Below, piece after piece: positions 1-64,000 of a stretch of 64,000 nucleotides of DNA. Position numbers and translations under genes: made by a program. The DNA is from an uncultured Candidatus Saccharibacteria bacterium (GTDB lineage Bacteria > Patescibacteriota > Saccharimonadia > Saccharimonadales > Saccharimonadaceae). How positions within the stretch are numbered: the stretch's first letter is position 1; every line of letters starts with the position of its first letter. The stretch is taken from positions 41,719 to 105,718 of the forward strand of contig CAUSVT010000004.1 in assembly GCA_963535375.1 (NCBI GenBank), read 5' to 3'. Below the pieces are notes generated by a model. That model was given only the letters and a program-made list of their open reading frames with translations, did not search any database and was not told where the DNA came from.

Positions 1-406
1 CAGTAACTTTTTCACCCAAGAATGCCTCAGCATCAGCCTTGATCTTGCTAAGGATCATAGCTGAAACTTCTTCTGGTGTGTATTCTTTATCGCCCATCTC
101 TACTGCTACACCGGTACCTTTTTTAACAATCTGGTATGGCATGATATCGAGGTCTTTTTGGACTTCCTTGTCAGTAAACTTACGGCCGATCAAACGCTTG
201 ACACCGTAAATAGTATTCTTTGGATTGGTCACTCGCTGACGCTGAGCCACTTGTCCAACCAAGCGCTCACCCTTTTTATTAATTGCCACCACTGATGGCG
301 TGGTACGGTTACCTTCGGCGTTAGCGATAACTTCTGGCTTACCTGCCAGCATATACGCAAAGGCACTGTTAGTTGTACCGAGGTCAATTCCGATAATTTT
401 ACCCAT
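1..406 (-). CDS. dnaK: Chaperone DnaK (Hsp70), N-terminal 135 aa; the gene runs off the window start
   Basis: Reverse translation from the ATG at 404-406 gives [19 protein letters not shown]...[10 protein letters not shown]...VKRLIGRKF, the canonical Hsp70 ATPase N-terminus. It is absent from the ORF track because it is open-ended. Confidence 0.96.
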
Positions 407-456
407 ATGATTCCCCTTTCTTATTATAATCACATCTGGTTTTTCTTATATTCATT

Positions 457-483
457 TTAGCACTCTTTTATGTCGAGTGCCAA
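457..483. promoter_or_regulatory. CIRCE operator 1 (HrcA site) upstream of dnaK
   Basis: TTAGCACTC-N9-GAGTGCCAA has one mismatch to the consensus TTAGCACTC-N9-GAGTGCTAA. It lies about 25 nt upstream of a TATAAT-like box at 423-428. Confidence 0.85.
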
Positions 484-501
484 CTATTTCAGTATAAATA
501 A

Positions 502-528
502 TTAGCACTCGCGTGTCAAGAGTGCTAA
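502..528. promoter_or_regulatory. CIRCE operator 2, a perfect consensus
   Basis: TTAGCACTC-GCGTGTCAA-GAGTGCTAA matches the CIRCE consensus exactly. It lies 18 nt from CIRCE 1. Confidence 0.9.
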
Positions 529-548
529 TTATTTATTTAGTGTCTTTA

Positions 549-3500
549 TTACATCTTTTTGCGAATGAACCAAACTCCGGCACCACCAGCTGTTACCGCT
601 ACTACTGTTACAGCGATGACGCTAGCACCGGTATCTGCCAAGTAGCCGCCCTTGTTGGTCGCCTGAGCGTTCTTGCCAGTACCGTTGGTTGTCGCACCGC
701 CGGGGTTAGTAGGTCCGGCAGGATTACCAGTACCACCACCAACGCCAGGGTTAGTTTGCTGTTGGCGCTCGTAGACACCGACTGGGTCTACGATGGTACC
801 ATTTGCAGCCTTATCTTCATCACCAAAGCCACCGTCAGTCAGATCATACGTCACCGTCGTGTGCTTACCGTCAGCAGTCGTGCCAAATATAACGCGATTA
901 GTAATATCTTCTTTGATGGCGCCATTACTTATCTTAACCACGGCTAATTGACTATGATCAGCGTAGTGTTTACTCAGAGTCAGCGTCACACGCGTTGTGT
1001 AGCCGACCTTGGCAGTTTGGCCAGTACAGTTGATGGTAAAGCCAACGATGTCACGCAAGACACGGCCGTCATAATCATTCGGAGCAGCTGCCACTGCGGC
1101 TGAAGCAATGTTGTAGCACTGGGTGCCAGCTGTAGCAACAGTCACCGTACCACCACCTGGCTGCGCAACAGTCGCTGAAGTGGTTGGCGTGGTTGGCGTC
1201 GGCACTGGATTGACAACAACAGCGTTCAATTTTGCTTGCAGCGCTGCTTTTTTAGCAGGATCTTGCACCTTATTCACTAAGACCTTAGCAGCATCAACGG
1301 CACTTTGTGTTTTGTCAGCTTCTGCCTTGGCAACTGCAGCCTGAGCAGCGTCTTGAGCGTCTTGCTCTTTTTGTTTGGCGCTAGCCACTGCACTGTTGAG
1401 GTTAGCTATCGCTGATTGAAGGTCTGACGCAGATGGATTTGCTTGATTCAAGACAGTCTTGGCAGCAGCGAGAGCTGAAGCAACTGTCGGATCAGACTTG
1501 ATGTATGATGGTGTCGCTTCTACAGCAGTGATGGCTGCTTGCAAGCTTGCTTTATCAATTTTCAGTGCATCGAGCTTGCCCTGTAAGGCTGTGCGTGCAT
1601 TGTCCAGCTCAGACACTGAGGCATTCGCGTTATTTATAACTGCTTCAGCTGCCGTGACCTGTGCCTGAAGAGCGGCAATAGTACTACTACTCATACCGGC
1701 AACAGTGGCTGGATCTTTAGCTTTAGCGATCAATGCAGTGAGGGCTGAGCGAGCACCAGAAATAGCGTTGATTACCGCATCGAGCCTTGCCTGGAAGGCG
1801 GCCTTCTTGCCTGCGTCACCTACTACATCAACTTTGGTTTTAGCGGCAGCAACATCAGATGGACGCTTGGTCGATTCAGCATTTGCTACTGCTGCTTCAG
1901 CCGCGGTAACTTTCTGCTCCTCTTCACTTGGACCAACCGGTGCATTGTTAGCAGTCGTGTAGATGGCGCCACCGTATGCTGCTGCAGCGATTTTCGAGCC
2001 GTCGGCAGAGCTGGCAATTGCTGCCCAGTTTGGCACACCAGCAGACGTCTGAGCCACCCAGGTTGCACCACCGTCATTTGAGCTGTAAATGTATCCACCG
2101 CCACCAGCAGTTGCTGAAAGTTTTTGACCATCGTCAGAAATAGTAACCGCAGTCCAGTTATGAAGTCCATCAGCCGCTCGCTCAGTCCAGGTTGCACCAG
2201 CGTTGGCGGAAGTGTAAATCCTGCCACCAGTTGCTGTTGCTACTAATTTATTGCCATCGGCGGAACTAGCAACTGCTGACCATTTACGAGAGCCTGAGTT
2301 TGCCTGTGCAGTCCAAGTTACGCCAGCGTCGGATGAGGTAAAGACTGTGTCATCCTCAACCGTTGCCACCAACTTGTTGCCATCGGCGGAACTAGCAACT
2401 GCTGACCATTTACGAGAGCCTGAGTTTGCCTGTGCAGTCCAAGTTACGCCAGCGTCGGATGAGGTAAAGACTGTGCTGTCTTTGGCCACAGCTACTAACC
2501 TGTTGCCATCGGCGGAACTAGCGATTGCCGTCCAGTTGTGAGACCCAGGGACACCACGTGCGGTCCAGTTTGCGCCAGCGTCGGATGAGGTAAAGATATA
2601 ACCACCCCAGTCGTATAGTGCAGCCAGTTTATTACCGTCAGCAGAGCTGGCAACTGCTAGCCAGTTGCGGTCGCCCGCCCCAGGGTGCTCAGTCCAGTTC
2701 GCGCCAGCATCGGATGAGGTGTGAATCTTACCGCCCCATGCTGCTGCAACCAATTTACTGCCGTCAGTAGACCCGGCGATTGAGGACCAATTTTGAGAAC
2801 CTGCCGCATCACGCTTAGACCATGCTGCACCCGTCTTTGGTACAGGTGTCTCAGCCGGCTGTGTGCCCGCACCCTTTTGGAATACACGAACGTAGTCGAT
2901 CAACATGGTTTGCTTCGGGAAGCTATCTGAAGGAGAGATTGGTTTCTGATCCGCATCTGCCTCCACGTAGTCGTTTATGATAAAGCGCCATCCCTCATCA
3001 AACGTCTTTTTAATCAATGATGCGTCAGCTAATTTTGTCAGAGGAGCAGCTGGTGTACGTTCAATCTCCTTGCTGTCAGTAGGACTGGCGTGATAATGAT
3101 ATGCGGTGATTGGCTTGTCGTCCACAAAATATTTAACCGTCTCGCCGTCATACTCGACCGCCCATGTGTGCCATTCATAGGCCAATGTACCTGGCTTGGA
3201 GCCTGCTCGGTGTTCATCGCTGTGGATAATCCTCCTGGTTCGCCAACCATTTTTCCAATTGCCAGAAACGCCATGATGGTAACAGGTAGCATGGGTACTT
3301 GACCAGGTATATGCTGGTGTGTAGGAGTACCATTCAATAATGTCTAGCTCGCCGTATGGGTCATTAGCATTAGGATTATCATTACAATTCTTTAATGAGA
3401 CACCATTAACCATCCACAGTGATGGTCGTGTACCGTTTTTTCCATTCCAATTGAATTTGGCACGAATCTCGGCGCGGAAAGGTTTTGTACCATCCACCAC

Positions 3501-3866
3501 CTTAGTCTTATTTGTCACCCGACCGCTAAGGTATCGTGTCATCTTACCACTTGGACATGGCGTTTCGCTAGCATTAGAGTCATTCAATGGTTCATCAAGA
3601 TTTGCAACACAGTGGCGCTGCGTTTTGATCTCTAGATAATCATTGTTGACAACCTTGACGTTGCTCGGATTGTAGGCTAGGTGATTATTGCCATAATTAT
3701 CTTTATTTTGTTTGAATACGTCCCAGCTATCAGGCACTGAGGTGCCTTTAAACTCCTCGCTCCACACAACGCCCCATTGACTTGCATTGGTGCTACCGTT
3801 GTACAGTAAAGCTAACAATAAGATACCACCAGCTGATACTAGTGCTACGAATAATCGTTTCGCCAT
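549..3866 (-). CDS. Cell-wall-anchored multidomain surface protein: signal peptide, GH16 glycoside hydrolase, 7-blade BNR/Asp-box propeller, Ala-rich helical (FIVAR-like) stalk, beta-rich C-domain, LAxTG sorting signal
   Basis: The N-terminus MAKRLFVALVSAGGILLLALL looks like a signal peptide. The GH16 catalytic motif ExDxxE appears as GELDIIEWY, with RPSLWMV nearby. There are repeated SSDAGANWT / SSDAGVTWT Asp-boxes with a 42-aa period. A PT linker follows. The C-terminus has YLADTG, a hydrophobic segment and RKKM. Confidence 0.8.
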   Translation of the reverse strand: MAKRLFVALVSAGGILLLALLYNGSTNASQWGVVWSEEFKGTSVPDSWDVFKQNKDNYGNNHLAYNPSNVKVVNNDYLEIKTQRHCVANLDEPLNDSNASETPCPSGKMTRYLSGRVTNKTKVVDGTKPFRAEIRAKFNWNGKNGTRPSLWMVNGVSLKNCNDNPNANDPYGELDIIEWYSYTPAYTWSSTHATCYHHGVSGNWKNGWRTRRIIHSDEHRAGSKPGTLAYEWHTWAVEYDGETVKYFVDDKPITAYHYHASPTDSKEIERTPAAPLTKLADASLIKKTFDEGWRFIINDYVEADADQKPISPSDSFPKQTMLIDYVRVFQKGAGTQPAETPVPKTGAAWSKRDAAGSQNWSSIAGSTDGSKLVAAAWGGKIHTSSDAGANWTEHPGAGDRNWLAVASSADGNKLAALYDWGGYIFTSSDAGANWTARGVPGSHNWTAIASSADGNRLVAVAKDSTVFTSSDAGVTWTAQANSGSRKWSAVASSADGNKLVATVEDDTVFTSSDAGVTWTAQANSGSRKWSAVASSADGNKLVATATGGRIYTSANAGATWTERAADGLHNWTAVTISDDGQKLSATAGGGGYIYSSNDGGATWVAQTSAGVPNWAAIASSADGSKIAAAAYGGAIYTTANNAPVGPSEEEQKVTAAEAAVANAESTKRPSDVAAAKTKVDVVGDAGKKAAFQARLDAVINAISGARSALTALIAKAKDPATVAGMSSSTIAALQAQVTAAEAVINNANASVSELDNARTALQGKLDALKIDKASLQAAITAVEATPSYIKSDPTVASALAAAKTVLNQANPSASDLQSAIANLNSAVASAKQKEQDAQDAAQAAVAKAEADKTQSAVDAAKVLVNKVQDPAKKAALQAKLNAVVVNPVPTPTTPTTSATVAQPGGGTVTVATAGTQCYNIASAAVAAAPNDYDGRVLRDIVGFTINCTGQTAKVGYTTRVTLTLSKHYADHSQLAVVKISNGAIKEDITNRVIFGTTADGKHTTVTYDLTDGGFGDEDKAANGTIVDPVGVYERQQQTNPGVGGGTGNPAGPTNPGGATTNGTGKNAQATNKGGYLADTGASVIAVTVVAVTAGGAGVWFIRKKM
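2251..2522. repeat. 126-bp in-frame tandem repeat (about 2.2 units) inside the propeller-coding region
   Basis: Positions 2251-2349 are identical to 2377-2475 (99 nt). A third unit start at 2503-2522 is identical for 20 nt. Confidence 0.9.
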
Positions 3867-3909
3867 CCCCTTTTTCTCCCTGTGTTTATGTTAAAAACTC
3901 TTGCCAAAA

Positions 3910-3938
3910 ATTATAGCGCTAATACGTTCTGCTTGCAA
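3910..3938 (-). promoter_or_regulatory. Sigma70-type promoter of the GH16/BNR surface-protein gene
   Basis: On the minus strand, TTGCAA (3933-3938) is followed by a 17-nt spacer and TATAAT (3910-3915). A 43-nt leader ending in GGGAGAAAAAGGGG precedes the ATG. Confidence 0.65.
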
Positions 3939-3986
3939 GCATTGTTGTAAATAAAACTACTGATGTCTGGGGTGAAATACAGTAAA

Positions 3987-4451
3987 TTATCGCCGCGTGA
4001 CTTTGACCATTGCGTCGCGAATCACCGTGCCGTCAAGGGTATAACCAGCGCGTAGCTCTTCAGCAACAACCTCTTTTTCGCCGTCAGCCGCTTCATCAAA
4101 TTGCACCGCCTGATGCAGCTCAGGATTAAACAACGCCCCCGGTTTGGCATCAATTTTTTCTAAGCCAATTTCTTTGAGCTGCTTGTCGAGCTGTTTGCCC
4201 AAACCAGCTACACCTTTAGCCCAGGCGTTATCTGCTAGCTCCTCCGGCACATTAGCAATCGCTCGCTCAATTGTGTCAATCACTGGTAACAGTTTCATCA
4301 CTGACTTGGCCTGACCCATGCTGTGGGCTGACTGCTTTTCCGCCTCGACGCGCTTGCGATAATTCTCAAAATCAGCCCGCGTCCGCTGTAAGTCCAGGGT
4401 CAACTCATCAATAGTATGTTGCAAATCATCAATCTTCTTGTGTTTCGTCAT
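3987..4451 (-). CDS. grpE: Nucleotide exchange factor GrpE
   Basis: 154 aa. It has a coiled-coil N-terminus with RTRADFENYRKR, and the C-terminal segment LRAGYTLDGTVIRDAMVKV is typical of GrpE. Confidence 0.9.
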   Translation of the reverse strand: MTKHKKIDDLQHTIDELTLDLQRTRADFENYRKRVEAEKQSAHSMGQAKSVMKLLPVIDTIERAIANVPEELADNAWAKGVAGLGKQLDKQLKEIGLEKIDAKPGALFNPELHQAVQFDEAADGEKEVVAEELRAGYTLDGTVIRDAMVKVTRR

Positions 4452-4466
4452 ATTCCTCCTCTATCC

Positions 4467-5174
4467 TTACACTTCCTCTAACATCGCACCCGTTCGCCTC
4501 ACCAGCTCCATCGTTCGACGGTAATTCTGCCGAGTCGGACCAATCACGCCGATGTAACTGCGATCACTAAACGATGAACGAAACTTACTGATGATCAGGG
4601 TCGCGCCGCTGGCTTTACCGATTGGGTTCTCACTACCAATGAACACGTTGAGCGGTTCATTGGGCGCAGCTTCAACTAGCCAGGGCTCAATATTGTCAAT
4701 CAGTCTGGCGATAGCCTGAACGTGATTGCCTTCAATAAACTCTGGCTGAGAAAATAGCTGCGTCATACCATTCATGTACAGATGATCACCAAACGAGGCA
4801 AAACCAAAATTACCCGTCAGCTCAACCAGGCTGTCAACCGCGCTGCGGATGGCCCTGTCAGATTTATCAACGTGCGAATTAACATGTGCCTCGATCGCCC
4901 TCGCACTGCGATCGATACCACTTGGTAGTTCAGTCATTTGAGCGGCAGTGATACCATTGACATAAAACCGATAGCCTTTGTCAGTCGGGATACGGCCGGC
5001 ACTGGTGTGTGGTGCCTCAATAAATCCCATCTCCTCGAGCTTGGCCATTTCGCTGCGGATGGTAGCGCTGGACACACCAAATAATTTGGCGAGTGTCACA
5101 CTGCCAACTGGTGCGGCAATTTCAGCGTACTGTTCAATGATAGTGGCCAAGATGGCCTGCTGGCGTTCGGTCAT
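4467..5174 (-). CDS. hrcA: Heat-inducible repressor HrcA, compact 235-aa form
   Basis: [16 protein letters not shown]...[37 protein letters not shown] is the HrcA winged helix. I placed the start at the ATG at 5172-5174 because the GTG at 5201 lies inside the CIRCE/-10 region. Confidence 0.85.
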
Positions 5175-5194
5175 GCCTGTATTATAGCGTACAT

Positions 5195-5221
5195 CTGGCA
5201 CTCATACAAGTAGAGTGCTAA
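5195..5221. promoter_or_regulatory. CIRCE operator 3, upstream of hrcA
   Basis: CTGGCACTC-ATACAAGTA-GAGTGCTAA has two mismatches in the left arm. It sits immediately upstream of the TATAAT at 5181-5186, which is 6 nt from the hrcA ATG. It overlaps the stop codon of the upstream gene. Confidence 0.75.
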
Positions 5222-6654
5222 GTTGTCTTTTGCTTGGCACGGCGTGCAGTCGTGCGGGTGTGCGTGAACTGCCTGGCTGCATCAGATGATAGCATCAGGA
5301 TGATCGTGATATTGATGCCGATGAACGCCAGAGTGCCAACGCTTGTCCAGGTGATTTTACCGATAGTCAAGGTGAATGAGGTTGCCAGCACTGACAGGCT
5401 CGACAATATCATCAAGAGTAGCCTATCTTTGTTAGAGCCGCGGAACGTACCTCGTGACAGCACAGCTGTTACTAAGATCCAGCCCGCGCTCAAACTCAGC
5501 ACTCCTCGGATCGTCCACTCCGCTCCTGTGGCGGCCACAGAAGTGTCCAGGCCTTCAACGATAAAGTCCTGGGTTGTCTGATGCAACAATTCGTCAAACA
5601 GCAAAAAATCAAACAAGGCGCCCATCAGGACAATCATCATAGCCAAGGCCGTAAACAAAATAGCAAACGATATTTGCGGCGGCCGGCGATTCCACAGCTG
5701 CTGCAGCACCGTGTCGTGTTCTTCCGTGGAGACTGCATATTCATGAGCTGTTGCGTCCAGAATAACCCCCGCTCTCTCGGCAATTATCTGCTGATTTGCC
5801 ACGACTGCCGCCAGTTCCAAGACTGGTAAGTCACCGTCAGTCTGGATGCTGTCACCACCGCCATTGCGCGAGTGATAACCCGTCGAAAAGTCTTTCAAAT
5901 TTGTCACTGCCACCTGTGGTGTATGTTCGGTGACGGTACTCACAATATAGTCACGCTCGATGTCAGTATTTTCATCAATTTTATGAGTAACTTGCAGAGT
6001 AAACAATGACAATCCAACACTTTTGTCGTATGTCCCTGCTGCCAGCCAATCGACCTGATGGCCGCCAGGCAGCAACCAGCCCTGAGGGCAGCGCCAAAAC
6101 CGCACGTGATGACGTTTACCGGGGCTGCCATCTACTTCTTGCTGGTAGGCAAAGTCTTGGCGACGGCCAAACAAAAACAGCGATGACACAGGAGCTGAAG
6201 CATAGCTCCTGCCAGTCAGCGTAGAAAAAATTATCTTCCAAGCTGACCGAACGGTGATTTCATCAGCAATCGTCCAACCAGCATCAATCATCGCTTGATG
6301 CAGCTGTGCTTCTGAACCTCTGAGCGCCACGTTGACTGGATCACCCAACAATCCATCAGCAGTCCGCGTACGACCGATGAAATAGTTCGGTACATACAGG
6401 CTACTTAAAATACGGTGCAAGCGAGGCAAGGCCAAGTAGGCCATGATGACCCAAAACAGCGCAAAAAACGCCACCAGCCACCAGCCACCAGAATACCAAC
6501 CCTCACGCCAAACCAACCAACCAAACCAAAATGAAGCCAAACCGGCCAACAAGAAAAACGCTTGGTCGATCAGCGCAGACAATGACCACGGCGAACGACG
6601 CAATGCCGAAGCTCGTTTTTGGATATGGTCAGAAACCTGATGACGATAACTCAT
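5218..6654 (-). CDS. Polytopic membrane protein with an LssY-C-like domain (function unknown)
   Basis: 478 aa with several hydrophobic segments. The central stretch LGDPVNVALRGSEAQLHQAMIDAGWTIADE resembles the LssY C-terminal family as I remember it. Confidence 0.5.
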   Translation of the reverse strand: MSYRHQVSDHIQKRASALRRSPWSLSALIDQAFFLLAGLASFWFGWLVWREGWYSGGWWLVAFFALFWVIMAYLALPRLHRILSSLYVPNYFIGRTRTADGLLGDPVNVALRGSEAQLHQAMIDAGWTIADEITVRSAWKIIFSTLTGRSYASAPVSSLFLFGRRQDFAYQQEVDGSPGKRHHVRFWRCPQGWLLPGGHQVDWLAAGTYDKSVGLSLFTLQVTHKIDENTDIERDYIVSTVTEHTPQVAVTNLKDFSTGYHSRNGGGDSIQTDGDLPVLELAAVVANQQIIAERAGVILDATAHEYAVSTEEHDTVLQQLWNRRPPQISFAILFTALAMMIVLMGALFDFLLFDELLHQTTQDFIVEGLDTSVAATGAEWTIRGVLSLSAGWILVTAVLSRGTFRGSNKDRLLLMILSSLSVLATSFTLTIGKITWTSVGTLAFIGINITIILMLSSDAARQFTHTRTTARRAKQKTT

Positions 6655-7373
6655 ACGATATTATTATACTGTCGAATATTTTCTAAAAGCCTCCTTGCGG
6701 CCAAACGGGCTTCATCATCTTGCTGGTTAAACAAGTCACCTCGTTCAATGATGTCATGACAGACACGGACCGCTCTATTAAGGTCATCATTAATAATAAC
6801 ATGATAATACGGTACAGAAAGTGCTTGTGTCATTTCTTTGACAGAACTAGCCAGCCGTTTCGGCCATTCAGCGTGAAATGCTTCCTCGGTAGTATACCGA
6901 CTTTTCAGGCGAGTCAGCCAGGTTTCGTAGTCGGGAGGTATGATGAAAATTGAAATACTTTGCGGAGCTAAAATCTCATATTCAGCAGCGCCCTGCACAT
7001 CAATATCAGCGATGACTGTTTTGTTTTGTTCATAGGCCGCCCGAATCTCAGCCGCCGAGGTACCATAGACTGTGCCATGAACAAATTTAGCCTCAATAAA
7101 TTCCTGATTTTTTAACATTTGTGCAGCCGTGGTCGAGTTGATGAAATGGTAATCAACACCATCAACTTCTGGGCGATTATTGTTGATGCGCGGCGCACGT
7201 GTTGTGTGCGAAACGATGCTACTAAAATCTGGAAGCTGCAATAATCGCTTTTTGATAGTGTCTTTACCGGCGCCAGAAATGCCGGTCAGTAGGGCAATCT
7301 TGGCTTTCTTGATCAGCTCGACGGTTGGCTCAGTTGGTTGATAATCAGCAATCAACCGCTCCAATTCGTCCAT
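6651..7373 (-). CDS. gmk: Guanylate kinase
   Basis: It has the P-loop GISGAGKDT, SHTTRAPR, DGVDYHF and YGTS motifs. I chose the start at M31 (7371-7373) to avoid overlapping the upstream gene, whose stop is at 7378. Confidence 0.88.
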   Translation of the reverse strand: MDELERLIADYQPTEPTVELIKKAKIALLTGISGAGKDTIKKRLLQLPDFSSIVSHTTRAPRINNNRPEVDGVDYHFINSTTAAQMLKNQEFIEAKFVHGTVYGTSAAEIRAAYEQNKTVIADIDVQGAAEYEILAPQSISIFIIPPDYETWLTRLKSRYTTEEAFHAEWPKRLASSVKEMTQALSVPYYHVIINDDLNRAVRVCHDIIERGDLFNQQDDEARLAARRLLENIRQYNNIV

Positions 7374-7377
7374 GCGT

Positions 7378-8607
7378 TTAGCTGTTCCTACGTTTGATGA
7401 TCCAAAGGATACCTGCACCAATACCGACAGCTGCGAGTGAAGCGAGCGGCCAAACATTGTCACCAGTGTCAGCTAAGTAGCCTTCGCCAGTTGGCTTTGT
7501 TGGCTGAGCAACTGGTGCGCCAGGATTGGTTGGCTGAGCAGGAGTTGGCGTCGGGGTTGGTGTTGGTGGAGTTGGTGGGGTCGGTGGAGTGACTGGCGCT
7601 TCCTTAACGGTCGCAGTACTGATGAAGCCATTGTTCATAGCCGCCGCAATGCGAGCACCGTCGCTAGACATCGCAATAGAAGACCAAGCACCAGTTGCGG
7701 CTGTAGTCTGCTCTTCCCAGGTAGCACCTGAATCGCTTGAGACATATATCACACCGCCAGTGACAGTGGCAGCCAATTTAGTGCCATCAGCAGAGCTGGT
7801 GATGGCAGTCCAAGCACGGTTGCCAGAACCAGCTTGTTCTTGCCAGGTCACACCCGAGTCGCTTGAGGTGTATACTGCACCGCCATTGACAGTCGCGGCG
7901 AGCTTAGTACCATCGCTTGACCCAGTGATGGCAGTCCAAGCACGGTTGCCAGAACCAGCTTGTTCTTGCCAGGTCACACCCGAGTCGCTTGAGGTGTATA
8001 CTGCACCGCCATTGACAGTCGCGGCGAGCTTAGTACCATCGCTTGACCCAGTGATGGCAGTCCAAGCACGGTTGCCAGAACCAGCCTGCGGTGTCCACGT
8101 TGCGCCTGAGTTACTGGAAGTAAATACTGCGCCGTTTTTAGCTGTTGCAGCCAGTTTAGTACCGTCAGCAGAGCTGGCAATCGAAGTCCAATCAAAAGAA
8201 CCGCCGGATATACCATTGCTTCTCCAAGTCTGGCCTCTGTCGTCTGAGGTTAAAATGTAACCACCCCAGTGATACACACCAGCAAGTTTAGTACCGTCAG
8301 CAGAGCTGGTGATTGCAATCCAAGCACGAGAACCAGAATCAACTTGCTCTGTCCAGGTTTTACCTGCATCATCTGAGATGTAAGCTGAGCCGCCAGTCAT
8401 AGTCGCAACGAGCTTGGTACCGTCAGCAGAGCTGGCAATTGAGGTCCAAGCGCGACTACCAGAACCAGTCTGTTCTGTCCAGGTAACTACCTGTTTTGCG
8501 TTAGCTGACTGACTAAACACCGCAACCACCGCAGCGATTACTACCAAGCATCCCGCTTTAGCAGCGCGGGCTATCGTTCTTTTTCTATTACCCCAGAGCG
8601 ACCCCAT
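7378..8607 (-). CDS. Cell-wall-anchored BNR/Asp-box beta-propeller surface protein (8 blades, PT linker, LAxTG signal)
   Basis: It has a signal peptide and repeats of SSDSGVTWQEQAGSGNRAWTAITGSSDGTKLAATVNGGAVYT. A PPTPPTPPTPTPTPTP linker follows. The C-terminus has GYLADTG, a hydrophobic segment and KRRNS. A strong SD AAAAAGGAG precedes the ATG. Confidence 0.82.
   Translation of the reverse strand: MGSLWGNRKRTIARAAKAGCLVVIAAVVAVFSQSANAKQVVTWTEQTGSGSRAWTSIASSADGTKLVATMTGGSAYISDDAGKTWTEQVDSGSRAWIAITSSADGTKLAGVYHWGGYILTSDDRGQTWRSNGISGGSFDWTSIASSADGTKLAATAKNGAVFTSSNSGATWTPQAGSGNRAWTAITGSSDGTKLAATVNGGAVYTSSDSGVTWQEQAGSGNRAWTAITGSSDGTKLAATVNGGAVYTSSDSGVTWQEQAGSGNRAWTAITSSADGTKLAATVTGGVIYVSSDSGATWEEQTTAATGAWSSIAMSSDGARIAAAMNNGFISTATVKEAPVTPPTPPTPPTPTPTPTPAQPTNPGAPVAQPTKPTGEGYLADTGDNVWPLASLAAVGIGAGILWIIKRRNS
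7801..8085. repeat. Perfect 126-bp in-frame tandem repeat (2.26 units, one propeller blade per unit)
   Basis: Positions 7801-7926 are identical to 7927-8052. Positions 8053-8085 repeat the first 33 nt. Confidence 0.95.
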
Positions 8608-8660
8608 ATAAATAATCTCCTTTTTATTGTTTTATGACAATGTCTAATATAATCACTGCC

Positions 8661-8694
8661 AGTATATCACGATAGCGCTTACGTTAGCAAGCAT
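8661..8694 (-). promoter_or_regulatory. Promoter region of the BNR protein gene, with a motif shared with 3913-3942
   Basis: On the minus strand, TTGCTA (8685-8690) is followed by 18 nt and TGATATACT (8661-8669). The blocks ATGCTTGC / ACGT / AGCGCTAT also occur upstream of the GH16/BNR gene. Confidence 0.55.
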
Positions 8695-8716
8695 ATTTTG
8701 CCAAGTATTGACGACT

Positions 8717-9178
8717 TTATAATAGTTCACGCAAAATGGCTTGCCAATCAGGAAATTCATCTGAGCCAAACCGGATCAATCGCCCTGAAAAGTCGCCCGC
8801 ACCGTTTGCTGTCCGATCATCGATCAAGATATCACCCTGGCTTAGATGCTTGACCGACGAAAAAACAACCTTGCGAAAGAAAATATTTTCCCGGCCGTCA
8901 CCACCAAAATACTTCTTTACCCACGCCAATTTATCAGCCAACGCCGTCGGATTTTCCCATGGTGATGACGACAGAATATATAGATCATATTTTTCTTTCA
9001 AAGTATCAACTGCCTCAAGAGCCCCCGGCATCGGATCCATCAACGCAAAAACACCCGGAATATTGTCATACTCACCCGCAAACTTCTCGAGCATCTCAGG
9101 CGAAACCCTCGTCAAAGCCGACGTAAAGTCGACCAGTACGCCATCCATGTCGATGTAAATAATCGGTTTCTTCATCAT
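8717..9178 (-). CDS. 5'(3')-deoxyribonucleotidase (HAD superfamily, NT5C-like)
   Basis: MKKPIIYIDMDGVLVDF carries the HAD motif I (DxDGV). The size of 153 aa fits. Its start overlaps the lepA C-fragment stop. Confidence 0.72.
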   Translation of the reverse strand: MMKKPIIYIDMDGVLVDFTSALTRVSPEMLEKFAGEYDNIPGVFALMDPMPGALEAVDTLKEKYDLYILSSSPWENPTALADKLAWVKKYFGGDGRENIFFRKVVFSSVKHLSQGDILIDDRTANGAGDFSGRLIRFGSDEFPDWQAILRELL

Positions 9179-10140
9179 TAATCCCTCTTTAGCATCACTG
9201 TAAACGCTTCTGACGGAATGTCAACCTTGCCGAAGCGTTTCATACGCTTTTTACCGCGGGCCTGTTTGGCGAGGAGCTTCTTTTTACGACTAACATCGCC
9301 GCCGTACAGATAGCCGGTAACATCCTTGCGGTAGGCACCGATATTTTCTCGGGCGATAAACCTGCCGCCAATCGCCGCCTGCAACGCCACTTCAAAGCTC
9401 TGGCGCGGCACCACCTCTTTGAGCTTTTTGACGATTTCGCGGCCCAAGCCTGGCGCCTCCGAGCGGTGGCACATCACACTGAGAGCATCGACCATTTCGC
9501 CTGCTACATAGAAATCAACGCGTACCAAATCTTCCGGCTGATAGCCCGCTAGCTCATAATTAAACGAGCCATACCCGCTAGTCACCGACTTCAATTGATC
9601 ATAAAAATCCGTCAGCAAATTGGCCAGCGGCGCCGTAAACGAAATCAGTGCCCGCTCGTCGATGTAGCTGAGGTTTTTCTGCCGACCACGCTTGGCAACA
9701 ATCAGCTGAATCACCGCACCAATATAATCTTGTGGCACTACAATTTCACCGTCAATCCACGGCTCGCGAACCTCGGTAATTTGTGCTGGGTCAGGTAGTT
9801 CGCTGGCCGACTTAATATCCAACTCCTCGCCATTGGTGAGGCTGACTTGATAATCAGTACTCGGATTGGTGACGATGAGATCCAAATTATACTCGCGCTC
9901 CAGCCGCTCACGAATGATATCCATATGGAGCAAACCAAGAAAGCCGATCCGCACACCATAGCCCAGCACCGGCGAATTTTCCGGCTCAAACTGCAGCGCC
10001 GAATCACTGAGACTCAACTTCTCAATCGCCTCCTTCAGGTCATTATAATCTTCGTTAGACACCGGGAAGAAGCCCGCATAGACGAAGGGCTTGACTTCTT
10101 TGTAGCCAGGGAGGGGCTGGACAGTCATTTTTACAGTCAT
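9178..10140 (-). CDS. lepA: Elongation factor 4 (LepA), C-terminal fragment (domains III, V and the LepA-specific CTD)
   Basis: QPLPGYKEVKPFVYAGFFPVS...LSLSDSALQFEPENSPVLGYGVRIGFLGLLHMDIIRERLEREYNLDL is collinear with E. coli and B. subtilis LepA from the domain II/III linker onward. The fragment begins MTVKMTV. Confidence 0.9.
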   Translation of the reverse strand: MTVKMTVQPLPGYKEVKPFVYAGFFPVSNEDYNDLKEAIEKLSLSDSALQFEPENSPVLGYGVRIGFLGLLHMDIIRERLEREYNLDLIVTNPSTDYQVSLTNGEELDIKSASELPDPAQITEVREPWIDGEIVVPQDYIGAVIQLIVAKRGRQKNLSYIDERALISFTAPLANLLTDFYDQLKSVTSGYGSFNYELAGYQPEDLVRVDFYVAGEMVDALSVMCHRSEAPGLGREIVKKLKEVVPRQSFEVALQAAIGGRFIARENIGAYRKDVTGYLYGGDVSRKKKLLAKQARGKKRMKRFGKVDIPSEAFTVMLKRD

Positions 10141-10148
10141 TTCGTTAT

Positions 10149-10157
10149 ATTATAGCA
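10149..10157 (-). promoter_or_regulatory. Extended -10 box (TGCTATAAT) 8 nt upstream of the lepA C-fragment ATG
   Basis: The minus strand reads aaaTGCTATAATataacgaaATG. Confidence 0.65.
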
Positions 10158-10200
10158 TTTTACAGAGATACCGTCGAATCACCGTGTTAGTTTATATTCC

Positions 10201-10752
10201 TCACGGAGTATACGACGTGTGCATATCAACTCGCCTCGAAGGTGAGGCTAATGGATACATATAGGGCAGTTCTCTGTTTGGCACAATATCATAATATCGA
10301 CGATACCGGTCGTCATTAAATTCAGACTCATTACCCTTAACGAAATGTAGCGCTGGATGGTTCCTCGAAGTAGTACCACGCTTCACCAATAATCCAACAT
10401 GCGACCACGTTTCCGACGTGACGTCTGGCTCCAGCCCGTACTTAGCAAGCAACAAGGCAATGATAGGTTTGCGGATGACCGAGGTAGTTCCTGGTTCAAG
10501 ACCAAGCGCAGGAGTTACCTCCTCAAAGAAATATTCCAACATGGACGTGCCAGCCCGATATTCAGACGGAGCATCACGAAACAGCATGCCAGCGAAGCAC
10601 GCCTTTTTGCCAAGCCTCGCATAACTAAGCCGCGCCATGGGCTTATCCGCATTTTCCCCAAACATAATTCTTTCTACTCCAGACGGCGCAGTTCGCGCAT
10701 GAGCTGGAACGCGGTCTCCATTGGCAAACGTAATTGGCGGTAACTCATTCAT
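10201..10752 (-). CDS. Hypothetical protein (183 aa), second gene of the insert splitting lepA
   Basis: Long ORF on the same strand as lepA. TATTAT lies 8 nt upstream of its ATG. I recognised no motif. Confidence 0.6.
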   Translation of the reverse strand: MNELPPITFANGDRVPAHARTAPSGVERIMFGENADKPMARLSYARLGKKACFAGMLFRDAPSEYRAGTSMLEYFFEEVTPALGLEPGTTSVIRKPIIALLLAKYGLEPDVTSETWSHVGLLVKRGTTSRNHPALHFVKGNESEFNDDRYRRYYDIVPNRELPYMYPLASPSRRVDMHTSYTP

Positions 10753-10905
10753 AGCTAATCATAATATTTCTTACTGTCACCGTATCGCTCGTCCCTTTGA
10801 GGACAGCGATAGTGCCGTCAAGCAACGACTCGACAGCTATCTGTGACAGATTATCAGATTATACTATACCATCTTAAGTTAATTATGTCTATGAAATAAA
10901 CGATT

Positions 10906-11595
10906 CTACTGATTAGCATACCGCTCGATACGCTTAGCCCGCAGTGTTAGCATGTCAGTCAAGTCCTGCAGATATACTGTGTACTGCTCAACGGTCTGAG
11001 GCAACGGTGACGATTGGAAATTATCAAAATCTGTTAGTATGTTAACTTGGTATTCGTCATCAACAAAATCTTGCAACAAGAAAAAATCGACATAGCCCCG
11101 AAAATCACCAAACCACTCAAAAAAGTCACCATAACGATCAAAAACATCAGCCAGCGGACTGTCTTCACCCCGATACCAGCGGGCAATACATTCTAACGTT
11201 AGGTCAAATCGATCACCAATTTTGCGATGCCAGCCTCTCGCACGATTGATGGTTTGCGTACCGCCGCGTAATTCGCTGGGGAAGACAATCTCTGAACCGA
11301 TCGTCCAACCAACATCCTCTATTATCGTCAAAACATCTTGCGACATCTTCTCAACAAGTAATTTATTACGCTTCCAAGGTCTAAAAGTAGCCGCCATATT
11401 ATCGCTCGAAACAGGAATCTGACACCGACCGTCACTGGCTATTAAGTAGGCTCCCTGATCCAGCATAGTCAGTTGACAGCCATCAGGTAGCGGTTTAGTC
11501 CATAGCTCAGCGTGATAGCGTTTTAACGTCAGGCTGTGCTGATCTGGATCTCTACCATGAGCATCTTGACGACAATCAAACCAAGGATCAATCAT
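10906..11595 (-). CDS. Hypothetical protein (229 aa), first gene of the insert; resembles a widespread uncharacterised family (possibly DUF6994, from memory)
   Basis: The ATG lies 2 nt after the lepA N-fragment stop. The motifs RDPDQHSLTLKRYHAELWTKPLPDG, INRARGWHRKIGDRFDLTLECIARWYRG and FGDFRGYVDFFLLQDFV look like a conserved family I cannot name with certainty. Confidence 0.65.
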   Translation of the reverse strand: MIDPWFDCRQDAHGRDPDQHSLTLKRYHAELWTKPLPDGCQLTMLDQGAYLIASDGRCQIPVSSDNMAATFRPWKRNKLLVEKMSQDVLTIIEDVGWTIGSEIVFPSELRGGTQTINRARGWHRKIGDRFDLTLECIARWYRGEDSPLADVFDRYGDFFEWFGDFRGYVDFFLLQDFVDDEYQVNILTDFDNFQSSPLPQTVEQYTVYLQDLTDMLTLRAKRIERYANQ

Positions 11596-11597
11596 CG

Positions 11598-12557
11598 CTA
11601 GCCTATATACTTCTTCAACGTCACCGTATCACCCACCCGCGCTTCACGCGTGGTTTTGAGGTTGGTGACAATGTAACCAATTTCACCAGTGTCCAGCGAT
11701 GGGTCGGGGATCATGCTAGGACTAAGATGACCAACTTCCAGCGCCAAGCCGTTCGCACCAGTTGCCATCATGTGAATCGCTTCGCCTTTTTTGATCTGGC
11801 CGTCAACCACCCTGACATACAAAATCACCCCGCGATAATCATCATAATAACTATCGAAAATCAGCGCCCGCGTCGGAAGATCAGCCAACACAACATCAGG
11901 ATGCTCGACCGCCAGTGGCGAAGTCGGCGCCGGAATTCGCTCAACAATCGCCTCCAAAACTTGATTAACATTCTGTCCAGTTTTAGCGGAAATATGAATA
12001 ATCTCACTCTCATCGCATCCCAGCAAATTTATCACCTGCTTGGACACCCGCGGCACATCGGCGGCTGGCAAATCGACTTTATTGAGCACCGGAATAATTG
12101 TCAAATCTTGCTCCATCGCCAAGTACACATTCGCTAACGTCTGCGCCTGAATACCCTGACTGGCGTCAACCACCAACACCGCCCCCTCACAAGCCTGCAA
12201 CGAGCGACTAACTTCGTAACTAAAATCAACGTGGCCAGGCGTGTCGATGAGATTGAGATCGTACGGTCCAGCTGGCGGCAATCCTTCCGGTGAATCGATA
12301 GCCCTGTCGCTGGCGCTGCCTGCGACATTCGATTCAGAGGTGGCGGTTGCCGCTGGCTGGCGGTAATGGTACTTCATCCGCACCGGCGCCAGCTTAATGG
12401 TAATTCCTTTCTCACGCTCCAAATCCATGCTATCCAACAGCTGCGACTTCATCTCGCGCTTCTCCACTGTCCCCGTCATCTCCATCATCCGATCAGCCAG
12501 CGTCGACTTGCCGTGATCGATGTGAGCGATGATGCAAAAATTGCGGATAGCTTCCAT
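11598..12557 (-). CDS. lepA: Elongation factor 4 (LepA), N-terminal fragment (GTPase domain and domain II)
   Basis: The motifs [12 protein letters not shown] (G1), DTPGH (G3) and NKVD (G4) are present. The ORF ends ...[16 protein letters not shown]-stop. Its start overlaps the murJ stop (ATGA). Confidence 0.92.
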
Positions 12558-14212
12558 CAGCGTCGTTTCCCGTCCAAACGCACAAACAAGAACTTATTCA
12601 CTTGCCTGATGATCGGCTCAACTTCTGGTAATTTGAGCATCCGCGACATCAGACCATAAGCCAAGAAACTCACACCAGCGATAATCATAAACTTCGGAAA
12701 GGCTGAGAAGAAGCTGCTGTCGCTCTCGCGAAATGGCAACACCTGTAACATCAAATAACAAACGATTCCTGCTACCGTTGATGCCACGATCATACGCAAC
12801 ACCGCCGCCACGAACGAAGCGTCAAACAAGTGTGGAATTCGTTTTTCTAACACAACAAATAAAATCACTACCTCAATGACAGCCACTGTCGACTGTGCCC
12901 ACGCCAGTCCATAGGCGCCCATTTTCAGCACCATTGATAAGACAATTGCCAGTACTACATTCAAGCCAATAGCCGCAAAAGAGATGTTTAGCGGTGTTTT
13001 TGTGTCCTGTTGTGCGTAAAATGCCCGAGCCGCCATGTGGTAGATGGTACGGAACAAAATCGCTACGACCAGACATCCCAAAATACCCGCCATCATCGGG
13101 TCTCCGGTGTTGCGGATAAAGTGAACAACATACCCTCGCGTGAAAAATGTTATGACGGACACTGGCAAGGCCATCCAAATGATCACCCGTAGCAATTGGC
13201 GCAAATCTTTTTGAAACAAATCCTGGCGATTATTGCCCAAATGCTCAGTCAACTGAGGAAACGCTGCATTAGAAACCGCCACACCGATGAGGTTGATCGG
13301 CATCATGTGTAGCGTTAAAGCCTGCTGATAAGCACGAATAACACCATCACCCAGTCGAGAAGCCAAGTTCACTTCCACGAGGCTAACGGCGTAGTCCATA
13401 CCCTGGTCAACCGAACGCGCTGGCAGCAAACTCAACACTTTGCGAAAACCGCGGTTACGCCAGTGCAGCTTAAACTCATAGTCAAAGCCCAAACCGACCA
13501 ACCCGACAGCACTAACGATAAGCTGCATCACCGAACCAAGCACCACACCCAGCGCCACGCCCATGATGCCGCCCTCAAAGATCTGCCAACCAAAGATATT
13601 GATACCATTCGTAAACCAGACTGTACCGATGATGATACCAATATTATAAATCATCGGCGCGAGAGCATAAAAGGTGAAACGCCCCACCGCTTGCTGGATA
13701 CTAGCGATGACGGCAGCGATTGCAAAGATAAATGGGTTGACAGCGATCACCCGCATCATGCTAACTGCCAACGCATGACCTGATTCACTCATTCCCGGCG
13801 CAATGAAATAGCGCATCAATGGATCAGCAAAGATGATGATGAGCACACTAGCAGCCAGGGTGGTTAGTGCCATGAAATTGATCATGCTGGAGCTAATCTG
13901 CCAAGCTGACTGCTTATTTCCCTTGGTCCACCGCTCATTAAACACCGGGATGAAGGTCACACTTAGCGCACCCGACACCAAAATAGCAAACATAAAGTCC
14001 GGCACCATGAACGCCGCAGTGTACGCGTCAAGACCAACAACATAACCCGCCAGCCCTGCTTCTTTGTTGGGCATATATGCAGCGTTCAGCAAACGGTCAC
14101 GCCAAAATCCCAGCAGACTACTCAGCAGCATAGATCCTGCCAATAGACTGGCTGCCAATTTCACGGTCAGCCGCTGATTCACTTTGGTGACTGCTTGCCG
14201 AACTCGCCCCAT
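12557..14212 (-). CDS. murJ: Lipid II flippase MurJ (MviN family)
   Basis: 551 aa and polytopic. The N-terminus [18 protein letters not shown] and the overall MOP-family pattern fit MurJ. Confidence 0.85.
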
Positions 14213-14218
14213 AATCGA

Positions 14219-16087
14219 TTATGCGTGAAGTTTTGCTTCCTTTGGCAACTTAGTACCCTTGAGTATCTCTGCCACCGCTTCTTCCTCCAAGGTTTCGTCC
14301 TTGAGCAGTGCCGCAGCCAATTTGTCCAGATGTGAACGATTGGCTTTCAGAACCGTCATAGCTCGCGTCTTCGCTTCATTGATCAGCGCTGCCACCTCTT
14401 GGTCTATCTGCTTGGCCGTTTCATCTGAGTACGGCCGCTCACGGGTCATCTTGTCAAACATCAATCCACCATTGTCTTCGTGAAAGACTTGATCACGCAA
14501 AGCCTTACCCATACCTTGCTCAATCACCATATCACGAGCAATCTGGGTCGCATTACGCAGGTCAGAACCTGCTCCGGTAGTGATACCATCATCGCCGTAC
14601 AAAATCTGCTCAGCCACACGTCCACCCATGGCCCGCGCCAAAATGTCTTTAAATTCATAGACGTTGGTGTAACTCTTGTCCTCTGGCGGCAAGAACCACG
14701 TCACACCACCAGTGCCACCGCGTGGAATGATAGTAACTTTGTGAACTGGATCAGAGTCCGGCAAGACGTGGCCGACGATGGCATGGCCAGCTTCGTGGTA
14801 CGCCGTCAATTCCTTTTCCTTGTCGCTCATGACCTTGGCCTTACGCTCTGGACCAATCGCTACTCGTTCAAAGGCTTCGGTCAATTCCTCATTGGTAATC
14901 TTTTTCTTGTTGCGTCGTGCAGCGATGATGGCAGACTCGTTGGCGATGTTTGCCAAATCAGCACCGCTTGAACCAGCTGTCTTTGCTGCCAACGCGTCCA
15001 AATTGACGGTGTCGTCAGTTGGCTTGTTCTTAAAGTGAACTTTCAAAATAGCTTCGCGGTCTTTGCGCTCTGGCAGCATGATATTAACTCGCCGGTCAAA
15101 ACGACCAGGACGCAGCAACGCTGGATCCAACACATCTGCTCGGTTGGTAGCCGCCAGGACGATCACATTCGTGTCGCCGTCAAAGCCATCCATTTCCACC
15201 AAAATCTGATTCAAGGTCTGTTCGCGCTCATCATGTCCGCCGCCCATACCAGAGCCACGTTTACGACCAACCGCGTCAATCTCATCGATGAAAATGATGC
15301 ATGGTGCATTCTTCTTGGCCTTGGTAAACAAGTCACGGACTCGTGACGCACCAACTCCAACAAACATCTCCACAAACTCCGAACCGGAGATAGAGAAAAA
15401 TGGCACGCCTGCTTCGCCAGCTACAGCTCGCGCCAGCATGGTTTTACCAGTACCTGGGTGACCGACCAACAATACTCCTCGTGGAATCTTAGCGCCGAGC
15501 TCACGGTATTTCTTTGGATTTTTCAGGAAATCAACGACTTCTTGCAAGTCTTGCTTAGCGTTATCATTACCAGCGATGTCTTCAAAGTTAACCTTTTCTT
15601 TGTCTTCGCCATACAATCGAGCTTTTGATTTACCAAAGCCCATGGCTTGGTTATTCTGCCCCTGACTCTGTCGCATCATAAACACAAAGAAACCGATGAT
15701 CAAAATAACCGGCACAAAAGTGATGGCAACATTCCATACCACTTCACCAGTGCGTGACTGTGGCACAACCTTCACTTCAACCGGCGCGTCTTTCTTGAGG
15801 CCTTGCTCATAAATACTGCTGTTTTCTTTGATGGATTTTTCTGTTGGCTTATCTTGGTCTTTAACCGTCACCGTCAGGTCGTTGCCCTGGACTTGGATGA
15901 GTTTAATGTCACCCTTGTTCGCTCGGCTGACCACATCGCTCAAAGCCACTTCCTTCAAATTAGCGTGCTGCGCAGTTGACGCATACACCGCCAAACCAAT
16001 CAATACAACAATCGCCCAAAAAAGGCCCAGTCGCATAAACTGACTGATTTTATTCTTGCCATTCTTGTTCGGCATCTTTACCGCCAT
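14219..16087 (-). CDS. ftsH: ATP-dependent zinc metalloprotease FtsH
   Basis: It has Walker A GHPGTGKT, the SRH segment, the HEAGH zinc site and an N-terminal TM anchor. Confidence 0.97.
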
Positions 16088-16943
16088 AATCTGAAAAATC
16101 CTTTCTACCTAAATCAATCTTTTTGATTATAGCAGTTTTTAATGATAATTTCATCTCTAACCCTTCACCGATCTGCCAGACCGTACCGGGCTTACCCGTC
16201 TTGAGCGCCACCACCGCTCGCTCGAGCTGCGACGTCAGCAGGGAAGTACCAAATGCATTTCGAATATATTCCGCCAGCAATTCCACCGCTTCAGCCATAT
16301 CGATACTGATGAAAAAATACCGATTGAGCGGCTCCGTCAAAAGCTGTGCTGACTCGTCAGTAATCGCCTCTGCTAACTCCAACTGCTCTTGCCACAAATT
16401 GTATAGCTGCTGTTTGGCATCATCTGGCAGGTTCATCAACTTACGCCGCAAACGATTACGCGTATAGATATCACTGGCGTTGGTCTCGTCCTCAACCCAT
16501 TCCAGTCGGCGCCTCACTGCATAGGTTGTGAGCTGTTGTTTGGTCCAATGTGTCAGGGGTCGCATGATCCGCGAATCACCAAGCACCGCCAGCCCTCTCC
16601 AGCGTGTCCCTCGCGCCACATTAAGCGCAATCGTTTCAACCACGTCGTCCAAATGATGCGCGGTCACCAACTGCGCACCACGTTTTTCGGCCGCCGCCAA
16701 CAAAAACGCATAGCGATGCTGTCGAGCAATCGCTTCATTAGCCCCCAACAATTCTTCTCTTTTGCCTTCAAACAAAAACCCATACCGTCGAGCCAGCGCC
16801 TCAACAAACTGCGCATCATCCCTCGAATCAGCACGCATACCATGATCAAAGTGCAAGACGACACATTGATGCCCCTTGTGTGCCATAAGATCCAGCAGCA
16901 CAACGCTGTCAATCCCACCACTGACTGCTACCGCATATTTCAT
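16050..16943 (-). CDS. tilS: tRNA(Ile)-lysidine synthase TilS
   Basis: It has the PP-loop AVAVSGGIDS. I moved the start to the second ATG (MKYAVAVSGG) because the TGCTATAAT at 16951-16959 overlaps the first ATG. Confidence 0.85.
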   Translation of the reverse strand: MKYAVAVSGGIDSVVLLDLMAHKGHQCVVLHFDHGMRADSRDDAQFVEALARRYGFLFEGKREELLGANEAIARQHRYAFLLAAAEKRGAQLVTAHHLDDVVETIALNVARGTRWRGLAVLGDSRIMRPLTHWTKQQLTTYAVRRRLEWVEDETNASDIYTRNRLRRKLMNLPDDAKQQLYNLWQEQLELAEAITDESAQLLTEPLNRYFFISIDMAEAVELLAEYIRNAFGTSLLTSQLERAVVALKTGKPGTVWQIGEGLEMKLSLKTAIIKKIDLGRKDFSDYGGKDAEQEWQE

Positions 16944-16950
16944 CTTTTCC

Positions 16951-16959
16951 ATTATAGCA
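16951..16959 (-). promoter_or_regulatory. Extended -10 box (TGCTATAAT) 7 nt upstream of the proposed tilS start
   Basis: The minus strand reads ttTGCTATAATggaaaagATG. Confidence 0.55.
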
Positions 16960-17020
16960 AAGCATGGGCAGTTTTGATATTCATAAAATCAATTCAGCTC
17001 TTGGTGAAACAGCAATACCA

Positions 17021-17029
17021 TGCTATAAT
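17021..17029 (+). promoter_or_regulatory. Extended -10 box (TGCTATAAT) for the tRNA gene
   Basis: It lies 13 nt upstream of the mature tRNA 5' end. Confidence 0.6.
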
Positions 17030-17042
17030 CACCCTCAGACGT

Positions 17043-17119
17043 GGCACCGTAGCTCAGCTGGTTAGAGCGCAGGACTCATAAGCCTGAGGTCGGTGGTTCG
17101 GGTCCACCCGGTGCTACCA
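17043..17119 (+). tRNA. tRNA with a CAU anticodon, probably elongator tRNA-Met; CCA encoded
   Basis: Cloverleaf: acceptor GGCACCG/CGGTGCT, D-arm GCTC...GAGC, anticodon loop CTCATAA, T-arm GGTGG-TTCGGGT-CCACC, then ACCA. Confidence 0.85.
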
Positions 17120-17131
17120 ATATTGCAAGCT

Positions 17132-17160
17132 AAACCTCCATGATTCATGGAGGTTTTTCT
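17132..17160 (+). terminator. Rho-independent terminator after the tRNA
   Basis: The hairpin AAACCTCCATG-ATT-CATGGAGGTTT is followed by TTTCT. Confidence 0.75.
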
Positions 17161-17170
17161 TTAGAACAGC

Positions 17171-17320
17171 TTATTTATCATCAAGCGCTTTGAGCTTTCT
17201 CAAAACAAATTCGCTCATTTCTTTTGAAGTCCGCTGGTGCTTCCACGTTTCAAGTTGTTGTTTTTGAATACCTTCTAAAAACGCAGTTAGCTCGCGCTCT
17301 GCAATTGCTTGCTCTGTCAT
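17171..17320 (-). CDS. Possible small protein (49 aa), hypothetical
   Basis: The ORF MTEQAIAERELTAFLEGIQKQQLETWKHQRTSKEMSEFVLRKLKALDDK is below the ORF-track cut-off and sits in an otherwise empty AT-rich gap. Confidence 0.3.
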   Translation of the reverse strand: MTEQAIAERELTAFLEGIQKQQLETWKHQRTSKEMSEFVLRKLKALDDK

Positions 17321-17479
17321 GATGTATTTGGTCCTTGTTTTTGTTTAATAATGAAACCTAACTCTATATTAGCACATTTTTGACAAAAAAGCAATAGCAA
17401 TATCACAAAATCCTCATGATTATTTTCCCTTTTTAAACCGCCTATGCTACACTGATATTAAAGGAATATTCATATAAAC

Positions 17480-18220
17480 ATGACGTACGCCATACTCTCA
17501 TCACTTGCTATCGTCCTTCTGGCAGCTGGCATTCATGCTAGTTTGCAGTTGAGCGTTAGTATGTTGACGCTGATGAGCGGTCATGCGTTAGGCAAAAAGA
17601 CCCGCCATATGCTACTGCTCCGACGGATGAATAGCTTCGTGCTCGGTGTTTTTTTGATGACGCTACTACTGGCGACGTTCACAGTTCATATCTTAACCAT
17701 CGTCATTAACCAAACCGTGATCATCGAACGACTCGTCGCTTCCGTTACCACAGGTATCGCAGTCGGATTAGGCTTAGCGACTTGGGCATTTTACTATCGC
17801 CGCAAGCAAAAAACTGGCATCGTCCTGTGGTTGCCTCGTGGTATGGCACGCTTTTTAGCAAAGCGTAGCAAAGCAACCAAAAGTAGCGCCGAGGCCTTTT
17901 CACTCGGCATGACGAGCGTCATCGCTGAATTGATTTTTATCATTGGGCCACTCCTAGCGGCCAGCCTAGCCATCATCAGTCTGCCTTCTGGCCTCTTCCA
18001 GCTGTCAGCCATCCTGCTCTACGTCGTCGGTTCACTTTTACCGCTCCTTGGCATTCTGATTCTTGTTGGCAGTGGCTACAATATCGCCCAAATTCAACAA
18101 TGGCGTGAGCAGTACAAATCATTCCTGCAATTTGTCGGCGGTAGCTGCCTGTTCATTTTGGCGTTTTATCTGTTCATTGACCGCGTCATGGGGATAACAA
18201 GCATGGGGATTGGGTGGTGA
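17480..18220 (+). CDS. Integral membrane protein, function unknown
   Basis: 246 aa with about 6 hydrophobic segments. An AAAGGAA SD precedes the start. Confidence 0.6.
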   Translation: MTYAILSSLAIVLLAAGIHASLQLSVSMLTLMSGHALGKKTRHMLLLRRMNSFVLGVFLMTLLLATFTVHILTIVINQTVIIERLVASVTTGIAVGLGLATWAFYYRRKQKTGIVLWLPRGMARFLAKRSKATKSSAEAFSLGMTSVIAELIFIIGPLLAASLAIISLPSGLFQLSAILLYVVGSLLPLLGILILVGSGYNIAQIQQWREQYKSFLQFVGGSCLFILAFYLFIDRVMGITSMGIGW

Positions 18221-18498
18221 TGCAGATAACGATTGTCGAGAAAAATAATCACCGAGGCGCTGAACCGTTTGACCCAGAAAAGCTGCACCGTTCAATCGTC
18301 AAAACCTGTTGTAGCGTTCGCGTACCAGACGGCCAAGCGGAGGATATCGCAGCTCAAGTAACGTTTCAGGTGATTGACTGGTGCAAAGAAAAACCAGAAA
18401 TAACCGCAAACGACATACGGCGAACCGCAACAACTTTCCTTGAACCTCTGCACTCTGATGCCGCGTACATGTATAAAAATGACAAACTTATGATATAA
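18220..18498 (+). CDS. ATP-cone domain protein
   Basis: MQITIVEKNNHRGAEPFDPEKLHRSIVKTC fits the ATP-cone pattern. The ATG overlaps the upstream TGA. Confidence 0.6.
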   Translation: MQITIVEKNNHRGAEPFDPEKLHRSIVKTCCSVRVPDGQAEDIAAQVTFQVIDWCKEKPEITANDIRRTATTFLEPLHSDAAYMYKNDKLMI

Positions 18499-18512
18499 CC
18501 TAGGGGGCAACC

Positions 18513-19886
18513 ATGGCACAAAAACCAACATTTGATTATGATATTATCGTCATCGGCAGCGGGGCAGCAGGAGCTCCGGCAGCCAGTATTTTGGCACGTG
18601 CTGGCAAAAAAGTCGCCGTCGTCGAACGGGGAACTTTCGGCGGAGAATCTCCTAACTGGGGTGACATGCCGCTGGGTGCCATGCTATACGCAGCTGAAGT
18701 GTTTTACAACGCCAAACGCGCTGCCAAATTTGGCCTACGAACCAACGCGCTCAACTACAATCATCCGTCGCTCCTGTCCTGGCGAGACACCGTCATCAAA
18801 CGCACTGGCGCAGGCGGTAATCGCTACTATTACGAAAAACAAGGCATCAGTGTCTTCTCTGGCAACGCTCACTTTCTCAGCCCCAATGAAATTACCGTTA
18901 ATCGTCGCCATTTGTCAGCCCGCAAATTCTTGATCGCCACAGGAGCAGCCTGGGAGAAATCGACCATTCCTGGTAGCGACAACATTCCGTACCTAACACC
19001 AGAGAACATTCTGTCATTGACTCGCCCACCGAAAACGTTGTTCATCGTTGGCGGCAACGCCACTGCCATGGAAATCGCCTATCTATACGCTTCATTTGGC
19101 ACCAAAGTCTACGTTGCAGAAAAAGCCAATCGCATGTTGCCAGAATTTGATATTGAAGTTGGACCAATCGTCGCAGAAGATGCAAAAGTTAACCGTAATA
19201 TGACCATTTTGACACGATCTCGCGTGGTTGCCCTACAAAAAGAAGGTTTGCAAAAGCGCGTCACCTATATTCAAGGTCGGCAACAAAAATCAGTGCGTGT
19301 TGATGAGATCTTAGTGGCAGAACAACGCGTCCCACAGACTGACATGGGACTGGAAAACGCTGGCGTTGCTTATACTCACCAGGGCATTACTGTCAATGCT
19401 CGCATGCAAACCTCAGCAAGACACATCTTTGCTGCTGGCAATATTACTGATCCAACCATCCAAACCCACGCCGTCTTAACCCAAAGTCGAACCGCCGCTC
19501 ATAATCTGACTCACCGTACCGCCATTGAGGCTGACCTGACGCCAAATTTGCTAGTAGCATTTACCTTTCCAGAAGTCGCTCAAGTTGGACTGAACGAACA
19601 AGAGTGCATCAAACGCGACCTACGGTACAAAACAGCTGTCGCTCCACTCACCCTAACGGCTCGCAGTAACATCACCGACTGCCGCAATGGTTTTGTTAAG
19701 CTGATCATCGACACAAAGGGCGTGCTCATTGGCGCAGCCATTGTTGCGCCGCACGCAAGCGACCTCATCAGTGAACTCAGCATCGCCGTCCGTCATCGCC
19801 TGACCGCCAAACAGCTCATCAGCACACCAAGCTGCTTCACTTCCTGGTCAGAAGCGACGCGAATTGCCGCTGGTAAATTACTATAA
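18513..19886 (+). CDS. Pyridine nucleotide-disulfide oxidoreductase (dihydrolipoyl dehydrogenase-like) lacking the redox-active CxxxxC
   Basis: It has the FAD motif IIVIGSGAAG. GGESPNWGDMPLG replaces the family motif GGTCLNVGCIPSK. The C-terminal APHASDLISE interface motif is present. Confidence 0.75.
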   Translation: MAQKPTFDYDIIVIGSGAAGAPAASILARAGKKVAVVERGTFGGESPNWGDMPLGAMLYAAEVFYNAKRAAKFGLRTNALNYNHPSLLSWRDTVIKRTGAGGNRYYYEKQGISVFSGNAHFLSPNEITVNRRHLSARKFLIATGAAWEKSTIPGSDNIPYLTPENILSLTRPPKTLFIVGGNATAMEIAYLYASFGTKVYVAEKANRMLPEFDIEVGPIVAEDAKVNRNMTILTRSRVVALQKEGLQKRVTYIQGRQQKSVRVDEILVAEQRVPQTDMGLENAGVAYTHQGITVNARMQTSARHIFAAGNITDPTIQTHAVLTQSRTAAHNLTHRTAIEADLTPNLLVAFTFPEVAQVGLNEQECIKRDLRYKTAVAPLTLTARSNITDCRNGFVKLIIDTKGVLIGAAIVAPHASDLISELSIAVRHRLTAKQLISTPSCFTSWSEATRIAAGKLL

Positions 19887-19920
19887 TTTATCCCCGAAGC
19901 TATGATATACTGAACTGAGC

Positions 19921-19996
19921 GGGGGCGTAGCTCAGGGGTTAGAGCAGTCGGCTCATAACCGATTGGTCGCTGGTTCGATCCCAGCCGCCCCCACCA
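19921..19996 (+). tRNA. tRNA with a CAU anticodon, tentatively tRNA-Ile2 (lysidine-modified)
   Basis: Cloverleaf: GGGGGCG/CGCCCCC acceptor and CTCATAA loop. The body (TAGCTCAG-GGTTAGAGCAG...GGTCGCTGGTTCGATCCCAGC) resembles E. coli ileX as I remember it. Confidence 0.8.
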
Positions 19997-20002
19997 AACA
20001 TC

Positions 20003-20443
20003 ATGATGATAAAAAAACTCGACAAACACGAACTAAGAAGACTTATCTATCACATCCGCCACGATTATTTGACGCTTAACAACGTCATCATCGCTGGAGC
20101 GGTTTTGATAGCACTCAGCTGGGCCTGGGGGTCAGTTGAGGCTATGCAGAGAAATTATCATTTACAGCAGCTATTGGACAATAAAAAGCAGCAAGTCGAG
20201 TTAGAAACTTTGAAGGTATCTTTGGCTGAATATGAAGCCAAATATTACCAAACTGTTGAATATCAAGACTTGGCAGTTCGCCAGCGGTTGGGCCATGGAT
20301 CACCAGGTGAAAAACAACTGATCGTGCCGTCAACTGATGTTGAAACTGAGAAAACTGCCACGGTTTCCAAGCAGCAATTAACCGAAAGCAACCTCCAACA
20401 ATGGACTAATTTCCTGTTTGGAGCCAACCGAAAGAAGTCCTAA
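20003..20443 (+). CDS. FtsB/DivIC-like septum formation initiator (tentative)
   Basis: 146 aa with one TM segment, a coiled coil, and EYQDLAVRQRLGHGSPGEKQLIVP, which is like the DivIC C-terminal motif. It starts 6 nt after the tRNA 3' end. Confidence 0.5.
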   Translation: MMIKKLDKHELRRLIYHIRHDYLTLNNVIIAGAVLIALSWAWGSVEAMQRNYHLQQLLDNKKQQVELETLKVSLAEYEAKYYQTVEYQDLAVRQRLGHGSPGEKQLIVPSTDVETEKTATVSKQQLTESNLQQWTNFLFGANRKKS

Positions 20444-20475
20444 GACCGGCGATATTTGCTAATACTCCTTGTCTA

Positions 20476-20484
20476 TGCTACAAT
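20476..20484 (+). promoter_or_regulatory. Extended -10 box (TGCTACAAT) for the initiator tRNA
   Basis: It lies 11 nt upstream of the tRNA 5' end. Confidence 0.55.
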
Positions 20485-20495
20485 CATCTATGTGC

Positions 20496-20572
20496 CGCGG
20501 GGTAGAGCAGCCTGGTAGCTCGTTTGGCTCATAACCAAAAGGTCGTAGGTTCAAATCCTACCCCCGCAACCA
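20496..20572 (+). tRNA. Initiator tRNA-fMet (CAU)
   Basis: CGCGGGG...CCCCGCA-ACCA gives a C1:A72 mismatch, which is diagnostic of bacterial initiators. The anticodon loop is CTCATAA. Confidence 0.85.
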
Positions 20573-20576
20573 AGAA

Positions 20577-20608
20577 AAGATCCTCTCGTCATTGAGGGGA
20601 TTTTTTCT
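20577..20608 (+). terminator. Rho-independent terminator after tRNA-fMet
   Basis: The hairpin GATCCTCTC-GTCATT-GAGGGGATT is followed by a T-run. Confidence 0.65.
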
Positions 20609-20612
20609 TGCC

Positions 20613-21152
20613 TTATTGCTTCGGCAACCTACCTGGTCGTAAGTTTTCTTCGCACAAGTGCTTATTGCCTGGCTTCTCAACTCTGTGTGAAAACCGTTGT
20701 CTCGTGCTATTACCCTGCTTGCCCGTCTTTGACAAGTCTCTGACCAATGTCGTCGGGTCCATCACACAAAAATCTTTCAATGGGCAAGCCCGGCAGGCTA
20801 TCCTAGCAAGCTCCAGCGCTTTCTGCCGTTCAGCGATGCTTCTTTCAGCAGCCTCAGCCGCACCCCTGATCTTATCAGCCCTGCCCATGTCATGCATCTT
20901 TCCTGCACCCCGAGACCGGTTGGCAGCACCAGCCAGTCGTGCAGCCTCCGCTAATAGCTTATTTCTTCCAGTAAAATTACCAGAGTGCGCCTGTCTTAAG
21001 TGCTCGTCATAACGCTGCTCAGCCGCACGATCAGCCTCTTCCTGGTCTAGCCTTGCCTGCAGCTCGTCTAAATCAACATCAGGACTTACTTCAGGAAATA
21101 CAACGTCCCCTTCATCAGTTATAGCAACATGAGATGTCATAATTTCGCTCAT
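20613..21152 (-). CDS. Hypothetical protein (179 aa)
   Basis: Long ORF with an acidic N-terminus and an Ala/Arg-rich helical middle. It contains a CRACPLKDFC motif. Confidence 0.5.
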   Translation of the reverse strand: MSEIMTSHVAITDEGDVVFPEVSPDVDLDELQARLDQEEADRAAEQRYDEHLRQAHSGNFTGRNKLLAEAARLAGAANRSRGAGKMHDMGRADKIRGAAEAAERSIAERQKALELARIACRACPLKDFCVMDPTTLVRDLSKTGKQGNSTRQRFSHRVEKPGNKHLCEENLRPGRLPKQ

Positions 21153-21174
21153 GATTTTATTATATCATAATATA

Positions 21175-21212
21175 TCTAAAAAATCAAATAGCTCCCCTTT
21201 TGGAGAGCTATT
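21175..21212 (-). terminator. Rho-independent terminator
   Basis: On the minus strand, AATAGCTCTCC-AAAA-GGGGAGCTATT is followed by TGATTTTTT. Confidence 0.7.
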
Positions 21213-21235
21213 GTATTGATTGCGAGTATTGCTAA

Positions 21236-21442
21236 TTATTTCTTTTTAGAAATGGTCAAGAAACCGTTGCGTGGATTTTCTTTAACAACACGGTCCTCTG
21301 GAAGATCGCATGGTGTACCCTTGTCGTTCTTCTCTACCTTTGCAAAGAAGTAGATGGTCTGAGTCTTGCCACCGCGCAGAGTTACTTCAGTCTTGTGCAA
21401 GTAGTACGTAACGCCCTTTGAGTTAGTGTGCTTGTAAGCCAT
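21236..21442 (-). CDS. Small conserved-looking hypothetical protein (68 aa)
   Basis: A strong SD AGGAGGTA precedes MAYKHTNSKGVTYYLHKTEVTLRGGKTQTIYFF, and a terminator follows it. Confidence 0.65.
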   Translation of the reverse strand: MAYKHTNSKGVTYYLHKTEVTLRGGKTQTIYFFAKVEKNDKGTPCDLPEDRVVKENPRNGFLTISKKK

Positions 21443-21507
21443 GTGGTAATACCTCCTATTAGTACTTTACCTTATAAGATTACTACCCCTGTTGGCCCCT
21501 GTCAAGC

Positions 21508-22155
21508 CTAAAAACGCTTTCGGCGGCGTAAAATAAAGCGAAGAATAGCCAAGACCACGAGTCGACCTATGATGATAAGACCGATTATTACCGTGACAAT
21601 CAACGACCAACCAGCAAAATCTGGTGACCAGAGGGGCGAGGTAAAGGTGTGGTAATACGGCTCAACCGGTAACGGCTTAAACTCACTCATCACTGCTTGT
21701 CCGCCAGGAATTTTTTCTAATTCTTGGTTGATGCAATTTGTATAGCGCATATCCGGCCAACGCCAGCCATTGGACCGCGCGATCGGCCCACAAACAGCCT
21801 CAGCCTTTTGAAATACATCACCATTGGCAGTGCTATTGGTACTTTCTTGATAGGCTTTTTTATGCCGCTCATTGTCTCGTTCATACGTCTTAACCAATGC
21901 AACTCTGCCAGGATCGGCATTCATGTGAGCGCTTACAAACCTCTGTAGATCATACAATCGGCTCGCCAAGCCAACCGAATCATCTGTCTTATCTGCAGCA
22001 TACACCGCTTCACGACGCTCCACCATACCAACATTATTGAGCCGTAGGAATGTTGCTGTGATGAAAGCAAACATGACAAACACAATCAACAATTGCCATG
22101 TCTTGACCTGCTCGAGTCGACGAATTTTGAATCGGACGTTGCGTTTATCTGTCAT
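21508..22155 (-). CDS. Membrane protein, function unknown
   Basis: It has N- and C-terminal TM segments. I placed the start at MTDKRNV, which has the SD AAGGGGTGG. Confidence 0.55.
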   Translation of the reverse strand: MTDKRNVRFKIRRLEQVKTWQLLIVFVMFAFITATFLRLNNVGMVERREAVYAADKTDDSVGLASRLYDLQRFVSAHMNADPGRVALVKTYERDNERHKKAYQESTNSTANGDVFQKAEAVCGPIARSNGWRWPDMRYTNCINQELEKIPGGQAVMSEFKPLPVEPYYHTFTSPLWSPDFAGWSLIVTVIIGLIIIGRLVVLAILRFILRRRKRF

Positions 22156-22212
22156 TCCACCCCTTCTTGATCTAGTTTTAGTATAGCACACATGCCGAGC
22201 GGCGGGCGAGAG

Positions 22213-22221
22213 TGGTATAAT
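22213..22221 (+). promoter_or_regulatory. Extended -10 box (TGGTATAAT) 6 nt upstream of the murC-like ATG
   Basis: The sequence reads TGGTATAATaaagccATG. Confidence 0.65.
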
Positions 22222-22227
22222 AAAGCC

Positions 22228-23490
22228 ATGCGAATTTATTTTTCAGGAATCGGTGGCGTCGGCATAGGACCACTGGCTGAGATTGCTCATGACGCAGGGT
22301 ATGACGTCTGTGGCTCAGACCAATCAGCCAGTCCACTGACCGCGGCTTTGATGGAACGCGGGATTCACGTTGCCCTTGATCAATCAGGGACTTTTTTGCA
22401 GGAAGAGCATGACAAACAGCCGTTTGATTGGTTTGTCTATACCGCAGCTCTGCCGGCAGATCACCCTGAGTTAGTACTTGCTCACAAGCTGGGTATCAAA
22501 ACTGGCAAACGCGATGAATTATTGGCACACATCATATCTGATAAAAACCTAAAGCTCGTGGCTGTCGCTGGCACCCACGGCAAAACCACCACCACTAGTA
22601 TGATTGTGTGGACACTGCAACAGTTAGGGATTCCAGTCAGTTATTCGGTCGGCTCAACCTTGAGCTTTGGACCAAGTGGCAAGTTTGACCCAACTAGTCA
22701 ATTTTTTATTTACGAGTGTGACGAATTTGACCGGAACTTCTTGAATTTCAAACCATGGCTGAGCCTCATCACTTCAGTTGACTATGACCACCCTGACACC
22801 TACCCAACGGAAGCTGATTATCTGGCAGCTTTCCGCACCTTTGGTAGGCAGTCTGAAAGTGTCGTTGCCTGGCAGGAAACTGCTGCGTTTTTTGATGATG
22901 ACAATGTACAAGTGCTGACCAAATATCACCCAGATATCCACTTGACTGGTGAGCACAATCGGCGCAACGGGATGTTAACCCTGGAGGCAGTCAAGCGCAT
23001 AACGGAAACTGATGAAGCAACCATCATCACCAGCATCAACCAATTCCCTGGCGCTGGTCGTAGATTTGAGAAATTGGCTGAGGGGTTGTATTCAGATTAT
23101 GGTCACCACCCAGTGGAGATCAAAGCTACCCTGCAACTGGCGCAAGAACTGTCGGACCACGTGGTGCTAGTGTACCAGCCGCATCAAAATGTTCGTCAGC
23201 ACGAAATCATGACGCAATATACGGCAGATGTCTTTGAGGCCGCTGAGACGATCTATTGGCTACCAACCTATTTGACCCGCGAAAATCCAGACTTGCCAGT
23301 TTTAACACCACAAGAATTAACACGCCACATCGTTGCTTCGCGCCCTGATGTTGTAACGTTTGCCGAGCTGGATGATGCACTGTGGGACCACATCACTGCT
23401 TCGCTCGACGCTGGAAAATTAGTCTTATGTATGGGCGCCGGAACCATTGATCATTGGGTGCGACAACGCGCCACCACGCTGGACACTTAG
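22228..23490 (+). CDS. murC: UDP-N-acetylmuramate--L-alanine ligase family (MurC/Mpl)
   Basis: It has MRIYFSGIGGVGIGPLA, the ATP site VAGTHGKTTTTSM, and DYDHPDTY. Confidence 0.78.
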   Translation: MRIYFSGIGGVGIGPLAEIAHDAGYDVCGSDQSASPLTAALMERGIHVALDQSGTFLQEEHDKQPFDWFVYTAALPADHPELVLAHKLGIKTGKRDELLAHIISDKNLKLVAVAGTHGKTTTTSMIVWTLQQLGIPVSYSVGSTLSFGPSGKFDPTSQFFIYECDEFDRNFLNFKPWLSLITSVDYDHPDTYPTEADYLAAFRTFGRQSESVVAWQETAAFFDDDNVQVLTKYHPDIHLTGEHNRRNGMLTLEAVKRITETDEATIITSINQFPGAGRRFEKLAEGLYSDYGHHPVEIKATLQLAQELSDHVVLVYQPHQNVRQHEIMTQYTADVFEAAETIYWLPTYLTRENPDLPVLTPQELTRHIVASRPDVVTFAELDDALWDHITASLDAGKLVLCMGAGTIDHWVRQRATTLDT

Positions 23491-23831
23491 CGATTATCGC
23501 CACTGCCGTGTAGCTGATGACGCTGCTTGCGGCTCAACAGTTTCTCATTGTTCATCCGCGCTACGTCTTCCAGACTCGACCCCAATAAATGCGCCACTGC
23601 ATTGACATACCACAAGATATCCCCCAACTCTTTGAGGATATCTACCTTATCTGGCTCCTCAAGGCTTCCCTGCTTGTCACGCAGCAATTTTTTGATTTTT
23701 TCGACTACCTCACCAGATTCACCAGCTAGTCCCAATACCTGACCCATTAATTGCGGGCTGATGTCACCGTATTCGTAGTTGTCTGACAGCGTGGTGATGG
23801 CCTGATCTGCATAGTCTTGTATATTCATCAT
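23487..23831 (-). CDS. MazG-like nucleotide pyrophosphohydrolase
   Basis: It has LGLAGESGEVVEKIKKLLRD and LGDILWYV motifs. GGAGGAG lies upstream of the ATGATG at 23831. Confidence 0.75.
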   Translation of the reverse strand: MMNIQDYADQAITTLSDNYEYGDISPQLMGQVLGLAGESGEVVEKIKKLLRDKQGSLEEPDKVDILKELGDILWYVNAVAHLLGSSLEDVARMNNEKLLSRKQRHQLHGSGDNR

Positions 23832-23842
23832 CTCTCCTCCTA

Positions 23843-24388
23843 TCATTTGCCTGCCGAAAACTCACTCGCTGGCACTAATTCCCATTCGTCTAAAAACCTG
23901 TCAAACAATGACATATAGCTCGCTCGTGTATTATCCCAGATTTGTTCAGACGGTAGCGCCGCTATGTCGTCTCGTGTCAGCCACCGCACATCCATTGATT
24001 CGCCCGCAGCCAACTCGTGTTGTGGATCTTCCCGAACTACCAGTGCGTAGCAGGTGTCTGAATGGTAATGCTCAGGTGTAATGTTGTGGGTGTTCATGAG
24101 CAGCGGCTGCGGGTGAAGTGTTACTTCTGGCATTGCCGCTTGATGCATGCGCAAGGTTGGTTGCAAAACCAACAATTGCCCAGCGTCATAGCCAGCTTCT
24201 TCGCACAGTTCATGTAGCATCGCCGCCCATGGCGTTTCGTCCAATTCTATGTGTCCACCCGGCGGCAGTAATTTTCCTAGTTTTTTATGCACATGCAGCA
24301 ACGCCCGCGGTTGATCGCCGTCGGTGCGAATGACATATCCGGTAACGGTGTGGTCGTGTTGGTTGGGTGCGGTGTGAATGTGTGGCAT
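23843..24388 (-). CDS. Nudix hydrolase
   Basis: It has the Nudix box GGHIELDETPWAAMLHELCEEAG. I placed the start at MPHIHT to avoid a 125-nt overlap with trmB. Confidence 0.75.
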   Translation of the reverse strand: MPHIHTAPNQHDHTVTGYVIRTDGDQPRALLHVHKKLGKLLPPGGHIELDETPWAAMLHELCEEAGYDAGQLLVLQPTLRMHQAAMPEVTLHPQPLLMNTHNITPEHYHSDTCYALVVREDPQHELAAGESMDVRWLTRDDIAALPSEQIWDNTRASYMSLFDRFLDEWELVPASEFSAGK

Positions 24389-24389
24389 A

Positions 24390-25073
24390 TTAGTTCCTTC
24401 TCCCGTCAGCTTTGGCATTAACAAACTTTGTAATTCTACCTTCGTCCAGCCAGCGCTGCTCATAGGATGTGAGGATCTTATAGTCATCAACCAGCTCAGA
24501 CTCATGCAAATCAAATGTCAACTCCTGCAAAGACCACCCTTGGCTAACCAGCTGCTCCAAGCTCCAACAAAAGAAATCAGTGTTATCGTGTTTGATGAGC
24601 AGCACGCCCTCTGACGATAATAGGTTGCGGTACACTGCAAGAAAGTGCGGATGAGTTAATCGCCGGCCGGCTGAATGTTTTCGGGGGAATGGGTCAGAAA
24701 ATGTTAGCCAAATGGTCTCGAGTGATGCCGGAGCAACCAATTGATCGATTTGATCAGCCCGCGCTCGCACAAAAAAGATATTTGCCAGTCCGCGTGCCTC
24801 AGCCTCTCGGGCACCCTTTTGCAGGCGATCACCTTTGACATCAAGCGCCATCACAATCTGTTCTGGATGCCGCGCTGCCTGCTCGACCGCAAACAAGCCA
24901 TTGCCCGCACCTATCTCCATCACCGTTGGGCGCTTATCTGGCTGATCCTTCACCGCCAACCATTCATCATACTCAAAACACAGTGGCGAATTAGCAAACA
25001 GCGCAAATTTATATTTCTTGCGTTTACGGGTGATGATGAACTGATTCGGATCGACAAAACTCATATTATTCAT
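24390..25073 (-). CDS. trmB: tRNA (guanine46-N7)-methyltransferase TrmB
   Basis: It has the SAM motif EIGAGNG and FSDPFPRKHSAGRRL. Confidence 0.85.
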   Translation of the reverse strand: MNNMSFVDPNQFIITRKRKKYKFALFANSPLCFEYDEWLAVKDQPDKRPTVMEIGAGNGLFAVEQAARHPEQIVMALDVKGDRLQKGAREAEARGLANIFFVRARADQIDQLVAPASLETIWLTFSDPFPRKHSAGRRLTHPHFLAVYRNLLSSEGVLLIKHDNTDFFCWSLEQLVSQGWSLQELTFDLHESELVDDYKILTSYEQRWLDEGRITKFVNAKADGRRN

Positions 25074-25088
25074 TATACTAAATCTATT

Positions 25089-25994
25089 ATGGATACGCTT
25101 ACTAAGTATATTTTAGATTCCTCCAATTTCGATGAGTGGCTGAAGCAAAATGGTCTGGGTTGGCTGATGGAGCAGCGTTTCATCGAGGCATGGAGTACGG
25201 TTATCGGCGCCATCATCGCTTACTATATTGGCCGCGTGCTGCTAAAATGGGGCATCAAAAGTGTTGTGCGGTCGACAGCAAAGCATCGAGATTGGCACAA
25301 AAAAGATATCGAGAAACGTCAGGAGACCTTGATTCAATTGCTCCGTAGCTTCTGGCGAATTTTGATGATTGCCTATGCGTTGGCAGTGGTTGCAAATAAA
25401 CTCTTTTTGGTTGATCTATCACCGCTGTTTGCTAGTGCCGGGATCATCGGTGTGGCGTTGGGTTTTGGCGCCCAGTCGCTAGTCAAGGACTTCCTGGCTG
25501 GTATCTTCATCATCGCCGAAAATCAATACCGCGTTGGTGATGTTGTCGACATCATGGGTGCAGTTGGCAAGGTAGAGCGCGTTGGTACCCGCTCGACAGT
25601 CGTGCGTGACACCGATGGTAATGTCCATTACATTCCAAACGGTACCATTCAGCAGGTCATCAACAAAACCATGGGGTACAGTATTTCTCGGTTTATCCTA
25701 CAGCTCGATCCGTCAGTTGACATCTCAGCCGCCACCGAAATTATCAATGACATCGGCTATAAATTATCCTTGGAAAAATCCTGGAAACGAAAAATCATCG
25801 ACCCACCAAAGTTTACTTCCCTGGGCGATATCACCGGACATTCAGTGGAGGTGATCATTGCTGGTAAAACTCAGCCCTCAGACCAATGGAGTGTCACTTC
25901 AGAAATGCGGCGGCGACTGCTGCGTGAGTTCGAAAATAACGACATCAAACTAGCCACGCTACCGCTCACCACCAATGGACCGTTGAAAAAATAG
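25089..25994 (+). CDS. Small-conductance mechanosensitive channel (MscS family)
   Basis: It has GFGAQSLVKDFLAGIFIIAENQYRVGDVV. I placed the start at MDTLTKY. TATACT lies 9 nt upstream. Confidence 0.82.
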   Translation: MDTLTKYILDSSNFDEWLKQNGLGWLMEQRFIEAWSTVIGAIIAYYIGRVLLKWGIKSVVRSTAKHRDWHKKDIEKRQETLIQLLRSFWRILMIAYALAVVANKLFLVDLSPLFASAGIIGVALGFGAQSLVKDFLAGIFIIAENQYRVGDVVDIMGAVGKVERVGTRSTVVRDTDGNVHYIPNGTIQQVINKTMGYSISRFILQLDPSVDISAATEIINDIGYKLSLEKSWKRKIIDPPKFTSLGDITGHSVEVIIAGKTQPSDQWSVTSEMRRRLLREFENNDIKLATLPLTTNGPLKK

Positions 25995-26342
25995 TTATTG
26001 ATTTGACTGACTTTGGGTAATTCCTAGACTAGCGTCACTTAGCGCATCAACTGAAAAATTCTGCGAGCTTGTAGTTTTTTCAGCCTCTGCTTTGTACAGC
26101 TTCATAAATTCGTCTATGGTTGATTTGGTGATTTCACCCTGCGCCGAAAATCCCTCGTCTAGCGCCTTGCCTTGATCGATCTTTGAGCGCATCGACTTGT
26201 ACTCTGGGCGGCTCAAATCCAACCGCGAAGCTCCTGATGCGTAGTAGATAAACATCGACAAAGTCACTAAGATCGCAGCTAGCAACACCGAACCTGCGAT
26301 AAATGCCGGCAATTTATGCTCCATTATTTGCTGGCGTATCAC
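25995..26342 (-). CDS. Hypothetical membrane-anchored protein (115 aa)
   Basis: It has an N-terminal TM segment and overlaps the upstream gene by ATGA. Confidence 0.5.
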   Translation of the reverse strand: MIRQQIMEHKLPAFIAGSVLLAAILVTLSMFIYYASGASRLDLSRPEYKSMRSKIDQGKALDEGFSAQGEITKSTIDEFMKLYKAEAEKTTSSQNFSVDALSDASLGITQSQSNQ

Positions 26343-26902
26343 TTGAGTTTTTCCTTTATCTTTTCGACTTTAGTACCATACTCAGCGATAATGTCGTTGA
26401 GCTCGCGAACTGATGATGACAATTTGAGCCGTGCATCACGAGCAATGTTGAACTGAGCATAAAAATCAGTTGGCTGATTTTTGCAATCAATCTTCAGAAG
26501 CGCTGCCAAGGCAGATTCATATTCATTATACCGAGAGGAGAACAATGACCGACCCTTTTCGAACCGACTCGTCAAAGAAACGAGGTCTGCAGCATCAATC
26601 TTGTTCACTGCTAAGCGACCGTTCATGCGTGCCATCAGGCGCGAAGAAATATCATTGTACGCTTGACCGGTGTTTACTCGTAAAATTGCGTCACTATAAT
26701 GCAGTCGACTGAGATTTCCACGAATATCCTGGCAATTGGCTTTGATGGCATCGATCCCATTTGCAGATTCGGCTTGACCATCAAGCGCTTTCACAACAAC
26801 CGAGGACCCGACAATCACACCAAAAACAATCATCAAAAACGCGAGACTTGTAACAGCTTGTTTCATCTGTTCCATTGTCCCGCGTTTTTGGATTGTTGTC
26901 AA
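26339..26902 (-). CDS. Hypothetical secreted or membrane-anchored protein (187 aa)
   Basis: It has an N-terminal TM or signal segment and a helical remainder. Confidence 0.5.
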   Translation of the reverse strand: MTTIQKRGTMEQMKQAVTSLAFLMIVFGVIVGSSVVVKALDGQAESANGIDAIKANCQDIRGNLSRLHYSDAILRVNTGQAYNDISSRLMARMNGRLAVNKIDAADLVSLTSRFEKGRSLFSSRYNEYESALAALLKIDCKNQPTDFYAQFNIARDARLKLSSSVRELNDIIAEYGTKVEKIKEKLK

Positions 26903-26903
26903 A

Positions 26904-27173
26904 TTATTTCAGGCTTTTTTCAACGTCTCCCTTGACGTCGTGAGCCGCTTCAGTGGTAGCTTTACCTACTTTTTGTGCCCCAGACTTCAGAGAAGCAGCC
27001 GTGTCTTTTGCCACCGTCTTTGCCTTTGCTGCACACTTGTCAGCATCTTTTTTCAACTCGTTAGCTTTTTTCTTTAAGTCTTTGCGAGTTTCCTTACCAC
27101 TTTTTGGTGCAGTCAATACACCAGCCGCAAAACCAGCCACCGCAGCACCTAAGACAGTTAATACTTTTTTCAT
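26904..27173 (-). CDS. YtxH-like protein
   Basis: MKKVLTVLGAAVAGFAAGVLTAPKSGKETRKDLKKKANELKKD is the typical YtxH N-terminus. Confidence 0.7.
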   Translation of the reverse strand: MKKVLTVLGAAVAGFAAGVLTAPKSGKETRKDLKKKANELKKDADKCAAKAKTVAKDTAASLKSGAQKVGKATTEAAHDVKGDVEKSLK

Positions 27174-27221
27174 AGTTTCTCCTTTGTTTGTTTATTGTTA
27201 GATTTTACTGATGAATCCTTG

Positions 27222-27443
27222 CTATTTCCGCCGAAAAAGCCGAGAAGCTTCAGTAAAGACTTTTCTTGGTGACAGCCATTCTGTAGCTTGTGCAATATTG
27301 TGCGCTGCTGTTTCAGCTTGGCTGGCAATACGTTTGAGTTTTACCAAGAGCGAGATTATTATACTGAATAAGATGATGATCGCCACTGAATGGACCACAA
27401 TCACCGCAGTCATCAGTATAATAACTGTTTGCATATCTTCCAT
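27222..27443 (-). CDS. Small membrane protein (73 aa), hypothetical
   Basis: It has one strongly hydrophobic segment. Confidence 0.4.
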   Translation of the reverse strand: MEDMQTVIILMTAVIVVHSVAIIILFSIIISLLVKLKRIASQAETAAHNIAQATEWLSPRKVFTEASRLFRRK

Positions 27444-27527
27444 ACCTTTCCTTTGATTTGTTGTTTATATTCGTCATATCGACTGGTTACTATGATAGCA
27501 TAGACGGTTTAAAATGTCAATACCCTA

Positions 27528-28289
27528 TCACTCGGTGATGAGACCATCCCGCCGCAGACCGTCTAGCGCCGCCGCAAATCGCGGGTCATCCTGTAATTCA
27601 GCAGTGATTTCAGCGAGTGGCTGCCCGCCAACATACCGACGCAAAATCTCACCGCGCATCTGGCGGAGGCTACCGGTGAATTGTGATTGTTTGGTGTAGT
27701 GGCGACTGGCGGACAATTTACCCTTGCCCTGAGCTTTCAATTCATTGCCATAATCCATCAGCGCCCAAAACCACTGGCGCGAATTTACCCGGTCCATCGT
27801 CTGCTCAACAACAGTCAGTATGTCGCGATCCGCTACCGCTTCCTGGCCCGCAAAGAAATGATTGAGATAGACGGTACGAATATTTGTCTCAATGAACGGT
27901 GTTGGCACTTGATAGGCATAATTCATGATGGCACCAGCGGTATTGACGCCAATACCCGGCAATGCAACGAGGTCATCTAGCGTAGTCACTGGGGCGCCAG
28001 TGGCAATGGCGTGTGCTGTTTGGTGGAGATATCGAGCGCGGCGATTATAGCCCAGCCCCTGCCACGCACGCAGTACTTCTGTCAGCTCAGCAGCTGCCAG
28101 TGATTGAACATCCGGAAACTCAGCGGTAAACTCTCTAAACTTCGTCAAGACGCGAGCAACCTGGGTTTGCTGCAGCATCAATTCACTCACCAGCACATAG
28201 TACAAGGTTGGCTGATCGCGCCACGGCATTGGTCGGTAGAGCTCGCGGCCTTTTTGATGGATCAGCGCCTGGAAATCATCAGTCGTCAT
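27528..28289 (-). CDS. HhH-GPD DNA glycosylase, MutY-like catalytic domain, cysteine-free
   Basis: It has SELMLQQTQVARV (the catalytic Glu context) and the HhH motif LVALPGIGVNTAGAIMNYAY. The 253 aa contain no Cys and no Nudix-like C-domain. Confidence 0.75.
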   Translation of the reverse strand: MTTDDFQALIHQKGRELYRPMPWRDQPTLYYVLVSELMLQQTQVARVLTKFREFTAEFPDVQSLAAAELTEVLRAWQGLGYNRRARYLHQTAHAIATGAPVTTLDDLVALPGIGVNTAGAIMNYAYQVPTPFIETNIRTVYLNHFFAGQEAVADRDILTVVEQTMDRVNSRQWFWALMDYGNELKAQGKGKLSASRHYTKQSQFTGSLRQMRGEILRRYVGGQPLAEITAELQDDPRFAAALDGLRRDGLITE

Positions 28290-28329
28290 TGCTTTAGTAT
28301 ACGAGAATAAACCTCACAAAGGCTAATTG

Positions 28330-28338
28330 TGCTATAAT
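28330..28338 (+). promoter_or_regulatory. Extended -10 box (TGCTATAAT) 9 nt upstream of the VIT1 ATG
   Basis: The sequence reads TGCTATAATggcacggttATG. Confidence 0.6.
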
Positions 28339-28347
28339 GGCACGGTT

Positions 28348-28881
28348 ATGAACATATTTTTTAGACGATACATTTCAGAATTTGTGTACGGTGCGGTTGA
28401 CGGCACCGTGACAACCTTTGCCGTCGTGGCAGCTTCGGCCGGAGCCGGCATCTCCAGCGCGGTTATCCTCATTTTAGGCATTGCAAACCTCATCGCCGAT
28501 GGCTTCTCGATGGGTGCCAGTGCCTACCTGGCAGCCAGCGCTGAGCATGAAGATTCGGCCCGCGATACCCAAAAACGAGCTTCGCCAAAAATCATCGGCG
28601 CAGTTACATTTTTGGCCTTTGTCGCCGTCGGTAGCGTGCCAGTATTGCCGTACTTGATTGACGTCATTGCAGGCTCAAAAGTGCCAAGCACTACCTTGTT
28701 TTATATCAGCTCTGCACTAACAGCGGTTGCTTTCCTGACGATTGGCTTCATCAAAGGTAAAGTTGGTAATCAATCACCATGGCGAGAAGCCGCCATCACC
28801 CTACTCCTCGGCGCAGTTGCCGCTGGGCTGGCCTACTTTGCTGGTGATGTATTGGCGGCGTGGCTAGGTGTTCAGTTATAA
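28348..28881 (+). CDS. VIT1/CCC1 family iron/manganese transporter
   Basis: It has FVYGAVDGTVTTFAVVAASAGAG and a C-terminal TM cluster. Confidence 0.78.
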   Translation: MNIFFRRYISEFVYGAVDGTVTTFAVVAASAGAGISSAVILILGIANLIADGFSMGASAYLAASAEHEDSARDTQKRASPKIIGAVTFLAFVAVGSVPVLPYLIDVIAGSKVPSTTLFYISSALTAVAFLTIGFIKGKVGNQSPWREAAITLLLGAVAAGLAYFAGDVLAAWLGVQL

Positions 28882-29445
28882 TCCTGTGAGCATTCTGTCC
28901 TCGATAGTTGAATTGAATGTTAACTCTAGCATTTTCTCAATATCTATACCAATATCCTGATATAACTCAGTAGTATTTTTCGTCATCAAATCATTTTTGG
29001 TATAGCCCAAAAGTTTCGCAGTGTTTATCACTTCCTCTACGCTATTACCCTCTATTTCAATGTATGGTTTTAGCTTCGGCCAGTGGTCAATGACGACCTG
29101 GACGCCATCCAAGTCATATTCTTGGCGTTTATTTTCTTGATAGCCGCATGGTTTAATGCCAATCTTTGCTAATATCTCCAGGGTCGTTTCTAGGTCGGAG
29201 ACTTCGACCTCCCACTCGTGAGTCCCATCAATAGCGTCAGTGGTTATTTCTTTGACAGTCAGAGTAGCGTGTTGCCCATCGGAGCGCAACCGTACCCAGC
29301 GATTTGGTATCACCGGAATTGTATCAAATACATAACGGTGAAACTTATAATTACCAATCTCTTTAGCACCGAGTTTTGCCAATTTCCCAGCGATATCGGC
29401 TGGGTCAATATCATATATTTTTGCTTCGTATTCTATATTCGACAT
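28876..29445 (-). CDS. CYTH-domain protein (triphosphate tunnel metalloenzyme / class IV adenylate cyclase-like)
   Basis: The N-terminus has EYEAKI (the ExExK motif), followed by VRLRSDG...TLTVKE. The gene is visibly AT-rich. Confidence 0.72.
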   Translation of the reverse strand: MSNIEYEAKIYDIDPADIAGKLAKLGAKEIGNYKFHRYVFDTIPVIPNRWVRLRSDGQHATLTVKEITTDAIDGTHEWEVEVSDLETTLEILAKIGIKPCGYQENKRQEYDLDGVQVVIDHWPKLKPYIEIEGNSVEEVINTAKLLGYTKNDLMTKNTTELYQDIGIDIEKMLELTFNSTIEDRMLTGL

Positions 29446-29487
29446 TGATTGTATAGCCTTTTATCATCTCCTGCTGTGTTACATTAT

Positions 29488-29898
29488 TTACGGCCACCAC
29501 TTCAGCAAAAAATCTCGATAACCTGGCGCGAGTTTATCGGCAGTCTCAACTTCTGCCCGCGTCAGCCAGACGGGACCTGCTTCGCTACCATCACAGGCCT
29601 GGTCTGGCAGCTCAATATCATCGTCGATTGTGGCTGTATAACCAAGGATAATTTTATGGTTTTTAGCAGTGGTATCATATGGATCGCGCACATAAAAGTC
29701 AGCCGGCGTCGCATCAATGGTGATACCCAGCTCCTCGCGCAGCTCTCGCTCTAGTGCCACGTCAGGCGTTTCGCCGGCATCAATATGCCCGCCCGGCAAG
29801 CCAAAGCCATCATCGTGCGGATAATACATCAGCAGTACACGTTTGCCGTCACTGCTATACAGCGCCACTTTTACGCTAACTTCGTGTCGATCATACAT
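29488..29898 (-). CDS. Nudix hydrolase
   Basis: It has the Nudix box GLPGGHIDAGETPDVALERELREELGI. I placed the start at MYDRHEV, with TATACT 7 nt upstream. Confidence 0.78.
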   Translation of the reverse strand: MYDRHEVSVKVALYSSDGKRVLLMYYPHDDGFGLPGGHIDAGETPDVALERELREELGITIDATPADFYVRDPYDTTAKNHKIILGYTATIDDDIELPDQACDGSEAGPVWLTRAEVETADKLAPGYRDFLLKWWP

Positions 29899-29942
29899 TA
29901 CTTTTAGTATAGCCGTTTCTCTGTTATTCGACAATGTATTCG

Positions 29943-29951
29943 TGCTACAGT
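29943..29951 (+). promoter_or_regulatory. Extended -10 box (TGCTACAGT) 6 nt upstream of the GH5 ATG
   Basis: The sequence reads TGCTACAGTagagatATG. Confidence 0.55.
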
Positions 29952-29957
29952 AGAGAT

Positions 29958-30959
29958 ATGAATGGTCATCCTTCCTCACCTGCCATGCCTGGCGTCAATC
30001 TGGGCGGTTGGCTGGTGCTGGAACGATGGATGACGCCAAGCGTATTCGCCGGAACGGACGCGACCAACGAACATGAATTATCTAAGACCACAGGCGGTCG
30101 AGCGCGCATCCAGCAGCATCGACAAACCTTCGTCCAGGAAGCTGATATCAAGTGGCTGGCGCAATCTGGCATACGACTACTAAGACTGCCGATTGGCTAC
30201 TGGGCGCTCGAGGATCAGCCACCGTATCTATCAGCAAAACCACAGATTGATTGGCTGATGGACACAGCCAGACGCCATGGCCTACAGGTGCTGCTCGATC
30301 TCCACGCCGCGCCTGGTGCTCAAAATGCCAGTGACCACAGCGGTAGCGGCAATACCGGTAATATTCAATGGTATCAACGCGCCAATCAGCAAAAGACCAC
30401 GCGGATACTGCTAGACATCGCCAATGAATATGGCAACCATCCAGCACTCTGGGGCATTGAGCTCCTCAATGAACCGTTGGTGATAACACGACGTGAACGA
30501 TGGCAATTGTGGTGGTGGACACGTCAAACCAGTCGAACATTACGCAGTAAATTGTCTCCCCGTGTGCGCATCGTGGCATCTGATTGTTACCAGCCAGCTT
30601 GGTGGTCGGGGCGCGTCGGGCCTAATACGCTGGATATACATCATTACCAGTGCTTTTCCGACACAGACAATCAAGCAACATCGCTGACTCACCACCGTCA
30701 GGTGCTTGACCAACGGTCTGGCGAGTACCGCGATTACTCCCAGCAACAGCCGCTAATCATCGGTGAGTGGAGTGCCGCTCTGCCGCCAGGCATTGCTAGC
30801 GACGACACTGAATACACTCACTGCCAATCGCAACTTGCCGTACCAGCAAATGTCGATGCTTGGTTCTACTGGAGTTACAAAACCGAAAGCCCCGGGGCTT
30901 GGAATTTTCGTGATTGCCATGCTAAGGGGTGGTTTGACGGTATGCTTAGCTCGCGGTAG
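29958..30959 (+). CDS. Glycoside hydrolase family 5 (exo-beta-1,3-glucanase-like)
   Basis: It has GVNLGGWLVLERWMTPSVF, the acid/base motif ELLNEP and the nucleophile motif IIGEWSA. I saw no obvious signal peptide. Confidence 0.78.
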   Translation: MNGHPSSPAMPGVNLGGWLVLERWMTPSVFAGTDATNEHELSKTTGGRARIQQHRQTFVQEADIKWLAQSGIRLLRLPIGYWALEDQPPYLSAKPQIDWLMDTARRHGLQVLLDLHAAPGAQNASDHSGSGNTGNIQWYQRANQQKTTRILLDIANEYGNHPALWGIELLNEPLVITRRERWQLWWWTRQTSRTLRSKLSPRVRIVASDCYQPAWWSGRVGPNTLDIHHYQCFSDTDNQATSLTHHRQVLDQRSGEYRDYSQQQPLIIGEWSAALPPGIASDDTEYTHCQSQLAVPANVDAWFYWSYKTESPGAWNFRDCHAKGWFDGMLSSR

Positions 30960-30960
30960 A

Positions 30961-30969
30961 TGGTATAAT
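30961..30969 (+). promoter_or_regulatory. Extended -10 box (TGGTATAAT) 6 nt upstream of a small ORF
   Basis: The sequence reads TGGTATAATgaatatATG. Confidence 0.6.
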
Positions 30970-30975
30970 GAATAT

Positions 30976-31152
30976 ATGTCTTTTCCTAAATTAATTTACA
31001 GCATCGCAGTCCTGGTCATCATCGCTTGGGTATTGAGTATGGTATTTCGCCTTGCCGCCTGGTTGATCAACGGGTTGCTTTATGTTGCAATCCTGGTTGT
31101 TATCATTGGGCTTATTGCACAATTTATCAGCCAGAAAAAACGACGCAAATAA
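30976..31152 (+). CDS. Small two-TM membrane protein (58 aa, lmo0937-like)
   Basis: The ORF reads MSFPKLIYSIAVLVIIAWVLSMVFRLAAWLINGLLYVAILVVIIGLIAQFISQKKRRK and has its own promoter. Confidence 0.6.
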   Translation: MSFPKLIYSIAVLVIIAWVLSMVFRLAAWLINGLLYVAILVVIIGLIAQFISQKKRRK

Positions 31153-31206
31153 CTCGCCTGTCACTATAGAATAATCACGGCAGCGTTACTCTGCCGTGAT
31201 TGTATC

Positions 31207-33048
31207 TTATAGTCCTAATTCTCGTAGCTGTGCTGGATCAACCGTTGACGGTGAATCCATCATCACGTCAACGCCCGAACCGTTCTTTGGAAAGGCCAAG
31301 GTTTCGCGGACGTTCGTCTCGTCAATGAGTTCCATGAGAATGCGGTCAACGCCAAAGGCGCAACCAGCGTGTGGCGGCGCGCCGTATTTGAAGGCGCCCA
31401 GCATGGCGCCAAATTTTTCTTCGACGTAGCTTTCGCTAAAGCCAAGTAGGTCAAACACTTTGTATAGTACCGCTGGGTTGTGGTTGCGCACACCGCCGGA
31501 GCAGATTTCGTAGCCATTCATCACCATGTCGAATTGATCAGCCACGATGGCGAGCTTGTCGGCGTCAGTCTTGGCCGACTCCAGCGCCTGTAACCCGCCC
31601 TTTGGCATACCAAATGGGTTGTGCCCAAAATCAAGCTTCTTGCCGTGATCATCCCATTCATAAAACGGAAAATCAATAATCCAAGCCAAGGCCACCACGC
31701 TCGGGTCTTTCAAGTTGAAATGGGTAGCAAATTCGTTGCGCAGACGACCAAGTACGGCGTTGACGACTGAGCGAGTGTCGGCGCCGAAGAAGACAACATC
31801 ACCGTCTTCAGGTTTCATTGTATCTATAAGCGATTTACGTTCTCTGTCTGACAAGTGTTTTGCCACTGGCGAAATCGCATCATAGCCATAAAAATCACTA
31901 CTAGTGATCGGGATTGCATATCCCTGTGCCTCGTCAGGGTGTTTTATTTTAACATATTTAATGTAGGGCAAACCGCCCGCCCCCTCACTCTTGGCAATGT
32001 CGGTGAATTGATCAATTTGCTTGCGGCTCAAAGAAGCGCCGTTTTTCACGCAAATCGCCTTGATGCACTCAGCGTTTTTGAACACGCCAAATTCGGTGTC
32101 GGCGAACACCCTGGTCAGCTCCACCAATTCCATGCCAAAACGTAGATCCGGCTTGTCCGAGCCATACGTCTCCATGGCGTCGCGGTAGGAAATACGCGGA
32201 ATTGGACTGCCGTCACCAACAGGCAGGTCGCTCAAATCCAGCAACTTTTTGCCGGCAAACTCGGTCGCGAGCTGCCGCATCAGCGGCTCAACTTCCTGGC
32301 GAACTTCCTCGCCGTCCTCAACGAAACTCATCTCCAGGTCCAGCTGGTAAAACTCACCGTACAGTCGATCGGCCCGCGGATCTTCATCGCGAAAACACGC
32401 TGCCAACTGGTAATATCGCGGCACACCGCCAACCATCAGCAGCTGCTTGAACTGCTGGGGTGCTTGCGGTAGAGCGTAAAACTTATCTTCCTGCAAGCGG
32501 CTGGGGATCAGAAAATCGCGCGCACCTTCAGGGCTAGAATTTGCCAAAATCGGCGTCTGAATTTCGATAAAGTCGCGGTCGTCCATATACTGATGCATCC
32601 GTCGGTACATCTCAGCGCGTTTTTTCAGCATCTCCTGCATCTTTGGACGACGCAGATCGAGGTAGCGATACTTAAAACGTAAGTCCTCGCCTGCTTGGTT
32701 TTCCTCGGCGAATGGCTGGATCGGCAAGGTTTCAGCACGGTTGAGAATTTCCAGATTTTCCACCACAATTTCCACATCACCACTGGCGATATTTGGATTT
32801 TTCAAACCTTCGCCACGCTCCGTCACCACACCGCTGGCACGAACAACAAACTCATCGCGCAGACTCTCCGCCAAACGAAACGCTTCCGCCTGCTCAGGAT
32901 TAATCACCAGCTGCACCAGCCCAGTATGGTCGCGCAGGTCAATAAAAATCAGCCCACCGTGATCACGACGTGAATGTACCCAGCCCGCCACGGTAATCAT
33001 TTCCCCAACTTTTGTTGGTGTATCAATTGCAAAAGTCCTCTGTTTCAT
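31207..33048 (-). CDS. aspS: Aspartyl-tRNA synthetase
   Basis: The OB-fold N-terminus reads VAGWVHSRRDHGGLIFIDLRD. Class II motifs FRDEDPRADR and GGVRNH are present. 613 aa. Confidence 0.95.
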   Translation of the reverse strand: MKQRTFAIDTPTKVGEMITVAGWVHSRRDHGGLIFIDLRDHTGLVQLVINPEQAEAFRLAESLRDEFVVRASGVVTERGEGLKNPNIASGDVEIVVENLEILNRAETLPIQPFAEENQAGEDLRFKYRYLDLRRPKMQEMLKKRAEMYRRMHQYMDDRDFIEIQTPILANSSPEGARDFLIPSRLQEDKFYALPQAPQQFKQLLMVGGVPRYYQLAACFRDEDPRADRLYGEFYQLDLEMSFVEDGEEVRQEVEPLMRQLATEFAGKKLLDLSDLPVGDGSPIPRISYRDAMETYGSDKPDLRFGMELVELTRVFADTEFGVFKNAECIKAICVKNGASLSRKQIDQFTDIAKSEGAGGLPYIKYVKIKHPDEAQGYAIPITSSDFYGYDAISPVAKHLSDRERKSLIDTMKPEDGDVVFFGADTRSVVNAVLGRLRNEFATHFNLKDPSVVALAWIIDFPFYEWDDHGKKLDFGHNPFGMPKGGLQALESAKTDADKLAIVADQFDMVMNGYEICSGGVRNHNPAVLYKVFDLLGFSESYVEEKFGAMLGAFKYGAPPHAGCAFGVDRILMELIDETNVRETLAFPKNGSGVDVMMDSPSTVDPAQLRELGL

Positions 33049-33056
33049 ATCTGTTT

Positions 33057-33065
33057 ATTATACCA
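33057..33065 (-). promoter_or_regulatory. Extended -10 box (TGGTATAAT) 8 nt upstream of the aspS ATG
   Basis: The minus strand reads TGGTATAATaaacagatATG. Confidence 0.65.
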
Positions 33066-33082
33066 CAGCGGCAACAGTTTTA

Positions 33083-33091
33083 TGCTATAAT
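33083..33091 (+). promoter_or_regulatory. Extended -10 box (TGCTATAAT) 6 nt upstream of the Mrr-like gene ATG
   Basis: The sequence reads TGCTATAATcgccccATG. It sits back-to-back with the aspS promoter. Confidence 0.65.
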
Positions 33092-33097
33092 CGCCCC

Positions 33098-33903
33098 ATG
33101 GATAGCTATACGGTGGGCACTGTAGTCATCTTTTGTTCAATTACATGGATCATCGCCAGTCCTTTTGTAGTGTTTTATTATCATAAACGATATATCACAG
33201 CCTACCGGGAGCTAGAGGAATTACGCCGGGAAGTATCGCCCGCAGTAGATATCCAGTCAACCCAAATGTCCGCTTCGGAAGGGGCACAATCAACGAACAA
33301 GCAGCCCATTACCGAGAACAGGTCTAATCCAGTCACACCACTCAGCGACCATGAACTGCTCACCAAAATTCGCTCCATGTCGCCGTATGATTTCGAAAAA
33401 TACATCGCTCAATTATTTGAACATTTTGGCTATTCGGCTGCAACCACTCCGTATAAACGCGACGGTGGCATCGACATTGTATTATACAAAAACGGCGTCC
33501 AAAGTTATGTCCAATGTAAAAGTATATTAAACAAATTGTCAAAGTATCCGAAGTGCGTGATTTTTATGGTGCAGTTGTTGATCATTTACACGGAGGTGAA
33601 GCATTCTTTGTCACGACAAATATCTTCTCATCGGACGCGCGAAGATTTGTAAAATATTCTACCAATGGCAACAAAATACGGCTTATTGATAACACGGGAC
33701 TACTTACCATCATTCGCGCCCTTGAAGATAAAGGTGTCGTAATACCAATTCCTGACGTATCAGACATATCTCAAAAAATTAAACCATGCCCACGCTGTCG
33801 TGGCGGTCATCTGGTGATAAGACACAGCAAAAATAATCATTCACCATTCTACGGATGCTCGAATTATCCCGAATGTCGATACATGCAAAAGATAAATTCT
33901 TAG
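33098..33903 (+). pseudogene. Membrane-anchored Mrr-type restriction endonuclease with a C-terminal topoisomerase-like zinc ribbon, interrupted by a -1 frameshift
   Basis: ORFs 33098..33652 and 33553..33903 join through the A4 run at 33518-33521. Stepping back 1 nt there reads VQCK-KYIKQIVKVSEVRDFYGAVV. It has the Mrr_cat motifs SPYDFEKYIAQLF and DGGIDIV, and the zinc ribbon CPRC...CSNYPEC. Confidence 0.7.
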
Positions 33904-34931
33904 ATAGTTTCGGTAGTTTTTGGGCTATTATTGCCACGTGGATTGTGCTCGGCTACCTTACGCAGATCTTCATGGGTATCAAATTCATCATTAATTTTCT
34001 TTCCTAAAAGCGCTTCCAAAGCATCTTCCAGGCTTAACAGTCCAACTGTTTCACGGTACTGGTTGATCACGATGAATAGATGGTGTCTGGTTTTGATAAA
34101 GGCAGCCAAAGCTTGCTGCAACGATTGGTCTTCTCGAATGTAAAACACAGCGTGCTCCATAGCATCAGTAACGTGGTGCGCTTTTTGCGACTTTTTGGCG
34201 TTACCGATGGTCACCAAATCTTGCACATACAGCATACCCACAACATGATCAATATCCCCATCAATCACCGGAAAACGACTGTGCCCTGTTTGATACAGCC
34301 CATCCAGAACGATGGGACCTAGTACTTCATCTTTACCTATGCTATCAATCATAGTACGTGGAATCATGGCGTCAGTGACTTTCATGTCCTTGAACTTGAG
34401 ACTATTGGTGATAAGCTTTTTTTCGTCCTTGGACAATGCATCACCAGCGTTCTTGACTATCTCGAGCAGCTCCTCACGCGATTCAACATCCAATTCACTA
34501 CTTTGTGACGGTACAACAGAACGGATCGCCCAAAATACAACTGAATACTTTTCAATGCAGCGAATGATTGCTCCTTCATACCGTTCATAGATGCGCTGTG
34601 AAAATTTTTGTAGCGGCGACAAGCGAGCCACGGCGCCCGAATAAAGCGCGATGACTAACGACACCAAAAAACCAACTAGCCAGTGAAACAACTCCACACC
34701 GATGACACTGAGCGACACCAATAATAATGCCGTGATCACCCGCTGCAACGAAAATAAATCAGCCAAGTAGGTGCGGCGTTTCAGTAGTAATTTTGCTTCC
34801 TCGTCACCCTGGTGCGCCCGACGTTTCAATTCAAATTGGCTATGTGACGAGAGCTGTGGATGCACCCCTAGTACCAATATCAAAATGACGATAATCAATC
34901 CATATATAACACTTAACAGCAATACACTCAT
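33900..34931 (-). CDS. CNNM/CorC-type transporter (DUF21 TM domain plus CBS pair)
   Basis: The N-terminal TM region is followed by the CBS region MIPRTMIDSI...FPVIDGDIDHVVGMLYVQDL. Confidence 0.75.
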   Translation of the reverse strand: MSVLLLSVIYGLIIVILILVLGVHPQLSSHSQFELKRRAHQGDEEAKLLLKRRTYLADLFSLQRVITALLLVSLSVIGVELFHWLVGFLVSLVIALYSGAVARLSPLQKFSQRIYERYEGAIIRCIEKYSVVFWAIRSVVPSQSSELDVESREELLEIVKNAGDALSKDEKKLITNSLKFKDMKVTDAMIPRTMIDSIGKDEVLGPIVLDGLYQTGHSRFPVIDGDIDHVVGMLYVQDLVTIGNAKKSQKAHHVTDAMEHAVFYIREDQSLQQALAAFIKTRHHLFIVINQYRETVGLLSLEDALEALLGKKINDEFDTHEDLRKVAEHNPRGNNSPKTTETI

Positions 34932-34988
34932 GGTTTTATTTTACCTGATTTTATGCTATTATTGCTAGAGTTAATTTGGAGGACAAGA

Positions 34989-35684
34989 ATGAACGGAAAA
35001 ACCTGGGGCGTATTTATCGCAATCGTGGTGACGATACTTGGTGGCATGGTATACCTGTCAGTAACACACCGCTTAGATATTAGCGATATCGCCAAAGATC
35101 AACTCACAAAAATCATCCCTGCTGAAAAGCGTAATGGCGACATTCAGGAGCACACATTTGGGGCTGACAAGCCTAAAGTTACGATTATTGAATACGGTGA
35201 TTATCAATGCCCGGGTTGTCGCACTGTTGCACCGCGCATTAAATCAGCTGTCGAAAAGCACAAAGATAATGTGCAATTGATCTTCCGCAACTTCCCACTG
35301 TCTGGTCACACTCACGCTCGCCTAGCAGCGTCAGTAGCTGAGGCGGCAGGCTTGCAAGGTAAATACTGGGAAATGCACGATTTACTCTACGAAAACCAAG
35401 ACGCGTGGAGCAATGCCCAAAATCACAAACGCAACGATATCTTCATGGGCTATGCCAAGCAGCTTAAACTCGATGAATCACGCTTTGCCAATGACCTAAC
35501 AAGCGACCGCGTATTGCAAAAAATTAGTTTCGACACTGCCGTTAGCCGTGCACACGAAATTACTGCTACACCAACCATATTCATCAATGGCAAAAAGGTA
35601 GAAGACCTCAACAGTATTGACGCTGAGGTAGAAAACGCGCTCAAGGCAGCAGGTGTTTCTACTGAGGAAAAGAAGGCTGAGTAG
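34989..35684 (+). CDS. DsbA-family thiol:disulfide oxidoreductase, membrane-anchored
   Basis: It has a TM anchor, the active site YGDYQCPGCR, and the SD GGAGGA. Confidence 0.8.
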   Translation: MNGKTWGVFIAIVVTILGGMVYLSVTHRLDISDIAKDQLTKIIPAEKRNGDIQEHTFGADKPKVTIIEYGDYQCPGCRTVAPRIKSAVEKHKDNVQLIFRNFPLSGHTHARLAASVAEAAGLQGKYWEMHDLLYENQDAWSNAQNHKRNDIFMGYAKQLKLDESRFANDLTSDRVLQKISFDTAVSRAHEITATPTIFINGKKVEDLNSIDAEVENALKAAGVSTEEKKAE

Positions 35685-35702
35685 ATTACCGTAAATCAAT
35701 CT

Positions 35703-35735
35703 AAAACCGCCCGGGTTTAGCGCTCGGGCGGTTTT
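35703..35735. terminator. Bidirectional rho-independent terminator
   Basis: AAAACCGCCCG-N11-CGGGCGGTTTT has A/T runs on both sides. Confidence 0.8.
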
Positions 35736-35742
35736 AGATATG

Positions 35743-35835
35743 TTATTGTGCTATGTATGTTTGCCATTCGGCAGGCACTACATCCACTGCGATCTTTTTG
35801 CGTCGTGATGACACAAAATTGATTGCTATCGGCAT
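35743..35835 (-). CDS. Candidate 30-aa small ORF, or part of an sRNA
   Basis: MPIAINFVSSRRKKIAVDVVPAEWQTYIAQ is preceded by AAGGAG 9 nt upstream. It lies between its own promoter and the terminator. Confidence 0.3.
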   Translation of the reverse strand: MPIAINFVSSRRKKIAVDVVPAEWQTYIAQ

Positions 35836-35928
35836 GTATTTGTACTCCTTCGTACTAAATGCAGCCTCACGCGCTTCGACCTTTATTACAAACCGCAACT
35901 CAATGCTTCGGCGCGAGACACGTCAACC

Positions 35929-35957
35929 ATAGTACCAAAGGAAATATAGCACGTCAA
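35929..35957 (-). promoter_or_regulatory. Sigma70-type promoter of the orphan leader / small ORF unit
   Basis: On the minus strand, TTGACG (35952-35957) is followed by 17 nt and TACTAT (35929-35934). Confidence 0.55.
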
Positions 35958-35988
35958 GTGCTTACTCCCTACTTTATTACTTTTAATT

Positions 35989-36912
35989 TTAGAATAAGCG
36001 GAATCGCTTGGCAAGTAGTAATGTTAGTAAAATTAACAACAGTGTAATACCCATGATGGCAGCGTACGCCCACCACTCGCCCTGAAATGGCAATCCGATA
36101 TTCATGCCATACATACCGTAAAACACATTTGGTACCGCTAGTAGAATAGTGATAGTCGTCAGCACCTTCATGCGCTGGTTCAGAGTATTGTTAGCAATAG
36201 TTGAATAAGCGTTTTGGATACTGTCAATCGTTTGGGCACTCGAACCAATAGCCACTAATAATTGGCGGGCATGCAATATAATATCCCCAAAAGCTTCAAT
36301 ATCACGCAGATTAAACAACTGCCGACGATTTGCCTCCAGCTGCCCAACAACCGTCACCAAGCCCTCCAAACCACTTCGATATTCATTGAGGCTATCTTCA
36401 ATAGCGACGAACTCAACAAAGTCCTCGTTTTGGACATCAAAATGCGTGAGCCGCTTGCGAGCGCTGGTAATTTTGGTCGACAGCGCATGGAGCCGCTGCT
36501 CGTATTCAGTGATGATGGAGGCGATGACAGCAGACACTACCGCAGAGGGCTGACGCGTGTCAGTAGTCATAAAAGCATCGGTATCTAACGGCGAAAAAGA
36601 AGTGTGCGGACTGGCAGTTACGAGCCGATCACGCGACACTGCGATGAGTATCGGGGCGGTTTTGGCGGCATCAGCCGGACCAACTGGCAAACGCAAGAAA
36701 ATGTATTCTACACCATTGCTAAACTCTGCTCGTGACAACTCACGGACATCACAAACGTCACGCAGGATATTTGCATTCAATAAGAGCTTGTCTGACAAGT
36801 CGTCCATATCCAGCAATTTACCAGATATATGCACCCACGCATGAGAGCGAGGACGACTTACCTTTTCTAGACGCTCACCCGCCGCTGATCGCTCAAAGTA
36901 TTCCACCACCAT
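35989..36912 (-). CDS. corA: CorA-family magnesium/cobalt transporter
   Basis: The C-terminus has YGMYGMNIGLPF (the GMN motif) and two TM segments. TATAAT lies 8 nt upstream of the ATG. Confidence 0.85.
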   Translation of the reverse strand: MVVEYFERSAAGERLEKVSRPRSHAWVHISGKLLDMDDLSDKLLLNANILRDVCDVRELSRAEFSNGVEYIFLRLPVGPADAAKTAPILIAVSRDRLVTASPHTSFSPLDTDAFMTTDTRQPSAVVSAVIASIITEYEQRLHALSTKITSARKRLTHFDVQNEDFVEFVAIEDSLNEYRSGLEGLVTVVGQLEANRRQLFNLRDIEAFGDIILHARQLLVAIGSSAQTIDSIQNAYSTIANNTLNQRMKVLTTITILLAVPNVFYGMYGMNIGLPFQGEWWAYAAIMGITLLLILLTLLLAKRFRLF

Positions 36913-36959
36913 ATACTTTGATTATACGAAAAAAGGCTATGTTTTGCTACTAGCAGTAG

Positions 36960-38075
36960 TTATTCCCAGCGGAACAGTTTAATAGCCAAGGTGTAGACGA
37001 TGACGATACACAACAGAACTCCACCAAACTGCGGCAGAACTTCTGTCAGGCTTGCGTGTTCTGTTGATATCAATCGAAGGCCATCAACGACGGGAGTCAT
37101 CGGGATACATTGACTAATAGACCTAAGCCACTCTGGGAACAAGAATGACGGGAAGAAAGCACCAGACAAGAACATCATCGGGAAAGAGATAAGATTTGAG
37201 AGTGGCGCTGACTGATTTTCGTTTTTAGCCCACGCACCAACGATCAATCCAAGGCCAACCATCATCACGGCAGCCAATGTCAAGAATGGCACAAACAACA
37301 ACCAGTCGCCACGCATCGTAAATTTAAACAGCAGCATACTGACAACCAGCATCAAGGTAGCGCTTGCCAAAGACACCAAGGTGTAGACGATAGCCGTAGA
37401 AATAATGAGCTGGCCAGAAGTAAACGGTGCAGCCCGCAGGCGACGATAGTTGCCTTTTTGCTTCTCGGTTGGCATTTGGTTTGCCAGACCGAAGATACCC
37501 ATACTCATCAAGCTAAACGCCAATAGCCCAGTGAAGGTGTAATCAAACGTTTTCAGAGCTTCATCGCCAACCGCCTGTGAAGCTACCTTAAACGGTGGCT
37601 CTGGCTGACCCATGGCTTTATTGATACTACCAACAATCTGACCCATCACAGCAGTCAGCGCACTAGCAGCCTGATCTTGCCCTTTAGCGTGCAGCACGTT
37701 CAGCGTGCCAGACGGGCGAGCTTTTGCGCCTTCACCTTTGACTTCACCAAACTCTTTTGGTAGCTCAATGATACCGTCAATTTCCGAACGCTTCATCTTT
37801 TCCTTGGCATCATCAATGTTTTTCACGTCCTGAACCTGCAGTAATTTTGACTTGTCATTTTTTGCACCATCGACAAACTGCTTGGCGAACTCAGTGTTGG
37901 AGTGGTTAATGATGGCAACCTTGAAATTGGTCGTCTGATTGTTAAAAATCGAACCAAACACAAACAAAAAAATCAGCGGGAACAAAAAGGTGAAAAACAA
38001 TGCCATTTTGTCACGCAGCAAACGCTTAAGACCAGCTACGACCTGACCAATGATACCTATCCAATATTTTTTCAT
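36960..38075 (-). CDS. ABC-2 type transporter permease
   Basis: It has one N-terminal TM segment, a large extracytoplasmic loop and a C-terminal cluster of 5 TM segments. I placed the start at MKKYWIG, 4 nt after the ATPase stop. Confidence 0.75.
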   Translation of the reverse strand: MKKYWIGIIGQVVAGLKRLLRDKMALFFTFLFPLIFLFVFGSIFNNQTTNFKVAIINHSNTEFAKQFVDGAKNDKSKLLQVQDVKNIDDAKEKMKRSEIDGIIELPKEFGEVKGEGAKARPSGTLNVLHAKGQDQAASALTAVMGQIVGSINKAMGQPEPPFKVASQAVGDEALKTFDYTFTGLLAFSLMSMGIFGLANQMPTEKQKGNYRRLRAAPFTSGQLIISTAIVYTLVSLASATLMLVVSMLLFKFTMRGDWLLFVPFLTLAAVMMVGLGLIVGAWAKNENQSAPLSNLISFPMMFLSGAFFPSFLFPEWLRSISQCIPMTPVVDGLRLISTEHASLTEVLPQFGGVLLCIVIVYTLAIKLFRWE

Positions 38076-38079
38076 ACCG

Positions 38080-38835
38080 CTAATCCCGTATCGCCTTTCC
38101 TGTAAGATCAATGAAAACGTCTTCCAAATTTGCTTGTTCAACCACCTGCTTTTTCTTAAAGCCGCGCTTGAGTAACTGTTGAATCAAGTTATGTGGCGAA
38201 TCGGTGGTGATGATTTGACCATTATCCATGATTGCCAACCGATCACATAGCAATTCGGCCTCATCCATGTAGTGTGTTGTCAGCACGATAGTAACGCCCT
38301 CTTCGCGTATTTGCTTGATCAGCTCCCATAAGTTGCGACGCGCTTGTGGATCCAAACCAGTGGTTGGCTCGTCCAGAAACAAAACTTTTGGACTATTGAC
38401 CAAGGTCGAAGCGATGGCGAAGCGCTGTTTTTGTCCGCCAGACAACTGTTCGACATAGTTTCTAGCTTTTTCTGTGAGTTGGACTTTAGCTAGTAGCGCA
38501 GCCACGTCAACTTTACTACCATACAAACTGGCAAACATTCTCAATTGCTCAGTTAATGTCAAGTGATCATAAAAGTTGGTCGACTGCAGCTGAATACCAA
38601 TGATGTCTTTGATCTTCTTGGGATGTTTAGCTACGTCAATACCATCAATGACAGCTGTACCGTCATCGATAGTGCGCAACGCCTCCAGCATTTCTAGCGT
38701 TGTTGTTTTACCAGCACCATTGGGACCCAAAATACCGAATATTTCGCCCTTTTCGACACTGAAATCTATGCCTTTTACCACTGTTTGATCGCCGTAGCGT
38801 TTGGTCAAACCGTGGACGTCAATAATGTTACTCAT
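38080..38835 (-). CDS. ABC transporter ATP-binding protein (ABC-2/DrrA-like)
   Basis: It has Walker A GPNGAGKTT, the signature LSGGQKQR and Walker B LFLDEP. Confidence 0.9.
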   Translation of the reverse strand: MSNIIDVHGLTKRYGDQTVVKGIDFSVEKGEIFGILGPNGAGKTTTLEMLEALRTIDDGTAVIDGIDVAKHPKKIKDIIGIQLQSTNFYDHLTLTEQLRMFASLYGSKVDVAALLAKVQLTEKARNYVEQLSGGQKQRFAIASTLVNSPKVLFLDEPTTGLDPQARRNLWELIKQIREEGVTIVLTTHYMDEAELLCDRLAIMDNGQIITTDSPHNLIQQLLKRGFKKKQVVEQANLEDVFIDLTGKAIRD

Positions 38836-38841
38836 ACTTCC

Positions 38842-38850
38842 AGTATAGCA
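38842..38850 (-). promoter_or_regulatory. Extended -10 box (TGCTATACT) 6 nt upstream of the ABC ATPase ATG
   Basis: The minus strand reads TGCTATACTggaagtATG. Confidence 0.6.
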
Positions 38851-38888
38851 TTAATCAAGAAATAGGGTTATTGACTTTTGGGTGAGTA

Positions 38889-39800
38889 TCAGCGGCGGCG
38901 CAAGAAATAATAGCCAATCAACAATGCCGCCACAGCGCTGACGCCGGTGATTTTCCAAAACATTGCTGGGTCGTCGCCGCCGGGAACTGGCACATTCATA
39001 CCAAATAGCCCAGCAATCATGGTCGGTATAGTGAGCGCCACCGTGATGACAGTCAGCAGCCGAATGGTTTCGTTTAGGCGCGTATCCATCACTGCGCGGT
39101 AGCTGTCACGCACATTGGTGATGGTACGCAGCAACGATTTACAGCGACTGATCACCTGCTCCAAATCAATGGAAATATCTTCAACATCTTCCTTGGCATC
39201 CGACCGAAGCATCAACGCTTTGTGAGCAATCATTCGCTCCACTGACAAGTTCATCGGCACCAAGGCGTCCATATAATCATTCAATTTGCGCTCATATTCG
39301 GCCAGCGTGGCAATATCGCGCGCCCGCAAGGTGCGAATGTCGCCAGTCGCCGCCCGCATTTGGCGGTTGATGGCAGCCACCCGGCGCTGATATTGTGTTG
39401 CTAGTGCGTCGATCATATCAACCAGCAGGGCAATTCGACTTGACGTGGATACCACATGTTTATCAATGAACGGCTGCCACAATCTACCTAGGCTGTCTCG
39501 CGAAATGGTGATAATATAATCCGCATGAATCACAAACAAAATTGGGGTAGTAAAGTCATTAAAATCATCGTCAGTATCCGGTAATCGGGCAATCAAATAT
39601 GTCCGCTCATTGTCCGCGTCCAAACGAGGAACCTCGTGGGGGTCCAGTGCGTCGGTGATGATATCAGCATCAATCCCTAGTGATAACAACTGGGAAATCT
39701 CCTCTTCATTTGGCCGCTCACAACGAATCCAAGAGCCCTTAACTAAGTTCTCTCTGATGGTAAGCTTGCCAGAATCGTCAGATTTAAGATACTGCAACAT
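38889..39800 (-). CDS. corA: CorA-family magnesium transporter (second paralog)
   Basis: It has GLFGMNVPVPG (the GMN motif) and two C-terminal TM segments. Confidence 0.85.
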   Translation of the reverse strand: MLQYLKSDDSGKLTIRENLVKGSWIRCERPNEEEISQLLSLGIDADIITDALDPHEVPRLDADNERTYLIARLPDTDDDFNDFTTPILFVIHADYIITISRDSLGRLWQPFIDKHVVSTSSRIALLVDMIDALATQYQRRVAAINRQMRAATGDIRTLRARDIATLAEYERKLNDYMDALVPMNLSVERMIAHKALMLRSDAKEDVEDISIDLEQVISRCKSLLRTITNVRDSYRAVMDTRLNETIRLLTVITVALTIPTMIAGLFGMNVPVPGGDDPAMFWKITGVSAVAALLIGYYFLRRR

Positions 39801-39845
39801 ACCTGTTATTTATATCATGAAAATTAGATAAAAGCAATGGCTTGG

Positions 39846-40799
39846 CTATGAAACAATCCGTGTACCCGCTGTCCCGTCGATAGCCTCGGTGGTTTTTTCC
39901 AATGAGGTAATGACTGCGGTACGACCCTCGCCACCTGACACAAATTGTAAGGCTGCTTGCGCCTTTGGCAGCATGGATCCAGCTGCAAACTGACCATCGT
40001 CAATGTGTTTTTGCATCTCTTCTGCAGAGATTTGCCCCAAGGCTTCTTCGTTTGGCTGGTTGAAATTAACCTTGGCGGCATCAACCGAAGTCAAGATGAG
40101 CAGTGTATCTGCATGCAGCAAATTAGCCAAGGTTGCCGCCCCAAAGTCTTTATCGATAACTGCTTCAACACCCGTGAGCGTGCCGTCTTCCTGGCGCAAC
40201 ACAGGGATACCGCCACCACCAGTTGACACCACCAGAACACCCGCTTCAACCAAGGCTTTGATGATCGGCGCCTCAACAATTTCTACTGGTTTTGGTGATG
40301 GCACCACACGACGCCAACCACGACCAGCGTCTTCCTTAACAACATAGCCACGCTCAGCCTGCACTACTTTGGCTTCTTCTTCTGAATAGAAGGGGCCAAT
40401 TGGCTTCGTTGGGTTTTGGAACGCTGCATCATCCCCAGAGACAATGGTCTGCGTCACCAAACTAACGGCATGTTTGTCAGTCATCTGATGAGCCCTGAAG
40501 CTGTCTTGAAAGGCTTGCTGCAACCAAAAGCCGATCAGACCTTGGCTCATAGCCCCACAATCATCCAGTGGTAAGCTCGGTACATCATCAGTATTAACAG
40601 CCTCTTCATGCAAGACAATGTTTCCCACCTGGGGACCGTTGCCATGAACGATAGCTATTCTATGTCCTGCTTGAACAAGTGGTAATAACTGTCGTATCGT
40701 CTCAGCCGCTACTCGGCGCTGTGCTTCTGAAGAGGCTTCGCCCTGCTTCTGCAGGGCGTTACCTCCAAGAGCAACGACAATAGTTCGCTGCTTATCCAT
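39846..40799 (-). CDS. arcC: Carbamate kinase
   Basis: It has VVALGGNAL and IVHGNGPQVG motifs. 317 aa. Confidence 0.92.
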   Translation of the reverse strand: MDKQRTIVVALGGNALQKQGEASSEAQRRVAAETIRQLLPLVQAGHRIAIVHGNGPQVGNIVLHEEAVNTDDVPSLPLDDCGAMSQGLIGFWLQQAFQDSFRAHQMTDKHAVSLVTQTIVSGDDAAFQNPTKPIGPFYSEEEAKVVQAERGYVVKEDAGRGWRRVVPSPKPVEIVEAPIIKALVEAGVLVVSTGGGGIPVLRQEDGTLTGVEAVIDKDFGAATLANLLHADTLLILTSVDAAKVNFNQPNEEALGQISAEEMQKHIDDGQFAAGSMLPKAQAALQFVSGGEGRTAVITSLEKTTEAIDGTAGTRIVS

Positions 40800-40802
40800 A
40801 GG

Positions 40803-42350
40803 CTATCCTAATACTCCAAAGGCAGCGATGACCGCAACGCTGATGATTGCGAAAACTGCCATGATTGGTGCTGAACGTCGCAGCCATGCGCGGTATGAGA
40901 CACCAGCCAGCGCCAAACCACCCATCAAGGAAGCGATGGTTGGTGCCATCATGTTAAGCAAACCTGATGCTGTAGCAAAGGCTGCCACCATGACTTCTTT
41001 GCTTGAGCCAACCAGATCAGCAATCGGCGCAATAACTGGCATAGTTGCTGCTGCCAAACCTGATGATGATGGCACGATGAATGACATTGGCAAGTAGAAC
41101 AGATACGCCAGCACACCAACAACGCCACCGCCAGCATCTTTCAACAACGCTTCACCCCAGCTAATGATAGTATCTTGGATTTCACCGTTAGTCATTACTA
41201 CAGACACTCCCGTTGCTACTGCAATAATCAAAGCAACTGGTAAGATATCTTTCACGCCGTCAATGAAGGTATCAACTGGGAAAATACCTTCTTTCTTAAA
41301 CTCTTTATAGTAAATTGCGGTAATAACAATTGTTGAGATTAAGAATAGTGCGGTAATTTCATTAAAGTACCAATCACCAAAGGCCGCACTGTGCACTACG
41401 CCAAGTACTGCACCGATAATTGGCAACTCTGAAGCCCACTTAAATAGGTCAGTGAATACTGTGATCTCCCAACTTCCCCAAGGAATCAGCGAAAGAACCA
41501 TCAAGACAAATGTAATAGCGAAGACGCCCATGACGACTTTTCGTGGGCCAGTAAATTTCGGTACGTTCGTCATATCCAAGGCTGCTGTGACTGGCTTATA
41601 ACGAACATCTTCCTTGTACTTGCCTGCTTTTACCTTTGCTGCGTAACGCATAGTAAAGATGATTGCCGCGATCAAACATAGCACCAAAATGATAGACATA
41701 ATTGGAATAACATTGCCCAATTTAACATCAGCAGTCTTTGCGGCAACACCGGTGGAGAATGGGTTAATAGTCGAACCAAGCACACCAGCACCAGCACCCA
41801 ACACAATGATCATCACACCAGTCATTGCGTTATAGCCGGCAGCGATCATCATCGGAATAACTAGCGCGTAAAACGCCACAGTTTCTTCCTGCATACCGTA
41901 AGTTGTACCACCGATAGCAAACAACGTCATTAAGATTGGAATGAGCCATTTTTCTTTGCCCTTCATCTTACGAAGTAGCGCACCGAGTGAAGCATCCAGG
42001 GCGCCAGTCTTCATGGTAACACCCAAGAATCCACCAAGTACCATAACGAAGACTATAACGTCTAGCTTATCGGACATACCTTTAATGGGTGCTGTGAAGA
42101 CGTCCCATAAGCCTTGCCGGTCATGCTTGTCAACTTTCTCTTCTTTACCGTCCTTTTCTTCAGTGACGGTGCGGTCTTTTTCAACCACATGATACGATCC
42201 CGCAACACGGTTACCATCGTCATCAGTCTTATAGACGCCCGACGGAATAATCCATGTCAACGCTGCCATGATCGCAATCACGACAAACAAAATCGTAAAC
42301 GCCGATGGCGATCGAAGCTTCTGCTTTGCTTTTTTAATTTTTTCTACCAT
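40803..42350 (-). CDS. arcD: ArcD-family (YfcC/DcuC-fold) putative arginine/ornithine antiporter
   Basis: 515 aa and polytopic. It is embedded between arcB and arcC. The YfcC-type N-terminus reads PSAFTILFVVIAIMAALTWIIPSG. Confidence 0.75.
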   Translation of the reverse strand: MVEKIKKAKQKLRSPSAFTILFVVIAIMAALTWIIPSGVYKTDDDGNRVAGSYHVVEKDRTVTEEKDGKEEKVDKHDRQGLWDVFTAPIKGMSDKLDVIVFVMVLGGFLGVTMKTGALDASLGALLRKMKGKEKWLIPILMTLFAIGGTTYGMQEETVAFYALVIPMMIAAGYNAMTGVMIIVLGAGAGVLGSTINPFSTGVAAKTADVKLGNVIPIMSIILVLCLIAAIIFTMRYAAKVKAGKYKEDVRYKPVTAALDMTNVPKFTGPRKVVMGVFAITFVLMVLSLIPWGSWEITVFTDLFKWASELPIIGAVLGVVHSAAFGDWYFNEITALFLISTIVITAIYYKEFKKEGIFPVDTFIDGVKDILPVALIIAVATGVSVVMTNGEIQDTIISWGEALLKDAGGGVVGVLAYLFYLPMSFIVPSSSGLAAATMPVIAPIADLVGSSKEVMVAAFATASGLLNMMAPTIASLMGGLALAGVSYRAWLRRSAPIMAVFAIISVAVIAAFGVLG

Positions 42351-42389
42351 TGCCTCGGAGCCTCCTTCACTCCCTTATTACGACAACTA

Positions 42390-43379
42390 CTACAATGTCA
42401 AAGCCATGACAGCTTTGATTGTATGCATACGATTTTCCGCTTGGTCAAATACAACTGAATGTGGTGAGCGGAACACCTCATCAGTCACCTCCATTGATTC
42501 TAATCCAAAATCTTCCTGAACTTTTTTGCCAGTGATAGTCAATGCGTCATGGAATGCTGGCAAGCAGTGCATGAATTTTACTTCAGGATTGCCTGTCAGG
42601 TTGATCATGTCACGGTTAACCTGGAAGTTGCGTAATTGGTTGATACGCTCAGCGAACTTGTCTTCCTCACCCATCGACACCCAAACGTCAGTGTAAATCA
42701 CGTCAGCATCACGCAGAGCTTCCTCAAAATTATCAGTGATAGTGATGCGCGCGTGGCTTGATCGTGCTAAGTGATGCGCCCGGTCTACCAGCGACTGCTC
42801 GGGATGTAGTTCACGTGGTGCCAAGATACGGAAATCAACGCCCATAATGGCTGAACCAATCATCAGCGAATTTGCCATGTTATTGCGGCCATCACCAACG
42901 AACACCAGCTTGGTGCCTTTGAGCTTGCCGACATGCTCCTCAATGGTCATGAAATCAGCCAAAATCTGTGTCGGGTGGAATTTGTCGGTCAGGCCGTTCC
43001 AGACCGGAACACCAGCATGACGAGCCAATTCCTCAACTGTCCCGTGATCAAACCCGCGAAATTCAATACCATCAAACATGCGGCCCAGCACCTTGGCGGT
43101 GTCTTCAACTGTTTCTTTTTTACCCAGCTGAATGTCATCTTTGCCGAGGTATTCTGGCGCGACACCCAGGTCATTAGCCGCCACCGTAAAGGCACAGCGT
43201 GTGCGAGTTGAGGTTTTCTCAAACAACAGCGCCACGTTTTTGCCTTCATGAATTCGGTGCGGTACACCAGTGTATTTCAAGCGCTTGTATTCACGTGCCG
43301 TGTCCAGCAACAGGCGGATTTCTCCAGCAGTATAATCATTCAGCGTCAGGAATGATCGTCCTTTCAAGCTCAACGCCAT
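42390..43379 (-). CDS. arcB: Ornithine carbamoyltransferase (catabolic context)
   Basis: It has STRTR, HPTQ and HCLPA motifs. 329 aa. Confidence 0.93.
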
Positions 43380-44614
43380 TATACGTCCTCCCTCACTATT
43401 GGCATACTCATACAGCGTGGACCACCGCGACCGCGGCCAAGCTCTGATCCATTGACCTCAATCACTTCAACGCCGGCATCACGCAGTTTTTGGTTGGTAA
43501 CATAGTTACGGTCATACGTCACCACAACGCCTGGTGCAATAGCCAGGGTGTTGGAGCCGTCATTCCACTGCTCACGAGCGGCAGCAATTCGGTCGCCACC
43601 ACCACACTCGATCAACGTGACTGCTGGCAAGCCCAAGGCGACTCGCAAGACATGTTCCAAGTCGGTCTCACGCGTGATGCGCGGGAATGGCTGACCTTCA
43701 ACCTTCTCCAAAATAAAGCAGTTGATTTTACCACCGTGGTCGCGAATTTCTGGGTGAATGGTAAACTTATCATAGTCAATCATGGTAAACACCGTGTCGA
43801 GGTGCATGAACGCATGCGACTTTGGAATTTCCATGGCGATAACCTTTTTGAAATCAGAACCAGCAAACAACTTGGTTGCCATCTTTTCAATTGCTTCAGC
43901 AGAAGTTCGCTCGCTAATACCAATCGCCATCACTTCCCGATTCAGCACCAACTCGTCACCACCTTCGATAGAATATTTCTCATGGCGGTCATACCATACT
44001 GGTACGTTTTTGCCAGCAAACCGTGGGTGATGGTCGATGATATAGCGCATGAACAATGACTCGCGGCGGCGAGCTGGCCAGTGCATCTTGTTGACGGTCA
44101 AACCGCGGCCGATGGCTGCAGCTGGGTCACGCGTAAAGTACAGGTTTGGCATTGGGTCAAGATAGAATGGATAGTAATCTTTCTCGACCATGTCATGTAG
44201 CTGCTGATGGTGCTCTGGTGGTAAAGTGATTTCATCTTTACGCACACCAGCCATCAACTTGCGAACCATGGCGTGGGTTGGCAAGTCCAGCAAGAATTGA
44301 CGCAAGGTCTCGGTGACACGACGAGTGTCTTGTTTGGAGTTAGCAAGCATGTCGTCAACGAATTGCTCACGCAACGCATCAGTCGCCAAGGCTTCAGTCA
44401 CCAATTGGTCCAAGTACAATACTTCGACACCACGCTCACGCAGTACTTGCGCAAAAGCGTCGTGTTCTTCTTGGGCCTTTTTAAGATACGGGATGTCGTC
44501 AAATAAAAGGTCGGTCAGATAATCCGGAGTCAAATTTTCCAACTCCTCACCTGGCCGATGCAAGACAACTACTTTTAATTTCCCGATTTCCGATGTAATA
44601 TGTATTGGATCCAT
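43379..44614 (-). CDS. arcA: Arginine deiminase
   Basis: 411 aa. It begins [15 protein letters not shown] and has the C-terminal catalytic GGPRCMSMP. Confidence 0.95.
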
Positions 44615-44696
44615 ACCCCCGTCCCCTTTTTGTTTATGGTTATACTAATAATATAGCATATACCAAATAGAACACAAGCATCATTCAGAGGTTAGC

Positions 44697-45314
44697 TCAT
44701 CGCCGAATGATGGCTAATGACGACTCGACTACCACCCGAGCTGGATGACGCTTCAGCCACTCGTCAACCGCCCGTGCTGCGCCTGGCAATGCTTCATTGG
44801 CATAGTCATCGACGATGATAGTCGCTGTTTTCTGAAACTTGCCGTCACACACGCGAAACGAGTCAACGATTGATTCATAAAAATCGCCATCAAAAAATGC
44901 AAAGCGAATATCTTCTGGTACGTCGTCAGGAGAAAAATCAGCAAACCAACCCTTGTGGATGATCGGCAGCTTCAAGCCAGCCTTTTTGAAATTCTGAATG
45001 AAGGTTTTGCGCGGCGCCGATAGTTCGCCCGCTTTGAACTGCTCGCCCGCAACACTTGCGTCGGCTTGGGTTTTTTCCGGCAAGCCCGCGAACGAATCAT
45101 AAACATGAAATTCACCAGCAAACTCATATGCGTCCAGTAGCCGCCGGATAAACAAACTCGTCGTGCCGACATAACAGCCAAACTCGACGATGTTGCCAGT
45201 CGTACCACTACGTAGCGCTTTTTCCAGCTCCCGCAGCAAAGCACCAAGCTCTTTGGCGTCAACTTGGTCAGAGATGATGGGATATTTGGCAAGGAGTTGG
45301 TCGGTGATATTCAT
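44697..45314 (-). CDS. Class I SAM-dependent methyltransferase (TylF/MycF-like)
   Basis: It has GNIVEFGCYVGTTS and FDGDFYES motifs. Confidence 0.65.
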   Translation of the reverse strand: MNITDQLLAKYPIISDQVDAKELGALLRELEKALRSGTTGNIVEFGCYVGTTSLFIRRLLDAYEFAGEFHVYDSFAGLPEKTQADASVAGEQFKAGELSAPRKTFIQNFKKAGLKLPIIHKGWFADFSPDDVPEDIRFAFFDGDFYESIVDSFRVCDGKFQKTATIIVDDYANEALPGAARAVDEWLKRHPARVVVESSLAIIRR

Positions 45315-45416
45315 ACAATTTAAATTATAGACAGTTCACTAAATATCAACAAATAGTTGATGGCGTATAGCTACATATTTTAAGATTCTATAGGTTACAA
45401 TATAAATTAGTAGTTA

Positions 45417-46151
45417 ATGAATAATCACGACATTATCAAAACATTTTCGCCAAAACAACTGGACATAAGACAGTTAAGTTTATTACAATCCGCCTTACGA
45501 AAATCGAGTATAATTGTATATGGCGAAATTCACGGCATAAAAGAAAATGCCGATATTGTCTATACTTTAGTTAAAAAACTCTGCATTCAAAAGTTAGCTA
45601 TCGAAGCTAGCCCCACAGTACTAAACTTCATCAATTCAGTAAAGGCCAATTCTTATGATTTTTCCTTAGTTGATGAAGACCTTTTTGACTCAAGCATTCT
45701 ATCTCTTGAAATGATAAAAGCAATAGCAATTCTTTTACGGCAAGACCACCTTAAAGAGCTCGTTTTTATTGATACGTTCTTCGATAATTTAGATGAAGGT
45801 GTCGCTGTGCCACCAAGCCCGCAAGAACGAGAAGAGCAGCTAGCTAAAAATATCCTTGGAATTGACGACTCTCTACCAACATTATGCATTATGGGACAAT
45901 GGCATACACAGCCCAAAGTTACTACAGATGGCGGAATACGGCATGAATCAGCGTTATATCGCCTGAGAAAAACAAAACCAAATGTGCCGTTTATTCATAA
46001 TATCTATCAACAAGGACAACTATTTAATGATGGAAAAATAATTGAATTACCAGACAACCCAGCAGTGTCGTCTTGTTACGAGATCGTCCAGAAAACCGAT
46101 ATTGATTTTGACCTTTACGTACCCAAAGCGACAAAAATATCACTATGCTAA
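45417..46151 (+). CDS. Hypothetical protein (244 aa), possibly Tiki/ChaN/erythromycin-esterase superfamily
   Basis: The gene is AT-rich. It has YGEIHGIKEN (a GExHG-like motif) and a later IMGQWH. The assignment is tentative. Confidence 0.45.
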   Translation: MNNHDIIKTFSPKQLDIRQLSLLQSALRKSSIIVYGEIHGIKENADIVYTLVKKLCIQKLAIEASPTVLNFINSVKANSYDFSLVDEDLFDSSILSLEMIKAIAILLRQDHLKELVFIDTFFDNLDEGVAVPPSPQEREEQLAKNILGIDDSLPTLCIMGQWHTQPKVTTDGGIRHESALYRLRKTKPNVPFIHNIYQQGQLFNDGKIIELPDNPAVSSCYEIVQKTDIDFDLYVPKATKISLC

Positions 46152-46154
46152 AAT
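46146..46154 (+). promoter_or_regulatory. Extended -10 box (TGCTAAAAT) 6 nt upstream of the PEBP gene ATG
   Basis: The sequence reads TGCTAAAATcatagtATG. Confidence 0.55.
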
Positions 46155-46160
46155 CATAGT

Positions 46161-46625
46161 ATGAAAATTGCTAGCCCTGCGTTCGCCGAAAACGCTAAAA
46201 TACCAAAAATTTACGCCAAGCTTGGCGGCAACCAACGCCCGCCACTCGAAGTCAGCGGCGTACCGGCAGACGCCAAAAGTCTGGTGGTTGTCTGCCACGA
46301 CCCTGATGCGCCTGGGCGCGATGGATTCTACCATTGGACGGTTTGGAATCTGCCAGCAGAACCTACTGAAATCACTGGCGAATCACTGCCCGCGGGCGCC
46401 GTCGAAGGTGTTACCAGTTGGGGTCGTCCCGGCTGGAACGGGCCGCAACCGCCATTTGGCACGCACCGCTATCAATTTTACGTGTACGCGCTGGATACGA
46501 CACTAGATCCGCCAGACACCACCAAACCCAAAGAACTCATCGCCACCCTCACACCACACATCATCGACCAGGCTATGTTAACTGGAAAGTTTGGCGTGTT
46601 GGATATTTTGCGGCAGGAATTGTGA
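46161..46625 (+). CDS. YbhB/YbcL family Raf-kinase-inhibitor-like protein (PEBP)
   Basis: It has CHDPDAP, GFYHWTVWN and GTHRYQFYVYALD motifs. Confidence 0.88.
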   Translation: MKIASPAFAENAKIPKIYAKLGGNQRPPLEVSGVPADAKSLVVVCHDPDAPGRDGFYHWTVWNLPAEPTEITGESLPAGAVEGVTSWGRPGWNGPQPPFGTHRYQFYVYALDTTLDPPDTTKPKELIATLTPHIIDQAMLTGKFGVLDILRQEL

Positions 46626-46669
46626 ATCAATTGCCCTAAGGTTAATACTGCTTCACTCAAAATATATCT

Positions 46670-47698
46670 CTATAACATGGTCAATTTATTGTCCATATCT
46701 TGTGTATACTCACCAGGGAAGTAATTGAGCCACTTCTTTTGAGATTCCTTTGTAAACTTACCCCAGTGCGGCTTTATTAATTCCCACAGTCTATCACCAA
46801 CAATAGTTGGACTGTATCGATGAGCATTATATACCTGATCATTTGAGGTTGCTGACTTAAACAACATTTTAACTTGGTTTTCTGATAGGTTACCCATTTT
46901 ATAAAGCTCATCAATCAAAGCTCTTGCATTATCAAAACTACCAGCTGAACCTATCTGCTCAACAATGCCGTCTTTTACGGCCTCGTCAATAAGTTTGATA
47001 TCAGGGAAATGCCCATCAAGAAAATCATTTAATGACTTGTATAAGTAAGCTGTACCAAGTTTCTTAGATGACCACTCTTTTTCTAGAAATGTACTTAATT
47101 TATTATCATCAAGTGCAGAACTAAAGTCACCATCTCTAGATATAATATGAATATTTGTAAAAAAATCATCTTTTACATCTACTGATTCTAGAAGTATTTC
47201 CCAGTTTATCGCATCACCTAATGATCCATTTTTTCCAGGAGGATTACCCACATCCATTCGCATCTTTGCTTTATTGAAAATATCTTCAGACGTGGCAATT
47301 GGTGATCTTAAAATATTTTTGACTATAGTATCGACTTTCAGTTTTCCGTCGAAAGCTTCTTCTAATATATCCTGTCTTATTTTGTTTATCTTTTCTGCTA
47401 ATTTTCGCGACTCATTGACAACTGTATCATAGTCAGTGTGTCCACAGAATGCTTTTGGAAACCTTGGTGAATCATATTTAAACGAGCCTATATGCTCCTT
47501 AATTACCTTATCTCGATTTCTATAAAACTCGTCAACCTGCTGTTGAGTAACGTATAGTTTTATTTTGCGAGCTTTTATAATTAAATCCTCTAATTTTCCT
47601 AGTGTATCTAGATCGGCATTGCTAAATCGATAAAAATCCAGCAGTATATTAGTGTCGATAAACAGATTTATCGGAGTTTTTGTATTTTCTTTTGTCAT
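46670..47698 (-). CDS. PIN-like domain protein (DUF4935-type), candidate nuclease
   Basis: It has INLFIDTNILLDFYRF, VGNPPGKNGSLGDAINWEILL and HIISRDGDF motifs. The gene is very AT-rich. I placed the start at the ATG at 47696-47698, because the ORF track begins at a TTG one codon earlier. Confidence 0.7.
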   Translation of the reverse strand: MTKENTKTPINLFIDTNILLDFYRFSNADLDTLGKLEDLIIKARKIKLYVTQQQVDEFYRNRDKVIKEHIGSFKYDSPRFPKAFCGHTDYDTVVNESRKLAEKINKIRQDILEEAFDGKLKVDTIVKNILRSPIATSEDIFNKAKMRMDVGNPPGKNGSLGDAINWEILLESVDVKDDFFTNIHIISRDGDFSSALDDNKLSTFLEKEWSSKKLGTAYLYKSLNDFLDGHFPDIKLIDEAVKDGIVEQIGSAGSFDNARALIDELYKMGNLSENQVKMLFKSATSNDQVYNAHRYSPTIVGDRLWELIKPHWGKFTKESQKKWLNYFPGEYTQDMDNKLTML

Positions 47699-47772
47699 CA
47701 AATTATACTCTTAATCTTTCTGTTTTTTATTATACTGGTTATCACAAAAAGTAAAAGCCAAAGACAAAAATA

Positions 47773-49776
47773 TTACTCAGCAAACTGACTATTATAAAGC
47801 TCGGCGTAAAAGCCATTTTTCTTCAGCAGTTCGTCGTGCTTGCCTTGTTCGATGATGTTGCCGTCGCGGACGACCAAGATTAGATCAGCGTCGCGAATAG
47901 TGCTCAGGCGATGAGCGATGACAAAGCTGGTTTTGCCCTGCATCAACTTGTCCATGGCTTTTTGGATGAGTACTTCGGTGCGGGTGTCAACCGAGCTAGT
48001 AGCTTCGTCCAAAATCAGCATCGGCGTGCGCGCCAGCATTGCCCGGGCAATCGTCAATAGCTGCTTTTCGCCCTGTGAAATGTTCGTTGCTTCCTCGCCC
48101 AGCATCATGTCATAACCGCCCGGCAGCGACCGCACGAAATGGTCAACGTGCGCTTCCTTGGCGGTGGCAACCATCTCTTCTTCGCTGGCTGTTGGGTTGC
48201 CATAGAGCAAATTCTGGCGAATCGTGCCGTTAAACAACCAGGTATCCTGCAGCACCATGCCAAACAGTTGCCGCACATCGCTGCGCTTCATGTCAGCGAT
48301 ATTGACGCCGTCAATTTTGATCGCGCCGCTGTTAATTTCATAAAATCGCATCAGCAGATTAACCAAGGTGGTTTTGCCCGCGCCCGTTGGACCGACGATC
48401 GCCACACGCTGACCTGGCTTGATGTGTGCCGACAGGCCTTTGATGATGGTTTGGTCAGGCTTGTAGCCAAAGACCACATTGTCAAATTCAACTTCGCCCT
48501 TGACGTTTGCCAATTTTACCAAATCCTTACCTTCCGCCTGTTCTTCCGGCTCGTCCAAAAATTCAAACACACGCTCGGCGGCAGCGGCGGTCGATTGCAG
48601 CACATTGGCAATGTTAGCAACTTGCACCAGCGGCTGATTGAACTGATCGATATACTGGATGAACGCCTGAATATCACCAATTTTCAGCCGGCCGTTAATT
48701 GCCAACCAACCGCCCAAAATCGCCATGACGACGTAACCGATGTTGCCGATGAAATTCATGATTGGATAAATCAGTCCTGACAAAAATTGAGCTTTCCAGG
48801 CGCTTTCCTGCAACTGATCATTCACCCGCGAAAACTTAGCCAGCGACTTTTTCTGGCCGTTGAATACGCGCATCACTTGATGGCCACCGTACATTTCTTC
48901 GATGTGGCCATTCAATTCACCCAGCTGTGTTTGCTGGCGGAGGAACTGTTTTTGCGAACTTTTAGCAATCAGCGTCACTGCGCCGCCAGCCAGCGGCAAC
49001 ACCAGTAGCGCTACCAGCGACATTTGCCAGCTGATGGAAAACATCATCACCAAAATCCCCAGCACCATCACCGTTGAGGAGACGATTTGCGACAGGCTTT
49101 GATTGAGCGTCTGACTGATGGTATCGACGTCGTTGGTAACGCGGCTCAGCACCTCGCCGTAGGTTTGCTTGTCAAAATAACTCAGCGGCAGGCGGTTGAT
49201 TTTCTCGGACAATTGCCGGCGCATTCTGAAGGTGACCGTTTGCGTCACTTGGGTCATTAGCCAGGTTTGGATGTAGCGGAAAATGGCACTGAGTATGTAC
49301 AGACCGATCAGTAAACTGACGACTCGCCAAATGGCATCAAAGTGAAATTCTGGACGTCGGCTGAGATCCAGCTTTTTGATAGTCTCGAGCTGGCTAGACG
49401 GGATTTGGCGTTCAATTTCCGACTGGTTCGGGAGCTGTTTCAGTACATCAGCGCCAGTCGTACCAGCCGGCAGCGAAGCACCCTTCGGCAGCTTGCTGGT
49501 GATGGTTTCGTAGGCCTTCATGCTGACATAATCTTCGACGATTTGGTTGGTGGCGCCGCCCAAAATCTTCGGACTGACAATCGCAAACGTTGTACTACCG
49601 ACCGCGAAAATCGCCACCATGAGCATGTGCCAGCGAAACTCTGCCAAATATTTGGCTAACTTCTTGACCGTGCCTTTGAAATCCTTGGCTTTTTCGCCGG
49701 CGCCCATACCGCCGCCCATTGGACCGCCCATCTTCACTGGCTGGCGTTTTTTCATGCTTTGCTGAGCCGCCATCAT
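47773..49776 (-). CDS. ABC exporter, fused permease/ATPase (half of a heterodimeric MDR-type pair)
   Basis: It has six TM segments, Walker A GPTGAGKTT, the signature ISQGEKQL and Walker B LILDEAT. Confidence 0.9.
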   Translation of the reverse strand: MMAAQQSMKKRQPVKMGGPMGGGMGAGEKAKDFKGTVKKLAKYLAEFRWHMLMVAIFAVGSTTFAIVSPKILGGATNQIVEDYVSMKAYETITSKLPKGASLPAGTTGADVLKQLPNQSEIERQIPSSQLETIKKLDLSRRPEFHFDAIWRVVSLLIGLYILSAIFRYIQTWLMTQVTQTVTFRMRRQLSEKINRLPLSYFDKQTYGEVLSRVTNDVDTISQTLNQSLSQIVSSTVMVLGILVMMFSISWQMSLVALLVLPLAGGAVTLIAKSSQKQFLRQQTQLGELNGHIEEMYGGHQVMRVFNGQKKSLAKFSRVNDQLQESAWKAQFLSGLIYPIMNFIGNIGYVVMAILGGWLAINGRLKIGDIQAFIQYIDQFNQPLVQVANIANVLQSTAAAAERVFEFLDEPEEQAEGKDLVKLANVKGEVEFDNVVFGYKPDQTIIKGLSAHIKPGQRVAIVGPTGAGKTTLVNLLMRFYEINSGAIKIDGVNIADMKRSDVRQLFGMVLQDTWLFNGTIRQNLLYGNPTASEEEMVATAKEAHVDHFVRSLPGGYDMMLGEEATNISQGEKQLLTIARAMLARTPMLILDEATSSVDTRTEVLIQKAMDKLMQGKTSFVIAHRLSTIRDADLILVVRDGNIIEQGKHDELLKKNGFYAELYNSQFAE

Positions 49777-51536
49777 GCCGCTCCTTTCGCGATCGTCACC
49801 GACATTTTCTGCAGGTCATCTTCCGAAAGCTGGGAAGCGGCAATTTCTTGATAGACTTGGCAATTTTTCATCAATTCCTGGTGCGTGCCTTGACCGACAA
49901 TTTTACCTTCGTCTAGCACGATGATTTTGTCAGCATTCATAATGGTGTTGATGCGCTGACCGACGATGAGCACGGTTTTGTGCTTGGTTTCTTTGGCAAG
50001 TGCCGAACGTAATTTGGCATCAGTCTTGAAATCCAGCGCCGAAAACGAATCGTCAAAAATGTAGACATTCGGCTCCACAGCAATCGCCCGGGCAATCGAC
50101 AAACGCTGCCGTTGACCGCCGGAAACATTGCCACCGCCTTGAGAGATGTCATTTTTGTAGCCGTTTTTTAGCTCGCTGATGAACTCGGCGGCTTGGGCGA
50201 TTTTAGCGGATTTTTCGACCAATTTTCGGCTGGCTTTGGCGTTGCCGTACTTGATATTGCTGGCGATCGTCCCGCTAAACAACACGCCTTTTTGCGGCAC
50301 GTAGCCGATTTGATCATACAAATCTTCCAGTTTGAGCTGGCGAATATCCACGCCATCCAGCAAAATCTGCCCCGCCGACACATCGTAAAAGCGCGGGATC
50401 AAATTGATCAACGTCGATTTGCCAGACCCAGTGCTGCCGATAAACGCTGTAGTTTGCCCTGGTTCAGCCGTAAAATTGATACTTGAGAGCACCGGCAGAT
50501 CAGCGTCTGGATAGGTAAACGTGACGTCTTTGAATTCAATTTTACCCGTGGCGTCATTTGGCAATTGCTGCGGCAACTGCGGGTCAACAATTGACGGTAG
50601 CGTGTCGAGCACCTCGCCCACCCGCTTTACCGATACAGCCGCCCGCGGCACCATGATAAACACCATCGACAGCAGCAAGAAAGAAATAATCACCTGCATG
50701 GCGTATTCCAAAAACGCCATCATATTACCAATTTGCAGATTGCCGCTGCTGATCAAATGCGCGCCGAACCAGACAATTGCCACGCTAGAAAAGTTCATCA
50801 CCAGCGTCATGATTGGGTCAAGCAGCATCATCAGCCGATTGACAAATAAATTCATTTTATTCAGCTCGGTATTGGCTTGCTGGAACTTTTTCTGCTCAAT
50901 TTTTTCGTTGTGAAACGCGCGAATGACTTTCAAGCCGACCAGGTTTTCGCGCGTCACCAGATTCAGTTTGTCCACCAGCGTCTGCAATTTCTTAAACCGA
51001 GGCACGGCAATCACAAACAATACGGCAATGACCACCAGTAACACCGACACTGCCAGCGCAATGATCCAGCTCAAATTTGGTGCGTTATGGATGGCTTTTT
51101 GCAAACCGCCAATTGCCATGATTGGCGCCATCAATGCCAGACGCAGTAGCAGAATTGACGTCATCTGAATTTGCTGAATGTCGTTGGTCGAGCGCGTGAT
51201 TAGCGACGCGGTGGAAAATTTATTGAAATCCGCCAGCGCAAAACTTTCGACCCGCTCAAATAGTTCCATTCGTAGTTTCTGAGCCACACCAGTGGCAATC
51301 CGGGAGGCTAAAAATCCTATGATAATCGAGCACAACCCGCCCGCCGCCGTCACCAAAATCATCGCTAGTCCGTTGTGCCAAATCGCCGGCATATCTTGTT
51401 TGATGATGCCGTTATTGACGATTTCCGACATCTTGTCAGGTAGCCACAAATTCGCCATCACCATGGCGTAGGTAAAGCCGACCAAGATGATAAACATCAG
51501 CCAGTAGCCGCTAAAAATTCGTAAAATATGCTTCAT
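49773..51536 (-). CDS. ABC exporter, fused permease/ATPase (partner half)
   Basis: It has GSTGSGKST, VSGGQRQR and IFDDSFS motifs, and overlaps the downstream partner by 4 nt. Confidence 0.9.
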   Translation of the reverse strand: MKHILRIFSGYWLMFIILVGFTYAMVMANLWLPDKMSEIVNNGIIKQDMPAIWHNGLAMILVTAAGGLCSIIIGFLASRIATGVAQKLRMELFERVESFALADFNKFSTASLITRSTNDIQQIQMTSILLLRLALMAPIMAIGGLQKAIHNAPNLSWIIALAVSVLLVVIAVLFVIAVPRFKKLQTLVDKLNLVTRENLVGLKVIRAFHNEKIEQKKFQQANTELNKMNLFVNRLMMLLDPIMTLVMNFSSVAIVWFGAHLISSGNLQIGNMMAFLEYAMQVIISFLLLSMVFIMVPRAAVSVKRVGEVLDTLPSIVDPQLPQQLPNDATGKIEFKDVTFTYPDADLPVLSSINFTAEPGQTTAFIGSTGSGKSTLINLIPRFYDVSAGQILLDGVDIRQLKLEDLYDQIGYVPQKGVLFSGTIASNIKYGNAKASRKLVEKSAKIAQAAEFISELKNGYKNDISQGGGNVSGGQRQRLSIARAIAVEPNVYIFDDSFSALDFKTDAKLRSALAKETKHKTVLIVGQRINTIMNADKIIVLDEGKIVGQGTHQELMKNCQVYQEIAASQLSEDDLQKMSVTIAKGAA

Positions 51537-51648
51537 AATTGTTCTTTTAGTGCCTCAAATCCAGTCTCTATTTTACCATAATATGCGACATCCGTCGCAG
51601 AGCCTCATTGGACAAAAGTATCAGCTGGACGTATACTGTTTTTAGCGT

Positions 51649-51725
51649 CGGGGTGTGGCGCAGCTCGGTAGCGCGCACCGTTCGGGACGGTGAGGTCGCT
51701 GGTTCAAATCCAGTCACCCCGACCA
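51649..51725 (+). tRNA. tRNA-Pro (CGG)
   Basis: Cloverleaf: CGGGGTG/CACCCCG acceptor, anticodon loop TTCGGGA, T-arm GCTGG-TTCAAAT-CCAGT, then ACCA. Confidence 0.9.
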
Positions 51726-51792
51726 TGAAATTATTTGAAGCACATGTTCACCAACGAGAACCTCTGGCGACCACGAAAGCAAAGGAGGTTAT

Positions 51793-52260
51793 ATGCGACG
51801 GCGAGTTAATGTACGCGGAATTATCGTAAGCGATCAGAGCAAGATTTTTTGCCAACAATTAACCGCGAACGACGGCAAAGGGCGGAATTTTTGGTGTACG
51901 CCAGGCGGCGGCTTGAAAAATGGTGAAAGTTTACTGGACGGTTTACGCCGGGAGATGATTGAAGAAACGGGCGTTAAACCAGAGATCGGAAAGTTGTTAT
52001 TCATACAACAATTCGCCGAATCGGGTGAACAATCAGCACCTGGCCCGAACGAGCAATTGGAATTTTTCTTTCTCATCACCAACTGGCAAGATTACCAGCA
52101 CATCGACCTGGAGCAAACATCGCACGGCGTGAAAGAAGTGGCGAGATGCGGCTTCGTTGATCCGAAAACCACGCGAATTTTACCAAGCTATTTGACAGAA
52201 GTTGATCTGGACTGGTTGATTAACAAATCAACTGACGTTCACATCATGAGTGAGCTATAA
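51793..52260 (+). CDS. Nudix hydrolase
   Basis: It has the Nudix box GGGLKNGESLLDGLRREMIEETGV and the SD AAAGGAGG. Confidence 0.8.
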   Translation: MRRRVNVRGIIVSDQSKIFCQQLTANDGKGRNFWCTPGGGLKNGESLLDGLRREMIEETGVKPEIGKLLFIQQFAESGEQSAPGPNEQLEFFFLITNWQDYQHIDLEQTSHGVKEVARCGFVDPKTTRILPSYLTEVDLDWLINKSTDVHIMSEL

Positions 52261-53049
52261 CTACTCTGCCCCGCCCTCCTTATCCTCAGGCGTATTTGCC
52301 TGTTGTTCAGCGGCAATTTTGGCACGCACTTCTTGTTCAATTTCCTGGCGCAGTCGTTGACGCTCTTCATCAGACACAGCTGCCTGCGACTTTTGTTTGT
52401 AAGCCTGCGCCCGTATCAACACAGGCGTCACCACCAACCCAAATACCGTTAAGATGCCAAAGATGGTCAATAATTGCCAGTTAGCAGTCAAGGCATCACC
52501 ACCATGTTTTTGCCACAAAATACTCAAACCCACCAAACTCAACAAACTAGCACTACTAATGGTCAGCGTTACCAGTCCTGAAATGATTGAATCGTTACGT
52601 TTGAAGGAAAGAAACTTGGCGGTCAATGCAGTTAGCGATGTGATGATAAACGCAGTAACTGTCAGCTTAGTCAATATTTCTTCGAGCTGACCACAGAACA
52701 TATAATCATAGCCTCCAGGAAACTCGGAGCTAATGTTCGTGTTGCAAATACCCAAAGAATGTAATAACTCCCAGACTAATATCAACGCGCCCAGCAGCCA
52801 CGAAGCATTAATAATTAACGACACGACCGACAGTGTTTTGATTAAACGCTGGTCACCCTCCAGGCGAGCAACTCCTCCCATGGCAAACAACGAGGCGACT
52901 GCAGTAAACAAGGTGGTCATCAAGATGCGCCAGTCCACCGGCCCAGACAAGGCAGCCATGATGCCCATGAAGGCGCAAACCGAGAAAAGGCTGATTGATA
53001 TATATAACAAAAATTGGCGGATTTGTGATAACTGATTCGTTTGTTTCAT
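52261..53049 (-). CDS. Polytopic membrane protein with a charged helical C-terminal tail, function unknown
   Basis: 262 aa with about 6 TM segments. The tail reads ...EERQRLRQEIEQEVRAKIAAEQQ. Confidence 0.5.
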   Translation of the reverse strand: MKQTNQLSQIRQFLLYISISLFSVCAFMGIMAALSGPVDWRILMTTLFTAVASLFAMGGVARLEGDQRLIKTLSVVSLIINASWLLGALILVWELLHSLGICNTNISSEFPGGYDYMFCGQLEEILTKLTVTAFIITSLTALTAKFLSFKRNDSIISGLVTLTISSASLLSLVGLSILWQKHGGDALTANWQLLTIFGILTVFGLVVTPVLIRAQAYKQKSQAAVSDEERQRLRQEIEQEVRAKIAAEQQANTPEDKEGGAE

Positions 53050-53075
53050 GTTGCTACTATACCATAGTACTTATG

Positions 53076-53687
53076 CTAGTGCATGGCCCGAATCATTTGC
53101 CTCAGCTGCTCGACCGCCCGAGCACGGCGCTCACGTGTCCAGTACGTATCAGCTGTGGCCTTCTCACCATCAGTGGTGGTCTCTTGGAGGAAATGACCGA
53201 CAATGTGGCCGCCCTTTAGTGCCGTCACATCAGGAACATAGACTCGCGGTTGGCCGTTCTCATCAGTGCGAAGATGCGGTTTTAGCTTCTCAACCAATTT
53301 TTTGTAAGTAGCGTCATTGGTTTCGCGGGCATGGCGAATATCCAGATAGTAGATTTTATCCAGCCCTTCGGCTTTGGCGGCTTCATCGACAATTGGCGCT
53401 AGCTGCTGACACCACGGACATTGCTGAAAGCCAAGGAAAACCAAGCCGCTGCCTGATTCAAATTTCTCCAAAACCTCACCAGCTGAAGCAAAGACAAAAC
53501 GATTGTCGTCGGCCACGCGAGAATAAACAGCCTTGAAACGGGCAGCGTCTGACGGCTGCGGTGACGCTGGCGCGTGTGGGCGCGACCAGATATACCAGCC
53601 GCATATGGCGGCGACAATAATACCAACAAAACCGATGGTCAAACACAGCCATATGTTATGGTTTTTAGTGACTGTACCATGTTTCAT
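53076..53687 (-). CDS. Membrane-anchored thioredoxin-fold protein (CPWC active site)
   Basis: It has an N-terminal TM segment and FLGFQQCPWCQQLAP. Confidence 0.7.
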   Translation of the reverse strand: MKHGTVTKNHNIWLCLTIGFVGIIVAAICGWYIWSRPHAPASPQPSDAARFKAVYSRVADDNRFVFASAGEVLEKFESGSGLVFLGFQQCPWCQQLAPIVDEAAKAEGLDKIYYLDIRHARETNDATYKKLVEKLKPHLRTDENGQPRVYVPDVTALKGGHIVGHFLQETTTDGEKATADTYWTRERRARAVEQLRQMIRAMH

Positions 53688-53699
53688 CTGGACCTCCTG

Positions 53700-54479
53700 T
53701 TATTTCCCTTTGACACCGAAAAACTTTCGTGCTCGTTCAGTCACCGGATGATCCATTACCTGCTCTGGCGGACCATTTTCGATGATCTCGCCCTTATCCA
53801 GAAAAATCATCCGCGTAGCCACTTCGCGCGCAAATTTCATTTCGTGCGTGACGATAACCATGGTCATGCCTTTGGCGGCAACCTCACGAATCACGTCCAG
53901 CACTTCGCCAATCATCTCGGGATCAAGCGCCGAGGTTGGCTCATCAAACAACATGATGTCTGGCTCCATAGCCAGGGCTCTGGCGATGGCGACACGCTGC
54001 TTTTGCCCGCCTGAGAGTTGTGAAGGAAAGGCATTGGCTTTGTCCGCCAGTCCCACGTCCGCCAGCAATTTCTTTGCCAGGCGAGTCGCCGCCCGATCAG
54101 ACAGCTTGCGCAGTTTCCGCGGCGCTAGTTTGATATTATCCAGCACGCTCAAGTTCGGGAACAAATTAAACGACTGAAACACCATGCCAACTTTTTGACG
54201 CAAAGCGTTCAGGTCGACTTTCGGCGCTGTCGTTTCCACGCCGTCGATGACAATGCGCCCGCCCGTCGGCGTCTCCAGCAGATTCAAGCAGCGCAAAAAG
54301 GTTGATTTACCAGAACCACTTGAACCAACAACCACGACCACTTCGCCTTCATGAATTTCAACGTCAATATCCCTGAGCACACGATTGCTGCCAAACTGTT
54401 TTTTGAGGTTAGCCACCGTGATAATTGCTGGGCGCTCAGTGGTTGGTTGTGCCACTTCCTTCACCTTATTCACTGCCAT
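53700..54479 (-). CDS. Polar amino acid ABC transporter ATP-binding protein
   Basis: It has GSSGSGKST, LSGGQKQR and MLFDEPTSALD motifs (GlnQ/ArtP-like). Confidence 0.9.
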   Translation of the reverse strand: MAVNKVKEVAQPTTERPAIITVANLKKQFGSNRVLRDIDVEIHEGEVVVVVGSSGSGKSTFLRCLNLLETPTGGRIVIDGVETTAPKVDLNALRQKVGMVFQSFNLFPNLSVLDNIKLAPRKLRKLSDRAATRLAKKLLADVGLADKANAFPSQLSGGQKQRVAIARALAMEPDIMLFDEPTSALDPEMIGEVLDVIREVAAKGMTMVIVTHEMKFAREVATRMIFLDKGEIIENGPPEQVMDHPVTERARKFFGVKGK

Positions 54480-55182
54480 CTTTTAGCCTCCTCTCCACTC
54501 GCGTCATCACGCGGGTAAATATCGCGGTCAACGCCAAGTACATCACCGCTGCAGCAAACAATGACTGAAACGCCGTGGCAGTTTGAAAGCGAATATTATC
54601 AGCGCCGCGCATGATATCATTTAGTCCAATCCAGCCAACCACTGAGGTCTCTTTCAGTAGGGCGATGAATTCGCTGATCAGTGCCGGTAACGAATTTTTG
54701 AGTGCTTGTGGCAAAATCACCAAACGCATGGCCTGCCAGCGACTAAAGCCCAGTGAACGCGCTGCTTCCATTTGCCCCTTGTCAACACTTTCGATACCAC
54801 CGCGGATAATCTCGCCAATGTACGCACCGCTATTGATGCCAAAAGCAATGGCTGCCACAAAAATCTTCGGCATGAATTGATATGAGCCAAAGACCACATA
54901 GTACATAATTAATAACTGCACCAAGAGCGGCGTACCTCGAATGATGTCGACATACACTTTGCCAAGCCACGCTAGCGGATTCCAGCGACTCAACCCTTTG
55001 GCCCACGAGTAATGACAAAGTGACTTAAACGGTCGTACGTCCGAGGTTCGCAACAGGGCGATAATGATACCAATGGCCGTACCAAGAAGCAGCGACAAAA
55101 CGGTCAAAACCAACGTTACCTCTAGGCCGTGCCACAAATACAGCCACCGACCGTCGCCGAAAATCACCTCCAGGAAATTCAC
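54466..55182 (-). CDS. Polar amino acid ABC transporter permease (His/Glu/Gln/Arg/opine family)
   Basis: It has the EAA loop EAARSLGFSRWQAMRLVILPQA. Confidence 0.88.
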   Translation of the reverse strand: MNFLEVIFGDGRWLYLWHGLEVTLVLTVLSLLLGTAIGIIIALLRTSDVRPFKSLCHYSWAKGLSRWNPLAWLGKVYVDIIRGTPLLVQLLIMYYVVFGSYQFMPKIFVAAIAFGINSGAYIGEIIRGGIESVDKGQMEAARSLGFSRWQAMRLVILPQALKNSLPALISEFIALLKETSVVGWIGLNDIMRGADNIRFQTATAFQSLFAAAVMYLALTAIFTRVMTRVERRLKDGSE

Positions 55183-56003
55183 GATTCAAGCTCCTTTTTC
55201 TTCATTGATTCAAGAGCCCTCGGCCCAAAATGTTTGCGAATGAGATTGTCGTACCGACCGTCTTTTTTCATCTCCGCCAACACTCGGTTAATTTTTTCGA
55301 GCAAGTCATGGTTATTGTTTTTGATGGCAATCGCATAATGCTCACTCGATAACTCACCCGGTAAAATTTCTAGATCCGGAAAGCCCGCCGTGTACTGAGC
55401 AGCCGGCGCATCATCCAAAATAACCGCCTCGACGCCACCAGCATTGAGCTCGGTCAACACGCTTGGTGCGGTCGGAAATTGCGACACCTTAGCGCCAGCA
55501 ATTTTCCCGGCCAGCGTGTCCCCCGTCGTACCTAACTGCACACCAATTTTCTTGCCCGTCAGCTGATACCTATTACGAATTGGGCTACCTTTTTTGACAA
55601 TGATCCGCTGCGATGCAGAATAATACGGCTCGGAAAACAGCGCGTTTTTGGCACGCTCCGGCGTCACTGACATACCTGCTACCGCCATGTCAATTTGTCC
55701 TGATTCCAACGCCGGTAGCAATCCGTCAAACGACATGTCTTCAATCCTCAACTCTTTATTCATACTACGAGCAATTTCTTTGGCTAGATCAACATCAAAG
55801 CCAACAATTTCATTGCCCTGCTTGTACTCAAACGGTTTAAAGCCGGCATTGGTACCCATCACCAACACGTCATCACTCTTACCAAACCCACCTTCACGCT
55901 GCAAAATATCAAACGCCATGAAGCCAATCAACGCCACAAACAGTCCAAGACCGATCCACCAACTCACTCCAAAGCCTTGACGTCGCGTTTTCGTTCCGTT
56001 CAT
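55179..56003 (-). CDS. Polar amino acid ABC transporter substrate-binding protein (family 3)
   Basis: It has a TM/lipo-like N-terminus and GFKPFEY...GFDVDLAKEIA...DMAVAGMSVTPER. Confidence 0.85.
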   Translation of the reverse strand: MNGTKTRRQGFGVSWWIGLGLFVALIGFMAFDILQREGGFGKSDDVLVMGTNAGFKPFEYKQGNEIVGFDVDLAKEIARSMNKELRIEDMSFDGLLPALESGQIDMAVAGMSVTPERAKNALFSEPYYSASQRIIVKKGSPIRNRYQLTGKKIGVQLGTTGDTLAGKIAGAKVSQFPTAPSVLTELNAGGVEAVILDDAPAAQYTAGFPDLEILPGELSSEHYAIAIKNNNHDLLEKINRVLAEMKKDGRYDNLIRKHFGPRALESMKKKELES

Positions 56004-56071
56004 GCTTATCAGTATACGCGCTTTGTGCCAAAATGATAAGCCCTAAGCGCATCAACGCCTACTGCGTATAG

Positions 56072-56080
56072 TGGTATAAT
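56072..56080 (+). promoter_or_regulatory. Extended -10 box (TGGTATAAT) 8 nt upstream of the ATG
   Basis: The sequence reads TGGTATAATtagatagtATG. Confidence 0.6.
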
Positions 56081-56088
56081 TAGATAGT

Positions 56089-57609
56089 ATGAGCAAACAA
56101 TTTCTCAGCCGCGTCTGTAGTTTTCGTACTTTTGTCCGCATCAGCATCGTCTTGATGCTGGCTCTCAGTGCAGTATTCATCGTTGCCAGCCAGTACAAAA
56201 CCGTGCAATTTCGCGACGCCAAAATTGATGAGATTTTGTTCTATTTTAACAACGGCCTGGCGGGTGGACAATCCAGTAGCCTGGTTTCAGCAGTTTGGAG
56301 CAATGTGCCATATGCTATTGGATTATTTGTCATCTTACTACTCCCTATACTCCTCAAACTACGCTGGAAGACAATGCCATTTCGACTGCGTCATCAAACC
56401 TATTATGCAAGTGGTATTTTTGTTGTCAGCCTGACACTCCTGGCACAAAGCTTCAGCATCCCAGCCTATGTCAGCGCTCTTACTCAATCATCAAAAATCT
56501 ACGACAAGCACTATGTCGATCCGCGCGGCGTCAAATTGACGTTTCCAAGCACCAAACGTAACTTAATTTACATCTATGTTGAGTCGCTGGAAAATACGCC
56601 TGCCTCCAAAGCCAACGGCGGCATGAGCGACAAATCAGTCATTCCAGAGCTGGAGAAATTGGCGCTGACCAACACTTCATTTTCACACCAGGCCTCAGGC
56701 CTCGGTGGCGCCCTACCTGCCCATGGTACCACCTGGACAGTCGCTGGTATGACCGCACAATCAGCTGGTGTACCACTCAAAGACGGTGGCGTGTTTGGCG
56801 GCCGCGACCGCAACGGCATGGGTGATTTCAATAAATTCTTGCCTGGTGCTTATACCCTCGGGCAAGTACTCCAAAAAGCTGATTATAATCAATCATTTGT
56901 CATGGGCTCAGACAAAACATTTGGTGGGCGCGATAAGCTGCTAGAGCAACACGGTGATTACCACATCATCGACTTCACCTACGCTCAGCAGCACGGCTTG
57001 ATTCCTCAGGACTACAAAGTGTGGTGGGGCTATGAAGACAAAAAACTTTTCCAATTTGCCCGCGATGAAGCCACTCGCCTCAGTAAATTAGACAAGCCAT
57101 TTAACTTGCAAATGCTGACCGTTGACACACACTTTACTGATGGCTGGCTGGACAATGAGGCTTGCAAACAACAATTTGAAGCAAAGTACGACAACGTCCA
57201 TGCCTGCGCTTCCAAACAAATCGCGTCTTTCGTCGAATGGGCTAAACAACAACCATTTTACGCCAACACCACTATCATCATCAGTGGTGATCACCTCGGT
57301 ATGCAAACGCCATATTACGAAGAGAAAATCGCCGGCGCTCCCTACCAACGAACCGTCTACAACACCTTCATCAACCCTGCCGTTCAGCCAACTCGCGCCA
57401 CCAACCGCCAATTTGCCACCTTTGACATGTACCCTTCGACCTTGGCAGCACTGGGTGTGACAGTAGATGGCGACCGCATGGGACTGGGCACCAATTTATT
57501 CTCAAATCGCCAGACACTGGTTGAACAATTTGGCGGTATTGACCAACTCAACGCTGAACTCAGCAAACGATCGAGCTATTATGAACGAAAAATTTTAAGC
57601 AGCTCATAA
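56089..57609 (+). CDS. LTA synthase / sulfatase-family membrane protein (phosphoglycerol-transferase-like)
   Basis: An N-terminal TM bundle is followed by an extracytoplasmic sulfatase-like domain (NLIYIYVESLEN, ISGDHLG). Confidence 0.65.
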   Translation: MSKQFLSRVCSFRTFVRISIVLMLALSAVFIVASQYKTVQFRDAKIDEILFYFNNGLAGGQSSSLVSAVWSNVPYAIGLFVILLLPILLKLRWKTMPFRLRHQTYYASGIFVVSLTLLAQSFSIPAYVSALTQSSKIYDKHYVDPRGVKLTFPSTKRNLIYIYVESLENTPASKANGGMSDKSVIPELEKLALTNTSFSHQASGLGGALPAHGTTWTVAGMTAQSAGVPLKDGGVFGGRDRNGMGDFNKFLPGAYTLGQVLQKADYNQSFVMGSDKTFGGRDKLLEQHGDYHIIDFTYAQQHGLIPQDYKVWWGYEDKKLFQFARDEATRLSKLDKPFNLQMLTVDTHFTDGWLDNEACKQQFEAKYDNVHACASKQIASFVEWAKQQPFYANTTIIISGDHLGMQTPYYEEKIAGAPYQRTVYNTFINPAVQPTRATNRQFATFDMYPSTLAALGVTVDGDRMGLGTNLFSNRQTLVEQFGGIDQLNAELSKRSSYYERKILSSS

Positions 57610-57681
57610 GCACATCACCTCACACTGTCTCTTGCCGCAACGTAACAATACGGGGCTCAGCCCACAGAAAAAGGAGGACAT

Positions 57682-59820
57682 ATGCCACCAACCATGAACC
57701 AAGAAGAAACCACCAAGCCCCTCGAGCAGTTTGGGACGGACATCACGGCACTAGCGCGTGAGGGCAAACTCGACCCGGTCATCGGGCGCGATGAGGAAAT
57801 TCGCCGCACCATGCAAATCCTCAGCCGGCGCACTAAAAATAATCCAGTCCTCATCGGCGAGCCGGGCGTCGGTAAAACCGCCATCGTCGAGGCTCTGGCG
57901 CAGCGCATCGTTAAAGGCGACGTACCAGCATCACTGAAAGACAAGCGGCTGATTTCCTTGGAAATTTCCAGTTTACTGGCTGGGGCGAGTTTTCGCGGCC
58001 AATTTGAAGAGCGCCTCAAAGCAATTTTGAAAGAAGTTGAAGAAGCCGCCGGTGAAATTATTTTGTTCGTTGATGAAATTCACACCATGGTCGGCGCCGG
58101 CAAAACCGAAGGCAGCATGGATGCCGGCAATATGCTCAAACCCGCCCTGGCCCGCGGTAAACTACACATGATCGGTGCGACAACCTTGGCGGAATATCGC
58201 CAGCATGTCGAGAAGGATGCGGCCCTGGAGCGGCGCTTTCAACCAGTCTATGTCGGCGAGCCGAGTTTTGACGACACCGTGGCGATTTTGCGCGGCTTGA
58301 AAGAAAAATACGAGGTGCATCACGGCGTCAAAATTTCTGACGATGCCATCGTGGCGGCGGCGCGGCTGTCCACCCGCTATCTGCCTGATCGCTTTTTACC
58401 TGACAAAGCGGTCGATTTGCTGGATGAAGCGACCAGCGCGCTGAAGATGCAGCTGGAGAGTGTGCCGATTAGTCTCGATCGGCTGAATAATCGCCGTTTG
58501 CAGCTGGAGATTGAAGAAGCCGCGCTGAAAAAAGACAAATCCGACCACGCCAAGGCCCGCAAAGAAGAAATCAATCAGCAAATCGCTGACCTTCGAGCTC
58601 AGGCCGAGGTGATTGACAATAAATGGCAGCACGAAAAAGACATTCTCCAGACCGTCAATACTGCCACTGAAAAAATGGATAGTCTGCGCTCGCAACTGGA
58701 AATTGCTGAACGCGACGCTGATCTGGCCACCGCCAGCCGCATCAAATACGGCGACCTGCCAGAGCTGGAGAAAAAGCTGGCTGCCGCTCGCCAGGAACTG
58801 GCTGCCATCCCGCCGGCTGACCGCTTGCTGCGCGAAGAAGTCACTCCTGACGACATCGCCAGTGTGGTGGCGCGCTGGACGGGCATACCGGTGGAGCGGC
58901 TGATTGAGACCGAATCCAGCAAATTAACCAAATTAGAGGAACATATCAGCACCCAAGTGATTGGTCAAGACAAAGCCATCGCCGCAGTCGCCAGCGCTAT
59001 TCGCCGTTCGCGTGCTGGCCTCAGTGATACCAACCGGCCAATTGGTTCCTTCCTCTTCCTCGGCCCGACCGGGGTCGGCAAAACAGAAGTAGCCCGCAGC
59101 CTGTGCCGCGAATTATTTGACGATGAACACGCCATGATCCGCATCGATATGAGCGAGTACATGGAGCGCCACGCCGTGGCCCGTCTGATCGGTTCACCGC
59201 CAGGCTACGTCGGCTACGACCAAGGCGGGCAACTCACCGAAGCGGTGCGCCGCCGCCCCTACAGCGTGGTGCTGTTTGACGAAATCGAAAAGGCCCACCC
59301 CGATGTCTTTAACGTGCTCCTCCAGGTACTCGACGACGGCCGCCTGACCGATGGCCAGGGGCGAACAGTCGATTTTTCCAACACGGTAATCATCATGACC
59401 AGCAATGTCGGCTCGCAGGCAATCATGGATTTTTCTGGTGACGATTTGTCGGCACTGGATAATCAGATGCTTGATATATTGCGCCAGCATTTCCGTCCAG
59501 AATTCCTCAACCGCATCGATGACATTGTCATTTTTGACCGCATTCGACCAGAGGCTATGCGGGCAATTGTCGATGTCCAGTTGAATAAAGTCGCCCGCCA
59601 GGTCAAAGACAGCCGCGACATTACGCTGGAGTTTAATGATAGCGTCCGCGATATGCTGGCCCGCGACGGTTACGACCCAGCCTTTGGCGCCCGACCACTG
59701 AAGCGCTTGGTGCAAAAACGGGTGCTTGACCCATTGGCGCTGGAGCTCATCGACGGGCGGATTCATGATGGCATGACGGTGACCGTCAGCGTCGCTGATG
59801 ACCGGGTGACGTTTCACTAA
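57682..59820 (+). CDS. clpB: Disaggregase ClpB lacking the N-terminal domain (ClpB80-like)
   Basis: It begins at ...[29 protein letters not shown]. It has two AAA modules ([16 protein letters not shown]) with a coiled-coil M-domain between them. The SD is AAAGGAGG. Confidence 0.93.
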
Positions 59821-59897
59821 TAGTCCCTTCACTCCTATCAATTACAGATACCTAGCTCCGTGTGGCTTGAGTCATTCAAAGTTGCGCTCATAGCAAG

Positions 59898-59931
59898 AAA
59901 AAGCGCTCCGGCCAGCACCTGGAACGCTTTT
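59898..59931. terminator. Bidirectional terminator between the convergent clpB and permease genes
   Basis: The hairpin is AAAAAGCGCTCC-N11-GGAACGCTTTT. Confidence 0.7.
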
Positions 59932-59955
59932 CATTAGACCGCCCTGCAGACAAAA

Positions 59956-62184
59956 TTACTCGGTTTGATTAGCCTCCGCCCGCGTCAGCTTGTCGACCAT
60001 CGGCAGGATCAAGTAAATACCGATGATAGCTGCCGCCAGACCAGCACCAACGATGGCAAAGTAGGTTGGTGTTAACACCGGCTTCAGTGTCGTCGAGAAC
60101 ATCTTCGTGAATACTGCCCCCGTCCAAACACCGATACCACACGACAGGATCGAGGTGATCAGCAGCGGCGCCACCGATTCAACCATCACCAAACGCTTCA
60201 GCTGGACGAGGCGCATACCACTGAGACGCAAAGTATATAGCGAACGGCGACGCTCCATCAGCCCGCCAATCGTCGAAACGATCAGGCTCGCCACTGCCAC
60301 AAATAACGTCACGCCAATACCAACATAGGCTAAGTTGGCAAATTCGCGAATCGTTGGATTGATATGCGGTTTTTTGGAATCAGTGCCACCCACTACGTAT
60401 GTCAGATCGTACTGGTTAGCGCGCATCACAACCATGCTACGTAACTTCTCAAGATCATTGTCTGATTTTACTGTTACCAAATATTCCTTGGCACTGTTCG
60501 TATCAACCGTATCGTTAATTAGCGATACATTTTTGACCACTGGCGCGTCAAAATTCAACAGCGCAAATTGGTCGGGCCGAGCATTACTTGGGCAGGTGTG
60601 CTCAGTGTATATTGCCAAGTCCTGGCAGCGAATTGCATTGCCATCCTCACGTGGATAGATCGTCGCTACTGACGTGACATACGACTGCTGGTTCAGCTGC
60701 TTCGCCATATCACCCGGCAGTGAACGGCCGATGACAGCTGCGGTACCATGCTTCAACTGTGAATACCCATTGTCTCTGATAGCCTGAACATTTAAATTCT
60801 CAATGCCACTCGTCGCCGTCAAGTAAAAACTACCCGCAAACAACGCCAACACGACACCGCTCACACCACGGAACACCGTTCGCGAGTGCACTGCTGTACG
60901 CTTACCGGCAATCAACATTGAGGCACTATTCGCCCAGCGTGCCGCTAGTAATGATAACTTATTCGTCAACCAACCACCGGCCAGGACAAGTCCAAACATC
61001 ACCAACAGCAAGGCCGCCATCAGCAGTAGCATTGGCATAGCTGATTCTTTATTTGCTGTCAGCCAATCCAACCCCGGCTTTGACGATAACCAGGCAAAGA
61101 TCGCAATACCAGTTACTGGCACCAGCGGCCGCCACGCACGCAACTTCTTCACTTTTTCGACTGAACGCGACACGCCCAGTGGCGAAATTTGCGCTCGACG
61201 CATCCGTCGCCAGTTAACAAACATCGTCAGCCCCAACGTCAAGCCAATAATCAGCGCGTATTGCGTGGCAGTTAACGCTAAATCGCCAGGATTAAACCGC
61301 ATGCCGTCCATCTTGAAATTCTGCAGCGGTGCTTGTAATAGCCAAAACGCACCCAGCCCGATAATCACGCCAACCACTGACGCCAACAGCGATTCCAACA
61401 TCAATACCCGCGCCACCTGCCGCTTGGTCGCACCGATCAGCCGCAAGGCAGCATAGCGTTTTTCACGCTGTGCCGCACCCAGCTGTGTCGCCACTGACAC
61501 GAAAATGATGATCGGAAACAGTAAGATGGTTCCACCAACGCCAAGTACGGTGATGGATATGGGATCTAGTCCGACATTTGATGTTAGCCCATTCGCATCC
61601 GTCCGGTAAACATTAGCAAAGTAGGAAGCTTGCCCTCGAGCTTTCGCGACAGCATCACTTGCCGCCACTTCATCAGCGCTGGCACCACGTACCATCATGA
61701 GAGCATCTGGGCCGCTAACATATTCACTAGGGAGTACACCGAGATACTTAGTGTTACTACCAAAGCGCGCCAAGATATCATCCTCAGGATGTTGGGCCAC
61801 CGCATCAGCCAACGCTTTCGATAAGTAATACTCACCAGCCTGCGGCGTTTTCAATTTAGCAAACTGCGGCGATTTAGCCGTACCGTACATCGAGTAGGCC
61901 TGGATATATTGACCGCGCCACTTTGACGCATTACCAAGTCGCACAACATTACTAATTCTTAATGGCTCAATACCAGCAATTGGTTGCTGTGAAGCCTCTT
62001 TGCGACTAGCTTGGTGTGCCGCCAGGCTGATGGCTGATCCTCCAGCGCGTCTCATAAGCCCATTGATACCAGCCGTAAAGCAGCACACTAGTACGATCCC
62101 CAACGCCACCGCCGCCGTGGTTAGGCCCAGACGCGCAAACGACTGGCGACCAGACTTTTGTAGTAACATCCAACTAACGCTCAT
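59956..62184 (-). CDS. FtsX-family ABC transporter permease (two FtsX domains)
   Basis: 742 aa. It has two 4-TM FtsX-like modules with large extracytoplasmic loops and follows a MacB/LolD-type ATPase. Confidence 0.8.
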   Translation of the reverse strand: MSVSWMLLQKSGRQSFARLGLTTAAVALGIVLVCCFTAGINGLMRRAGGSAISLAAHQASRKEASQQPIAGIEPLRISNVVRLGNASKWRGQYIQAYSMYGTAKSPQFAKLKTPQAGEYYLSKALADAVAQHPEDDILARFGSNTKYLGVLPSEYVSGPDALMMVRGASADEVAASDAVAKARGQASYFANVYRTDANGLTSNVGLDPISITVLGVGGTILLFPIIIFVSVATQLGAAQREKRYAALRLIGATKRQVARVLMLESLLASVVGVIIGLGAFWLLQAPLQNFKMDGMRFNPGDLALTATQYALIIGLTLGLTMFVNWRRMRRAQISPLGVSRSVEKVKKLRAWRPLVPVTGIAIFAWLSSKPGLDWLTANKESAMPMLLLMAALLLVMFGLVLAGGWLTNKLSLLAARWANSASMLIAGKRTAVHSRTVFRGVSGVVLALFAGSFYLTATSGIENLNVQAIRDNGYSQLKHGTAAVIGRSLPGDMAKQLNQQSYVTSVATIYPREDGNAIRCQDLAIYTEHTCPSNARPDQFALLNFDAPVVKNVSLINDTVDTNSAKEYLVTVKSDNDLEKLRSMVVMRANQYDLTYVVGGTDSKKPHINPTIREFANLAYVGIGVTLFVAVASLIVSTIGGLMERRRSLYTLRLSGMRLVQLKRLVMVESVAPLLITSILSCGIGVWTGAVFTKMFSTTLKPVLTPTYFAIVGAGLAAAIIGIYLILPMVDKLTRAEANQTE

Positions 62185-62909
62185 CAGACAATCCTCGCCT
62201 TAGCTTTATCAGCCCTCGTCTGTGCCGGGTTTACCGCTGCCTCAGCGCCAGAAATCTGCCCGTCACGGACGATGATTTCCCGGTCAGCGTAGGCGGCAAT
62301 CGTCGGCTCATGCGTCACCATGATGACTGTCGTGCCGTGCTCTTTGGCGGTTTTGATGAACAATTCCATGACCTTTTCTGAGTTCAGACTATCTAGTGAA
62401 CCAGTCGGCTCGTCAGCGAACAACACTTTTGGCTCAATCACCATGGCCCGGGCGATCGCCACGCGCTGCATTTGTCCACCCGACAACTCGCCGAGCATAC
62501 TGTCGGCTTTATCCCCCAACTCAACATTGTTCAGCCATGTTTTTGCCCGTTGATAGGCCTCTTTACGCTTGACGCCGTTGAGTAGCAGCGGCAATGCCAC
62601 ATTATCCAGCGCCGTTAGTTCCGGCACCAACTGCCCAAACTGAAAAACAAAGCCAAAACTGGTGCGCCGTAGCATACTGCGCTTATCATCATTCAGTTTG
62701 TCAATCCGCTGGCTGTCAAACTCAATTTCACCACTATCAACTTTAGTAATCGCCGCCAAGCTATGTAGCAGCGTCGACTTACCAGAACCCGACGGACCCA
62801 TGATCGCCAGCACCTCGCCCGCCTCGACGTCCAAGCTGACGCCGCGCAGTGCATGCGTTTGCCCGAACGACTTTGTGATATTTTTAGCGCTAATCATTGG
62901 TTTGCTCAT
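62184..62909 (-). CDS. ABC transporter ATP-binding protein (MacB/LolD-type)
   Basis: It has GPSGSGKST, LSGGQMQR and LFADEPTGSLD motifs. Confidence 0.9.
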   Translation of the reverse strand: MSKPMISAKNITKSFGQTHALRGVSLDVEAGEVLAIMGPSGSGKSTLLHSLAAITKVDSGEIEFDSQRIDKLNDDKRSMLRRTSFGFVFQFGQLVPELTALDNVALPLLLNGVKRKEAYQRAKTWLNNVELGDKADSMLGELSGGQMQRVAIARAMVIEPKVLFADEPTGSLDSLNSEKVMELFIKTAKEHGTTVIMVTHEPTIAAYADREIIVRDGQISGAEAAVNPAQTRADKAKARIV

Positions 62910-63432
62910 GTAAAATTTCCTCCTTGAGCCGCGTTAACCGCGAAATAGTTAATTCAATCCAGCGCAAGTCCGCCTCCAAATGATACAGTGCGTGGTCAAT
63001 TAGCAGCATGTCCGACAAATTGCTATCGCGCCGCTGCGCTGTCAGCTCGCGCATCCGTTGGATATGCGCCTGCCGTTGGTTGTCTAAATACGGTGATGCA
63101 TCGCCGTCTTTCAGGATAGCCAGCACCGCTTTGATATACATCGTCGCTTGCAGCTGCGGCGACGGCGCTTCTGGTGATTCCAGCCATGCCTGCAAATCTT
63201 GCTTGCCCTCATCGGTAATTTCATATCGAACCCGGTCCGGTCCGCCTGATTCGCTGGTGTCAGTAATTTCTTTGACCTTGTTGTCGCGTTTGAGCCGCGC
63301 CAGGGTTGAATATACTTGACCGGTTAAAATTGGTTTATCCTTACCAAAATAGCCGTCATACTTTTTCTTCAACTCATAGCCATAGTTTGACTCTTCCGCT
63401 AAAAAACCTAACAGGGTATATTGAACGCTCAT
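62890..63432 (-). CDS. PadR-family transcriptional regulator
   Basis: MSVQYTLLGFLAEESNYGYELKKK...GQVYSTLARLKRD is a PadR winged helix. I placed the start at M17, which is downstream of the operator/-10. Confidence 0.8.
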   Translation of the reverse strand: MSVQYTLLGFLAEESNYGYELKKKYDGYFGKDKPILTGQVYSTLARLKRDNKVKEITDTSESGGPDRVRYEITDEGKQDLQAWLESPEAPSPQLQATMYIKAVLAILKDGDASPYLDNQRQAHIQRMRELTAQRRDSNLSDMLLIDHALYHLEADLRWIELTISRLTRLKEEILHEQTND

Positions 63433-63440
63433 ACTCTTAC

Positions 63441-63490
63441 TATACACCCGGTGTTTAGTTATTACAAGAGTTTTATACACTCAGTGTATA
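63441..63490. promoter_or_regulatory. Two palindromic operator-like sites upstream of padR
   Basis: TATACAC-TCA-GTGTATA (63474-63490) is a perfect 7-3-7 palindrome. TATACAC-CCG-GTGTTTA (63441-63457) overlaps the TGTATAGT -10 box, which is 6 nt from the padR ATG. The centres are 33 nt apart. Confidence 0.65.
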
Positions 63491-63633
63491 GTTTATGTTG
63501 GCAACTAACTATCCGCCCTCTTGCCGTACGTTTTACCCCATCACAAATACCTCGTTCTGTAGCCCACCGCCCAAACGCGAGTAAACTGCACCAGAATGCA
63601 TACTATTATGCAATTTTGACGTATAATGGATGC

Positions 63634-64000
63634 ATGGTTCAATTTTGCCGAGTATACAACAAACAACAGTCCGTCAAGTCGGCCATGATAGGCGTTGGTA
63701 AAATTATCAGCTTACCGCCCTACTTACTCCTGGCGATTGTCTTATTTGTGCTGTTTGCACTCATTATTTTCTTTGCCATCAATGCCAATTTTTACGGCCC
63801 GCTGATGATGTCGCGACTACCGATATTAGACAAAATCTCCCTTTTTGGAACCATGTTCATTGATATATTCAAACAGGGCTTCAGCTCACTCAATGGCGCA
63901 TTGCTCCTTGTAGTGTCACTCCTCCAAGGTCTGTCAATTACTGTCGTCATATTCACGGCCAAGAAAAATAAGCGTAACGAACAGTCGGTCACCAGACAAG
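63634..64000 (+). CDS. Membrane protein, N-terminal part (open-ended at the window end)
   Basis: The open frame from the ATG at 63634 reads MVQFCRVYNKQQSVKSAMIGVGKIISLPPYLLLAIVLFVLFALIIFFAI... TATAAT lies 6 nt upstream. Confidence 0.45.
   Translation, partial: MVQFCRVYNKQQSVKSAMIGVGKIISLPPYLLLAIVLFVLFALIIFFAINANFYGPLMMSRLPILDKISLFGTMFIDIFKQGFSSLNGALLLVVSLLQGLSITVVIFTAKKNKRNEQSVTRQ

Follow-up and report, generated by a model that had tools for sequence, protein, structure and literature searches.

The window, a stretch of 64,000 nucleotides from an uncultured Candidatus Saccharibacteria bacterium, carries lepA, the gene for the translational GTPase EF4, in two pieces on the reverse strand. 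The N-half (11598..12557, 319 aa) comprises the G domain and domain II, and the C-half (9178..10140, 320 aa) comprises domains III and V and the LepA C-terminal domain; ORF analysis found 0 internal stops in either. Searches against Pfam gave matches to GTP_EFTU (E 2.3e-54) and GTP_EFTU_D2 (E 2.3e-09) in the N-half, where the G1, G3 and G4 motifs of translational GTPases, including NKVD, precede domain II. The C-half matched LepA_C (PF06421, E 9.5e-43), EFG_C (E 5.1e-21) and, weakly, EFG_III. A low-complexity insert in the β2-β3 loop of the G domain (12270..12362, reverse strand) ranges in length from 0 to ~75 aa among relatives. On the NCBIfam lepA model TIGR01393 (595 positions), the N-half covers positions 1-277 and the C-half positions 279-594. 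Their scores, 399.9 and 435.5 bits, are both below the equivalog cut-off of 533.9; neither half is an equivalog as a single polypeptide, and the model is covered by the two jointly. In alignments with E. coli LepA (3cb4), the N-half reaches residue 277 and the C-half begins at residue 283; with 5imq, the C-half aligned to residues 286-601. At the junction, the N-half ends after GDTVTLKK with a 4-aa non-LepA tail (YIG plus the stop), and the C-half begins with a 7-aa non-LepA head, MTVKMTV, followed by QPLPGYKEV. These results bear out a preliminary description of the locus, which had placed the cut at the domain II/III linker, with the G motifs and domain II on one side, domain III onwards on the other, both halves free of internal stops and only a few linker residues missing; approximately five appear to have been replaced.

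The N-half is preceded by murJ (12557..14212, reverse strand), encoding the lipid II flippase (MurJ, E 3.7e-66), and the C-half is followed by a gene for an nt5c-like 5'(3')-deoxyribonucleotidase (8717..9178, reverse strand). The stop codon of murJ overlaps the N-half start by 1 nt in the sequence TGATG, which corrects the ATGA overlap given in the preliminary description; the overlap it had noted between the C-half stop and the nt5c start is indeed there (TAATG, 1 nt). The juxtaposition of murJ and the N-half, overlap included, is kept in 80 related loci and in Southlakia epibionticum ML1 (Se ML1), and it is probably through this murJ context that the N-half is transcribed and translationally coupled. 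For the C-half, a candidate promoter was found at 10149..10177 (reverse strand), consisting of a -35-like TCGACG, a 17-nt spacer and TGCTATAAT (10149..10157), a consensus box separated, as previously reported, by 8 nt from the ATG at 10140. A TATAAT box was found 6-13 nt upstream of the C-half start codon in all 42 complete loci, where it spans 16 unrelated classes of upstream sequence, and it is accompanied by TGn in 38 of the 42. The same promoter architecture occurs at 14 long ORFs of the window, the C-half included. Since the -10 box is only 8 nt before the ATG, the C-half mRNA is predicted to be leaderless or nearly so, with a transcription start site deduced from the sequence alone. The proposal that the halves are separately promoted holds for the C-half, which has its own promoter, and not for the N-half, which appears to be translationally coupled to murJ.

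The gap between the two halves is 1,457 bp long, as originally measured, and contains two ORFs on the same strand as lepA. The first cargo gene (10906..11595, reverse strand) starts 2 nt past the N-half stop and encodes a 229-aa DUF6994 protein (E 2.5e-74). The DUF6994 family is predicted to have an HNH/beta-beta-alpha-metal, type IV restriction-like fold, although it lacks the catalytic His (PMC11701544). The cargo protein had no sequence match in the PDB and its AF2 model was of too poor quality for use. The second cargo gene (10201..10752, reverse strand) encodes a clade-restricted ORFan of 183 aa. Searches of Pfam, PHROG, PADLOC and NCBIfam returned no match for this protein; it matched only 8 protein clusters among 5.8 billion, and its low-confidence AF2 model was likewise too poor for use. 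Upstream of it are a promoter-like site (10863..10891, reverse strand; TAGACA, 17 nt, TATAGT, with TG) and a structured 110-nt leader (10753..10862, reverse strand), predicted to form two hairpins closed by a stem (-41.9 kcal/mol, z -5.3). No Rfam family was found for this leader, which is an optional element, present or absent as an indel and missing in approximately half of the related loci.

In 80/80 species-representative loci, the cut in lepA follows GDTVTLKK, and the gaps range in length between 908 bp and >6 kb. The best 120 protein homologues of the N-half are all 294-363 aa long and include no full-length LepA (0/120). An uninterrupted lepA allele of this lineage was found neither in the 80 species loci nor among these 120 best protein matches. 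Loss of one half was not seen in any locus or genome examined, both halves being present wherever the sequence passed the gap. The split is also present in the closed assemblies CP007496 and CP040011 (both TM7x) and in closed Se ML1, and misassembly can be rejected because these three genomes carry it. The split is thus an old trait across the sampled oral G1 relatives, comprising at least 80 species, and not a recent event in this genome. The preliminary description had seen an operon that was later interrupted; the interruption is real, whereas its timing is not recent. It had also raised a second, intact lepA elsewhere as a concern. No second copy was found in the window, and PF06421 occurs once in the whole-genome table of closed Se ML1, so the exclusion of a second copy covers the window and that one closed genome. 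Our literature search found no paper describing a two-piece lepA.

Full-length EF4 could in principle be restored from such a locus by an intron, a split intein, ribosomal bypassing or DNA excision. Interrupted genes that are restored by excision are exemplified by the skin element in B. subtilis sigK, fractured genes with split inteins are known (PMC2677866), and bypassing is known from T4 gene 60 (bioRxiv 10.1101/2022.08.31.505936). At the lepA junctions, the N-half tails (3-8 aa) and C-half heads (4-7 aa) both vary with the cargo. They are too short and too variable for intein halves, and no intein domains were found in the window's gap, so a split intein was rejected. A group I or II intron was rejected because the Rfam search of 8500..13000 gave no intron match at E up to 1 (the sole match, at E 0.59, was snoRNA-like) and the boundary sequences differ by cargo type. 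A skin-like excisable element was rejected since no recombinase domain was found in the window's two cargo proteins or in the scanned cargo representatives, and no direct repeats were found bracketing the insert. Moreover, gaps of 0.9 to >6 kb with unrelated boundaries cannot share one splicing or bypass signal, and, were the halves rejoined, the C-half would have no need of its conserved promoter and start codon. We therefore regard restoration of a full-length chain as highly improbable.

The content of the gap differs between strains. The gaps of the 80 loci, 0.9 kb to >6 kb in length, hold 67 clusters of cargo proteins in mosaic order. The first gap gene is nuclease-like in 35/80 loci, encoding DUF6994 in 15 and T5orf172 (GIY-YIG clan) in 20, and DUF6994 occupies other gap positions in further loci. 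Most cargo genes encode ordinary accessory enzymes, transporters and membrane proteins, mainly NUDIX, MazG, nitroreductase, GrpB, SDR, glycosyltransferase and ABC transporter genes. An anti-phage defence island was rejected, as PADLOC matched none of 12 cargo proteins and the cargo is mostly of the kinds just listed. The sequence of the N-half tail co-varies with the first cargo gene. One cargo cluster, c28, shows 97% nucleotide identity between loci whose murJ genes are only 72% identical, and identity along the locus is mosaic, with blocks of 100% alternating with blocks of 86-90%. Comparison of these sequences clearly points to horizontal transfer of the cargo. A fixed locus, mosaic content and lateral exchange, the marks of a flexible island or recombination hotspot, are all found here; the site is hypervariable, and the 1.46-kb insert of the window is one cargo among many alternatives. 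Natural competence with homology arms of ~1 kb has been demonstrated in this clade (PMC10633639).

To determine how selection acts on the two pieces, we estimated dN/dS, which was 0.087 for the N-half (81 sequences) and 0.020 for the C-half (35 sequences), at dS of ~0.7-0.9. The identity of the C-half is 95-100% in most relatives and 87% in one (L064). Both halves are under strong purifying selection. In Se ML1 the two halves belong to "core" families, unlike the gene that separates them. Alternatively, the halves might be what is left of a non-essential gene in decay, or the split an artefact of assembly. The host genomes are strongly reduced, lepA is dispensable in E. coli (PMC4245954), and both halves were scored non-essential by Tn-seq in Se ML1. 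Against decay, there are 0 internal stops or frameshifts in the 81 N-halves and 35 C-halves at this level of dS, dN/dS is 0.02-0.09, and start, stop and promoter signals are conserved. Against an artefact, the split occurs in the three closed assemblies and in 80 independent species-level assemblies. The selection and conservation data refute the pseudogene or artefact reading, to which we assign next to no probability.

In a sister lineage of Saccharibacteria, lepA is also split, with variable cargo between the pieces, but the cut is at the domain I/II linker. The order there is a 183-aa G piece, cargo and a 407-aa piece from domain II to the CTD, in which the II/III linker is intact. A type I R-M system lies upstream of the C piece. 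In locus L090 the C piece is absent within 10 kb of the G piece, and in L105 it adjoins hrcA. A close relative of this lineage, L106, has a contiguous lepA. Given the different cut and the contiguous gene in L106, the two fissions are independent.

The separate expression signals of the two halves could also indicate that they have diverged in function, the N-half acting as a stand-alone ribosome-associated GTPase and the C-half as a separate ribosome- or tRNA-binding factor, each maintained for a reason of its own and possibly independently regulated. The far stronger conservation of the C-half is consistent with this, as is the location of the sister-lineage C piece, which may be far from its G piece (>10 kb in L090, beside hrcA in L105). 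The higher dN/dS of the N-half may, however, come partly from its variable loop and linker segments. In addition, neither half was lost in any locus or genome examined, and changes relative to intact LepA are limited to a few junction residues. Tn-seq reads in the two halves of Se ML1 lepA fell in parallel (T2/T0 0.67 and 0.70), and those in the intervening cargo gene rose (1.37), though these ratios come without statistics, lie inside the broad range of non-essential genes and are a weak hint. The non-essential score itself is as expected for lepA and is no positive proof of function. Collectively, we consider functional divergence of the halves unlikely.

Together, these results suggest that lepA in this clade of oral G1 Saccharibacteria (Nanosynbacter and Southlakia) is a stable gene in pieces whose two chains reassemble as EF4, an interpretation in which we have good, though not full, confidence. 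In this reading, the surface linker that joins domains II and III would have received an ancestral insertion, which replaced about five of its residues, gave the N-half its stop codon and equipped the C-half with a promoter and a start codon. The GTPase and domain II would then be made through translational coupling to murJ, and domains III and V and the CTD from an extended -10 promoter on a leaderless mRNA. We infer that the two polypeptides form a working EF4, most likely by rejoining non-covalently, on or off the ribosome. Because the halves are so highly conserved, they could serve as fixed homology arms in naturally competent hosts, and the space between them may thereby have become a flexible island in which cargo is gained, lost and swapped between lineages by recombination. 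The proposal that a mobile gene of the nuclease type founded the split is weak, since the HNH-like nature of DUF6994 is a prediction, its catalytic His is lacking, and most cargo is non-nuclease. A broader version of the reassembly reading is possible, though we hold it only tentatively: the covalent link from domains I-II to III-V-CTD would be dispensable in vivo and would have been exploited at least twice, with lepA as a landing pad that swaps foreign genes by natural transformation between two ultra-conserved homology arms. With separate promoters, the cell could also adjust how much of one chain it makes relative to the other, and might thus gate EF4 activity.

Few bacterial proteins are as conserved as EF4, yet its role is still debated. 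A two-chain EF4 under strong selection would indicate that I-II and III-CTD are separable modules, and would offer a natural fragment-complementation system for studying the coupling between GTP hydrolysis and the C-terminal domains. TM7x, N. lyticus ML1 and S. epibionticum ML1, all carriers of the split, can be cultured and are naturally transformable, so the halves can feasibly be fused, deleted or tagged. The locus is also a hotspot for accessory genes that has the halves of one gene as its flanks, and such a hotspot has arisen two times in sister lineages, each time at another linker. For practical use, the gap offers a natural locus for strain typing and a candidate tolerant insertion site for engineering. 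Because lepA models serve as single-copy markers and the halves are below the TIGR01393 cut-off, completeness estimates and annotation of Saccharibacteria can be distorted.

Compared with single-chain EF4/LepA (3cb4, 2ywe, 5imq), the two-piece protein has all domains and motifs at 50-57% identity, with about five linker residues replaced. It differs in being made as two polypeptides, each scoring below the cut-off, and in its variable low-complexity G-domain loop. Split protein genes in a reduced genome are known from Nanoarchaeum equitans. As there, the host of the split lepA is a symbiont whose genome is strongly reduced, the cut follows a domain boundary, and the two parts have been kept. 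Unlike in N. equitans, the lepA parts stay linked with a mobile-cargo hotspot between them, and two sister lineages have split the gene independently, each at a different linker. In Aeromonas phage Aeh1, mobE, a free-standing homing endonuclease gene, divides nrdA (PMC3045599; reviewed in PMC2988022). In both cases, a conserved gene is interrupted by an insert that supplies a stop and a start, and the fragments are separately translated and probably reassemble into an active protein; the nuclease-like first gap gene in 35/80 lepA loci is a further likeness. Both lepA fragments keep intact frames with their own stop and start, as expected of a gene in pieces. In contrast to Aeh1 nrdA, lepA is split in a cellular genome, the split is fixed across the clade (empty sites in 0/80 species), and the gap holds variable, multi-gene and mostly non-nuclease cargo. 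Being only 3-8 aa long, the lepA junction peptides cannot be interaction domains derived from a mobile genetic element, as they are in Aeh1 NrdA. Like flexible genomic islands, the lepA gap has a fixed position, mosaic content, horizontal exchange and flanks usable as recombination arms. Unlike in those islands, the flanks are the halves of one gene, and each variant must provide that gene with its stop, promoter and start.

Within the window, lepA is encoded by two open reading frames on the minus strand. The N-half (11598..12557, 319 aa) matches GTP_EFTU and GTP_EFTU_D2, and the C-half (9178..10140, 320 aa) matches EFG_III (weakly), EFG_C and the LepA-specific C-terminal domain. When aligned to the NCBIfam equivalog for lepA, a model of 595 positions, the N-half reaches position 277 and the C-half covers 279-594; each half separately missed the curated cut-off, and the two combined cover the model. 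On solved LepA structures the break falls between E. coli residues 277 (end of the N-half) and 283 (start of the C-half), at the domain II/III linker as the preliminary description had proposed. The -10 box it placed near the C-half start is also there, as an extended -10 element (TGCTATAAT) 8 nt upstream of the ATG. The halves do lie 1,457 bp apart on the same strand, but the gap is not empty; it is filled by two minus-strand genes encoding a 229-aa DUF6994 protein (10906..11595) and a 183-aa protein, ORF183 (10201..10752). The upstream murJ (12557..14212, minus) overlaps the N-half start by 1 nt in TGATG rather than by the ATGA first reported. The claimed overlap between the C-half stop and the start of the nt5c-like gene (8717..9178, minus) exists, with the sequence TAATG and a length of 1 nt. 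No second lepA-like sequence was detected in the 64-kb window. The G domain carries a low-complexity insert of ~30 aa in its beta2-beta3 loop (12270..12362, minus); across 81 related N-halves this insert is 0 to ~75 aa long, and it is missing in the close relatives L022, L057 and L064. The downstream junction varies: nt5c lies ~600 bp further from the C-half stop in loci L003, L004 and L023 than in the window, and TM7x, a cultured type strain, has guanylate kinase in its place. Beyond nt5c, a 409-aa protein (7378..8607, minus) with tandem repeats of ~42 aa (..SSDGTKLAATVNGGAVYTSSDSGVTWQEQ..), a stalk rich in PT and a membrane anchor at its C-terminus is the neighbourhood's least conserved stretch between close strains, with 76-88% nucleotide identity in blocks.

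Among relatives, the II/III split is widely distributed and of long standing. Of 5.8 billion proteins searched, the 120 that best matched the N-half (80-97% identity) were all 294-363 aa long and included Ca. N. lyticus entries. Scanning GTDB with a single genome for each species gave 80 loci with N-halves 74-99% identical, and the C-half followed after a gap of 908 bp to ~5.9 kb in every locus reaching far enough; in the remaining loci either the gap runs beyond the flanking sequence retained (up to 6 kb) or the contig is too short to span it. The split is also present in two independent closed assemblies of the cultured TM7x (CP007496 and CP040011) and in the closed genome of Ca. Southlakia epibionticum ML1 (Se ML1), where the order is MviN/MurJ, SEML1_0727 (G domain and D2), a 687-nt hypothetical gene and SEML1_0725 (EFG_III, EFG_C and LepA_C) (PMC10633639 Tables S1 and S2). 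The preliminary description had looked to relatives for conservation of the split, and the 80 loci, both TM7x assemblies and Se ML1 are all split; misassembly, its other concern, is excluded by the closed genomes. The LepA C-terminal domain occurs once in the whole-genome table of Se ML1 (PMC10633639), indicating that this organism has no intact backup lepA, so that the second intact copy considered at the outset was found neither in this closed genome nor in the window. The main text of PMC10633639 does not mention lepA, and our literature searches found no published description of a split lepA. A C-half search against 50%-identity representatives returned chimeric or partial proteins as nearest matches and others at ~50% identity; as a means of dating the split, it gave no more than the existence of intact LepA in other Patescibacteria (P0130). 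Four candidates for further independent C-half-only proteins (P0126, P0219, P0264 and P0268) were partial gene calls or lay on 1-kb contigs and were left out of the count.

Sequence comparison indicates that both halves are functional genes under selective maintenance. In all-against-all comparisons of 81 N-halves and, separately, of 35 complete C-halves, the median dN/dS was 0.087 for the N-half and 0.020 for the C-half (median dS 0.9 and 0.7), and none of these sequences contained an internal stop. Pseudogene decay, in which a broken gene would be eroding, is excluded by these results, and the halves are intact as originally described. In most loci the C-half protein keeps 95-100% identity, L064 being lower at 87%, and it does so even next to a MurJ that has fallen to 58%. 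The N-half always extends through GDTVTLKK and then ends in a tail of 3-8 aa that varies with the first cargo gene, and the C-half always opens with a head of 4-7 aa (M..ITV-like) followed by QPLPGYKEV. TATAAT was found 6-13 nt upstream of the C-half start in all 42 complete loci (41 perfect, 38 with TGn), within 16 unrelated classes of upstream sequence. Each cargo variant must therefore supply, and does supply, a stop for the N-half and a promoter and start for the C-half. The short spacing between TATAAT and start implies that the C-half mRNA would be leaderless. Among the window's 68 stop-to-stop frames of 150 codons or more, 14 long ORFs, the C-half included, have TATAAT 6-10 nt upstream of the start (for example at 5174, 6654, 16943, 22228, 33048 and 56089). 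The C-half start is thus of a normal type for this organism, suggesting that leaderless mRNAs are common in it.

The two halves could in principle be rejoined by an intein, an intron, bypassing or excision. This is very unlikely, given N-half tails of only 3-8 aa that change with the cargo, C-half heads of 4-7 aa, a C-half promoter and start conserved in 42/42 complete loci, no flanking direct repeats and nothing above chance in an Rfam scan of the lepA region. In Se ML1, transposon sequencing found both halves non-essential, as lepA is elsewhere (PMC10633639). Normalised reads (T2/T0) dropped in parallel for the halves, to 0.67 and 0.70, and rose to 1.37 for the gene between them; this pattern is suggestive only. 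We consider it unlikely that the two halves have taken on separate functions.

The gap between the halves is a hypervariable cargo site that turns over through recombination and transfer. The 80 loci contain 343 cargo ORFs in 67 clusters, mostly on the lepA strand and in mosaic combinations. Families represented are T5orf172/MUG113 (GIY-YIG clan), DUF218, three NUDIX groups, MazG/dUTPase-like, nitroreductase, GrpB, peptidase S51, SDR, GT4 glycosyltransferase, nucleotidyltransferase, ABC transporter and luciferase-like monooxygenase. One cargo protein of 950 aa combines PolyA_pol and Schlafen AlbA_2, and several clusters of large soluble or multi-pass membrane proteins match no family. None of 12 cargo proteins tested had a PADLOC match, so the gap is an island of general accessory genes and not of defence genes, and the relatives' cargo proteins scanned against NCBIfam gave no match. 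The gene for the 950-aa protein is 97% identical in nucleotide sequence between L016 and L026, two loci at which murJ is 72% and the N-half 75% identical; transfer of cargo between lineages is clear. Comparison among the window's close relatives shows stretches of 100% identity alternating with stretches of 86-90% along the whole locus, the pattern expected from frequent homologous recombination. Natural competence with recombination via ~1-kb arms has been demonstrated experimentally in this clade (PMC10633639). In L078 and L007 the T5orf172 gene itself is absent, but the tail and the initial ~7-11 nt usually found ahead of it are kept, visible scars of cargo loss.

The window's first cargo gene begins 2 nt after the N-half stop and encodes a full-length DUF6994 protein. 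Pfam curators assign this family a beta-beta-alpha-metal core (HNH-like, type IV restriction-like) in which the catalytic histidine is replaced (PMC11701544). IMG/VR held no close relative, distant relatives occurred on a single phage record and on four plasmids, where the neighbouring genes were uninformative, and a profile search against the PDB gave chance matches only. ORF183 is an ORFan matched by only eight protein clusters in the whole database. Neither protein had a match in PHROGs, PADLOC or NCBIfam, and the AF2 models were too poor to use (pLDDT 37 for DUF6994 from a single sequence, 49 for ORF183). ORF183 is preceded by a TGnTATAGT promoter and a 110-nt leader (10753..10891, minus), which is predicted to form a pair of hairpins enclosed by a shared stem (-41.9 kcal/mol, z -5.3), has a fold far more stable than those of shuffled sequences and matched no family in the Rfam scan. 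The leader is an optional indel, present in about half of the loci carrying ORF183 and removed by a ~100-nt deletion in the others; because it is absent from half of the loci, no consensus fold was obtained. The DUF6994 gene and ORF183 each occur without the other in some loci, and are independent modules.

A distant Saccharibacteria LepA fragment used as query retrieved mostly 403-429-aa proteins with domain II, EFG_C and LepA_C and without the G domain, several annotated 'translation elongation factor 4 [Candidatus Saccharibacteria bacterium]'. In this sister lineage, the C pieces begin M..KALIFDSYFDDYRG at the I/II linker, read straight through the II/III linker and have TGnTATAAT 7 nt upstream of their ATG. 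In L085 and L087 the G domain is a separate ORF of 183 aa, located 2.7 kb (L085) or 2.5 kb (L087) upstream of the C piece, and the stretch between the two encodes a surface-type protein of 857 or 787 aa. In L081-L084 and L090-L095, a type I restriction-modification system, unknown genes and a truncated serine recombinase lie upstream of the C piece, and the G piece lies over 10 kb from it; that of the L090-type island was not found within 10 kb. The truncated recombinase N-terminus (RFGYTRVSTEEQ...) is directly upstream of the C piece (~7600..7900 in L081, ~9600..9900 in L090), adjoins the restriction-modification operon and looks like a mobile-element remnant inside the sister lineage's lepA gap. 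At the related locus L106, lepA is contiguous (6108..7885) and its product 82.5% identical to that of L085; its sole interruption, a 1-nt frameshift within a GGGGTTTTCCC run, reflects either an error in sequencing or an inactivation of very recent date. The sister lineage also includes lepA pieces of 248 aa; the one in L105, the single locus examined for them, proved to be a scaffold-gap artefact. The window's LepA is ~75% identical to both L085 and L106 and 57% to an intact Patescibacteria LepA. Since neither lineage is broken where the other is, and outgroups carry intact genes, the I/II and II/III fissions are derived and independent. The I/II linker of the N-half (~11886..11924, minus), which is where lepA of the sister lineage is broken, has a 10-20 aa in-frame indel among relatives, and the sister-lineage protein P0313 has a 20-aa insertion in its II/III linker. 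These indels suggest that both linkers tolerate insertions.

The two separately encoded and separately signalled halves jointly hold every LepA domain. We propose that the N-half is translated through coupling to murJ, that the C-half is translated from a leaderless transcript and that the two chains would associate to give EF4 activity. In EF-G-type factors the I-II block and the III-V-CTD block move as rigid units, and reassembly of the two chains is plausible because the break falls in the surface linker between these blocks. The split probably began with a mobile-gene insertion; this is the weakest step of the proposal, and we count in its favour a nuclease-like first cargo gene in 35 of the 80 loci.

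Split lepA would provide a translational GTPase made naturally of two chains, in organisms amenable to genetics, at a locus that forms a genomic island flanked by the two halves of one gene. Its closest analogue is nrdA of phage Aeh1, a 'genes-in-pieces' arrangement involving a homing endonuclease (PMC3045599). In contrast to Aeh1 nrdA, lepA is a cellular gene, its split is fixed across a clade, its gap carries variable multi-gene cargo, and the same gene has been split twice.

What the first reader, a model, noticed from the sequence alone, without database searches (positions are those of the whole stretch)
10141..11597. Uncharacterised two-gene cassette occupying the lepA split site
Two same-strand ORFs fill the gap in lepA: 229 aa at 10906..11595 and 183 aa at 10201..10752. 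The first starts 2 nt after the lepA-N stop. It has blocks that look strongly conserved: RDPDxxSLTLKRYHAELWTKPLPDG, INRARGWHRKIGDRFDLTLECIARWYRG and FGDFRGYVDFFLLQDFV. I associate these, from memory only, with a widespread family of unknown function, possibly DUF6994. The second ORF has no motif I recognise. Each ORF has a -10-like hexamer 8 nt upstream of its ATG (TATATA and TATTAT). I saw no integrase, transposase or homing-endonuclease motif (LAGLIDADG, GIY-YIG, HNH). The mobilisation mechanism and the function are therefore both open. Candidate functions include an accessory or defence-type module, a toxin/antitoxin pair, or a factor connected to EF4.
Basis: partly seen in the sequence, partly recalled or inferred. 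Interest (0 to 1): 0.7.

Follow-up and report, generated by a model that had tools for sequence, protein, structure and literature searches.

The report
Variable gene island inside split lepA
In a group of human-oral Saccharibacteria the translation factor gene lepA was cut in two long ago by a nuclease-like gene of unknown function (DUF6994), and the gap has become a swap site for accessory genes, so the two ORFs here are independent lodgers rather than a functional pair.

Summary
lepA (minus strand) is split into lepA-N (11598..12557) and lepA-C (9178..10140). The gap holds a 229-aa ORF that is a full-length Pfam DUF6994 (E 2.5e-74) and a 183-aa ORF with no database family.

The "two-gene cassette" reading fails. 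All 18 related Saccharibacteria species carry DUF6994 in the same lepA linker site, but the rest of the gap varies: nothing, ORF-B, or up to about 6 kb of other cargo (T5orf172/PDC-S57, MazG-like, NUDIX, nitroreductase, large unknowns). ORF-B relatives occur elsewhere without DUF6994. DUF6994 occurs in at least 587 species genomes with no conserved partner.

Both lepA halves (dN/dS 0.06 and 0.02) and both inserts (0.15 and 0.11) are under purifying selection. Every split allele has a TGnTATAAT promoter-like box in front of lepA-C. No intein or intron is present. The inserts have moved between lineages independently of their flanks. ORF-B carries a decayed copy of the lepA-N/DUF6994 junction upstream.

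DUF6994 is only tentatively a degenerate HNH-like nuclease. ORF-B belongs to a tiny family with weak GNAT-like signals. Best reading: a fixed "gene in pieces" that has become an accessory or defence-type hotspot. I rate it a new variant of a known kind.

The parts
11598..12557 (-). lepA-N, the N-terminal half of EF4 (319 aa: G domain plus domain II). It ends ...[10 protein letters not shown].
   Evidence: Pfam GTP_EFTU 2.3e-54 and GTP_EFTU_D2 2.3e-09. It aligns to residues 1 to about 287 of unsplit Saccharibacteria EF4. dN/dS is 0.056.
11596..11609 (-). Left junction of the insert: TATATAGGCTAG-CG. It holds the last lepA-N codons, the stop and a 2-nt gap before the DUF6994 ATG. It is conserved in all alleles where DUF6994 follows lepA-N.
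   Evidence: The empty site in L020 reads ...AAAAAATAT|GAACCGGCGCCA|CTTCCCGGCTAC, and the filled site reads ...AAGAAGTAT|ATAGGCTAGCGATG...
10906..11595 (-). DUF6994 gene (229 aa), the constant resident of the lepA gap.
   Evidence: PF22507 E 2.5e-74, full length. AF2 pLDDT 92.7. Weak best fold matches to BrxU/GmrSD (E 0.33) and phage HNH endonucleases (E 0.84-1.6). dN/dS 0.149. GC3 0.42 against 0.60 in lepA.
10863..10891 (-). Promoter-like site TAGACA-17-TATAGT with TG, in the spacer after DUF6994. The TAAGATGGTATAGTATAA stretch of that spacer resembles the lepA-C promoter stretch TAAAATGCTATAATATAA.
   Evidence: 10 of 12 matches, TG present. (15 of 18 identical; 45 of 1000 shuffles reach the score, so this is marginal).
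10745..10800 (-). Decayed duplicate of the lepA-N 3' end and junction, lying directly upstream of and running into the ORF-B start (GATACGGTGAC..AAGAA.TAT.TA.G.TAGC.ATG). It is a scar showing that ORF-B once sat directly after lepA-N.
   Evidence: Exact 11-mer repeat at 10776-10786 and 11620-11630 (D5). Local alignment score 33 against a shuffle maximum of 28, 0 of 1000 shuffles. The scar is present in all ORF-B-bearing alleles checked.
10201..10752 (-). ORF-B (183 aa), a variable cargo gene from a tiny divergent family with weak GNAT-like signals.
   Evidence: No family hit. 8 clusters at 90% identity among 5.8 billion proteins. 62 relatives among 1.84 billion representatives. 12 of 38 relatives give weak GNAT Pfam hits. 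dN/dS 0.113. AF2 model is poor, pLDDT 49.
10141..10200 (-). Spacer holding the promoter-like site TCGACG-17-TATAAT with an extended -10 (TGCTATAAT). The -10 ends 8 nt before the lepA-C ATG.
   Evidence: TGnTATAAT is conserved upstream of all 21 full-length lepA-C copies found in the 23 split loci scanned, although the spacers fall into several different sequence types. It is absent from the unsplit L020 and from the promoterless lepA-C head pseudo-copies.
9178..10140 (-). lepA-C, the C-terminal half of EF4 (320 aa: domains III, V and the LepA C-terminal domain). It starts MTVKMTVQ|PLPGYKEVKP.
   Evidence: Pfam LepA_C 9.5e-43 and EFG_C 5.1e-21. Alignment. dN/dS 0.022.

Best explanation
The two ORFs are not one functional module. 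They are two independently acquired accessory genes stacked in a hypervariable island that lies inside lepA in one clade of human-oral Saccharibacteria.

Step 1 (shown). In the ancestor of the clade, a solitary DUF6994 gene was inserted into the variable linker between EF4 domains II and III. The insert brought a stop codon for lepA-N and a start codon plus an extended -10 promoter for lepA-C. EF4 has since been made as two polypeptides, both under strong purifying selection. There is no intein and no intron.

Step 2 (shown). The split is fixed in the clade, and the gap now varies between species. It may hold DUF6994 alone, DUF6994 plus ORF-B, or 4-6 kb of other cargo.

Step 3 (inferred from scars and mosaic divergence). 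Cargo is exchanged by recombination, with the two lepA halves serving as homology arms. These bacteria are generally thought to be naturally competent (my own knowledge, not tested here). Alternative alleles are occasionally stacked by illegitimate joins, which leave lepA-N-tail and lepA-C-head fragments. ORF-B arrived this way from an allele in which it directly followed lepA-N.

Step 4 (inferred, weakest). DUF6994 encodes a DNA-acting enzyme with a degenerate HNH-like core. It is either a domesticated or still selfish endonuclease, or a single-gene defence nuclease. It is expressed by translational coupling to lepA-N. ORF-B is a divergent GNAT-like protein with an altered acetyl-CoA motif, and its role is accessory.
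For: Site and split:
- The unsplit lepA of a sister lineage gives the empty site. The insertion lies exactly in the TLKKY[EPA]PLPGY linker, with no loss of conserved residues.
- All 18 species-level Saccharibacteria genomes with a close DUF6994 carry it inside split lepA.
- No unsplit lepA above 82% identity appears among the 120 best-scoring hits of a search of 5.8 billion proteins, whereas split halves are 92-99% identical within the clade.

Function retained:
- dN/dS is 0.056 for lepA-N, 0.022 for lepA-C, 0.149 for DUF6994 and 0.113 for ORF-B.
- TGnTATAAT is conserved upstream of lepA-C in all 21 full-length copies despite several unrelated spacer types (scan).

Variable content:
- At least 12 cargo families occupy the gap. 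They include T5orf172/MUG113 (PADLOC candidate PDC-S57, 1e-58), MazG/dUTPase_2, NUDIX, nitroreductase and unknown proteins of 600-850 aa.

Not a pair:
- ORF-B relatives P0128 and P0127 sit between rplA and eno, and between an M23 peptidase gene and def, without DUF6994.
- 54 diverse DUF6994 loci share no conserved neighbour and hold no ORF-B relative.

Exchange:
- For the pair L004-L025, dS is 0.03 for DUF6994 against 0.74 and 0.64 for the lepA halves. For L031-L033, dS is 0.14 for ORF-B against 0.5-0.78 for its neighbours.
- The L004-L025 near-identity tract spans the gap, with edges at the lepA ends.
- Scars are present: a lepA-N tail and junction copy upstream of ORF-B (0 of 1000 shuffles), and lepA-C head fragments (aa 5-46) inside the cargo of L027, L034 and L035.

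Foreign composition:
- GC3 is 0.42 for DUF6994 and 0.47 for ORF-B, against 0.57-0.60 for flanking genes.

Nuclease-like reading:
- The Pfam curators predict an HNH-like fold (PMC11701544).
- The top fold matches in both libraries are GmrSD/BrxU and phage HNH endonucleases.
- Neighbours elsewhere include T5orf172 three times, integrases, resolvases, HNH, type IV restriction enzymes, PD-Lambda-1, MkoA and PD-T4-6.
Against: - The nuclease assignment is weak. Foldseek E-values are 0.33 and 0.84 with TM-scores of 0.2 or less. There are no PDB sequence hits. hhalign to a GmrSD C-terminus matches only the terminal helix, at probability 1%. According to the Pfam paper the catalytic His is replaced by Ala.
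- PADLOC, PHROGs and NCBIfam have nothing for either protein.
- Many DUF6994 neighbourhoods are plain housekeeping, so a defence association is modest.
- Mosaic recombination may be genome-wide in these bacteria, so the exchange signal need not be specific to this site. murJ is also mosaic.
- The promoter and translational-coupling claims rest on sequence only.
- The GNAT link for ORF-B rests on weak hits in distant relatives. ORF-B's own motif A is degenerate and its model is poor.
Confidence: 0.62

Rival explanations
1. DUF6994 is an active free-standing homing endonuclease of a new family. It cuts intact lepA, or rival alleles, at the linker site. Repair then copies the nuclease gene and adjacent cargo into the break. 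This process created the split and still drives cassette turnover.
For: - The insertion lies in a highly conserved gene at one precise site and preserves host function, as with mobE in nrdA (PMC3045599).
- The gene is solitary, with a very patchy distribution across Bacteria and Archaea.
- An HNH-like fold is predicted, and the top fold hits are HNH or GmrSD proteins.
- The insert is nearly identical between lineages whose flanks have diverged.
- A second nuclease-type gene (T5orf172, GIY-YIG-like) sits at the same junction in other alleles and next to DUF6994 in three other loci from two further bacterial lineages, Pelagibacteraceae and Dehalococcoidaceae. This echoes 'nuclease genes occupy boundaries of exchange' (PMC10448857).
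Against: - No empty site exists within the clade, because the best unsplit lepA is 82% identical. There is nothing left to home into.
- Long-term purifying selection, with dN/dS 0.15 and 35 invariant residues across phyla, is unlike typical fast-decaying homing endonuclease genes.
- Outside this clade DUF6994 is intergenic and splits no gene.
- It is almost absent from phages and plasmids: 1 of 50,697 phage records, 1 viral contig and 4 of 72,556 plasmids.
- The catalytic His is missing.
Confidence: 0.2
2. DUF6994 and ORF-B form a two-component system, either a toxin-antitoxin pair or a two-gene defence system, and were acquired as a unit.
For: - The two genes are adjacent, on the same strand, and both conserved. 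They are found together in the window and 8-10 related species.
- In one pair, DUF6994 and ORF-B moved together (L004-L025).
- GNAT-fold toxins exist in known TA systems (my own knowledge, not tested here).
Against: - DUF6994 occurs alone in the gap in L002, L022 and L026, and with other cargo in about 8 species.
- The two genes have discordant histories: in WIN-L025, dS is 0.28 for DUF6994 against 0.08 for ORF-B.
- ORF-B has its own junction scar and an upstream promoter-like site.
- ORF-B relatives and DUF6994 relatives never co-occur elsewhere.
- PADLOC gives no hit.
Confidence: 0.05
3. The inserted proteins serve EF4, for example as an assembly factor or regulator of the split factor, or as a ribosome-associated partner.
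For: - DUF6994 is translationally coupled to lepA-N (2-nt gap) and has been retained wherever lepA is split, with two decayed exceptions.
- In phage Aeh1, insert-derived sequences are needed to assemble split NrdA (PMC3045599).
Against: - DUF6994 is found in at least 587 species genomes with unsplit lepA elsewhere and with no linkage to translation genes.
- It is frameshifted in L038 and truncated in L028, while both lepA halves stay intact.
- In L001-type alleles it is separated from lepA-N by 5.7 kb.
- ORF-B is dispensable.
Confidence: 0.04
4. lepA is a decaying pseudogene in reduced genomes, and the gap ORFs are incidental.
For: Saccharibacteria have reduced genomes, and lepA is non-essential in many bacteria (my own knowledge, not tested here).
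Against: - dN/dS is 0.056 and 0.022 for the two halves at dS of 0.5-0.7. All conserved domains are intact. A promoter-like box for lepA-C is conserved.
- The gap ORFs are also under purifying selection.
Confidence: 0.02

Closest known systems
Genes in pieces made by a free-standing endonuclease gene: nrdA of Aeromonas phage Aeh1, split by mobE (Crona et al. 2011, PMC3045599; review PMC2988022)
   Same: A conserved gene is cut into two separately translated ORFs by an inserted gene of a (here putative) HNH-type nuclease. There is no intron or intein. Short new tails sit at the break (..KKYIG* and MTVKMTVQ..). Both halves are retained as functional.
   Different: - The host is a bacterial chromosome, not a phage.
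- The target is a translation GTPase, not a DNA-metabolism enzyme.
- The inserted gene is a DUF with no shown nuclease activity and lacks the catalytic His.
- The split is fixed across at least 18 species.
- The gap has grown into a multi-gene variable island, which is not described for mobE/nrdA.
[quoted passage not shown] 2009, PMC2677866)
   Same: The layout is the same: N-half, then a free-standing gene bringing its own control elements, then the C-half.
   Different: No split-intein halves are present. lepA-N ends 2 residues after the native sequence, and lepA-C begins 5-8 residues before PLPGY. The protein therefore cannot be religated by trans-splicing.
Core-gene-flanked defence or accessory hotspots (e.g. 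Pseudomonas aeruginosa core defence hotspots, PMC10250203; E. coli defence islands, PMC10121019)
   Same: Conserved flanks surround highly variable cargo. Cargo includes nuclease-like and nucleotide-hydrolase genes (PDC-S57/T5orf172, MazG-like, NUDIX), with GmrSD next door. Turnover occurs by recombination.
   Different: - The two 'flanking core genes' are the two halves of one gene.
- No integrase or tRNA is involved.
- Most cargo has no known defence annotation, and PADLOC recognises only the T5orf172 candidate.
GmrSD/BrxU type IV restriction enzymes, DUF1524 His-Me finger domain
   Same: This is the best, though non-significant, structural match for DUF6994 (7p9k_A). The Pfam curators draw the same comparison. 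A C-terminal helix motif is faintly similar to that of the GmrSD next to lepA-C in L002.
   Different: There is no DUF262 N-terminal domain, no HNH or DUF1524 HMM hit, and the catalytic His is replaced. The similarity is below any significance threshold.
GNAT N-acetyltransferases (for ORF-B)
   Same: Distant relatives of ORF-B carry an R-G-x-G-x-G motif at the position of GNAT motif A and give weak Acetyltransf_1, _7 and _CG hits.
   Different: ORF-B itself reads S-E-Y-R-A-G at that position and hits no GNAT model. The family has a distinctive conserved C-terminal half (GT..I.KP.IAL ... HT.Y) that was not matched to anything.

Membership tests
Pfam DUF6994 (PF22507) | Full-length match to the family HMM above the gathering score | tested here: met
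   E 2.5e-74, 250.2 bits against a cut-off of 27, profile positions 1-226 of 226.
HNH / His-Me finger nuclease superfamily | Beta-beta-alpha-metal fold recognisable by structure comparison | tested here: inconclusive
   The AF2 model is confident (pLDDT 92.7). The best matches are BrxU at E 0.33, probability 0.20, TM 0.21 and phage HNH endonucleases at E 0.84-1.6. No HNH Pfam hit appears at E up to 1. The fold claim rests on PMC11701544.
HNH / His-Me finger nuclease superfamily | Catalytic histidine at the end of the first beta-strand | not tested
   PMC11701544 states that it is replaced by alanine and that two invariant Asp residues may substitute. My alignment shows invariant D65, D128, D131 and E135, but I could not map them onto a catalytic geometry.
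Free-standing homing endonuclease gene | Site-specific DNA cleavage of the insert-less allele | not testable with these tools
   This needs a biochemical assay on the L020-type linker sequence.
Free-standing homing endonuclease gene | Filled and empty target sites coexist among close relatives | tested here: not met
   The best unsplit lepA is 82% identical, and all 18 clade species are filled.
Free-standing homing endonuclease gene | The insert spreads horizontally, independently of the flanking host gene | tested here: met
   For L004-L025, DUF6994 dS is 0.03 against 0.74 and 0.64 for the flanks, and the identity tract is bounded at the lepA ends. General recombination could give the same pattern.
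Fractured gene with split intein | N- and C-intein halves at the broken ends | tested here: not met
   The ends carry only 2 and 5-8 extra residues compared with unsplit EF4.
Group I / group II intron with ORF | Intron RNA structure flanking the ORF | tested here: not met
   No Rfam intron hit appears at the gathering threshold or at E up to 1 on 10000-11750. lepA-C has its own promoter-like box and start codon.
Toxin-antitoxin or two-gene defence system (DUF6994 plus ORF-B) | The two genes co-occur across lineages | tested here: not met
   Searches show co-occurrence only inside this one locus type, with discordant divergence.
Known anti-phage defence systems (PADLOC v2) | HMM match to a system component | tested here: not met
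   There are no hits for either protein at E up to 1. Only the sister-allele cargo gene T5orf172 matches PDC-S57.
Core-flanked variable hotspot / accessory island | Conserved flanks with different gene content between related genomes | tested here: met
   At least 6 architectures and at least 12 cargo families occur between identical lepA break points in 18 species.
GNAT acetyltransferase (ORF-B) | Match to a GNAT HMM and motif A Q/R-x-x-G-x-G/A | tested here: not met
   ORF-B has no hit and its motif reads SEYRAG. Of its distant relatives, 12 of 38 give hits, which are weak for Acetyltransf_CG (best 0.0036) and reach 1.7e-05 for Acetyltransf_1. The family profile against PDB gives GNAT hits at E 0.05-0.2. 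This supports relatedness to the fold and does not establish membership.

The most novel reading that the evidence does not exclude
DUF6994 is a new family of site-specific DNA endonucleases with an Asp-based variant of the HNH active site. In oral Saccharibacteria it founded, and still polices, a cassette-exchange locus inside an essential-type translation gene. EF4 works there as a two-piece protein, and the nuclease biases inheritance of whatever accessory or defence cargo is linked to it. This would be a chromosomal, cellular counterpart of phage intron-less homing that doubles as a defence-gene shuttle.
Probability: 0.2. Interest if true: 0.8.

Novelty: new variant of a known kind. Interest (0 to 1): 0.62.

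Why it matters
First, this locus gives a widespread domain of unknown function (present in at least 587 species genomes across Bacteria and Archaea) a concrete, testable context. It comes with a defined candidate target sequence, a natural empty site in L020, and natural knock-outs in L038 and L028.

Second, it shows that a conserved translation GTPase can be kept for a long time as two polypeptides in a cellular genome. Until now this kind of split was documented mainly for phage DNA-metabolism genes.

Third, it identifies a compact hypervariable locus in host-associated, genome-reduced Saccharibacteria. New defence or host-interaction genes can be mined there, including large unknown proteins of 600-850 aa, a kinase-like protein of 838 aa, and the ORF-B family. 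The locus could also serve as a strain-typing marker in oral metagenomes.

Tried and rejected
- PADLOC, NCBIfam and PHROGs gave nothing for either protein.
- PDB sequence searches with the DUF6994 profile and the 6-sequence ORF-B profile gave no hits at E up to 10.
- Foldseek of the DUF6994 model against PDB and BFVD found nothing at E 0.001 or better.
- The ORF-B AF2 model was too poor (pLDDT 49) to search with.
- hhalign of the DUF6994 profile against the GmrSD C-terminus of L002 matched only the terminal helix, at probability 1%.
- I looked for a conserved partner of DUF6994 in 54 diverse loci. None exists, and the largest neighbour cluster has 3 members (T5orf172).
- I looked for other genes split by DUF6994. 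The tightly coupled neighbours in six loci are unrelated proteins: a UvrD helicase, a methyltransferase, a LysR regulator, a photolyase-type FAD-binding protein and unknowns.
- N- and C-terminal extensions of longer DUF6994 proteins have no Pfam domain.
- I tested and rejected the intron and intein readings.
- I rejected phage or plasmid carriage as the usual vehicle.
- The 145-aa 'alternative' ORF in L004-type contigs is the full 183-aa ORF-B with a later start chosen by the gene caller. It is not a truncation.
- Literature searches for DUF6994/PF22507 and for Saccharibacteria plus lepA found only the Pfam 2024 paper and nothing on a split lepA.
Full report
**1. Observation**

On the minus strand, lepA is present as two ORFs. 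lepA-N (11598..12557, 319 aa) carries GTP_EFTU and GTP_EFTU_D2. lepA-C (9178..10140, 320 aa) carries EFG_C, LepA_C and a weak EFG_III match.

The first ORF starts 2 nt after the lepA-N stop (..TAT ATA GGC TAG CG ATG..). The second ORF has no hit in Pfam, NCBIfam, PADLOC or PHROGs.

**2. The split is old, precise, and has no intein or intron**

A search with the two halves joined found hundreds of unsplit Saccharibacteria EF4 proteins of 590-650 aa, but none above 82% identity. Aligning them shows that the break lies in the variable linker between domains II and III. Unsplit P0129 reads ..[21 protein letters not shown]... The split form reads ..[10 protein letters not shown] and MTVKMTVQPLPGYKEVKP...

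At the DNA level, the empty site in L020 is ..AAAAAATAT|GAACCGGCGCCA|CTTCCCGGCTAC... The filled site is ..AAGAAGTAT|ATAGGCTAGCG-ATG(DUF6994)...TGnTATAAT..ATG + 5-8 codons|CCCCTCCCTGGCTAC. There is no room for intein halves. Rfam finds no intron in the gap at either threshold.

**3. DUF6994 is the constant resident, and everything else in the gap varies**

Contigs carrying close DUF6994 homologues, together with 18 species-representative Saccharibacteria genomes, all place DUF6994 inside split lepA. The record titles of two of the 18 mark them as human-oral MAGs. The architectures differ:

- lepN|DUF|lepC in L002, L022 and L026, with only a 59-nt spacer.
- lepN|DUF|ORF-B|lepC in the window and 8 species.
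- lepN|DUF|MazG-like|ORF-B, or lepN|DUF|MazG-like|NUDIX, in L030 and L032.
- lepN|DUF|ORF-B|757 aa|229 aa|lepC in L006.
- lepN followed by 5-6 kb of cargo, then DUF|lepC, in L001, L027 and L034-L037.
- lepN|frameshifted DUF|4 kb including a kinase-like protein of 838 aa|lepC in L038.

Cargo annotations are T5orf172/MUG113 (PADLOC candidate PDC-S57, 1e-58), MazG/dUTPase_2, NUDIX, nitroreductase and several unknowns. The 145-aa ORF called in L004-type contigs is the intact 183-aa ORF-B with a later start.

**4. The two ORFs are not a pair**

The ORF-B family is tiny: 8 clusters among 5.8 billion proteins and 62 relatives among 1.84 billion representatives. Its relatives at 45-47% identity lie between rplA and eno, and between an M23 peptidase gene and def. 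Neither location has DUF6994.

DUF6994, in contrast, occurs in at least 587 species genomes across Bacteria and Archaea at about 42-47% identity. In 54 such loci no neighbour is conserved, and none of the fetched loci outside this clade holds an ORF-B relative. The most recurrent neighbour is T5orf172/PDC-S57, found in 3 loci from Pelagibacteraceae and Dehalococcoidaceae. Others include integrases, resolvases, HNH, PD-(D/E)XK, type IV restriction enzymes, PD-Lambda-1, MkoA, PD-T4-6 and a ScoMcrA-like protein, but also plain housekeeping genes. DUF6994 is almost absent from phages and plasmids. Outside this clade it does not split genes.

**5. Everything is functional**

Pairwise Nei-Gojobori dN/dS is 0.056 for lepA-N, 0.022 for lepA-C, 0.149 for DUF6994 and 0.113 for ORF-B. 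Two natural losses of DUF6994 exist, a frameshift in L038 and a truncation in L028, and both leave the lepA halves intact.

An extended -10 box (TGnTATAAT) precedes lepA-C in all 21 full-length copies found in the 23 split loci scanned, although the spacers belong to several unrelated sequence types. It is missing from the unsplit gene and from the promoterless lepA-C head pseudo-copies. In the window this box is part of TCGACG-17-TATAAT at 10177..10149, and it ends 8 nt before the ATG. I infer that lepA-C is transcribed on its own, possibly with little or no leader, and that DUF6994 is co-transcribed with and translationally coupled to lepA-N.

**6. How cargo gets there**

The 45 nt upstream of and into ORF-B (about 10745-10786) are a decayed copy of the lepA-N tail plus the DUF6994 junction. 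The two ATGs are in register: GATACGGTGAC-GTTGAAGAAGTATATAGGCTAGCGATGATTGA against GATACGGTGACAGT-AAGAAATATTATGATTAGCTATGAATGA. The alignment scores 33 against a shuffle maximum of 28, with 0 of 1000 shuffles reaching it. The exact 11-mer repeat is confirmed.

The spacer after DUF6994 also resembles the lepA-C promoter stretch, though only marginally (45 of 1000 shuffles). L027, L034 and L035 carry lepA-C head fragments (aa 5-46) inside their cargo.

Synonymous divergence is strongly discordant between adjacent genes. For L004-L025, dS is 0.03 for DUF6994 and 0.15 for ORF-B, against 0.74 for lepA-N and 0.64 for lepA-C. For L031-L033, dS is 0.14 for ORF-B against 0.5-0.78 for its neighbours. 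For WIN-L025, dS is 0.03 for lepA-N, 0.28 for DUF6994 and 0.08 for ORF-B. The L004-L025 near-identity tract covers the gap and ends at the lepA edges. The inserts have lower GC3 (0.42 and 0.47) than the flanking genes (0.57-0.60).

I conclude, by inference, that alternative split-lepA alleles are exchanged by recombination using the lepA halves as homology arms. Occasionally they are stacked by illegitimate joins, which leave scars. ORF-B came from an allele in which it directly followed lepA-N.

**7. What the proteins are**

DUF6994. The AF2 model is confident (pLDDT 92.7), yet it has no significant structural neighbour. The best matches are BrxU/GmrSD in PDB (E 0.33) and phage HNH endonucleases in BFVD (E 0.84-1.6). 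Pfam's curators independently describe a minimal beta-beta-alpha HNH-like core, with the catalytic His replaced by Ala and two invariant Asp residues (PMC11701544). My alignment shows 35 invariant positions, including D65, N117, R120, D128, R129, D131, E135 and R139. A nucleic-acid enzyme is therefore plausible but unproven.

ORF-B. The AF2 model is poor (pLDDT 49). Distant relatives carry R-G-x-G-x-G where GNAT motif A lies, and 12 of 38 give weak GNAT Pfam hits. The family profile gives weak GNAT PDB hits at that motif. ORF-B itself reads SEYRAG at that position, so it is at most a divergent relative of the GNAT fold.

**8. Comparison with known systems**

The closest precedent is the phage Aeh1 nrdA gene, split by the free-standing HNH endonuclease gene mobE and reassembled without splicing (PMC3045599). 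A second precedent is the 'fractured genes' with split inteins (PMC2677866). This locus differs from both in several ways:

- The host is a cellular chromosome and the target is a translation GTPase.
- There is no intein.
- The resident gene is a DUF without proven nuclease activity.
- The split is fixed across at least 18 species, with no empty site in the clade.
- The gap has become a multi-gene variable island, resembling core-gene-flanked defence hotspots (PMC10250203), except that the two flanks are halves of one gene.

I found no paper describing a split lepA in Saccharibacteria or a function for DUF6994.

**9. Verdict**

The thing is real and interesting, but it is a resident gene plus one of many cargo genes in a hotspot inside a gene in pieces. 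It is not a two-gene cassette, a toxin-antitoxin pair or an EF4 factor. I rate the novelty as a new variant of a known kind, and the interest at about 0.6.

Noticed in passing
window 12260-12370 (lepA-N residues ~66-97): lepA-N carries a low-complexity insertion of about 30 residues ([33 protein letters not shown]) in the G domain. Its length varies between strains (lepA-N is 276, 286, 305 or 319 aa), and it is absent from most unsplit EF4 proteins. One unsplit relative (P0132) has an unrelated insertion at the same spot.
   Followed up: partly
L002/L022 10388-10711: A second copy of the lepA 3' end (aa 214-320, 93% identity) lies about 3.7 kb downstream of lepA-C. It brackets a GmrSD-type gene, NT5C and a hydrolase. 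This looks like a second insertion or duplication event at the 3' end of lepA.
   Followed up: no
L027, L034, L035 ~4732-4858: Promoterless pseudo-copies of the lepA-C head (aa 5-46, 80-83% identity) sit inside the gap cargo, just upstream of a nitroreductase gene that precedes DUF6994.
   Followed up: partly
L041, L048, L067; also L001/L036 323-931: T5orf172/MUG113 (GIY-YIG-type, PADLOC PDC-S57) genes lie next to DUF6994 in Pelagibacteraceae (twice) and Dehalococcoidaceae. In two of these loci the genes are convergent, 0-10 nt apart. A T5orf172 gene also sits at the lepA-N junction in some Saccharibacteria alleles. This is a recurrent association of two solitary nuclease-like genes.
   Followed up: partly
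L001 ~300-325 versus window 11596-11606: The T5orf172 gene in L001 starts 2 nt after an AGGCTAG motif (GGAGGCTAGAAGTG), just as DUF6994 does (ATAGGCTAGCGATG). Three unrelated genes (DUF6994, ORF-B, T5orf172) therefore begin in register with the same junction motif. This could reflect shared ancestry of the junction, or merely a Shine-Dalgarno-like AGG with standard spacing.
   Followed up: no
L008-L011 (~4138-5264 in L009): The 47%-identical ORF-B relative P0128, together with a 167-aa unknown and eno, sits between rplA and rplK. It interrupts the usually contiguous rplKA cluster in another Saccharibacteria-like lineage.
   Followed up: no
L038 6001-6683; L028 6001-6630: These are natural DUF6994 loss-of-function alleles: a frameshift in L038 and a truncation to 209 aa in L028. 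lepA-C is intact in both and lepA-N is a full-length ORF in both. They are useful natural controls.
   Followed up: partly
window 7378-8607 (-): This 409-aa protein has tandem, near-identical BNR/sortilin-like repeats (..AWTAITGSSDGTKLAATVNGGAVYTSSDSGVTWQEQAGSGNR.. repeated), a Pro/Thr-rich stalk and a C-terminal membrane anchor. Repeat number and length vary between related strains: 281-413 aa, and the repeats cross-match.
   Followed up: no
L001 3811-5826, L006 1909-4182, L034 1795-4344: A family of large cargo proteins (579-849 aa, cluster c9) has no Pfam or PADLOC hit. It recurs in the lepA gap at different positions relative to DUF6994 and is often preceded by an unknown of about 490 aa with a weak HTH-like hit.
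   Followed up: partly
L017 9446-15864 (Hyphomonas): In Hyphomonas atlantica, DUF6994 lies about 750 nt upstream of a ScoMcrA-type SRA protein and an unknown protein of 1621 aa. This looks like a defence-island context.
   Followed up: no
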